Source: a virus (taxonomy: Duplodnaviria; Caudoviricetes). From it: a DNA stretch of 31,151 nt. Positions 1-31,151 of this stretch are shown one piece after another (the first letter of the stretch is position 1; each line of letters opens with the position of its first letter). The DNA is taken from the IMG/VR virus record IMGVR_UViG_3300030376_001531, positions 1 to 31,151 of that record, one strand, 5' to 3'. Under the pieces are notes generated by a model. That model ran no database searches. It saw nothing but the letters and a program-made list of their open reading frames with translations, and had not been told where the DNA came from. The position numbers were made by a program, and so were the translations under genes.

Positions 1-1
1 T

Positions 2-1399
2 GACACGACCATCGACTGGAAGAATACCGGTGACAACTCCTACGATGGGGAGAAACTCAAACTCCTCGTACATGATGAATCGGGGAAGTGGGAGAAGCCC
101 AACAACATCCTCAACAACTGGAGGGTCACGAAAACCACATTAAGGCTAGGTAGTAGAATTATTGGTAAATGTATGATGGGTTCAACTTCTAACGCTTTGG
201 ATAAAGGTGGTAGAAACTTTAAAAAATTATATGATGAATCAGATGTTACTAAACGAAACCGCAACGGACAGACTAGTTCGGGATTATATAGTTTGTTCAT
301 ACCTATGGAATGGAACTACGAAGGATACATTGATTCTTATGGCATACCTGTCTTCGACACTCCCGACACAGAAGTATTTGGACCACAAGGCGAGTCTATC
401 AACCTTGGAGTTATTGAGTACTGGGAAAATGAAGTTGAAGGATTAAAAGATAATCAGGATGCTCTAAATGAATTTTATAGACAGTTTCCAAGAACTACTA
501 AACACGCTTTTAGAGATGAATCTAAATCATCTTTATTTAATCTAACTAAGATATATCAACAAATAGATTACAACGAAGGCGCTAATAATAAAAAACTAGT
601 TACTCAAGGTAATTTTTTATGGCAAAATGGAATTAAAGATAGCAGGGTAATATTTGCACCTAATCAACAAGGAAGATTTTACATATCTTGGATACCTGAG
701 CCAAACTTACAAAATAGATATATAGAAAAAAACGGAATAAAACATCCTGGTAATGAACATATAGGTGCTTTTGGTTGTGATCCATATGATATATCAGGTA
801 CAGTAGACAAGCGAGGTTCTAACGGTTCTTTACACGGATTAACAAAATTCAGTATGGAAAACGCGCCTGCTGATCAATTTTTTCTAGAATATATAGCTAG
901 ACCACAAACAGCTGAAATATTTTTTGAAGACGTGTTAATGGCTTGTATATTTTATGGCATGCCTATATTGGCTGAAAACAATAAACCAAGACTTTTATAT
1001 CATTTTAAACGAAGAGGATATAGAGGTTTTGCTATGAATAGACCTGATAAGATATGGAATAAATTATCAGTAACAGAAAAAGAAATAGGTGGCATACCCA
1101 ACTCTAGTGAAGATATAAAACAAGCTCATGCAGCTGCAATTGAATCTTATATAGAAACCGCTGTAGGTTTTAACGGTGATAGTTATGGAAATATATATTT
1201 TCAAAGAACACTAGAAGACTGGGCTGCTTTTGATATAAACAATAGAACAACTCACGATGCTTCTATTAGTTCTGGTTTAGCTTTAATGGCTTGTAACAAA
1301 AATAGATACGCACCTGTTAGTAGAAGAAAACGTGAACCAGTAGATTTAGGAATTAAAAAATATGATAATCGAGGTTCGTTATCAAAAATAATTAAGTAA
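2..1399 (+). CDS. terL: Terminase large subunit, 5'-truncated by the window edge (ATPase Walker B region plus RNase H-like nuclease domain)
   Basis: Frame is open from position 2 (DTTIDWKNTGDNSYDGEKLKLLVHDESGKW...), so the track's ATG at 173 is internal. Walker B-like LLVHDE, coupling-motif-like GSTSN, nuclease acidic motifs FGCDPYD, LAENNK and THDASISSGLAL. Directly upstream of the portal. Confidence 0.92.
   Translation, partial: DTTIDWKNTGDNSYDGEKLKLLVHDESGKWEKPNNILNNWRVTKTTLRLGSRIIGKCMMGSTSNALDKGGRNFKKLYDESDVTKRNRNGQTSSGLYSLFIPMEWNYEGYIDSYGIPVFDTPDTEVFGPQGESINLGVIEYWENEVEGLKDNQDALNEFYRQFPRTTKHAFRDESKSSLFNLTKIYQQIDYNEGANNKKLVTQGNFLWQNGIKDSRVIFAPNQQGRFYISWIPEPNLQNRYIEKNGIKHPGNEHIGAFGCDPYDISGTVDKRGSNGSLHGLTKFSMENAPADQFFLEYIARPQTAEIFFEDVLMACIFYGMPILAENNKPRLLYHFKRRGYRGFAMNRPDKIWNKLSVTEKEIGGIPNSSEDIKQAHAAAIESYIETAVGFNGDSYGNIYFQRTLEDWAAFDINNRTTHDASISSGLALMACNKNRYAPVSRRKREPVDLGIKKYDNRGSLSKIIK
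3..143 (+). CDS. Candidate overprinted ORF (3' end only) in the +1 frame of terL; Ser/Thr/Pro/Gly/Arg-rich
   Basis: Frame 3 is open from the window start to TAA 141-143 (TRPSTGRIPVTTPTMGRNSNSSYMMNRGSGRSPTTSSTTGGSRKPH*). Bases 1-140 are 50% GC by hand count (70/140), and the skew ends at about this stop. Confidence 0.4.
   Translation, partial: TRPSTGRIPVTTPTMGRNSNSSYMMNRGSGRSPTTSSTTGGSRKPH
231..446 (+). CDS. Candidate overprinted 71-aa ORF in the +1 frame of terL
   Basis: Part of track ORF 207..446. ATG at 231 follows ctttaaaaaattat, which resembles real start contexts in this window. Overlapped terL codons are unusually C/G-ending (cgc, tcg, gtc, ccc, ggc, atc). Confidence 0.35.
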   Translation: MMNQMLLNETATDRLVRDYIVCSYLWNGTTKDTLILMAYLSSTLPTQKYLDHKASLSTLELLSTGKMKLKD

Positions 1400-3772
1400 A
1401 TGAATATATACGCAAATCCAAATAGTGCTTTTCCTAGCCAGACAGTCTCTGATGCTGAAAAATCTTCAGAAGAATATGGAAGACAAGTCGCACAAGCTAT
1501 AGAAGGTGAGTGGTGGCAACAAGGTGGTAATGGTACAAGATTTGCTACTTCATATAATAGATTTCATACTTTAAGGCTATATGCAAGAGGTGAACAATCT
1601 GTTCAAAAATATAAAGATGAATTAGCTATTAACGGTGATTTGTCGTATTTAAATTTAGACTGGAAACCAGTACCGGTTATATCTAAGTTTGTAGATATAG
1701 TTTCAAATGGTATGAATAATAAGCTTTATGAAATAAAAGCTTATGCTCAAGATCCTCAATCATTAAAAAAGAGAACAGCTTATGCTGATGCTATTTTAAC
1801 TGATATGCTGGCTAAACCTTTTTTACAAAACCTTCAAGGTACGTTAGGTGTAGATAAGTTTCAAACAGATAAAAATAAATTACCTGAAACTGAAGAAGAA
1901 CTAGATATTCATATGCAGCTTAGTTATAAGCAAAGTATAGAAATAGCTGAAGAAGAAGTTATAAATAACACACTTGAAAGAAATAGATTTGAAAATATAA
2001 AGAAAAGATTTAATCATGATCTTGTAACTTTAGGTATTGGAGCTTGTAAAACATCTTGGAATATGTCTAACGGTGTTAATTTAAAATATGTAGATCCAGC
2101 TAATTTAATATATTCTTATTCAGAAGATCCTCATTTTGAAGATATATATTATGTTGGTGAAGTAAAACAATTAACTGTACCTGAAATAGCTAAACAATTT
2201 CCTAATTTAACTCAAGAACAATTAAAGAAAATAGAACAAACTAGAGGTTATAGTAAAGATAGAGGTAACATATATGGTTATAATTCTTATGATCCTAACA
2301 CTGTTTCTGTATTGTTTTTTGAATACAAAACATATAATGAACAGGTATTTAAAATAAAACAAACTGATACTGGTTTAGAAAAAGCTTTAGAAAAAACAGA
2401 TTTATTTAACCCTCCACCTAGTGATAACTTTGAAAGAGTTTCTAGAAAAATAGAAGTACTATATGAAGGTGTAAAAATAGTAGGTAATAATGAGCTTATA
2501 AAATGGGAATTATCTCAAAATATGACTAGACCTTTTGCTGATAATGCTAAGGTTGAGATGAGCTATACGCTGTGTGCTCCTCGTATGTATAAAGGTAGAA
2601 TTGAATCTATAGTTAGTAAAATTACAGGTTTTGCTGATATGATTCAAATAACTCATTTAAAACTACAACAAGTTATTGCTCGTACAGTTCCAGATGGTGT
2701 GTTTTTAGATATGGATGGTTTGGCTGAAGTTGATCTAGGTAATGGTACTAATTATAATCCAGCTGAAGCTTTAAACATGTATTTTCAAACTGGTAGTATT
2801 GTTGGTAGATCAATGACACAAGAAGGTGATATGAATCCAGGTAAAGTACCTATTCAAGAATTACAAACATCAAGCGGTCAAGGTAAGATACAAAGTTTAA
2901 TAGCTACATATCAATATTATTTACAATTAATAAGAGATTGTACTGGATTAAATGAAGCTAGAGATGGTAGTATGCCTGAAAAAGATACATTAGTTGGTTT
3001 ACAAAAAATGGCTGTTAATGCTTCTAACACAGCTACTAGACATTTAATGCAAGCTAGTTTATGGTTAACGGTTAGAACTTGTGAAAATATATCTTTAAAA
3101 GTAGCCGACTCGTTAAAAAATCCTTTATTAGTTAACTCAATAAAAAGTTCTATATCAACATATAATACCGCTACACTAGCAGAAATAAAAAACTTACCAT
3201 TACATGATTTCGGTATTTATTTAGAGTTAGAGCCAGAAGAAGAAGAAAAAGCTAGATTAGAGCAAAATATACAAATGGCTATACAGCAAGGTGGTATAGA
3301 CTTAGAAGATGCTATTGACATTAGAAGAATTAGAAACTTGAAGCTTGCTAATGATGTTTTAAAACAAAAACGTAAAGCAAAACAAAAAAGAGAGCAAGAA
3401 ATGCAAATGCAAATGGCTCAACAACAAGAGCAAGCAAAAGCAGCATCAGCTCAAGCTATAGCTGAAGCAGAAATGCAAAAACAACAAGCTCTTACTGCTT
3501 CTAATGTACAGTATGAACAAGCTAAGAATCAAATGGCTATTCAAAAAATAGAATATCAAGCTAAGCTTGAACAACAAAAAATGCAACAACAACATATGTT
3601 TGACATGGAGTTAAAGAAAATGGAAGTTGATGCTATGAAAGAAAAAGAATCTTTTATCGAAGATCGTAAAGATAAAAGGACTCGGATGGAGGGTACTCAA
3701 CAAAGTGAGATGATAGATCAAAGAAACAATGATCTTATGCCTATAAATTTTGAGCAAAAACAAAGTATGTAA
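1400..3772 (+). CDS. Portal protein (crAss-like type, long Gln-rich C-terminal coiled coil)
   Basis: 790 aa, abuts the terL stop. Position between terminase and scaffold/capsid, and a helical Q/E/K-rich C-terminal barrel-like region typical of podovirus portals. Confidence 0.88.
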   Translation: MNIYANPNSAFPSQTVSDAEKSSEEYGRQVAQAIEGEWWQQGGNGTRFATSYNRFHTLRLYARGEQSVQKYKDELAINGDLSYLNLDWKPVPVISKFVDIVSNGMNNKLYEIKAYAQDPQSLKKRTAYADAILTDMLAKPFLQNLQGTLGVDKFQTDKNKLPETEEELDIHMQLSYKQSIEIAEEEVINNTLERNRFENIKKRFNHDLVTLGIGACKTSWNMSNGVNLKYVDPANLIYSYSEDPHFEDIYYVGEVKQLTVPEIAKQFPNLTQEQLKKIEQTRGYSKDRGNIYGYNSYDPNTVSVLFFEYKTYNEQVFKIKQTDTGLEKALEKTDLFNPPPSDNFERVSRKIEVLYEGVKIVGNNELIKWELSQNMTRPFADNAKVEMSYTLCAPRMYKGRIESIVSKITGFADMIQITHLKLQQVIARTVPDGVFLDMDGLAEVDLGNGTNYNPAEALNMYFQTGSIVGRSMTQEGDMNPGKVPIQELQTSSGQGKIQSLIATYQYYLQLIRDCTGLNEARDGSMPEKDTLVGLQKMAVNASNTATRHLMQASLWLTVRTCENISLKVADSLKNPLLVNSIKSSISTYNTATLAEIKNLPLHDFGIYLELEPEEEEKARLEQNIQMAIQQGGIDLEDAIDIRRIRNLKLANDVLKQKRKAKQKREQEMQMQMAQQQEQAKAASAQAIAEAEMQKQQALTASNVQYEQAKNQMAIQKIEYQAKLEQQKMQQQHMFDMELKKMEVDAMKEKESFIEDRKDKRTRMEGTQQSEMIDQRNNDLMPINFEQKQSM

Positions 3773-3803
3773 ATACTAATTACTAATTTTATAATATTTT
3801 ATT

Positions 3804-5003
3804 ATGTCAGAAAAAGAAACAAAAAAGCCTGAGGTGACTAAAGAGGTCAAATCAGAAGGCGGTGATATGAAAATAAAATCTAAGCCTAAAAAGTTTACTG
3901 CAAAAGATCAACCTGTAAAAGTTGATTTAAGAAAAGATCCTAATGTAAAAATTGAGGAACCAGTAAAAGTTGAAATTAAAAAAGAAGATAATGCCATTCA
4001 AATCGGAGAAACAAAGGAGGTACCTGTGGGCGACAAACCCGAAGCTAGCAAAAAAGTGGACGGAAAAATATCAGAGTCCGAATCGCCTATTATCGAACTT
4101 AATAAAGAAGAACAAAAAGAAATAAAAAAAGTAGAGCAGAAAGTTGCTGAAGCTAAAAGAGACGAACAAGTATTAGGTAGACAGCTACCTGAAAACATTG
4201 AAAAGCTTGTTTCTTTTATGGAAGATACTGGTGGTACTGTTCAAGACTATGTAAGGTTAAATCATGATTATTCAAATGTTAATGATGAGTCTTTACTTAG
4301 AGAATACTATAAAAATACTAAGCCACATCTTACGCATGACGAAATTTCATTTGTAATGGAAGATCAATTTACGTTTGATGCGGACGTTGATGAAGAGCGA
4401 GACATCAAAAAAAAGAAACTTGCTAAAAAAGAGGCGGTTGCAGAAGCACGTGGTCATTTAGAAGACTTGAAGAAAAGGTATTATGAAGAAATAAAATTAA
4501 GACCTGGAGTAACTCAAGAACAACAAAAGGCTGTGGACTTTTTTAATCGCTACAACACAGAACAAGAAATAGCAACGCAACAACACAAAGACTTTGTTAA
4601 CAACACTAAAAGTTATTTCTCTAATGAATTCAAAGGTTTTGATTTCGAAGTTGGAGAAAAGAATTTTAGATATGGGGTTAAAAATGTTAATGATGTTGCA
4701 GAGAATCAATCTAATTTAAACAACTTCGTCGGGAAGTTCTTAGACACAGAAGGAAACGTTAAAGATACGAAAGGTTATCATAAGGCTATATATGCTGCAC
4801 AGAATATAGATAAAATCGTAAATCATTTTTACGAACAAGGGAAATCTGATGGAATTAAAACTGTAGTAGACAGCTCAAAGAATATTTCTAATGAAGCTCG
4901 TCAAACTCAAGGTGATATTTTTATCGGAGGTCTTAAAGTTAAAGCTATAGATGGTGTAGATAGTTCTAAATTGAGAATTAAAAAAAGTAAATTTAACAAT
5001 TAA
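3804..5003 (+). CDS. Putative capsid scaffolding/assembly protein
   Basis: 399 aa between portal and MCP. Low-complexity E/K-rich N-terminus and helical charged C-terminal half. Confidence 0.7.
   Translation: MSEKETKKPEVTKEVKSEGGDMKIKSKPKKFTAKDQPVKVDLRKDPNVKIEEPVKVEIKKEDNAIQIGETKEVPVGDKPEASKKVDGKISESESPIIELNKEEQKEIKKVEQKVAEAKRDEQVLGRQLPENIEKLVSFMEDTGGTVQDYVRLNHDYSNVNDESLLREYYKNTKPHLTHDEISFVMEDQFTFDADVDEERDIKKKKLAKKEAVAEARGHLEDLKKRYYEEIKLRPGVTQEQQKAVDFFNRYNTEQEIATQQHKDFVNNTKSYFSNEFKGFDFEVGEKNFRYGVKNVNDVAENQSNLNNFVGKFLDTEGNVKDTKGYHKAIYAAQNIDKIVNHFYEQGKSDGIKTVVDSSKNISNEARQTQGDIFIGGLKVKAIDGVDSSKLRIKKSKFNN
3991..4125 (+). CDS. Overprinted 44-aa basic protein nested in the +1 frame of the scaffold gene
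   Basis: ATG 3991 to TAA 4123-4125 gives MPFKSEKQRRYLWATNPKLAKKWTEKYQSPNRLLSNLIKKNKKK. A-rich upstream context (aaaaaagaagata ATG) and local GC rise. The MPFKSxKQRRY(L/M)W...AKKW pattern is one I recognise from small standalone phage proteins. It is below the ORF-track size cut-off. Confidence 0.75.
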   Translation: MPFKSEKQRRYLWATNPKLAKKWTEKYQSPNRLLSNLIKKNKKK

Positions 5004-5015
5004 AACTATTTAAAA

Positions 5016-6482
5016 ATGAGTGTATTAAGTCCTCAGTTCGGAAATTTAGTACCTACTCCCCAATTAGAAACATTAGCATCAAATTATTTGAATTTTGCTG
5101 ACGGGGGTGGAAACGATTTCGCGCAACAATATCTACCTGAAATTTATGAAGCCGAGGTAGAACGTTATGGAAACAGAACGATTGGAGGCTTCTTAAGAAT
5201 GGTGGGAGCAGAAATGCCAATGATGTCTGATCAAGTTGTTTGGTCAGAGCAAAACAGATTACATGTATCTTATGATAATGTAACTGCTGGAAATGGTGGT
5301 ACTGCAAACACTTTAACTATTCAAGGTATAGGCGCAAGCATCGTAAACGTTGTTTTCCCTAACCAAACTATTGTAATTATGGATCCTGCTGATCCTTCGT
5401 TTACTTGTAAAGCAATGGTATTAACTTCTGGTGCAACTGCAAATCCTGCAACTGGAGTTCTTACTGTACAACCTTATACAAGAACAAACGTTAACGCTGG
5501 AGCTGCTAACAGAACTGGATTAAAGATATTTGTCTACGGTTCTGAGTTTGCGAAAGGTGTTACTGGACCAGGAGCTTCTCAATCTATTGAGCCACAATTA
5601 TCAGTATTTAGTAACAAACCTATTATTATTAGAGATAGATACGCAGTATCTGGTTCTGATACAGCTCAAATTGGTTGGGTTGAGGTTGCTACTGAAGATG
5701 GTACTTCTGGTTACTTATGGTATTTGAAAGCTGAAGGTGAAACTAGATTAAGATTCGAAGATTACTTAGAGATGTCAATGATTGAAGGTGAATTAGCTGC
5801 TACAAACGCTATTGCTGCTACTATTGGAGCACAAGCTGGTGTTGCTGGAGCTACTGCTGGTCAAATCGGTACTGAAGGTTTATTTGCTGCTATTAACAAT
5901 GGTGGTAATGTACTTTCTGGTTACGCTGGATCACTTCAAGATTTCGACTCTGTACTAAGATTATTAGACAGTCAAGGAGCAATTGAAGAAAATATGTTAT
6001 TCTTAGACAGAAAAACTGAACTATTATTTGATAATATGTTAGCACAGCAAAATTCTTACGGAGCTGGTGGTACATCTTACGGTGTATTCGAAAACTCTGA
6101 AGACATGGCGCTTAACTTAGGTTTTTCTGGATTTAGAAGAGGTTCATATGACTTCTACAAAACTTCTTGGAAATACTTAAATGACGCTTCTTTAAGAGGT
6201 GGATCTTCAAACTTTGTTAACGGTGATAACATCGATGGTGTATTAGTACCTGCTGGAACTTCTACAGTATACGATCAATTACTAGGAACAAACATCAGAA
6301 GACCTTTCTTACATGTAAGATATAGAGCTTCTCAAGCTGATGATAGAAGAATGAAATCATGGTTAACAGGTTCTGTTGGCGGTGCTAGTACTTCTACTCT
6401 TGATGCTATGGAGGTTAACTTCTTATCAGAAAGATGTCTATGTACTCAAGCAAGAAATAATTTCGTATTATTTGTAGCTTAA
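5016..6482 (+). CDS. Major capsid protein (HK97 fold expected)
   Basis: 488 aa after the scaffold, with high-expression codon usage (aac, ttc, tac, gct, ggt) and followed by a strong hairpin. Size and position match crAss-like MCPs. Confidence 0.88.
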   Translation: MSVLSPQFGNLVPTPQLETLASNYLNFADGGGNDFAQQYLPEIYEAEVERYGNRTIGGFLRMVGAEMPMMSDQVVWSEQNRLHVSYDNVTAGNGGTANTLTIQGIGASIVNVVFPNQTIVIMDPADPSFTCKAMVLTSGATANPATGVLTVQPYTRTNVNAGAANRTGLKIFVYGSEFAKGVTGPGASQSIEPQLSVFSNKPIIIRDRYAVSGSDTAQIGWVEVATEDGTSGYLWYLKAEGETRLRFEDYLEMSMIEGELAATNAIAATIGAQAGVAGATAGQIGTEGLFAAINNGGNVLSGYAGSLQDFDSVLRLLDSQGAIEENMLFLDRKTELLFDNMLAQQNSYGAGGTSYGVFENSEDMALNLGFSGFRRGSYDFYKTSWKYLNDASLRGGSSNFVNGDNIDGVLVPAGTSTVYDQLLGTNIRRPFLHVRYRASQADDRRMKSWLTGSVGGASTSTLDAMEVNFLSERCLCTQARNNFVLFVA

Positions 6483-6489
6483 TTTTTAT

Positions 6490-6521
6490 AAGGTAAGGGC
6501 GCTTCGGCGCCCAATACCTTT
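6490..6521 (+). terminator. Hairpin after MCP (terminator/attenuator or mRNA-stabilising stem)
   Basis: GGGCGC-TTCG-GCGCCC (6497-6512), a C(UUCG)G tetraloop, extended by AAGGTA/TACCTT. Only a short U-run follows. Confidence 0.75.
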
Positions 6522-6544
6522 AACTTATTTAATTATATTATATT

Positions 6545-7315
6545 ATGTCAAAAGAAAAAAAGATAAACTCAGCCGAAGAAGGTTGGGAAATAAAAGATAG
6601 AAGATATGTTATTAGAGGTGATAGAAACCCTTTAACATTTACAATAAAATCAAGACATACAGAGAAATATCCTCTGCTATATTTTGATACAGATAACAAT
6701 ACACAAAGAGCGTTAAGATATGCTACAAATCAATCTTCACCGTTTGTTGATGAACAAAAAGGAGAAGTAACATTGAGGCATATTGTTTTTGAAGATGGAG
6801 CTCTATTTGTGCCAAAAGAAGAACAGGCTTTGCAAAAATTACTTTCATTATATCACCCTGATAGAAATAAAAGATTTGCAGAATTAATGCCTGTAAAAGA
6901 AGCTGAAGATGAAGTGCAAGTTATTAATTATCAGATTGATGCTATGATGTTAGCAAGAGATATGGATATTGATCACGCAGAAGCTATTATGAGAACTGAA
7001 ATAGGTTCTAAAGTAAATGAATTAAGTTCTAAAGAGCTAAGAAGAGATTTACTTAAATTTGCTAAAGATCAACCATATTTATTCTTAGAGTTAGCAAAAG
7101 ATGACAATGTAGAACTTAGAAACTTTGGCGTAAAAGCTACTGAAGCTGGTATTATAAAATTATCACAAGACCAGAGAAGCTTTACAATGGGTAAAAATGA
7201 TAGAAAACTGTTTAGTGTACCTTTTGATGAAAATCCATATTCAGCATTAGCTGCATGGTTTAAAACAGATGAAGGAGTAGAAATGTATAAATCTATTTCT
7301 AAAAAGTTTAAATAA
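6545..7315 (+). CDS. Conserved capsid-module protein following MCP (function unknown)
   Basis: 256-aa ORF with good start context, bounded by two hairpins. Same position as the conserved post-MCP gene of crAss-like phages. Confidence 0.65.
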   Translation: MSKEKKINSAEEGWEIKDRRYVIRGDRNPLTFTIKSRHTEKYPLLYFDTDNNTQRALRYATNQSSPFVDEQKGEVTLRHIVFEDGALFVPKEEQALQKLLSLYHPDRNKRFAELMPVKEAEDEVQVINYQIDAMMLARDMDIDHAEAIMRTEIGSKVNELSSKELRRDLLKFAKDQPYLFLELAKDDNVELRNFGVKATEAGIIKLSQDQRSFTMGKNDRKLFSVPFDENPYSALAAWFKTDEGVEMYKSISKKFK

Positions 7316-7321
7316 ATAATT

Positions 7322-7345
7322 AAGGCGGGTTCGCCCGCCTTTTTA
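7322..7345 (+). terminator. Rho-independent terminator
   Basis: AAGGCGGG-TTCG-CCCGCCTT followed by a T-run, in the 7316-7358 intergenic gap. Confidence 0.85.
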
Positions 7346-7358
7346 TAAAAATATTATA

Positions 7359-8087
7359 ATGGCAATAAACATAAATACTGTATATAAAACAGTCTTATTA
7401 ATACTTAACCAACAGCAAAGAGGATATATGACACCTGATGAATTCAACAAGGTTGCAGATCAGGTACAGTTAAATGTATTCGAAGGTTATTTTGAAGATT
7501 TAAATCAACAGTATAGACTGCCTCAAAATGATACTGAATATGCTAATAGAGTAGATAATCTAGAGCAGAAGTTACAGTATTTTCAAAGAACAGGAACTAG
7601 CACAGGTGCAAATCCTTTTACTCCAGCACCAAGTACTACAACATATAATGGTAATGTAGTAACTGATACTATATATAGAGTTGGTTCTGTATTTTACAAA
7701 GGAGTTCAATTAAACCAATACGCTCAAAGAAACGAGATAACACAATTATTACTTTCCCCGTTAACTCAACCTACTACAGATTTTCCTATATATTTACATG
7801 AAAACGATAAGTTTTATGTATATCCTACTAGCATTATTGCAAACGCGGATATAACTTTTTCTTATATTAAAAAACCTGAGCCACCAGTTTGGAGTTATGG
7901 TGTTGGAAATTTAGGTCAATATGAATATGCTTCAGGAACTTCTATAAATTTTGAACTAGCTGCTTCTGAACAAAGTAATGTTATTACTAGAGTATTATCC
8001 TATGCTGGAGTAATAATAAATGACCCAACGATAATACAGGTAGCTCAACAAGAAATAGCTGCAGAACAACAAAACGCAAAACTATAA
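7359..8087 (+). CDS. Putative head-tail adaptor / tail ring protein
   Basis: 242 aa. Helical N-terminus (LLILNQQQRGYMTPDEFN), beta-rich middle and YIKKP motif. First gene of the tail block. Confidence 0.62.
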   Translation: MAININTVYKTVLLILNQQQRGYMTPDEFNKVADQVQLNVFEGYFEDLNQQYRLPQNDTEYANRVDNLEQKLQYFQRTGTSTGANPFTPAPSTTTYNGNVVTDTIYRVGSVFYKGVQLNQYAQRNEITQLLLSPLTQPTTDFPIYLHENDKFYVYPTSIIANADITFSYIKKPEPPVWSYGVGNLGQYEYASGTSINFELAASEQSNVITRVLSYAGVIINDPTIIQVAQQEIAAEQQNAKL

Positions 8088-8090
8088 GAC

Positions 8091-9314
8091 ATGCCTAAAC
8101 CAGATGGCGGATTAATCCGTGAAAATAATTTACAATATTACGCCGGCGCGCAGATTATATATACCTCAGCAGGAGCAACTACTGTATATGATTTTACATT
8201 TAATACTAAATTAGTTTTAGGTAGCACAACTAGTTATGCACCAACAGATCCTAATTATATACAAAATAATTTTCAAATATACACAAGTCCAAATGGTATA
8301 AATAGTTGGACTGAGTTTATTACAGCTTACACTGTAACTTATATTCAAGACGGTACTAATTTAACTAGTAGAATAACACTGGCTGCAGGTCAAGGGGTCG
8401 GGACATATGTTAAAGTACAGTTAAAAGAAGGTGCGGTCGAAGATAATTATGGTAATTATGAATACATAAAATTAAAAGATATTATTAATAATTTTATTGT
8501 AGGTTATGTAGGTCAAGATAAATTAATACCTAGAGTAAATAGAACAGATGTTATATTTCATGCTAAAAGAGGTTTACAAGAATTTAGTTATGATACATTA
8601 AAAAGTATAAAATCTCAAGAATTAACAGTTCCAGACAATCTTTCATTAATAATACCGCAAGATTATGTTAACTATGTTAAATTATCTTATGTAGACGGTA
8701 ATGGTGTTAAGCATACTATATACCCAACACAATTAACGAGTAGTCCTTATTACACTCCTATACAAGACAAACATGGCAAGCCAATACAAGATAATTTCAG
8801 TGATAATGTGGAAGGTACTTCTTTAACTAACGAAAGATGGCAAGCAATGAATACAAGTAATATAACTGGGTTTTGGCCAGTGGATACTACTAATCCAGAT
8901 ATTTGGATGTATGATTGGTGGGGTGAACCAGGTGGTCCATGGGGTTGGTATGGACAAAGATATGGTGGTGATCCTGTAAACATGCAAGTAAATGGTTGGT
9001 TTAATATAGATGAAAGAAGAGGTACTTTTAATTTCTCTAGTGATTTAATGGGTAAATTAATAATATTAGAATATATATCTGATGGTTTAGCTTATGACCT
9101 AGATACTAAAGTACCTAAACTTGCAGAAGAGGCAATGTATCAACATTTACTATATAGCATAATGTCAACTAGAAGAGATACAGCCGCTATAGCACCACAA
9201 TATAAAAGACAAAGATACGCAGCTTTACGTAATGCTAAAATAAGATTATCTAATATTAAGTTAGATGAAATAGTACAAGTAATGCGTAATAAATCTAAAT
9301 GGATTAAACATTAA
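8091..9314 (+). CDS. Putative tail ring/tubular protein with extra N-terminal beta domain
   Basis: 407 aa. The core (IFHAKRGLQEFSYD...IPQDYVNYVKLS...ILEYISDGL) has adaptor/ring-like architecture, preceded by about 120 aa of Thr/Tyr-rich beta sequence. Confidence 0.6.
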   Translation: MPKPDGGLIRENNLQYYAGAQIIYTSAGATTVYDFTFNTKLVLGSTTSYAPTDPNYIQNNFQIYTSPNGINSWTEFITAYTVTYIQDGTNLTSRITLAAGQGVGTYVKVQLKEGAVEDNYGNYEYIKLKDIINNFIVGYVGQDKLIPRVNRTDVIFHAKRGLQEFSYDTLKSIKSQELTVPDNLSLIIPQDYVNYVKLSYVDGNGVKHTIYPTQLTSSPYYTPIQDKHGKPIQDNFSDNVEGTSLTNERWQAMNTSNITGFWPVDTTNPDIWMYDWWGEPGGPWGWYGQRYGGDPVNMQVNGWFNIDERRGTFNFSSDLMGKLIILEYISDGLAYDLDTKVPKLAEEAMYQHLLYSIMSTRRDTAAIAPQYKRQRYAALRNAKIRLSNIKLDEIVQVMRNKSKWIKH

Positions 9315-9316
9315 AT

Positions 9317-12300
9317 ATGCCAGAAATTAAAAACTCCTTTTTAAAAGGTAGAATGAATCAAGATCTTGACTCTCGTATTTTACCTAATGGTGAATATAGA
9401 GAAGCTATCAACTTATTGATTAGTAGATCTGAAGGTAGCACTGTTGGTGAGTTTGAAAATATTTTAGGTAATAGTATTCTAAGTACCATGTCAACTAATA
9501 AAAGTCTACGTATTATTGGCAGTTTTTCAGATGAAACAAATAATAGAGTTTATTTATTTGCAACTGATTTTTCTAATTCAAGCGCTAGTGCTAGAGCAGC
9601 AACTACAAATACTTGTTCTATTATAGAAATAGATCTGAATGGTCAAGCACCTATAACACCAGTTGTTTTAGTAAGTGGTTATTGGCTTAATTTTAATCAA
9701 AAATTTCCTATATACGGTGTTAATTTATTAGAAGAATTATTATTTTTTACTGATAATTTAAATCAACCAAGAAAGATAAACGTTACTACTGCTAGAAATA
9801 ATCCTTATGTATCTGCTGGTAGTCCAGGAGCTTACACAGAAGAGATGCAAATATCTGTTGCAAAATATTATCCTTGCCTACCTGTTGTTCCTATACAAAA
9901 AACAAAAGGACTTGTTAGTAGTAGCGCTACAAATAGTACTACTGTAATAGTTTTACACGGAAGTACTGCCTCACCTAATATTAAAGTAGGTGATATAGTA
10001 ACTGATTTTGATCAAACAGATGTTGCTGGTTTACAAATTACAAATACTTTACCTCCAGTTAGAGTTGTTGAGTGTATGAATCCAGGCACTAATACTCAGT
10101 TTAGAGTTAGTCCAGCAATGGCTATACCCAGTAGTGGAACTAGATTACCAACAAGCACTAGTATAGCTTTTACTAGAACTAGTATGAAAAATAGTGGTAA
10201 CCAGTTTGTTTCTAATTTTTCTTTACAAGAAATTAATTTTGTTGGTGGTAATACAAGTTTTAGTATAAATAGATCTGGTAGTGGACCAGCAGTTCAATTA
10301 GGAGGTGTTCCTAGAGTTGGTGATATTATAACAATTACAACTGGAGCTACAGATGATATTCCTAATTTAAACAATACTAACGCGTCATATCGTTATCCTA
10401 TAAGAGTTTCCGCGGTAACAGTAACAAATGTTAGTAACACAAGTACTGGTAGATGGCAAATAACAACTGATAAAGATTTTACAGCTGGCGGTGCTTTAGC
10501 TGGTTTTGCTGTTGGTGATAATATAGCTATAGGTAATAATGAAAATTATGACGCTAGTTTTAAAGGAGATACAAAATTTTTAGAAGATAAATTTATAAGA
10601 TTAAGTTATAGATATAAATTTAATGATAATGAATATTCTTTAATGGCACCTTTTAGTAATACTATATTTGTACCAAAGCAACAAGGTCAATTTGGATTAG
10701 GTCAAATAAATACTAAGGTAAACGATATAAATAATTATTATCAAGACGAAACTGACGCTTATACTAGTACTATTTTAGAGTGGTTTGAAAATGATATAGA
10801 TACTGTGGATGTTAAAATACCTGTACCAGATACTATTGCTAACTTAATGAGTAAATATAAAATACAAAAATTAGATGTATTATATAAAGAATCAGATGGT
10901 TTATCAGTAAAAGTTTTAGATACTATAGATTTAAGTGTTCCTGGATTAACTTTAGAAAGCATAGAATATAATGACGATGTAAACGGTTTAATTACTCAGC
11001 AATATTATAATTATAATTACAAATCAAATAAACCTTATAAAACTCTACCGCAAAATCAAACAACTAGAGTTTATGATAAAGTGCCTATAAGAGCTTTAGC
11101 ACAAGAGGTTTCTAGTAATAGAGTTATCTATGGTAACTTTGTAGAAAAAATGACTCCGCCTAGCACTATACCATACAGTGTTGGTTTAACAGATACAGAT
11201 GTTGAGTCTTCTAATTATGCTGCTATTTATCCTCATCAAACAGTAAAACAAAACAGAACTTATCAATTAGGTTTTGTGTTAGTTGATTACTATGGTAGAC
11301 AATCAGATGTTGTACTCTCTTCGTATGATAGTGATAACTCTAGAGCTGGATCAAGTGTATATGTACCTTACAGAACTAGTGGTGAAGCAACAACTGCTCC
11401 AATAATAGATTGGTTAGGTAATAACTTAACCCTAAGTATTGATGAATCATTTGGTGGTACACAAAATTTTGAAACAGGTGAACCAGGTTTATATAGAGAA
11501 CATGGTTATGCTGCGAGTATAATAGCTATAACTGATGGTGATGGTAATTATGAAGTTAACACCACTTATAATACAACTGGTGGTAGCGGAACAGGATGCG
11601 TAGTAAGAGTAACAAGTGTTAGTGCTGGCGGTGTAATAACAGGTTTATCTATTATCAATGGTGGTAGTGGTTATACACAAGGAAATGAATTAACCGTAAC
11701 TGGAGGTGATGGCGCTGGAGCATTTACTATAAATACAGGTATTGCTAACCCACTTGGTTGGTATAGTTATAAAGTAGTTGTTAAACAACAACAACAAGAA
11801 TATTACAACGTGTATATGCCTGGGTTTGTAAATGGATTACCTATACAAAATCAAACATGGGACGGTCAAACAAATACAACACCTACTTTTTCACCTATTG
11901 AAACACAAAGAGGAAAAATATTCTTTTCTACATTGTTAAGTGAAAATATAAATAAAATACCTAGAGACTTAAATGAAATAGGACCAACTGATAGAGAGTT
12001 TAACAGTGATGAAATTATATATATAAGAGTAAATAATCCTAATGCTACTAAAGACGAAGAAGTTAGAAACTTACAATACTATCCTGGTCAATTAAGTCAA
12101 AACGTTTTAAATATAAGTACAGCTAAAGAAACAGAATTAGCTGCTATACCTTTTAAACCATTTAGAACTGGTTATAGTTTTAACGGTATAATAATAGGTC
12201 CTACTGGTAATCAAGGTGGTTACAACGGAACAACTCAATATAATCCTTCTGGAGCTAGTAACTCTGTAACAGCTACTATAAATGCCGGTAGAATACCTTA

Positions 12301-13957
12301 TGGAGATGTAGGGGATTTTCAGGCTTTTTATGCTTCTGAGCAAAATCCTTTTATAATTAAAGTTGGTCAAGTAGAAAACTTTGGTAATCCAGTTGGCGCT
12401 ATGGTTGTAGGAAAAGGAGAAGGTCAGGTTAGCCTAGGTAATTATCAATTACCTCATGATACTAATTGGAATTCTACAGGTACTCCTTTACAAAATCAAA
12501 GAAATATGCAGCCTATATTGTCTGTTGCAGAAACTAAACCTACTTATTCTGTATTAGAATTATTTTATGAAACAGCAATGACAGGTAAGCTTGAAACATT
12601 AAACGGTATGATAGATACTAATTATGATGGTGCTGTAAGAATAAATGCTAGTGAAGGTAGTTTTTCTGAATCTATAGCTACTTTAACAAATGTAGGACCA
12701 GAATTTAAATTTATAAATGGATCAGGTGCAACTATACCATATCTTAACATTGTAGGAACTCCACTTATAACAAAAGTATATAGACAAAATGATTTAAGTC
12801 AAACAAACTTGCCTAACACTTTTTCATTAGTAGCTACAAGTAATAATCAATATCAAATAAAAACCGCAACAACTTTTTGGTATGGAACATCTTCTAATGC
12901 TATACCTTCTAGTGATGTTTATATATTTAATTTACAAGTAACAAGTTCTAGTGGTACTTATGTAGATAATTTAAATGCAGCATTAACACTTTCGTTGTCT
13001 AATGCTTCTCCAATCATGTATTCTAACTCTGGTTTAACCGATGTTATTGCTGTTGCATACACAGTTAGTCCAAATCCAGCTGTAAACTCTACAAATATAG
13101 TTCAATTGTATGGTACAAATGGTAGTGCAGACACGGCTAATAGAACTCAAGAATTAGTATGGGCTTTAACAAATATTGCTCCTGGTAAATTAGGTTCAGT
13201 AAGTGACTTTAGTATTAGTAATACAGGTTTAATAACTAGCAACACAACAATGGTTAATGAAGGTGCTTATGGTTTAATAGTTAGCTTAACAGACGTGAAC
13301 AATACTGGTAGTAATAAAATATCTATAACAAGAACTATTAACTGGACAGCTGGTACTGCATTTGCCCCTAAAGCAATAGGTAGTGGTCAAGTAGCTCCTA
13401 CTAGTTCATATATATTAGAAGGCTCGAATAATTCTGGTGAGTTTTTATTTGCTAATGTTCCAAATAATACATCAACAAGCGGAGCAGGAAGCCCATTTGG
13501 TTCACCTGCTTCTACAATGTTCAATATTAAAAAGATTTACAATGCTAGTGCGCAAGGAAATACAGCTTGTTCAGGAGTTGGAGGTGCAACTGCTAATTTA
13601 TTCCAAGGAACTATAAAATTAACTCCTAAACTTTATAATGATTCAACTGGTTCAGGAGATATAAGTGTTTTATTCACAATACAATATAGGGCAAATAATA
13701 GTTCTAGTTGGAGTTCAATTAATAGTGTATCAGGTGCTGGTTTAGATACATGGAGTGCTTCAACGTCAACCTTACAGCTTACTAAATCTACAAGTTCTAC
13801 TGGTAATGTACAAAAAAATTATAGATTTGATCAACTTGGTGAGTATAGAGTTGTAACAAGTGGCTTAAGCGGTGATCAATCTGGTATCGCTAGGTTTACA
13901 GTAGAATTTCAAGATGGCGCTTACGGCGGTACTACCGCAGGTCCTTGTAAAGTGTAA
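9317..13957 (+). CDS. Tail stabilisation (muzzle/nozzle-like) protein, N-terminal part, with inserted beta-rich and Ig/cadherin-like domains
   Basis: 1546 aa. N-terminus NSFLKGRMNQDLDSRILPNGEYREAIN and internal motifs LLFFTDNLNQPRKIN, RLSYRYKF, NRVIYGNF and RTYQLGFVLVDYYGRQSDV resemble crAss-like tail stabilisation proteins. Ser/Thr/Gly-rich inserts and C-terminus. Confidence 0.7.
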   Translation: MPEIKNSFLKGRMNQDLDSRILPNGEYREAINLLISRSEGSTVGEFENILGNSILSTMSTNKSLRIIGSFSDETNNRVYLFATDFSNSSASARAATTNTCSIIEIDLNGQAPITPVVLVSGYWLNFNQKFPIYGVNLLEELLFFTDNLNQPRKINVTTARNNPYVSAGSPGAYTEEMQISVAKYYPCLPVVPIQKTKGLVSSSATNSTTVIVLHGSTASPNIKVGDIVTDFDQTDVAGLQITNTLPPVRVVECMNPGTNTQFRVSPAMAIPSSGTRLPTSTSIAFTRTSMKNSGNQFVSNFSLQEINFVGGNTSFSINRSGSGPAVQLGGVPRVGDIITITTGATDDIPNLNNTNASYRYPIRVSAVTVTNVSNTSTGRWQITTDKDFTAGGALAGFAVGDNIAIGNNENYDASFKGDTKFLEDKFIRLSYRYKFNDNEYSLMAPFSNTIFVPKQQGQFGLGQINTKVNDINNYYQDETDAYTSTILEWFENDIDTVDVKIPVPDTIANLMSKYKIQKLDVLYKESDGLSVKVLDTIDLSVPGLTLESIEYNDDVNGLITQQYYNYNYKSNKPYKTLPQNQTTRVYDKVPIRALAQEVSSNRVIYGNFVEKMTPPSTIPYSVGLTDTDVESSNYAAIYPHQTVKQNRTYQLGFVLVDYYGRQSDVVLSSYDSDNSRAGSSVYVPYRTSGEATTAPIIDWLGNNLTLSIDESFGGTQNFETGEPGLYREHGYAASIIAITDGDGNYEVNTTYNTTGGSGTGCVVRVTSVSAGGVITGLSIINGGSGYTQGNELTVTGGDGAGAFTINTGIANPLGWYSYKVVVKQQQQEYYNVYMPGFVNGLPIQNQTWDGQTNTTPTFSPIETQRGKIFFSTLLSENINKIPRDLNEIGPTDREFNSDEIIYIRVNNPNATKDEEVRNLQYYPGQLSQNVLNISTAKETELAAIPFKPFRTGYSFNGIIIGPTGNQGGYNGTTQYNPSGASNSVTATINAGRIPYGDVGDFQAFYASEQNPFIIKVGQVENFGNPVGAMVVGKGEGQVSLGNYQLPHDTNWNSTGTPLQNQRNMQPILSVAETKPTYSVLELFYETAMTGKLETLNGMIDTNYDGAVRINASEGSFSESIATLTNVGPEFKFINGSGATIPYLNIVGTPLITKVYRQNDLSQTNLPNTFSLVATSNNQYQIKTATTFWYGTSSNAIPSSDVYIFNLQVTSSSGTYVDNLNAALTLSLSNASPIMYSNSGLTDVIAVAYTVSPNPAVNSTNIVQLYGTNGSADTANRTQELVWALTNIAPGKLGSVSDFSISNTGLITSNTTMVNEGAYGLIVSLTDVNNTGSNKISITRTINWTAGTAFAPKAIGSGQVAPTSSYILEGSNNSGEFLFANVPNNTSTSGAGSPFGSPASTMFNIKKIYNASAQGNTACSGVGGATANLFQGTIKLTPKLYNDSTGSGDISVLFTIQYRANNSSSWSSINSVSGAGLDTWSASTSTLQLTKSTSSTGNVQKNYRFDQLGEYRVVTSGLSGDQSGIARFTVEFQDGAYGGTTAGPCKV

Positions 13958-13988
13958 GTATTAAAAAAAACAAGTAATAATATATTAA

Positions 13989-15479
13989 ATGGCTATAACT
14001 ATAGATGTTAACTTCTTTAATTCCTTTGCTTTAAAAAGAGTTTATGCTACCGTGTCAGGCGGTGAGATGCCTTATGCTGATAATCAAGGTACTAGAGCTA
14101 CTAGTTGGACTACACCTATAGTTTCTAATTCTACATACGACTGGTATATAGAAGAATCTAGAATACGAGGTGGTTACAATAATACTAGCATGGACATAGG
14201 AGTTAAAGCTTATATTGTAGAAGAAAATGATAGTCAACAAAGAAGAAGTAATTCTTTAATATATTCTGGTATATATAACTCTAGAACAGGCATAAACAAT
14301 ACTAATCAATTTAGTGTTGCTGAAGAAATAACAAAAAGTGTAGATCCAGTTGGTGGATCAATACAAAAGCTTTATGCCGAGGATACAAATTTAACTGTAT
14401 TTCAAGAAAGAAAATGTAATGTAGCTTTAATAGATAAAGACGCTATATATAGTGCTGAAGGTGGAGGTACTGTTACAACAGCAAATCAAGTTATTGGTTC
14501 AATAACACCTATACCTGGTAATTGGGGTATAGCAACTAATCCAGAATCTTTTGCTACATATGGTTATACTAAATATTTTGTAGACAAAGAAAGAAACGCT
14601 GTGTTGAAAATGGAAGGAACTTCTATACAAGAAATATCTTCAGGCGGTATGACTGATTTCTTTAGAGATCAATTGTCAGCTATTGGTTCAAACGGTGATA
14701 TATTAGGTTCATACGATGTTTATAACAAGAACTATGTTATTTCTTTATTGCCTAACGGTAGATACTCAGCTGCTAACGCAAGCACGGATCTATATAAAAC
14801 ATTAACATGGGACGAATTAAACGCTGGTTGGGTTAGTTTTTATACATATCAACCAGATATAATGTTCAGTGTAAGAGGTGATTTTTATTCAGCTTCACCT
14901 AGCTACGCAGCTAACGGTAATATAAATACTAACTCTTATTTATGGAAACATTATAGTAATACAGATAGAAATAGTTTTTATGGATTTAAAACACCTTCAT
15001 CAGTTCAATTTGTATTTAATCCAGAACCAAACTTTATAAAAACATTTAAAACTGTTAATTACGAGGGTAGTAATGGTTGGGAAATAAGTGATTTTAGATC
15101 AGATAATACTGGTCAAAACGCATCTGTAACACCTACAGGTAATTGGTTAAGTAATTTTGATCAAGCAACTGGTAATGTTAGATTAGCAAATGGATCACTA
15201 GGTCCAGCTAGTTATAACAAAATATATAGTTATGATGAAGGATTATACACAGAAGACAATATTGAATATAGAGCAGGTTTTTATAGAAAACAAAACAAAT
15301 ACTATGCTGTAGTACCTAACAATACGCAAACACCTATGTATGGTGAAGTTATATTTGGTAACCAAACAATGGGTATAAAAGGGTATTTTGCTACAGTAAC
15401 AATGAAAACAGATAATACAACTAACAACGGCGGACCAAAATCTTTATTTGCGGTCAGCTCAGAATTTATACAAAAATAA
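13989..15479 (+). CDS. Tail stabilisation protein, C-terminal beta-propeller-like part (separate gene)
   Basis: 496 aa. Motifs LIYSGIYNSRTGINNTNQF, GSIQKL, WGIATNPESFA, YFVDKERNAVLKM and GWVSFYTY resemble the C-terminal half of crAss-like stabilisation proteins. Confidence 0.65.
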   Translation: MAITIDVNFFNSFALKRVYATVSGGEMPYADNQGTRATSWTTPIVSNSTYDWYIEESRIRGGYNNTSMDIGVKAYIVEENDSQQRRSNSLIYSGIYNSRTGINNTNQFSVAEEITKSVDPVGGSIQKLYAEDTNLTVFQERKCNVALIDKDAIYSAEGGGTVTTANQVIGSITPIPGNWGIATNPESFATYGYTKYFVDKERNAVLKMEGTSIQEISSGGMTDFFRDQLSAIGSNGDILGSYDVYNKNYVISLLPNGRYSAANASTDLYKTLTWDELNAGWVSFYTYQPDIMFSVRGDFYSASPSYAANGNINTNSYLWKHYSNTDRNSFYGFKTPSSVQFVFNPEPNFIKTFKTVNYEGSNGWEISDFRSDNTGQNASVTPTGNWLSNFDQATGNVRLANGSLGPASYNKIYSYDEGLYTEDNIEYRAGFYRKQNKYYAVVPNNTQTPMYGEVIFGNQTMGIKGYFATVTMKTDNTTNNGGPKSLFAVSSEFIQK

Positions 15480-15481
15480 TT

Positions 15482-16213
15482 ATGCCATTAGATCCAGTAA
15501 CATTAGGAATAGCGTCAAGTGTCATCACCGGAATCTTTGGAGGAGGACGTGCTCGTAGAGCTAAAAGAAAAGCACAACGAGAAGCTAGGAGACTTAAAAA
15601 TAAACTAAATAATTTAGAAAATAATAGACAAGCTATAATTGATCCTTTTAGAGGTATACAAGATATTTCTGGTATGGCAGTGGATAGATCTGATCAGATG
15701 ACTAATGCTTATAATAATCTTTCAGTTGCTACTCAAGCTGCTGAAATGAAAATAGAACAAGCAGATATTTCATTAGCAAATACATTAGACACGTTAATGC
15801 AAACTGGTAGTGGCGCAGGTGGTGCTACTGCTTTAGCTCAAGCGGCTTTACAAAGTAAAAAAGAAGTTGCTGCTAGTATTGAACAACAAGAAGTTCAAAA
15901 TGAAAAACTAAGAGCACAAGGAGAAGAGAGTTTAGAGCAAAGACAAATTGCAGAAAAAGGTAGAATAGAAGGATTAAAAATGTCTGAAGCTCAAAGAGTT
16001 CAACAAGCAAGAGCTCAAGGTGAACAGTTCATGTTCAATCAAAGAGAAAGTAGAGAGATGCAGCAAATCAATAGAACAGCAGCCCAACTTGATAATGCTC
16101 GTGCATCAGTTGCTCAAGCTCAACGAGATGGTACAGCGGCTATAACTGGTGCAATTGGTGGTATAGCTAACGCTTTAACTAAAATTGATGGCGGCGAAAC
16201 TGACAACGGATAA
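15482..16213 (+). CDS. Putative ejection/internal virion protein (small)
   Basis: 243 aa. Gly-rich hydrophobic N- and C-terminal helices, a basic patch and an Ala/Gln-rich coiled coil, typical of podovirus ejected proteins. First of three genes after the tail. Confidence 0.6.
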   Translation: MPLDPVTLGIASSVITGIFGGGRARRAKRKAQREARRLKNKLNNLENNRQAIIDPFRGIQDISGMAVDRSDQMTNAYNNLSVATQAAEMKIEQADISLANTLDTLMQTGSGAGGATALAQAALQSKKEVAASIEQQEVQNEKLRAQGEESLEQRQIAEKGRIEGLKMSEAQRVQQARAQGEQFMFNQRESREMQQINRTAAQLDNARASVAQAQRDGTAAITGAIGGIANALTKIDGGETDNG

Positions 16214-16224
16214 TAAAATAAATT

Positions 16225-17634
16225 ATGTCATACGAACAACCTAAGTATATAAACGAATCGCAAGCTGATTTATTTCAGAACATGCAGAATAAGATAGACT
16301 CTGCTGTTACTACTAGTAAGACTACTATTGCTAAACAAAAATATAGAGCTGATGTAGAAATGAACCAGAACATTGTAGAAGCTGGTAATGCTTCTGCTAA
16401 TGTTATAGGAAATATAAATAAGCAAGATTATGGTGATCAATTTACGACAAACAAAGTAGATGGTTATTTTGATAATTATGAAACTGAAGACGGAAGAACA
16501 ATAACGTGGGCTGAAAGAGCGAAAGAGGTTACAATGGAAATGAATCAAAAACCTAGACCAGAAAACTATGGTGATTTAAAAGCTGAATTAGATTTTATTA
16601 ATAACTCACCTGAAGCTGTTAAAACTTCATTAGAAAACTTAACATCTCAATTAGATATTGAAGATAGAGAAATAGATATGACTGGTAAAAGTGGACCTCT
16701 ATTAGCTTCATATATTTTAAGTGGTAAACCTGGTTATAAACCTGGTCAAAGTGGTTTTGATTATAAAATAAGAAGAGGACCTAATAATAGCATAGAATAT
16801 GTTTTTTCAGGTAGTGCTAATATAAATGGTAAAGAAATTAAGTTTCCTGATGGTGAATACGTGTTAAATAGTAATGATTTACAAGCATTACAAGATGATG
16901 ATAGAGATTTAATACAAGGTATACCTAGTGAAACAGATCAAATAAACAGTGTAATTCAAGATTCTAACTTTTTCAAAGGTGCTGAATATAATGAAAAAGG
17001 TGAAAGAACTGGTGGTAGTTTTAAAGATCAAATTGATCTATATAGAATGAAAGGAAACCCTGTCCCAGGTGAAACTACTACAGTTAGAAAAGTTAAAGGT
17101 GCTGAGCTTCAAAAAATGGGTTATCAAAACGTTGATCCTGATAAAGTATATAAGTTTGAAACATGGAATGTAGATAGAGTAGAGGTAAGAAAAGCAATGG
17201 AACAATCAATAAACAATAATGTTGCTGAGTTTTTAGATCCAACAACTGGTGATGTTGATAGAGCTAGATCATATTGGAATAATAGATTAGCTCCAAGTTT
17301 AGGAACAGAGGTTATGGAAGTTGATTTAATGAGGCAAGCTTTTGGGAAATTTGATGAAGTTGCTAGCATGAGTGATGAAGATGTACAGAGTTTATGGGAG
17401 GAAGCTACAGGTGCTTGGCCTTCAGATTTAACTGAGTTAAATAAATATCAAAAAGCAGCTTTCCACAAAGTATATACAGATAGAGCTGTTAACCAAGTAG
17501 TTAGCGAAATGAACCAAAGTCCTTTTGATTTGATGACTGGAACTTTTGTAGATGAAGATCAAGAAATTAAAACAGCTAGTAATATAATTGCAAACAACCA
17601 GGCTAAGACACAAAATAGTTTGCAAATAAATTAA
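16225..17634 (+). CDS. Putative ejection/internal virion protein (medium)
   Basis: 469-aa hydrophilic ORF between the small and giant ejection-like genes; call is by synteny only. Confidence 0.45.
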   Translation: MSYEQPKYINESQADLFQNMQNKIDSAVTTSKTTIAKQKYRADVEMNQNIVEAGNASANVIGNINKQDYGDQFTTNKVDGYFDNYETEDGRTITWAERAKEVTMEMNQKPRPENYGDLKAELDFINNSPEAVKTSLENLTSQLDIEDREIDMTGKSGPLLASYILSGKPGYKPGQSGFDYKIRRGPNNSIEYVFSGSANINGKEIKFPDGEYVLNSNDLQALQDDDRDLIQGIPSETDQINSVIQDSNFFKGAEYNEKGERTGGSFKDQIDLYRMKGNPVPGETTTVRKVKGAELQKMGYQNVDPDKVYKFETWNVDRVEVRKAMEQSINNNVAEFLDPTTGDVDRARSYWNNRLAPSLGTEVMEVDLMRQAFGKFDEVASMSDEDVQSLWEEATGAWPSDLTELNKYQKAAFHKVYTDRAVNQVVSEMNQSPFDLMTGTFVDEDQEIKTASNIIANNQAKTQNSLQIN

Positions 17635-17638
17635 CAAC

Positions 17639-20600
17639 ATGGTAAATCCTAAAGATTACGCGTGGCGAGATAAAGCCGCTTGGAATGACATACCCGAATA
17701 TCATCGAGATCGTGTTAAAAACCAGTTCGAAAAAGATTGGGATATTACAAACCATGAAAATCATGATCTTGTAGGTTCTTATGTGCAAACCTGGCTAGCT
17801 AATAATGAAGATAAAAATATTGATAAAGCTGGTGATATTATAGATAAAGAAAAAAGCTTACAAACTGACGACGCTAACATGAAGCGTATTCACGAACAAT
17901 TAAAAAAAGCTAAGTTTTTAAAAGGTAAAGCTTTAGATTATGATACTTTTGTTCAACATGCTGTGAATAATCCTGAGTATCGTATGAAGATACATAGTGT
18001 GCTAAGACAAAACAACATGGAGTCTAATGACATTGACTTTAACACGTTTAATACAAAAGTGTTTGGTGATGAATCAAGTATTACAAAAGCACCAGGAAGT
18101 TCTGCTCTTGATGATATGACTTTAGAAGAGCAAGAAAAAATAGCTAAAGAGCTTGGTATGACTGTAGAAGAAATGCTTGCAGATGAAGGAGCTCAAAGAA
18201 TATTTACTAGAGCTCAACCTGATAATACTATGATAGAGGTAGAAGGCGTACCTTTTGATATAGCGGCTCAATTACAAGGTAATGAAAAAACACAAGGTAG
18301 CAATAATTATGAAAATCAATTAATAGCTCAGCAAGAAGCTTATAATGAAATATTTGCAGGAGGTGCAGACGCTATACCGCTTTTACCTGATGGTACTGTT
18401 GATTACAATGCTTTAAATGCAAAAATAAAAGAAATAAAAGGATTTACACCTAATATTCGTATTGCTAAACAAGATTCAGTTATAGAAGATTTTGATTTTG
18501 ATACTCAATTAAATTTAGATGCCAATAACATAATGGTTCCAGATTTAAGTGGCGAGCGTGATAGTATATCAGGAAGAAATAAAATTGGAGGCGAGTGGGA
18601 CACTAGTACAAATAGAGCTATAAAAGCTTTGCAACCTTTTGTTAAAGCTGGTTTTTCTTTTGAAGAAGGCGAAGATCCAGATGACATGAGTGGTCAAACC
18701 GAGTCTTTATTAATTACAGCTCCTAATGGAGAAAAATTAAATATACAGCCTACATCTAGTAATCAACAAACTATTTTAGATTTTTTAAAAAATAATAATC
18801 AATTAATGTCAGCGGCAGATCAAAGAGCTAATCAAAGAAAATTAATAGAATATTATGATGGAGAAATAGATTTAACTACTAAAGAATTAGCTAAAATATC
18901 TATAATAGATCCAGAAGTAAAAGATTATGTGATGAGGAGCATGCCTGAGGATAGTGAAATACTTAATAAAGATGATTTTATGGGTACTGTTAATCCACAG
19001 ACTCAAAAAAAATATACAGAAGATGAAGCTATAGATGCTGAATTTAATTCTTTTCAAGAAGCTTATAAGCAAACTTTTGATAAAGCAGTTCACAATGATC
19101 CCAGATATGAATTTGCTACGATGCAAGCAAGAGAAGCTACTGATAAGCTTTCTAAAGATTATATAGAAAAGTTAAGAGAAAAATATGCAGATGAAGATGG
19201 TTTAGTTAGTGAGGAAAACATGCCTTTGATGCAAGAAGAATTTGCAGACTGGTATAACAATACTACTCAAGAAAACTTAAAGAATAATAAAGTAGCTAAA
19301 AGATTATTCCAAGATTATGGTTTAGCATCAGCTGAATTATACGGAGATAGATTTAGATCGTTTGAAAAATATAATTATGACACGTGGTTAGATGAGAATG
19401 TTTATAGAGAAATAGATCAAGCATTAGATTCAGGTAGAGGTGGTCCGATTATAGAATTTATGGAAACAGTAATTCCTACTGGAGGTTGGTGGAATAGAGC
19501 TTGGCAAAAAGTTAGAAGCTCTTCTGCTAGTATACCTGCCGGTATAAGAACCGTATCTAATACTATAGAGATAGCATTGCAAAAAGAACTTGAAATGGAA
19601 GGTAGATCTGAAATATATAATTCTATAAAAGATGGTATAGAAAATGGAGATCTTACTGAAAACATGACTTTAGCGGAAGCTAGAGAGGTTAATGGAGAAA
19701 TAGACAGTTGGATGAATTGGAATTTACTACACGGTTGGAGTGAAGACGATTCATTAAAAGATTTTTATGCTAAAAGAAAAGAAAGATACGATAACACTGT
19801 AAGAGATCTTACTGAAGATTTAGGTGATTTATCACAACAAGAAAGATATGCTAGTTTTGCTGCTGACTACGCAGACATGGAGCTAGATGGATATGCTATT
19901 CCTGACTGGTTCGTAAACAGTTCAGCTGATATGATAAAACAAGCACCGCATATGGTGCCAAGTACGCTAGGCGGTATATTATTAGCCGCTGGTACCGCAA
20001 CAACCGCTGTGTCTGGAGGAACTCTTTCATTTGCAGGAATACCTGCTGCTACTTTAGGTAGTGGTTTGTTAGCAGTAGGATCTGGTGTTATGGCTTCTCA
20101 AGTTTACGCTGATGTTTATATGCAAGGTCTTAGAAGACAAATGGAAGGCGAATATGGTGAAGGAGGTTTTTCAACTGAAGATTACTTAGACGCTTTGTCG
20201 AAAGATGAATATGGTTCTCAGATGCCGGCTTTAACAGCTGCTGCATTAACAGGTGCTTCAGAATATTTATTTGGTAAATTAGGTGGTAACATAACAGGTA
20301 ATGTTGCTGGTAATATATTAAAAAGCACAGCTGGTAATAAAATACTAGGAGCTACATTTGCTAATTACGCTAGAGGTTTAGTTTCATATGGAGCTGCTAC
20401 AACCATAGACGGTGTTATTGAAGGAGCAACAGAAGGTTTTCAATCATACATGGCTCAAGTAGCTGAAAATGCTATGAACCTTTATAAAGGTGATATGGAA
20501 AATGAAGCTACTTCTAGTATATTTTATAAAAATATAGATGTAGATGAGATCATAGAAGAAGCTAAAATGGGTTTCAATATGGGTATATTCATGGGTGTTG

Positions 20601-23600
20601 GTGGTGTTGCATTAAGTAACAAGAGTAATAAAGGTGGTAGTTATGATAATTTAAACTATGAAGGTAGAGCTATGCAAATAGCTGAGAAATATGATATATC
20701 TGGGTTTAATAATGATGATGGAGGAATTGGTCCAGGAAAAAGTGGTCCAGGAGGAAGTGGTGCTGGTATTAGTACCGCTGCTAATAAAGCGTTTTTAGAT
20801 ATACAACAAGCTATTAAAACTAATAATAATTTAACGCCTGTACAAAAACGAAATAAAATACAAACAGTATCTGATATTAGAGAAGCTGCTATAAAAGTAC
20901 CTCCAACAGTAAGAGGTGCAGATAAAAAAGCGTTAATAGATTTATTAAGAGAAAAGAAAAGCACTACAAATCAAATTAAAAAAATTAATGATAAAACTAT
21001 AAGTGGTTCTCAAGGATTAGATGGTAGGTTATCAGAAATAAATACTGAAATATCTGATATTATAAAAAACAATATTAATAATAAACCTATTACTCGTAAT
21101 ACTCTTATACCTCCAAAAGTAATGGATGCTATATTTAACAATGTATCTAGATTTGCAGGTGTTCAAAACTTTGTAGATCCTAGAGATCGTGCTTTAAATA
21201 GAGATTTTAGTATAGCTGATGATGGCATTTCTCCAGCACAACAAGGACCTAAATTAAACGAAGGTGTACAAGATTTTACTCAAGATCAAAGAACAAGAAC
21301 TAATAGACCACAAACAGTAGAAGGCGAAATAATACAAGCCGAAGCTGCTGGTGCACCTGATGTTAGAAATATTGTTGCTGAAAACGATTCATATAGTAGA
21401 ACAGATAGGCTTATGAATGATGCTGATTTTGATTTAGATAATAGATTTGATCAAAGAAGAGTATTAAAAGCAGCGGCTCCTGTAATAGAAGCGGCTTTAA
21501 AAAGAGAATATAAACCTGGTAGTTTATTAACAAGAGATCAATTTAGAACAGCATTGGAAAATGAATACTTGTTAACATTAAGAGAATACAATGAAGATCA
21601 AGATGTAAATCTACAAGGACCAGGAAAACAAACTAGTAATTTATTTGCTCTTAGAGCTAAGAGAATAACTAGAGAAAATATAGGTAAAGGTGAACGCGCT
21701 AGTTTAGACAGAGAAGATGCAATGCAAGTTGCTGATACATCGCAGGAACAAGATTTAGATCAAGATCAAACAGTTGGTACAAGAGAAAAAGTTTATTCCT
21801 CTGAAACAGATCAAGTGCAAGACCAAGATGTATCTGAAACTAAAGCTAACATTGAAGACCAAGTTGCAAAAGATATATTACTAGCTGTTAATAAAGGTGA
21901 TAATCCTGCTACAATAGTTAGTGAAATTAAAAACAATGTTAAAAAATCTTATTTTAAAGAGTTAAGAAGAGATATAGGTACATTTGCTAGTAAAGCGTAT
22001 AAAGATTTTATAAATTCTTTAGATGAAGCATTTATCAAGTCTATACCAGCAGCTACTATAAAAAGAAGATTTGGCAAACTATTTGGAATTAAACAAATAG
22101 GTATTACACCTACTAAACAAATAAGTAAATCAGGTAAACCTAGTAATTTCAACAAACAAATATATAGTATACCTAAAATAACAAAACAAGGTCTACAAGA
22201 GTTTAAAGATTATTTTTTAGCTGGTGAAAAAAGACAACAGTCAATGTATCAGATTTTAGCAAATGATTTTGCTTTAGAATCTATAAATGAATTAATGGCT
22301 GATAAAGGTTTTATGCAGAGACTAGAAACAGCTTTAGGTGATAGTGGTATTACTGCTGTAGAATTTATGCAAACAGTTGAAAATTTATTAGATGCTAGAG
22401 TTAAAGAAGATACTTCATTAGATGTAATAGATGCTCCGGTTAAACAAGCAGCCGGCGCTAGTCCTACTCCTACTCCTGTTGATGGTAGAAGAGCTATTAA
22501 AGAAGCGGATAAAAAGAAAGCAAGAGAAAAATTAGCTAAAGAAAAGTTGCAAAAGAAAATAGATAAGGCTAAAAAGAAAGTTAATTTAAAAGATTCTGAT
22601 GCTTATTTTGAGTTTAGTAAAGATAAAGAAGGTACTTCACTGTCAAGTATGTTTGGTTTTAAAAAGATACCTGTTAAAACAGAAAAATACATAGGACAAA
22701 GAGGTAAGTCAAAAGGTAAACAAAAATCAAGAACAATTTATGATTTAGATGCTATATCTGAAGTAGCTTCAAAAGAAGATGCTTCTAATAAGTTAACATT
22801 TAGAGAGTTAAGGGAAGAAGGTATAAATGGATTTTTAGATACTATAAAAGATCCTGATAAAAGAAAAAAATATACTGAACTACTTAAATCTTCTATGACT
22901 GGAAGTAAGAGGTTAAATTTTAACACTGTTTCAGAATTTGATTCTTCAATTTCTGGAGCTGAAGGTACTACTTTAGAACAAAACAGAACTAGATATAAAA
23001 ATAAAAAAGGTACATTAGATAAAAATGCTACAGATATAGTTTATAGTGAACAAAATTTAGATGATGTTTTAGATTTATTTGATGATTTAGGTAGTTTTTT
23101 ACGTGAAGGGGATAATTTGAAATACCTACCAGTATTCGATAGTATGATTGATGACAGTGGTAACAATATGAATCACATGATAAGGATAGCTGCGCCTTAT
23201 GCTTTTTACCCTATTGACATAAATACGGGTAAACCTGATTTTACTTCTAAAATAGATGAAGAACATAGTTTGCCAGCTCAAAATTTAGCTAGATTATTAT
23301 TATATGCGGCTGCTACTGATCAAATGAATATTGTTAGACCTGTAGTTAAAGGTTCATATATACAAGGAGCTATGTTAGCAAGTGAGCATGCTGATCTAGC
23401 TAACAAAGGTTTAAAATCTAAAATGAATGAAGCTTTTAATCTTGTATTCACCGGATTAAGAGATGGTAATGTAGCAAAAGTTTATCAAGGGTTAGGTTCT
23501 TTAGTAAGATACACGGGTGAAAACGTTATAAATCCTAATCAATATGTATTAAATAAGTATAATAAAACTATAGCGGAATACTATGGTGTTCAAGTAGATA

Positions 23601-26600
23601 AAATTCTCAGAAAAGTTCCTAATATAATAGAAATTCAAAATAAAGCTATAACTAGATTACAACAAGGTGAAAACAAAGCTGAAGTATTAAAAGAGTTTAA
23701 CACTATGCTTCCAATTGCAGAAGCCGCTGCTGCTCAAAATTTAAAAATACAAGAGTATACGCAGGCTTTACTAGAAAAAAGATGTACATCACCATGTAGA
23801 GTTCCTAGAACATCTAAACAAGTTAAGAAAACATTATTAAATTCATTAGCGGCAAGAATAAAAGCTTTAAATCCTTTCAAAAAACCAAAAGGTTTAAGTG
23901 CTTTTGACATGGACGATACTTTAGCTTTAACAAAAGAAAAAGTAATATACACACTTGATGGTAAAACATCTGAGTTAACAGCAGGTGAATTCGCTGTACA
24001 GTACGAAGGATTATTAGAACAAGGCGCAGAGTTTGATTATAGTAATTTTGACAATGTAGATTTATCTACGTCAAAAGGTCCATTAGCTGGAACAGCTTTA
24101 AGACGTCAAGATAAATATGGGTCTAAAGATATTTTTATTGTTACAGCTAGACCAAATGCTTCTCAAAATGCTATTAAAGTTTGGACTGATAGTATAGGTT
24201 TAAATATACCTATTGAAAATATTATTACATTAGAAGATGGATCACCTCAAGCAAAAGCAGATTGGTTGTTAAGTAAAGCAGCTGAAGGATATAATGATTT
24301 TTATTTTGCAGATGATTCATTATTAAATGTACAAACTGTAAAAGATATACTTGGTCAAATAGATGTTAAATCAAGAGTTCAACAAGCTATAGATGATAAA
24401 GCAACTAGACTTGATCAAGAGATGAATGATTTAATTGAAGACGCTACAGGTATAGGAGCAGAACAATTAGTAAGCGAGGTAGAAGCTAGAGTTGAAGGTA
24501 AGAAAAGAGACAAGGGTTTCTTTAAAAGAGTATTAAGACAGTTTAAAATAACAGCATCAGCTGATGATTTCTTAGGTTTAGGATATTATATGTTTGGAAA
24601 AGGCGAGAAAGGTACTAGACAAAGAAAATGGTTTGTTGAAAATTTAATAGCTCCTTATGATAAAGCTGAACAAGCTTTAATATCTGCTAAAGCTACTGTG
24701 GCGAATGATTTTGCAGCTCTTAAAAAAGCTTTCCCTAGTTTAAGAAGTAAAGGTGTAAAAGGATTTTTTACTAATCCTTTGAATCAAGAAGTTGGATATA
24801 AATCGTTTACTAAGTCACAAGCAGCAAGAGTTTATTTATGGAATAAACAAGGTATGGATATTCCTGGTATGTCTCAAGCAGATATAGATGGTTTAGTTAA
24901 TGCTGTTAATACTGATTTTGAATTACAACAATTTGCAGATAAAATACAGTTAATACAAAAAGAAGCACAATATCCTGGTCCTAAAAATAATTGGTTGGCT
25001 GGTGATATTAAATCTGATATATTAGGTAGTTTAGATACAACCTTTAGAGCTGAATTATTATCTGAATGGAATTCAAATATAAATATTGTATTCTCTGAAA
25101 AAAATCTTAACAAGTTAGAAAAAGCATTTGGTTCTAAATATGTAGAAGCTGTAAAAGATTCTATAACACGTATGAGATCAGGAACTAATAGACCTACTTA
25201 TACAGGAAGTGGATCTCGTCAAGTTAATGAAATGATGGACTGGATAAACAGTTCTGTCGGTGTAGCGATGTTTTTAAATGTTAGATCTGGATCATTACAG
25301 ATGCTATCTAATGTAAACTTTTTAAATTGGGGTGATAATAATATATATGCAGCTGCTAAAGCGTTTGTTAGTAAAGATTATGTTCCTACAGTTATGAAGT
25401 TGATGAACTCTGATTATCTTGTAAATAGACGTGATGGTTTAAAGATTAATGTAAATGAAGCTGAACTTGCTGCGGCCGCTAATAAAGGTGGTTTTAAAGG
25501 AATGCTTAACTATTTACTTGATAAAGGTTTTATAATTACAAGAATCATGGATAGTTTAGCTATTGCAACAGGTGGTGCTCCTTTTTACATTAATAGAGTA
25601 AAATCATTGTTGAAAAGAGTTAATCCAGAAACTGGTAAACTTTATACACAGAAAGAAGCAGAAACAAAAGCATTTGATGATTTTTATTCTATAGCAGAAG
25701 AAACACAACAGTCAAGTAATCCTAGTAAAATATCTTCTCAACAAGCAAGTTTATTTGGACGTACGATATTATCTTATCAAAACGTTACAATGCAGTATAA
25801 TAGAAAGGCTAAGAAAATGTTATTAGACTTTATCAATAGAAGACGTAGACCAGGAATGACACAGCGTGAAAGTGATTTAAGTAATTTATCTGGTGTTGTT
25901 TATTATGTTGCTATACAAAATTTAATATTTAATTCTTTACAACAAGCTTTATTTGCTCTAGCATTTGATGAAGATGATGAAAGAGAAAAAGATAAAGTAG
26001 CTGATACTATAAACGGTATGATGGACTCATTATTATTTGGTCTTGGATTTGGTGGAGCTATAATATCTACGGTAAAAAATGTAATAAGAGAATTAAAATT
26101 CCAGCATGATAGAAAGAGTCCTAAATATGAAGAAGCTGTATTTAACTTGTTTGATATATCACCTGTAATAGATCAAAAGGTTCGTAATGTTAGAACAGCT
26201 TTGAGAACATTTAGTTGGAATATGAAAGAAATTAAAAATAGAGGTTGGAGCATAGAAAACCCAGCTTATCTAGCTGTTTCTCAATTAATATCTGCCTTTA
26301 CTAATATACCAATAGATAGAGCTCTTAGAAAATATAACAATATTAGTCAAGCTTTTGATGAAGAAACTAGAACATATGAAAAAATAGCTTTACTATTAGG
26401 TTGGAATGGTTGGAACTTTGGTTTACCATATTGGGGTAGAGAAAGTACAATACAGCAAGAATTAAAAGATGAAGAAACTTTAAAAAAGAAATTTAAAGCT
26501 GATGTTAGAAACGCAAAAGCAAATGGCTTTACAAAGAGAGTGCCTTTTACAGGGCCAAACTCAGGTAAACCAAAAGGTGAACTTGGAGTTGATTATGTAC

Positions 26601-26647
26601 AGATAGAGAGATATGACGGATTGATACAATACTATAAAAAACCATAA
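17639..26647 (+). CDS. Giant multidomain internal virion/ejection protein with membrane-type segments and a HAD-family phosphatase domain
   Basis: 3002-aa uninterrupted ORF. Gly/Ala-rich hydrophobic stretches at about 19950-20610 and 25870-26080. HAD motifs FDMDDTL, IVTAR, K and FADDS at about 23891-24390. Confidence 0.72.
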   Translation: MVNPKDYAWRDKAAWNDIPEYHRDRVKNQFEKDWDITNHENHDLVGSYVQTWLANNEDKNIDKAGDIIDKEKSLQTDDANMKRIHEQLKKAKFLKGKALDYDTFVQHAVNNPEYRMKIHSVLRQNNMESNDIDFNTFNTKVFGDESSITKAPGSSALDDMTLEEQEKIAKELGMTVEEMLADEGAQRIFTRAQPDNTMIEVEGVPFDIAAQLQGNEKTQGSNNYENQLIAQQEAYNEIFAGGADAIPLLPDGTVDYNALNAKIKEIKGFTPNIRIAKQDSVIEDFDFDTQLNLDANNIMVPDLSGERDSISGRNKIGGEWDTSTNRAIKALQPFVKAGFSFEEGEDPDDMSGQTESLLITAPNGEKLNIQPTSSNQQTILDFLKNNNQLMSAADQRANQRKLIEYYDGEIDLTTKELAKISIIDPEVKDYVMRSMPEDSEILNKDDFMGTVNPQTQKKYTEDEAIDAEFNSFQEAYKQTFDKAVHNDPRYEFATMQAREATDKLSKDYIEKLREKYADEDGLVSEENMPLMQEEFADWYNNTTQENLKNNKVAKRLFQDYGLASAELYGDRFRSFEKYNYDTWLDENVYREIDQALDSGRGGPIIEFMETVIPTGGWWNRAWQKVRSSSASIPAGIRTVSNTIEIALQKELEMEGRSEIYNSIKDGIENGDLTENMTLAEAREVNGEIDSWMNWNLLHGWSEDDSLKDFYAKRKERYDNTVRDLTEDLGDLSQQERYASFAADYADMELDGYAIPDWFVNSSADMIKQAPHMVPSTLGGILLAAGTATTAVSGGTLSFAGIPAATLGSGLLAVGSGVMASQVYADVYMQGLRRQMEGEYGEGGFSTEDYLDALSKDEYGSQMPALTAAALTGASEYLFGKLGGNITGNVAGNILKSTAGNKILGATFANYARGLVSYGAATTIDGVIEGATEGFQSYMAQVAENAMNLYKGDMENEATSSIFYKNIDVDEIIEEAKMGFNMGIFMGVGGVALSNKSNKGGSYDNLNYEGRAMQIAEKYDISGFNNDDGGIGPGKSGPGGSGAGISTAANKAFLDIQQAIKTNNNLTPVQKRNKIQTVSDIREAAIKVPPTVRGADKKALIDLLREKKSTTNQIKKINDKTISGSQGLDGRLSEINTEISDIIKNNINNKPITRNTLIPPKVMDAIFNNVSRFAGVQNFVDPRDRALNRDFSIADDGISPAQQGPKLNEGVQDFTQDQRTRTNRPQTVEGEIIQAEAAGAPDVRNIVAENDSYSRTDRLMNDADFDLDNRFDQRRVLKAAAPVIEAALKREYKPGSLLTRDQFRTALENEYLLTLREYNEDQDVNLQGPGKQTSNLFALRAKRITRENIGKGERASLDREDAMQVADTSQEQDLDQDQTVGTREKVYSSETDQVQDQDVSETKANIEDQVAKDILLAVNKGDNPATIVSEIKNNVKKSYFKELRRDIGTFASKAYKDFINSLDEAFIKSIPAATIKRRFGKLFGIKQIGITPTKQISKSGKPSNFNKQIYSIPKITKQGLQEFKDYFLAGEKRQQSMYQILANDFALESINELMADKGFMQRLETALGDSGITAVEFMQTVENLLDARVKEDTSLDVIDAPVKQAAGASPTPTPVDGRRAIKEADKKKAREKLAKEKLQKKIDKAKKKVNLKDSDAYFEFSKDKEGTSLSSMFGFKKIPVKTEKYIGQRGKSKGKQKSRTIYDLDAISEVASKEDASNKLTFRELREEGINGFLDTIKDPDKRKKYTELLKSSMTGSKRLNFNTVSEFDSSISGAEGTTLEQNRTRYKNKKGTLDKNATDIVYSEQNLDDVLDLFDDLGSFLREGDNLKYLPVFDSMIDDSGNNMNHMIRIAAPYAFYPIDINTGKPDFTSKIDEEHSLPAQNLARLLLYAAATDQMNIVRPVVKGSYIQGAMLASEHADLANKGLKSKMNEAFNLVFTGLRDGNVAKVYQGLGSLVRYTGENVINPNQYVLNKYNKTIAEYYGVQVDKILRKVPNIIEIQNKAITRLQQGENKAEVLKEFNTMLPIAEAAAAQNLKIQEYTQALLEKRCTSPCRVPRTSKQVKKTLLNSLAARIKALNPFKKPKGLSAFDMDDTLALTKEKVIYTLDGKTSELTAGEFAVQYEGLLEQGAEFDYSNFDNVDLSTSKGPLAGTALRRQDKYGSKDIFIVTARPNASQNAIKVWTDSIGLNIPIENIITLEDGSPQAKADWLLSKAAEGYNDFYFADDSLLNVQTVKDILGQIDVKSRVQQAIDDKATRLDQEMNDLIEDATGIGAEQLVSEVEARVEGKKRDKGFFKRVLRQFKITASADDFLGLGYYMFGKGEKGTRQRKWFVENLIAPYDKAEQALISAKATVANDFAALKKAFPSLRSKGVKGFFTNPLNQEVGYKSFTKSQAARVYLWNKQGMDIPGMSQADIDGLVNAVNTDFELQQFADKIQLIQKEAQYPGPKNNWLAGDIKSDILGSLDTTFRAELLSEWNSNINIVFSEKNLNKLEKAFGSKYVEAVKDSITRMRSGTNRPTYTGSGSRQVNEMMDWINSSVGVAMFLNVRSGSLQMLSNVNFLNWGDNNIYAAAKAFVSKDYVPTVMKLMNSDYLVNRRDGLKINVNEAELAAAANKGGFKGMLNYLLDKGFIITRIMDSLAIATGGAPFYINRVKSLLKRVNPETGKLYTQKEAETKAFDDFYSIAEETQQSSNPSKISSQQASLFGRTILSYQNVTMQYNRKAKKMLLDFINRRRRPGMTQRESDLSNLSGVVYYVAIQNLIFNSLQQALFALAFDEDDEREKDKVADTINGMMDSLLFGLGFGGAIISTVKNVIRELKFQHDRKSPKYEEAVFNLFDISPVIDQKVRNVRTALRTFSWNMKEIKNRGWSIENPAYLAVSQLISAFTNIPIDRALRKYNNISQAFDEETRTYEKIALLLGWNGWNFGLPYWGRESTIQQELKDEETLKKKFKADVRNAKANGFTKRVPFTGPNSGKPKGELGVDYVQIERYDGLIQYYKKP

Positions 26648-26649
26648 CT

Positions 26650-26727
26650 ATGAAAAAATTTATTGACAAATTACAACAAGCTTGGAATAAGCTATTATAT
26701 AAATTAATGTTTAAAAAATATAAATAA
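26650..26727 (+). CDS. 25-aa cationic amphipathic peptide
   Basis: MKKFIDKLQQAWNKLLYKLMFKKYK*. It fills the gap between the giant gene (stop 26647) and the next start (26734) almost exactly. Not in the ORF track. Confidence 0.65.
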   Translation: MKKFIDKLQQAWNKLLYKLMFKKYK

Positions 26728-26733
26728 TGAATA

Positions 26734-27912
26734 ATGAAAAACATACTATGTGTCCTATTTGCGGCGGTTATTGCGGTATCTGCTAACGCTCAAGAAAAAA
26801 ATAAATTATTTAAAGACTTTCTAAAATATAGTACAGTGTATATTTCTGGAGATATTCAAAACTCTAAAGAAAATGCACCGAGTTATTTTGTTAGAACAAA
26901 TCCTAACGGTAGTTTGTACGATGTACCTGTTGTAGTCGACGGTACTGACTATTATGACTATGATTATCGCTATGGTTTTGGTATTCGTAAGATTGCTAGA
27001 TTTGATTATGAAATAAAAGGCAAACAATACTACGATGGCACTGAATCTAACGTGTCTATGACAGCACCTAACTCAGCTATAAAAGGTTTTGAATATGTAT
27101 TTCATACTGAAAAAGAAAGATCTAGAGATGATGTTTTTAAAAATCATAGATATTTCTTAAAACACAGTGGTAAATACCATATTGCAAAAATAGAAAGTAG
27201 AAAACAAGGTAAAATTAACTTTGATTATAAATCTGCAGAATTAAGAGCCAAACTACCAATTGGTAAAAAATTTAGTTTATCAGGTGGAGTTATGTATCGA
27301 ACACATGAAAGACCTTATGGTTATAATCCTGTAGAGATATGGTTAAATGAAACTAATGCTCAAGGTCAAGCTGTTAATCCTTGGTATACTTTAGGATTTT
27401 ATTATGGATACGACGATATTTATTATACATATGAAGATGATTATACAGGTGAAACAGTATCTGATTGGTACTGGATTGATGAAGAAGGTGAAACTGTAGC
27501 TTATACTGATCTACAATTTAGACAGACAGTATTTACTGATCTTATGAATCGTTATAATGATGAGATATGGGAAGATATTGATGCTTTTGGTGTAATATCA
27601 CCTGTGATCGGTTTTGACTATTATCATTATAAAAATAATTTCTGGCTTCATGCTTATGGTTCTTATTTATTACCGTATCATAAATATGTAAAAGGCGATG
27701 AAGCTTTCAGCTATCACAATAGAAACAACTGGGGTTTAGGAGGTTTAGTTGAAGACGCTGAAAAAGAACAATGGAGTGATTACCAAACTGGTGTACAATT
27801 TGGTTGGAAACTTAGTAAAAGTATAGGTTTGTTTGTAGAAGGAGAATACACTAAGTTCTGGGATAGTAAAATATATAATAGTTCAGTAGGATTAAACATA
27901 ACATTAAAATAA
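26734..27912 (+). CDS. Exported outer-membrane beta-barrel-like protein
   Basis: Sec/SPI signal peptide (MKNILCVLFAAVIAVSANA|QE). Tyr/Trp/Gly-rich with alternating beta strands (FSLSGGVMYR, VIGFDYYHY, TGVQFGWKL, IGLFVEGEY) and terminal strand SVGLNITLK. Confidence 0.65.
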   Translation: MKNILCVLFAAVIAVSANAQEKNKLFKDFLKYSTVYISGDIQNSKENAPSYFVRTNPNGSLYDVPVVVDGTDYYDYDYRYGFGIRKIARFDYEIKGKQYYDGTESNVSMTAPNSAIKGFEYVFHTEKERSRDDVFKNHRYFLKHSGKYHIAKIESRKQGKINFDYKSAELRAKLPIGKKFSLSGGVMYRTHERPYGYNPVEIWLNETNAQGQAVNPWYTLGFYYGYDDIYYTYEDDYTGETVSDWYWIDEEGETVAYTDLQFRQTVFTDLMNRYNDEIWEDIDAFGVISPVIGFDYYHYKNNFWLHAYGSYLLPYHKYVKGDEAFSYHNRNNWGLGGLVEDAEKEQWSDYQTGVQFGWKLSKSIGLFVEGEYTKFWDSKIYNSSVGLNITLK

Positions 27913-27913
27913 A

Positions 27914-28198
27914 ATGGCAAAGCAAATAGGTGAAGATACTAAAGTAACACTTGATCTTAAAACGATAGGTATGATAATAGGTGGAGCAGTTTCGTTAGCT
28001 TTAATATATTTTACATTACAAGCTGATATAGCTTTGGCTAAAGAGTTGCCAAAACCAGTTATTGAAAGAGTAGAATATGATTTAAAAGATGAGTTGATTA
28101 GACAGACAATTATGGACACACAAGAAGATGTTGAGGCGATGAGAGATCAATTAGATAAAATTGATGAGAGATTATATGAAATACAAAAAAATAGATAA
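27914..28198 (+). CDS. Single-TM membrane protein with C-terminal coiled coil (holin- or i-spanin-like topology)
   Basis: 94 aa. TM segment TIGMIIGGAVSLALIYFTL followed by a heptad-like charged helix. Confidence 0.55.
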   Translation: MAKQIGEDTKVTLDLKTIGMIIGGAVSLALIYFTLQADIALAKELPKPVIERVEYDLKDELIRQTIMDTQEDVEAMRDQLDKIDERLYEIQKNR

Positions 28199-28608
28199 TG
28201 AAATACTTAATTTTACTTTTAATACCTTTTTTATCTTTTAGCCAGCAAGATGTTCCTGATGAATATTGGTTAACAGATGATGGGTTTGAAGATGCTATAA
28301 ATACTAATGAAGCTTTTGGAGATGATCAAAAAAAACCAGTTATAGTAGAATTTTGGGCTAAGTTTAATGAAGCAAATTGTTTTGCTGATTGGGATAAATT
28401 AGAAGATGTTATTTACTATAGAATAGATATAGCTAAAGCGCCACAATCAAAAAAGAAATACAGAGTGCGTATGGCACCTACATTAATTATATTTAAAGAT
28501 GGTGTAAAAGAAAATGTTTTTAAAGCAGGTCTAGATCTTTTATTACCTGCTGATTTAGAAGAAATACAAGAAGCAATAAACGAAGTAAATAAAGCTTCAC
28601 AATTTTAA
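28198..28608 (+). CDS. Exported thioredoxin-fold protein lacking CxxC
   Basis: Signal peptide MKYLILLLIPFLSFS|Q. PVIVEFWAKFNEANC aligns by eye with Trx VLVDFWAxWCGPC, and YRVRMAPTLIIFKDG with the Trx cis-Pro motif. Coupled to the upstream gene by TAATG. Confidence 0.7.
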   Translation: MKYLILLLIPFLSFSQQDVPDEYWLTDDGFEDAINTNEAFGDDQKKPVIVEFWAKFNEANCFADWDKLEDVIYYRIDIAKAPQSKKKYRVRMAPTLIIFKDGVKENVFKAGLDLLLPADLEEIQEAINEVNKASQF

Positions 28609-28609
28609 A

Positions 28610-28753
28610 ATGAAAAAGAAAAAATTAAATAGTAAAAATCCTAAATACTATCCACAAGAAGAAGAATCAAAAGATAGAAGAGAGTTAATTGCTACAATAC
28701 CTTTTGGTAAAAAACGTAAGGTTCATGCTTACGCGGTATTTAATGAAAACTAA
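28610..28753 (+). CDS. 47-aa basic hypothetical protein
   Basis: MKKKKLNSKNPKYYPQEEESKDRRELIATIPFGKKRKVHAYAVFNEN*. Tiles between the Trx-like stop (28608) and the endolysin ATG (28758). Confidence 0.6.
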   Translation: MKKKKLNSKNPKYYPQEEESKDRRELIATIPFGKKRKVHAYAVFNEN

Positions 28754-28757
28754 TAAT

Positions 28758-29222
28758 ATGGAAAATATAAGTAAACATATAACTTATGCTGAAGCTATAC
28801 ATTCAAATACAGCTAAGCGTAAAGGTATAGATAACACACCTAATCCTACTCAGTTAGAAAATATGAAAGTTACTGCTGAAAAAGTTTTTGAGCCATTACG
28901 TGCTTGGGTTGGTGGACCTATAAAAGTAAACTCATTTTTTAGATCACCAGAACTTAATACAGCAATAGGTGGAGTTACTTCTAGTCAACATTGTAAAGGA
29001 CAAGCAATTGATATTGATGATGTTTATGGCAGAAAATCTAACGCTGAGATGTTTACTTACATAAGAGAAATGCTTGATTTTGATCAAGTAATATGGGAGT
29101 TTGGTACAGATATGAATCCTAACTGGATACATGTATCATATGTTTCAAAAGAGGAAAATAGAAATCGATGTTTAAAAGCCTACAAAGACGATAGAGGTAG
29201 GACAAAATATAAAACAATTTAA
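28758..29222 (+). CDS. Peptidase M15 (M15A/M15_3-type) Zn peptidase, probable endolysin
   Basis: 154 aa from ATG 28758. Motifs FRSPELNTAIGG..SQHCKGQAIDID and WIHVSY supply the His/Asp/His Zn ligands of the M15 family. Confidence 0.88.
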   Translation: MENISKHITYAEAIHSNTAKRKGIDNTPNPTQLENMKVTAEKVFEPLRAWVGGPIKVNSFFRSPELNTAIGGVTSSQHCKGQAIDIDDVYGRKSNAEMFTYIREMLDFDQVIWEFGTDMNPNWIHVSYVSKEENRNRCLKAYKDDRGRTKYKTI

Positions 29223-29223
29223 C

Positions 29224-30297
29224 ATGAACAAACAAATGGCAAAAGCAGCTCAAGCAGCTGGAAAAGTAGGACAGCAATCTGGAGCTAAAGAAGCTTGGAG
29301 TAATTTCAGAAAAGAATACATGGACCGAGAAGGTAAAACAACTGTTAAAAGACAAGAAGACGGTAGTTACAAAAAAGAATTAATACCTACAAGTGCTGAA
29401 GAAAATCAAGCTGAGTATGATAGAGAAAAAAATGAATTTTACTATGATACTAACAAAGGTAAAATAAGGTTAATACCAACAGATGATGGAGAACAACAAG
29501 ACAGATCTGGGATTCAAGATTGGCAGCTAGCACCTTCTATGAAAGAAGATCCTAAAAGAGGAGAAGCTGGTTTTCAACAAGATCCTCAAGAAGCTTATTA
29601 TGAAAATAAATCTAAGAAAATGACTGAAGATGATAAGAGGTTACACGCGGTTTCTTCAATAACAGACAAATCTATAAAAGAACAGGATTATCCAGGGCAA
29701 GTCGGTGTTGATTTAGGTGTAATAAAAAAGAAATCTGTTTTAAACATGCTAGGTATATCAGGATCTCCACTTAAAAATGAAAAAAATATTAAACCAAGAA
29801 CTGGTTATAATACTATGCATATGGGCGATAAGAGAGCAAAAGAGATAAGTGAAATGTCTATCAACAGATCTCTTGCTGGTAAAGCAGCTTCTAAGAAAAT
29901 GAAAAGAACAAAAGTTGGACGTAATCTTAAATCTGCAGGTAAAGTTGCTGTAGAAGGTGCTAAGCAAGGTTTAGCAGAAGGTATGCAGTCTATGGTTGAA
30001 AAAGCAAAACCTGTTAATATACCTAAACCCAAGCCGAAGAAAAAAGGACAATCTTTTGAGGCTAGATCTCGTGAGCACATGAGAGCTCCTGGTAAAAATA
30101 CTAAAATGGGTATATCAATGAAGTCACCGTTAGAAATATCTGGTATTAAAAGCCCATTAAACAAAATTAGTGGTCCTTGTAAAACCGCTGCAAAAAAGAA
30201 GTTTAAAGTCTGGCCTAGTGCTTATGCTTCAGGTTGGGGTGTAAGATGTACTAAAGCCGGTGGACCAAGCAATTACGGAGGAGGTAAGAAAAAATAA
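29224..30297 (+). CDS. Basic low-complexity modular protein with C-terminal Cys-flanked WPSAYAS mini-domain
   Basis: 357 aa, Lys-rich, with three SPL motifs. Ends in CKTAAKKKFKVWPSAYASGWGVRCTKAGG. Confidence 0.6.
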   Translation: MNKQMAKAAQAAGKVGQQSGAKEAWSNFRKEYMDREGKTTVKRQEDGSYKKELIPTSAEENQAEYDREKNEFYYDTNKGKIRLIPTDDGEQQDRSGIQDWQLAPSMKEDPKRGEAGFQQDPQEAYYENKSKKMTEDDKRLHAVSSITDKSIKEQDYPGQVGVDLGVIKKKSVLNMLGISGSPLKNEKNIKPRTGYNTMHMGDKRAKEISEMSINRSLAGKAASKKMKRTKVGRNLKSAGKVAVEGAKQGLAEGMQSMVEKAKPVNIPKPKPKKKGQSFEARSREHMRAPGKNTKMGISMKSPLEISGIKSPLNKISGPCKTAAKKKFKVWPSAYASGWGVRCTKAGGPSNYGGGKKK

Positions 30298-30848
30298 TGA
30301 GTCTTTTTAATGATTTTAATATAGAGCAGTTTAAACGTAAAAGACCACCAAGTGATGGCTCTTTAACTACTTATAAAGAAATAAACGACATTAAAAGAAT
30401 ACCTATTAATAAAGAGTTTGTTGAATACAATGATGATCAAGAAAAAGTTTTTAAAAATATTTTTAAACAAAAAGGACTTGCATTTCCTGAAGACACGTTT
30501 ACACAGCTTAACAATGATAGTGCTGATATAATTACAAAACTTAAAAATTATCACGGTAGAACTAGACCACAAGGTTTGGCTAAAGGATTAGGTTTAAATT
30601 TAGACGTTGTTAACATGGACACGGCTAAAACAAAATCATATCCATCAGGTCATTCTGCTCAGTCAAAGTTGTTTGCAAATGCATTTAGTGAAATGTATCC
30701 TCAATATAAAAATGATTTTATGAAAGCAGCAAATGATATTTCACAAAGCAGATTAGTAGGAAGAGTTCATTATGCTTCAGATTCAAAAGTTGGTGAAGAA
30801 TTAGGAGACGCAATGTATAACCATATAAAAGAAAGAAATGGCATTTAA
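30297..30848 (+). CDS. PAP2-superfamily phosphatase (soluble acid phosphatase/haloperoxidase-like)
   Basis: All three PAP2 motifs are present: KNYHGRTRP (Kx6RP), SYPSGH and SRLVGRVHYASD (SRx5Hx3D). No TM segments or signal peptide. Confidence 0.88.
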   Translation: MSLFNDFNIEQFKRKRPPSDGSLTTYKEINDIKRIPINKEFVEYNDDQEKVFKNIFKQKGLAFPEDTFTQLNNDSADIITKLKNYHGRTRPQGLAKGLGLNLDVVNMDTAKTKSYPSGHSAQSKLFANAFSEMYPQYKNDFMKAANDISQSRLVGRVHYASDSKVGEELGDAMYNHIKERNGI

Positions 30849-31151
30849 ACTACATAACTCACCTTTCAAATGTTGGAAAGGCTATGAAAGAGTACCTGGC
30901 ACTGCACAAGGCGCAAAAGGTAGTTGTCGTAAATCATCACCTATAAAAAAACAAAAAGGCGGTGGTACATCTAAGACATGTTTACCTAAAGCTAAAATAG
31001 CTAGCTTGTCTTCTGATAAGAAAAAAGAATTAGTAAGTTCAAAGAAGTCTGCTGCTTCAAGAGGTGCTTACAAAAGATCAAGTAAAACAAATGTAAAGGG
31101 TGCTCGTAAAAAAGGAGCTACACTCAGAGACTGGTTTGAAAAAGAAGACTG
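30838..31151 (+). CDS. Basic Cys-containing modular protein, 3'-truncated by the window edge
   Basis: ATG 30838, open to the end: MAFKLHNSPFKCWKGYERVPGTAQGAKGSCRKSSPIKKQKGGGTSKTCLPKAK...GATLRDWFEKED. Absent from the ORF track because it has no stop in the window. Confidence 0.75.
   Translation, partial: MAFKLHNSPFKCWKGYERVPGTAQGAKGSCRKSSPIKKQKGGGTSKTCLPKAKIASLSSDKKKELVSSKKSAASRGAYKRSSKTNVKGARKKGATLRDWFEKED

Follow-up and report, generated by a model that had tools for sequence, protein, structure and literature searches.

Small genes that lie wholly inside larger ones are familiar from phages. In phiX174, gene E encodes a hydrophobic lysis protein and is nested in a shifted frame of the scaffolding gene D. 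Lambda Rz1 lies entirely inside Rz in the +1 frame, and spanin genes occur in embedded, overlapped and separated arrangements; according to a survey of these genes, in no spanin family were embedded members accompanied by overlapped or separated members (PMC6139136). Frames overprinted de novo are usually without homologues, and their evolution is more rapid than that of the ancestral frame (PMC8227390). IPI, IPII and IPIII, which are internal proteins of T4, are described as small, dispensable and variable, residing inside the head and carrying an N-terminal signal (PMC9026906).

We analyzed a window of 31,151 nucleotides, a 31 kb virus record whose DNA is found in marine metagenomes and in which the genes for the terminase, the portal, a 399-codon protein and the likely capsid protein follow each other. 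Wholly within the 399-codon ORF at 3804-5003, and offset by +1, lies a second ORF at 3991-4125 (+), which runs from ATG to TAA and encodes 44 amino acids, MPFKSEKQRRYLWATNPKLAKKWTEKYQSPNRLLSNLIKKNKKK, with a net charge of +12. The features of the region are:

2..1399, + strand: terminase large subunit gene, 5'-truncated (phrog_6681, E 2e-93)
1400..3772, + strand: portal gene (phrog_6547, E 2e-142)
3804..5003, + strand: host gene, putative scaffold, 399 aa; the nested gene overlaps its codons 63-107
3971..3990, + strand: initiation region of the nested gene, A-rich, unstructured and without a Shine-Dalgarno motif (A at -3, -6, -12 and -13)
3991..4071, + strand: conserved core of the nested gene, residues 1-27 (M1, P2, Q8 and P17 invariant)
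4072..4122, + strand: variable basic tail, from sequence comparison
5016..6482, + strand: likely major capsid gene, from its match (phrog_13704, E 3e-88) and its position

The arrangement resembles phiX174 E in D, in that a small gene is placed out of frame within a gene for a scaffolding protein (putative in the window), but E is a hydrophobic lysis protein, whereas the window peptide is basic, predicted to be soluble, and has many free-standing homologues. Rz1 is always found in its partner's gene, while the family described below is nested, free and fused, in unrelated hosts. We rejected an embedded o-spanin of the Rz1 type, since the peptide has no Cys, hydrophobic leader, signal peptide, lipobox or membrane segment, and the N-terminus of the host protein is hydrophilic. 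With de novo overprints, as characterized in PMC8227390, the locus shares a same-strand +1 overlap, asymmetric evolution and one disordered partner; it differs in that the nested frame is widely homologous and is the conserved partner. Gene nesting as such is known; the distinguishing mark here is what looks like repeated capture and relocation.

The 399-aa host protein had been called a scaffold in the original prediction. This name is kept as putative, on the position of the gene between the portal and capsid genes: no PHROG, Pfam or PDB match names the protein, and a fold search of the PDB was also empty. It is predicted to be helical and partly disordered, which together with its location fits a scaffolding protein. 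Its matches are uncharacterized phage proteins, such as those of Cellulophaga phi18:3 (E 4e-8) and phi14:2 (E 0.008), and a relative at the same gene position in cultured Flavobacterium Elemovirus phages, elemoF included, is annotated as 'structural protein'. The label of phrog_13704, matched by the likely capsid gene, is itself just 'virion structural protein'. In the model of the host protein, which is helical, residues 1-128 mostly have pLDDT <50, and we read this region as probably disordered.

The original prediction held that the 44-codon ORF is a real gene with an A-rich start, that the host-frame peptide opposite it is a passenger, and that the host codons there switch to rare forms. 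The ORF, its frame, its start context and the quoted host-frame peptide are as described. The seven codons gcc, atc, gtg, ggc, ccc, tcc and tcg each have a relative use of 1-7% in this genome, and the host frame has a codon adaptation of 0.339 over codons 63-92, a value that none of 298 windows of 30 codons from 13 other genes falls to (minimum 0.394). Length alone says little, as the host gene has further +1 open stretches downstream of up to 93 codons. When host codons were shuffled synonymously, an ATG followed by 44 open codons arose in 8 of 5000 cases. Against a profile of 113 non-nested relatives, whose genomic context is known for five cultured phages only, the nested peptide scores 60.6 bits, a value matched by none of 5000 shuffles (best 23.0).

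We used the best 80 of 600 relatives of the host gene, with 49-98% identity. The ATG and the open frame, whose conservation the original prediction had proposed to examine, are kept in 68 of these 80, as a +1 ORF of 37-55 aa starting with MP[F/L] at host codons 37-76. The selection test drew on 56 of the 69 carriers, namely those whose core is free of gaps (48 distinct), leaving out 13 with insertions, and compared 21 independent pairs picked on C-terminal DNA. Over the same bases, the nested frame has a pN/pS of 0.21 and the host frame one of 1.51, while the flanks of the host gene show 0.26 and 0.17; mean amino-acid identity is 58% and 45% in the nested and host frame, respectively. The ATG is invariant in all 48 nested cores. 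The nested frame is under purifying selection and the host frame is open yet unconstrained there, which bears out its description as a passenger. The same test rejects a second +1 ORF at 4594-4719 (+), which recurs in many relatives but is a shadow of the host frame (+1 pN/pS 1.5-1.6), and so the test discriminates. The host frame is open across the nested gene in all 69 carriers (mean P 0.0006 under synonymous peptide shuffling), whereas among free or fused copies just 1 of 21 and 4 of 33 have the corresponding frame open over 35 codons. Because such openness is rare both by chance and in these copies, we conclude that both frames are maintained, the host-frame stretch being a presumably disordered spacer that is kept open. 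These results confirm that 3991-4125 is a real conserved gene.

Two readings that deny the ORF an independent product have little left to stand on. We give almost no credence to a shadow frame of the scaffold sequence: Glu/Lys-rich, A-rich DNA does naturally give a basic +1 frame, and the host gene has its other +1 open stretches, but the per-frame test, which places selection on the +1 frame and not on the host frame, refutes this reading, the profile score is out of reach of every shuffle, and free-standing homologues exist. Scarcely more credible is that translation of the ORF depends entirely on a programmed frameshift that joins it to the scaffold at a heptamer (A_AAA_AAG, nested codons 21-23). 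The window does contain this heptamer, and three database proteins (P0003, P0014 and P0016) are hybrids of both frames; however, only 3 of 69 carriers have it at that position, the hybrids switch frame at differing places, as expected of indel errors, and both the invariant ATG and the conserved W/F23 beyond the heptamer count against it.

The start region is consistent with internal initiation. The 20 bases upstream have an A fraction of 0.64 at the nested starts, equal to that at capsid-gene starts, compared with 0.38 at 1055 other +1 ATGs. A occupies position -3 in 85%, -6 in 92% and -12 in 89% of the nested starts, no Shine-Dalgarno motif occurs in any of 53, and the folding energy of nested start regions is -1.4 versus -4.6 kcal/mol. 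A at these upstream positions has been reported for starts of Flavobacterium johnsoniae (PMC6847099). The nested start context thus appears to fit Flavobacteria and resembles the phage's own gene starts, and translation is predicted from it, although the A-rich start is partly imposed by Lys/Glu codons of the host frame. Contigs from RNA libraries span 3830-4159 and are uninformative on strand or translation. In one metagenome, contig depth over window positions 3992-4065 reaches 851, against 17-152 in the adjacent bins; this jump probably stems from DNA common to relatives and free-standing copies.

In the conserved core, F3, S5 and W23 are each present in at least 90% of sequences, and prediction gives a helix over residues 6-15, a Pro, and a helix over 17-27. 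The modelled helix-Pro-helix core is confident (pLDDT 79-92 over residues 1-30), while the basic tail is poorly defined; its 'RLL..K' part is probably shaped by a P-I-x-E motif of the host frame. The peptide matches no Pfam family at E<=0.1, and we therefore rejected DUF3008 (PF11450), which came from just a feature-level lead of 0.83. Searching the PDB by sequence returned only spurious repeat-summed matches, and fold searches with the peptide model gave a best Z of 3.6 in the PDB (none >=5) and uncharacterized proteins only in a viral library. A complex prediction with portal residues 1-680 scored 0.00, which is no answer and counts neither way.

The nested gene is missing from 12 of the 80 relatives. 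A tree of 81 host proteins, built by a quick method, implies at least seven changes between presence and absence; being unrooted, it cannot alone tell gain from loss. This pattern indicates that the gene is not essential. Presence differs even between sisters with 96.7% (L018/L029) and 97.9% (L064/L063) identity in C-terminal DNA. A replacement copy was sought in five of the 12 gene-less relatives and found in none, the records being just 19-62% complete. Apparent relics lie at the same position in gene-less L029, L033, L069, L074 and L075, either as a broken KSPARLL stretch or as a degenerate frame led by an ATG.

The peptide matches phrog_1375, a family of unknown function, over residues 3-27 (E 3.3e-5), and 18 of the 40 aligned members of phrog_1375 match the peptide at E<=0.01. 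By sequence similarity, it belongs to a widespread, uncharacterized phrog_1375-like family of small basic MPFKS proteins, whose motif we estimate to occur in about 7500 stored viral stretches. The family has four architectures: nested in the scaffold gene, free-standing, fused N-terminally to other proteins, and nested in giant genes. The standalone homologues that the original prediction expected are found in the cultured phages C75C1, 023Pt_psg01, S-CBS2, FlowerPower and P-RSP2 (by tblastn for FlowerPower and 023Pt_psg01), and the core is near-identical among phages of very distant hosts. The phrog_1375 members of the Streptomyces phage FlowerPower (gp48) and of 023Pt_psg01 (URG13095.1) have the same MPFKS...W core as the window peptide; they are free-standing genes annotated as hypothetical, whereas the window gene is nested and was missed by annotation. 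The expectation that standard annotation would miss the gene extends to its relatives, as the free-standing copy is annotated in two of the five cultured phages and skipped in the other three, and nested copies are skipped although the gene is common.

In the fused form, 116 of the best 120 of 381 matches among longer proteins have the module at residues 1-3, ahead of unrelated passengers; one of the 116 is a frame hybrid, and the other four proteins comprise three with short N-terminal extensions and one further frame hybrid. In the giant-nested form, the gene occupies the +1 frame of genes for proteins of 1100-2770 aa, and pN/pS is 0.29 in the nested frame versus 1.87 in the host frame, using codons outside the search pattern and pairs picked on core similarity. 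An unranked pattern scan assigned the first 80 of 120 loci to scaffold-nested (21), giant-nested (26) or neither (33), with another open frame in 10 of the 33 taken as chance. For the window subtype, the first 80 of 120 loci comprised 48 scaffold-nested, 3 nested but unassigned, 26 free (some of them cut by contig ends) and 3 fused copies. With the overlap masked, the giant host proteins form three BLAST groups, and no Pfam family above the cut-off was found in the 6 of 26 that were scanned. A Shine-Dalgarno motif precedes 5 of 24 giant-nested copies, which are exactly the five outside the main BLAST group, and whose records (three of five complete) lack the capsid gene of this family; the start signal therefore follows lineage. 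Wherever the host of a nested copy was identified, it is the scaffold-like gene or one of the giant genes, the latter carrying a structural annotation in elemoF. One family thus occurs free, fused and nested in at least two unrelated host genes, and probably in three or four. The window itself has a gene for a 3002-aa protein at 17639-26647 (+) with a weak link to the giant hosts (26% over about 256 aa with L205), and it holds no nested copy.

A divergent branch of the family lies in Acidobacteria chromosomes and one Verrucomicrobia genome, with no evident phage genes at the ten loci inspected (around position 4001 of L564, L573, L576, L583, L584, L591, L592, L594, L598 and L599). DNA-repair genes adjoin the branch in four of these: Ku, uracil-DNA glycosylase (UDG) and DUF72 at L576, SRAP and a DNA ligase at L599, and an AP endonuclease-like gene at L573 and L583.

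Each of the 15 records with nested or free copies, 10 of which are at least 90% complete, holds a single copy; genomes with fused forms were left out of this count. Since this is true of all 10 near-complete genomes, the gene apparently relocates from one host gene to another. In five genomes with a giant-nested copy, a scaffold homologue is present that lacks the nested gene, and four free copies immediately follow a homologous giant gene. In the cultured Flavobacterium phage elemoF, the scaffold gene is devoid of a copy, but gp18 contains an unannotated one of 42 aa at codon ~1221 (NC_055853.1, 52379-52507; L600:7001-7129), which agrees at 33 of 42 residues with the copy nested in the scaffold gene of L079. 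This gp18-nested match, which is weak (E 3), came up in each of the 68 elemo records. The two frames carry opposite charges: +12 for the window peptide, with a mean of +14 for giant-nested ones, and -4 (mean -9) when the DNA is read one base back.

Capture into disordered linkers, which tolerate the acidic frame, is the likely route. On this route, disordered acidic linkers would have taken up a free-standing gene in-frame on more than one occasion; shifted back by one base, its Lys/Arg codons give Glu, Asp and Gly, which linkers of this kind would tolerate. As the peptide family is wider than the host gene and occurs in unrelated hosts, it is most likely the old gene that was captured and the host-frame spacer that is derived. 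Of the claim that this is a real overprinted gene, the real nested gene stands, whereas a newly born frame does not, and we rejected de novo overprinting because free-standing, fused and otherwise nested homologues exist outside the host gene. The usual explanation of a viral overlap is a new frame that arose within an established gene; at this locus it is the inner gene that is old and conserved. More tentatively, and at somewhat less than even odds, we propose an ancient micro-gene that moves intact between free positions and the +1 frames of acidic linkers in several unrelated virion genes, present once per genome and given a start signal that suits each host (A-rich or Shine-Dalgarno). It would encode a head peptide independent of lineage, whose free N-terminal Pro is the working end that loads cargo or guards injected DNA. 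If so, overlap would arise here through repeated capture and relocation rather than de novo birth. The proposal concerns very abundant marine phages, and the unannotated elemoF copy provides a cultured system for direct tests of translation and function. A literature search, with most subscription journals and supplements outside its reach, returned no description of the family or of its nesting.

For the function, we favor a conserved nested gene for a dispensable, basic, DNA-binding internal head peptide (probability about 0.55). A nucleic-acid-binding or internal head role, as originally predicted, is suggested by gene neighborhood and charge; the head-gene neighborhood, the motifs that follow the fused modules and the analogy with T4 internal proteins favor the internal head peptide. 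The T4 proteins serve as a working model for the function; we found no sequence or fold similarity between IPI/II/III and the nested peptide, and no leader like the T4 capsid-targeting sequence precedes it. Among 28 distinct free-standing loci, 17 have a terminase, portal, scaffold, capsid or head protease gene among the four nearest ORFs of at least 150 aa, a figure that stands without a genome-wide baseline. Two others lie beside tail or structural genes, four directly after a giant gene, and five have replication or glycosyltransferase neighbors or no informative neighbor. Candidate head-protease motifs (xGG, KxA, [ILV]xE), chosen post hoc after inspection of the data, follow the module in 64 of 80 fused proteins against a background of 46%, and could release the same short peptide.

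According to the internal-head-peptide reading, ribosomes would start internally at the A-rich AUG on the portal-scaffold-capsid message. Removal of Met leaves Pro at the N-terminus, and the Met would be cleaved off here to expose it. Residues 2-27 would then adopt a helix-Pro-helix fold, and DNA binding would fall to the Lys/Arg tail. The peptide would enter the prohead with scaffold and capsid proteins, neutralize the packaged DNA and maybe be ejected alongside it, being useful yet dispensable. Simple neutralization of DNA fails to account for the strict N-terminal position, and the divergent Acidobacteria chromosomal branch counts against this reading.

Other functions would explain parts of these data. 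The module could be a head-loading tag, similar to the T4 capsid-targeting sequence, that docks on a prohead protein and carries a basic tail or long passenger inside. In its favor are the place of the module at the N-terminus of unrelated cargos (116 of the best 120 longer proteins), the candidate protease motifs behind the module, and the behavior of the T4 sequence itself (PMC9026906). We nevertheless consider a tag unlikely, since the module has 27 residues with a predicted fold rather than a 10-residue leader, spans phages with very different head proteins and in most copies bears only a short basic tail, and since each complete genome checked has one copy where a tag should recur on several cargos. 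A shade less likely is an effector, packaged or made late, that acts on a host target, or a protector of phage DNA, through IPI*-like counter-defence or by capping DNA ends or abasic sites via the N-terminal Pro. This would fit the several allele classes that are dispersed across the host-gene tree, the recent losses that set near-identical sisters apart, the strict N-terminus and the repair genes at four of the ten chromosomal loci, but the other six loci lack repair genes, ordinary recombination could mix alleles, and a core so similar in phages of very distant hosts is unlike typical arms-race proteins. Capping of abasic sites or DNA ends through an N-terminal Pro is moreover an analogy, and we counted this against the effector. 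A non-virion helper of assembly or packaging that acts on portal or terminase is more doubtful again: the portal gene is often the immediate neighbor, on one side or the other, of a free-standing copy (as in L184, L223, L243, L250, L179, L210 and L219), yet giant-nested copies are far from it, the fused forms resemble head cargo, and the portals concerned are very divergent.

The free-standing copies of L119, L138, L148, L156, L159 and L161 lie in the portal-capsid interval among other very basic small ORFs, many of which have KKGG-type repeats. The +1 frame of the terminase gene contains a candidate second nested gene of about 70 aa at window positions 231-446 (+). With a +1 pN/pS of about 1, it may in part shadow a conserved motif of the terminase. 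Over 242-362 this frame is open in 35 of 35 sequences, a Met with A-rich context recurs, and synonymous change in the host frame is halved (pS 0.22, against 0.44-0.61 in most other windows of the gene).

What the first reader, a model, noticed from the sequence alone, without database searches (positions are those of the whole stretch)
26734..28608. Tightly coupled trans-envelope trio beside the endolysin: beta-barrel + TM coiled coil + redox-dead periplasmic thioredoxin
Seen: three genes with a 1-nt gap and a TAATG overlap, encoding a predicted outer-membrane barrel, an inner-membrane anchored coiled coil and an exported Trx-fold protein. That is one product per envelope compartment, placed just upstream of an M15 endolysin. 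Established: Gram-negative lysis normally needs a holin and spanins (i-spanin plus lipoprotein o-spanin, or a u-spanin), but I see no lipobox protein or multi-TM holin in this block. Inference: an undescribed phage envelope system, either non-canonical outer-membrane disruption/lysis timing, superinfection exclusion, or a host-modifying channel.
Basis: partly seen in the sequence, partly recalled or inferred. Interest (0 to 1): 0.8.

Follow-up and report, generated by a model that had tools for sequence, protein, structure and literature searches.

The report
Phage three-layer envelope module beside lysin
An uncultured marine phage that likely infects Flavobacteria carries three genes, kept together across many different phages and usually next to cell-wall-cutting enzymes, for a predicted outer-membrane barrel, a predicted inner-membrane coiled coil and a thioredoxin-like protein lacking its active cysteines, which likely link up across the host envelope to open the outer membrane at lysis, an untested mechanism unlike any described spanin.

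Summary
Observation confirmed. A (392 aa) is predicted as a 12-strand outer-membrane barrel, B (94 aa) as a single-pass coiled coil, C (136 aa) as an exported thioredoxin without CxxC (0 of 87 homologs). The three stay linked in podovirus-type and 160-180 kb phages, down to 25-34% identity of A; A and B were not found in INPHARED or in 400 sampled host-class genomes. A lysin, of five types, lies within 3 kb in 66 of 86 non-redundant loci. The missing holin is likely a fragment effect: the 12 closest-type records all carry one. B-C is the tighter pair: two near-complete phages keep B+C without A. In one divergent lineage B carries a cytoplasmic c-di-GMP-binding (MshEN-type) domain and a longer coil, sits beside A, and C was not found. 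Best reading (0.4): a lipoprotein-free, three-part bridge for outer-membrane disruption. Main rival (0.28): a lysis-timing sensor, favoured by conserved barrel lumen and surface loops and by spanin-like genes in some trio phages. No function or binding is shown. This scan noted the same trio on other DNA before (8 notes seen); eight literature searches listed no description.

The parts
26650..26727 (+). 25-aa basic, likely amphipathic peptide gene; not part of the trio
   Evidence: ORF; short-query tblastn hits in 87 of 224 loci at E <= 1, the 14 printed all identical; no Pfam match
26727..26786 (+). 19-aa CxxCxxxCxxC micropeptide gene overlapping the signal-peptide codons of A in another frame
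   Evidence: same motif in 93 of 216 A-bearing loci (duplicates included); 21 distinct contexts overlap A, 19 overlap other genes' starts, 19 stand free
26734..27912 (+). Gene A: 392-aa predicted 12-strand outer-membrane beta-barrel with likely Sec signal peptide, a 93-residue acidic/aromatic loop (192-284) predicted on the cell surface, and invariant polar lumen-facing residues
   Evidence: no Pfam, PHROG or NCBIfam family; 2540 relatives at 90% clustering, 361 at 50%
27914..28198 (+). Gene B: 94-aa predicted type II inner-membrane protein: conserved 17-residue N-terminus, one TM segment, about 60-residue predicted periplasmic part with coiled coil
   Evidence: no Pfam or PHROG family, two sub-cut-off NCBIfam hits; ESM Atlas neighbours are unnamed viral clusters
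28198..28608 (+). Gene C: 136-aa thioredoxin-fold protein with likely signal peptide, no CxxC, invariant cis-Pro-position proline (P94) and conserved loops around it
28610..28753 (+). 47-aa basic protein of unknown function between the trio and the lysin
   Evidence: cluster present in 61 loci; no family
28743..29222 (+). Peptidase M15 endolysin (start at 28743 or 28758)
   Evidence: PF08291 E 1.5e-17; phrog_894 endolysin E 4.1e-29

Best explanation
The three genes are inherited together and usually lie beside lysis genes, and they likely encode a lipoprotein-free bridge across the host envelope that would open the outer membrane at lysis, the job spanins do in other phages. Inferred steps: late in infection B would sit in the inner membrane with its coiled coil in the periplasm; C would be exported and grip B through the peptide-binding groove of its redox-inactive thioredoxin fold; A would be inserted in the outer membrane by the host and serve as the outer anchor in place of a lipoprotein o-spanin. 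After a separately encoded holin and the neighbouring lysin have removed the wall, the bridge would pull the membranes together or open the barrel. B's conserved cytoplasmic end likely gives a point of control. Shown: genes, linkage, neighbourhood, loss of CxxC. Predicted: folds and locations. Inferred and untested: binding, outer-membrane disruption, host.
For: Lysin within 3 kb in 66 of 86 non-redundant loci (45 of 58 with 3 kb flanks), of five types: M15 46, PG-binding amidase 7, a 201-aa family matching phrog_33083 endolysin 7, DUF5675 5 (lysin role inferred), glucosaminidase 2. In large phages the trio sits within about 30 nt of a 2-TM gene on one side and the amidase on the other, with a PF05105 holin next (L078, L130, L154). 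In the deep family 57 of 78 non-redundant loci have a lysin or a holin-type gene (the unassigned 2-TM family counted as one) within 3 kb, often as B-C-M15-holin. Holin and lysin are encoded separately, leaving the outer-membrane step. My lipobox scan found no credible lipoprotein in complete trio genomes G007, G011 and G013. Three related phages without A or B (elemoE 6-9C, Panino, MW202828) carry instead a protein with an N-terminal TM segment and C-terminal beta strands, which was not found in 10 of the 13 whole records scanned and was found in only 3 of 31 near-complete records. Where C is not found, B's periplasmic part is about twice as long. Kongari et al. (PMC6139136, section 15 read) found no spanin in 91 of 677 phages and suggested an OMP could act as o-spanin.
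Against: G028 (97% complete) and G035 (91%) keep B and a diverged C beside M15 with no A. A tracks B poorly: distance correlation A-B 0.14, A-C 0.26, B-C 0.60; insertions fall between A and B in 23 of 83 loci but between B and C in 2. Spanin-like genes coexist with the trio: an Rz-like protein about 1.2 kb after C in L062/G015 (phrog_739, E 4.4e-5), short lipoproteins with a C-terminal hydrophobic segment beside the trio in G016, G027 and G036, and the TM-plus-beta protein in G027, G029, G036 and G046. Barrel lumen residues and surface loops are highly conserved, more than a passive anchor would seem to need. B's roughly 60 periplasmic residues plus one thioredoxin are short for the periplasm (widths recalled). 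19 of 86 near-family loci and 42 of 78 deep loci show no recognised lysin nearby; in G017 and G039 the amidase is 40-70 kb away. In podovirus-type genomes the whole post-structural block is a few kb, so closeness to M15 is partly expected.
Confidence: 0.4

Rival explanations
1. A trans-envelope lysis-timing switch, like T4 lysis inhibition: the barrel's surface loop or lumen would sense an outside cue (superinfecting phage, an ion or a glycan), C would relay it, and B would hold back or release the holin.
For: Invariant lumen-facing polar residues and conserved predicted surface loops; several distant A homologs show aspartate-rich, calcium-loop-like motifs in loop 4, read by eye. In one lineage B carries an N-terminal c-di-GMP-binding domain above the NCBIfam cut-off (NF053729, 45.6-53.5 bits against 38). 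B's 17 N-terminal residues are conserved. Holins and spanin-like genes coexist with the trio. B plus C resembles an inner-membrane protein with a secreted periplasmic partner, as T4 holin T with antiholin RI (PMC8385771, passages seen).
Against: It leaves G007, G011 and G013 without any outer-membrane-disruption candidate that I could find. A strict Dx[DN]x[DN]G motif was found in only 1 of 78 deep A proteins. The c-di-GMP domain was seen in one lineage only. No similarity to T or RI was found in Pfam, PHROGs or PDB searches.
Confidence: 0.28
2. A host-surface remodelling or exclusion module: A would be a phage-made channel or surface anchor (for example for phage-encoded T9SS cargo) tethered by B and C, lying among late envelope genes without acting in lysis.
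For: In the deep family 66 of 78 non-redundant loci have a gene with a T9SS-tail-like C-terminus within 1.5 kb of A (own profiles; the long class matches PF18962/TIGR04183, the short class tested did not). Other predicted envelope genes cluster near the trio. The fold matches are channels and transporters.
Against: In the window's own family only 2 of 86 loci have such a gene within 3 kb and only 2 of 31 near-complete records match TIGR04183. B-C sits directly before lysin and holin in many lineages. Exclusion genes are usually early (recalled), while this block follows the virion genes.
Confidence: 0.17
3. A is an outer-membrane enzyme (phospholipase- or lipid A deacylase-like) that would be switched on by B and C to weaken the outer membrane at lysis.
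For: Invariant His, Asp, Glu and Arg residues (H149, H191, H306, H316, D295, D349, E371). LpxR appears among the fold matches (Z 9.2, rmsd 5.0, 163 aligned).
Against: LpxR ranks 19th, below porins and autotransporters. Most invariant strand residues face the lumen by my alternation analysis, not the lipid. No sequence match to a solved enzyme.
Confidence: 0.08

Closest known systems
Two-component spanins (lambda Rz/Rz1 type; survey in PMC6139136)
   Same: Type II inner-membrane coiled-coil protein plus an outer-membrane partner, encoded next to lysis genes
   Different: The outer partner is a predicted integral barrel, not a lipoprotein; a third, soluble thioredoxin-fold protein is present; B has no cysteine and a short periplasmic part; no PHROG spanin match
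Unimolecular spanins (T1 gp11) and the disruptin of phiKT (bioRxiv 515445, start of abstract seen)
   Same: Alternative routes to outer-membrane disruption
   Different: Both are single small proteins; none of A, B, C has a lipobox with a C-terminal TM segment or is a cationic peptide
T4 lysis inhibition (holin T, antiholins RI and RIII; PMC8385771)
   Same: Single-pass inner-membrane protein with a secreted periplasmic partner and a cytoplasmic control point
   Different: No outer-membrane barrel in T4; no sequence or family match; the trio phages have other holins
Monomeric porins and autotransporter barrels (NanC, OmpG, CymA, EstA)
   Same: Overall barrel fold of A
   Different: 7-11% identity in the top rows, large inserted loops, found only on phage-like contigs here
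Thioredoxin (PF00085)
   Same: Fold and cis-Pro-position proline
   Different: No CxxC, likely exported, below the equivalog cut-offs

Membership tests
Two-component spanin | i-spanin: single N-terminal TM segment with periplasmic coiled coil | tested here: met
   B: TM from residue 17, heptad pattern and one-heptad insertion; topology predicted
Two-component spanin | o-spanin: outer-membrane lipoprotein with lipobox Cys, linked to the i-spanin gene | tested here: not met
   No lipobox hit in the window with my pattern scan; A has one Cys inside the signal peptide, C one non-conserved Cys at 61
Two-component spanin | Match to a known spanin family | tested here: not met
   No PHROG or Pfam match for A or B
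Two-component spanin | Rescues the outer-membrane step of lysis | not testable with these tools
   Needs complementation
Unimolecular spanin | N-terminal lipobox plus C-terminal TM segment in one protein | tested here: not met
   None of A, B, C
Outer-membrane beta-barrel protein | Signal peptide, amphipathic antiparallel strands forming a barrel, C-terminal strand signal | tested here: met
   alternating hydrophobicity in most strands, weak in 118-130, 133-145 and 285-300; many homologs end in Y-T-F-K/R. Prediction only
Specific porin, autotransporter or LpxR family | Clear best fold match or sequence family | tested here: inconclusive
   Top Z values 11.8, 11.7, 11.7 are tied across unrelated barrels
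Thioredoxin fold | Thioredoxin fold with cis-Pro loop | tested here: met
   P94 invariant
Redox-active thioredoxin | CxxC active site | tested here: not met
   0 of 87 near homologs; 0 of 136 deep homologs with an active-site-like CxxC, 2 with a CxxC anywhere
Holin | B matches a holin family or forms lethal inner-membrane lesions | tested here: inconclusive
   No family match; recognisable holins occur separately; activity not testable
T9SS cargo-anchoring barrel (PorV/SprF-like; labels recalled) | Obligate partner gene with a T9SS sorting domain | tested here: not met
   2 of 31 near-complete records of this family match TIGR04183; frequent only in the deep family

The most novel reading that the evidence does not exclude
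A new class of phage lysis machine, spread across abundant aquatic phages: a phage-made outer-membrane barrel, a redox-dead thioredoxin adaptor and an inner-membrane coiled coil form one bridge from cell surface to cytoplasm that both breaks the outer membrane without a lipoprotein and takes in signals (surface cues through the barrel, c-di-GMP through B in one lineage) to time lysis.
Probability: 0.4. Interest if true: 0.9.

Novelty: categorically new. Interest (0 to 1): 0.72.

Why it matters
How phages without spanins cross the outer membrane is an open question (91 of 677 phages in PMC6139136). This module is a concrete, testable candidate in a very common group of uncultured aquatic phages (about 2200 IMG/VR stretches estimated for B), and it would be the first case of an integral barrel in the lysis pathway that my searches could find. 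If it is a timing sensor instead, it would extend lysis control to a signal path across the whole envelope. Either way it bears on how marine Bacteroidota are lysed.

Tried and rejected
Complex prediction of A (21-392), two copies of B (34-94) and C (17-136) gave no answer (score 0.00 in both runs, controls not folded); this is no evidence either way. No RNA holder was listed for 26600-29300. tblastn of A and B against 50,697 INPHARED records found nothing; C hit only a Streptomyces phage thioredoxin. Profiles of A (near and deep) and B found nothing in 400 further genomes of the class of G050; the four genome-contig hits are phage-like contigs in MAG bins, so a host origin is not supported. 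PDB sequence searches gave a weak VirB9 hit for A alone (E 6.5e-4) that vanished with the profile, and only generic coiled coils for B. B-C fusion was suspected for the 223-233-aa B homologs and rejected: the extra part is an N-terminal c-di-GMP-type domain and a longer coil. An obligate T9SS-cargo link was rejected for this family. The tree is a quick IQ-TREE run; the careful search did not finish. The metagenome collection was not scanned. Literature searches listed no paper describing the trio; I saw titles and abstract starts only, most subscription journals are not held, and no supplements were read, so annotation tables of phage papers could mention these genes.

Full report
Setting. The window is a whole IMG/VR record of 31,151 nt, linear, 49% complete. 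It holds the structural arm of a podovirus-type phage: the C-terminal half of the terminase, portal, virion proteins, a crAssvirus muzzle domain and a 3002-aa protein. The 488-aa virion protein matches 85 INPHARED records, 68 of Flavobacterium, 15 of Cellulophaga, one of Maribacter and one unassigned, at up to 50% identity, so a Flavobacteriia host is inferred, not shown.

The observation. A folds as a barrel at mean pLDDT 71 with twelve long strands by my reading. Fold searches return outer-membrane barrels with no single best family, the ESM Atlas gives the same lead, and BFVD holds a 26%-identical viral homolog. If strand 1 starts in the periplasm, loops 43-76, 192-284 and 313-348 face outward and 87-117 inward; loop 192-284 has net charge -18 and 21 aromatic residues. 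The lumen-facing positions are mostly 90-100% conserved in 87 sequences. B has one TM segment and a coiled coil. C is a thioredoxin fold with no CxxC in 87 of 87 homologs, while the proline of the cis-Pro position and its neighbouring loops are kept, as expected for a peptide-binding rather than redox role (inference).

Linkage. Of the best 80 loci found by B alone (571 confirmed among 600 pattern matches in a truncated scan), 76 have A and 76 have C. Of 224 loci, 189 hold all three full length and 86 are non-redundant at 90% identity of A: 83 in order A-B-C, 3 in order B-C-A, 62 contiguous. A profile search at 50% clustering reached 361 proteins. Loci of three distant queries (170 fetched, 8 with only fragments of A) show B and C in 99 of 116 with full flanks, or 64 of 78 non-redundant ones, with A at 25-34% identity to the window. 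Carrier records range from about 55-kb podovirus types to 160-180-kb phages with T4-like portal and terminase by my reading. A and B were not found in cultured-phage records or in 400 sampled host-class genomes.

The core is B-C. Pairwise distances correlate at 0.60 for B-C, 0.26 for A-C and 0.14 for A-B. Genes are inserted between A and B in 23 of 83 loci and between B and C in 2. G028 and G035 have B, a diverged C and M15 but no A; G033 (65% complete) has B and C and only a weak partial A match. The reverse also occurs: in one lineage A sits directly after a 214-233-aa B homolog (hhalign 95%, E 2.5e-8) whose N-terminal 60 residues pass the cut-off of the c-di-GMP-binding family NF053729 and whose periplasmic part is about twice as long. 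No thioredoxin was found in five such records, four near complete (PF00085 may miss a diverged C). One of them has a PF00959 lysozyme two genes upstream.

Lysis link. A lysin lies within 3 kb in 66 of 86 near-family loci, of five types; two of the types are inferred lysins. On a quick tree of A the types need 28 changes against a minimum of 5 and a shuffled mean of 37, so lysin and trio have been re-paired many times. The strongest cases are large genomes where the trio is wedged between a 2-TM gene and an amidase followed by a holin. In the deep family 36 of 78 have a lysin and 57 of 78 a lysin or holin-type gene nearby. Against this, 19 of 86 near loci show none, and in G017 and G039 the amidase is tens of kb away.

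Holin and spanins. A 3-TM holin family (PF11351-like, phrog_3427) occurs in 24 of 31 near-complete records and in all of G001-G012; in G007 it is 1.3 kb upstream of the terminase, so this window's holin is likely in the missing half. For spanins I scanned 13 whole records and the window with a home-made lipobox pattern: G011, G013 and G035 gave no hit, G007 only three ORFs that I judged spurious; G016, G027 and G036 have 56-70-aa lipoproteins with a C-terminal hydrophobic segment beside the trio, and G015 has an Rz-like gene. Three relatives without A or B (stretches of 35-50 kb read) each encode, near lysin or terminase, a 181-207-aa protein with an N-terminal TM segment, a beta-rich linker and terminal beta strands. 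It has no named family; calling it a one-piece spanin is my inference. A profile of the three hit G027, G029 and G036 and none of the other ten records; a search of 49 records found 5, or 3 of 31 near-complete (three-sequence profile, limited reach). So replacement fits the smaller phages and fails in some large ones.

Mechanism. The best-fitting single account is a three-part bridge doing the outer-membrane step (0.4). The conserved lumen and loops, the c-di-GMP domain and the coexisting spanin-like genes fit a lysis-timing switch nearly as well (0.28). A surface-remodelling role (0.17) rests on T9SS-tail-like neighbours in 66 of 78 deep loci but only 2 of 86 near loci and 2 of 31 near-complete records. 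An enzyme role is weak (0.08). A lysis-related role of some kind is about 0.75.

Known systems. The trio fails membership of two-component and unimolecular spanins (no lipoprotein) and of redox thioredoxins, though it may work like a spanin. Papers: PMC6139136 (passages and section 15) lists spanin-less phages, including Bacteroides and Croceibacter phages, and suggests an OMP could act as o-spanin; PMC8776804 (passages) annotates unimolecular spanins in two flavobacterial phages and has no occurrence of thioredoxin or outer membrane in its main text; bioRxiv 2024.01.23.576932 (abstract) shows an extra lysis factor in LambdaSo; PMC8385771 (passages) describes T4 lysis inhibition; bioRxiv 515445 (search listing). 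Periplasm width, the barrel beta-signal and PorV/SprF labels are recalled. Earlier notes of this scan report the same trio on other DNA with the same spanin-like reading, which I had formed before looking; one note reports a barrel, MshEN membrane protein, thioredoxin fold and holin with an H-NOX gene, which I did not test beyond my own MshEN result.

Verdict. A real, widespread, undescribed phage envelope module, tied to lysis genes, with predicted folds and no tested function. Interest 0.72.

Noticed in passing
window 26727-26786: A 19-aa four-cysteine micropeptide gene overlaps A's signal-peptide codons in another frame. In relatives the same motif overlaps the start of A (21 contexts), of a lipoprotein (14), of a third gene (5), or stands free (19), so one short DNA unit seems to supply both a Cys peptide and a signal peptide and to move between genes.
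   Followed up: partly
window 26650-26727: A 25-aa basic, likely amphipathic peptide, identical in the 14 hits printed of 87 loci; a disruptin-like or antiholin role is possible and untested.
   Followed up: partly
L385-L394, L477-L505 (e.g. L490:3501-4145): B homolog fused to a c-di-GMP-binding domain (NF053729), directly upstream of A, with C not found.
   Followed up: yes
L302:5614-6159, L301:35390-36013, L303:42701-43303, L283:1703-2311: Unnamed protein family with an N-terminal TM segment, beta-rich linker and C-terminal beta strands near lysin or terminase genes of Bacteroidota-type phages; a candidate reverse-topology one-piece spanin.
   Followed up: partly
L309:306-2546, L338:8308-10602, L371:2572-5001, L444:5981-6553: Phage-encoded secreted proteins with T9SS sorting domains or similar tails beside A in most deep-family loci.
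   Followed up: partly
L090:4684-4995, L091:6347-6667: A second, distant B-like protein (phrog_20984) near the trio in some phages.
   Followed up: no
L087:4766-4978, L078:5715-5993: A 70-100-aa two-TM protein with no convincing family match recurs beside the trio in 51 loci; holin-like by topology.
   Followed up: no
window 30297-30848: PAP2-family phosphatase gene (PF01569, E 9.4e-8) downstream of the lysin.
   Followed up: no
window 29224-31151 and related loci: The block after the lysin is full of small, very basic proteins that are shuffled freely among unrelated phages.
   Followed up: no
L081, L082, L084: Three phage contigs with gene A are binned in a MAG labelled Woesearchaeota, likely contamination.
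   Followed up: no
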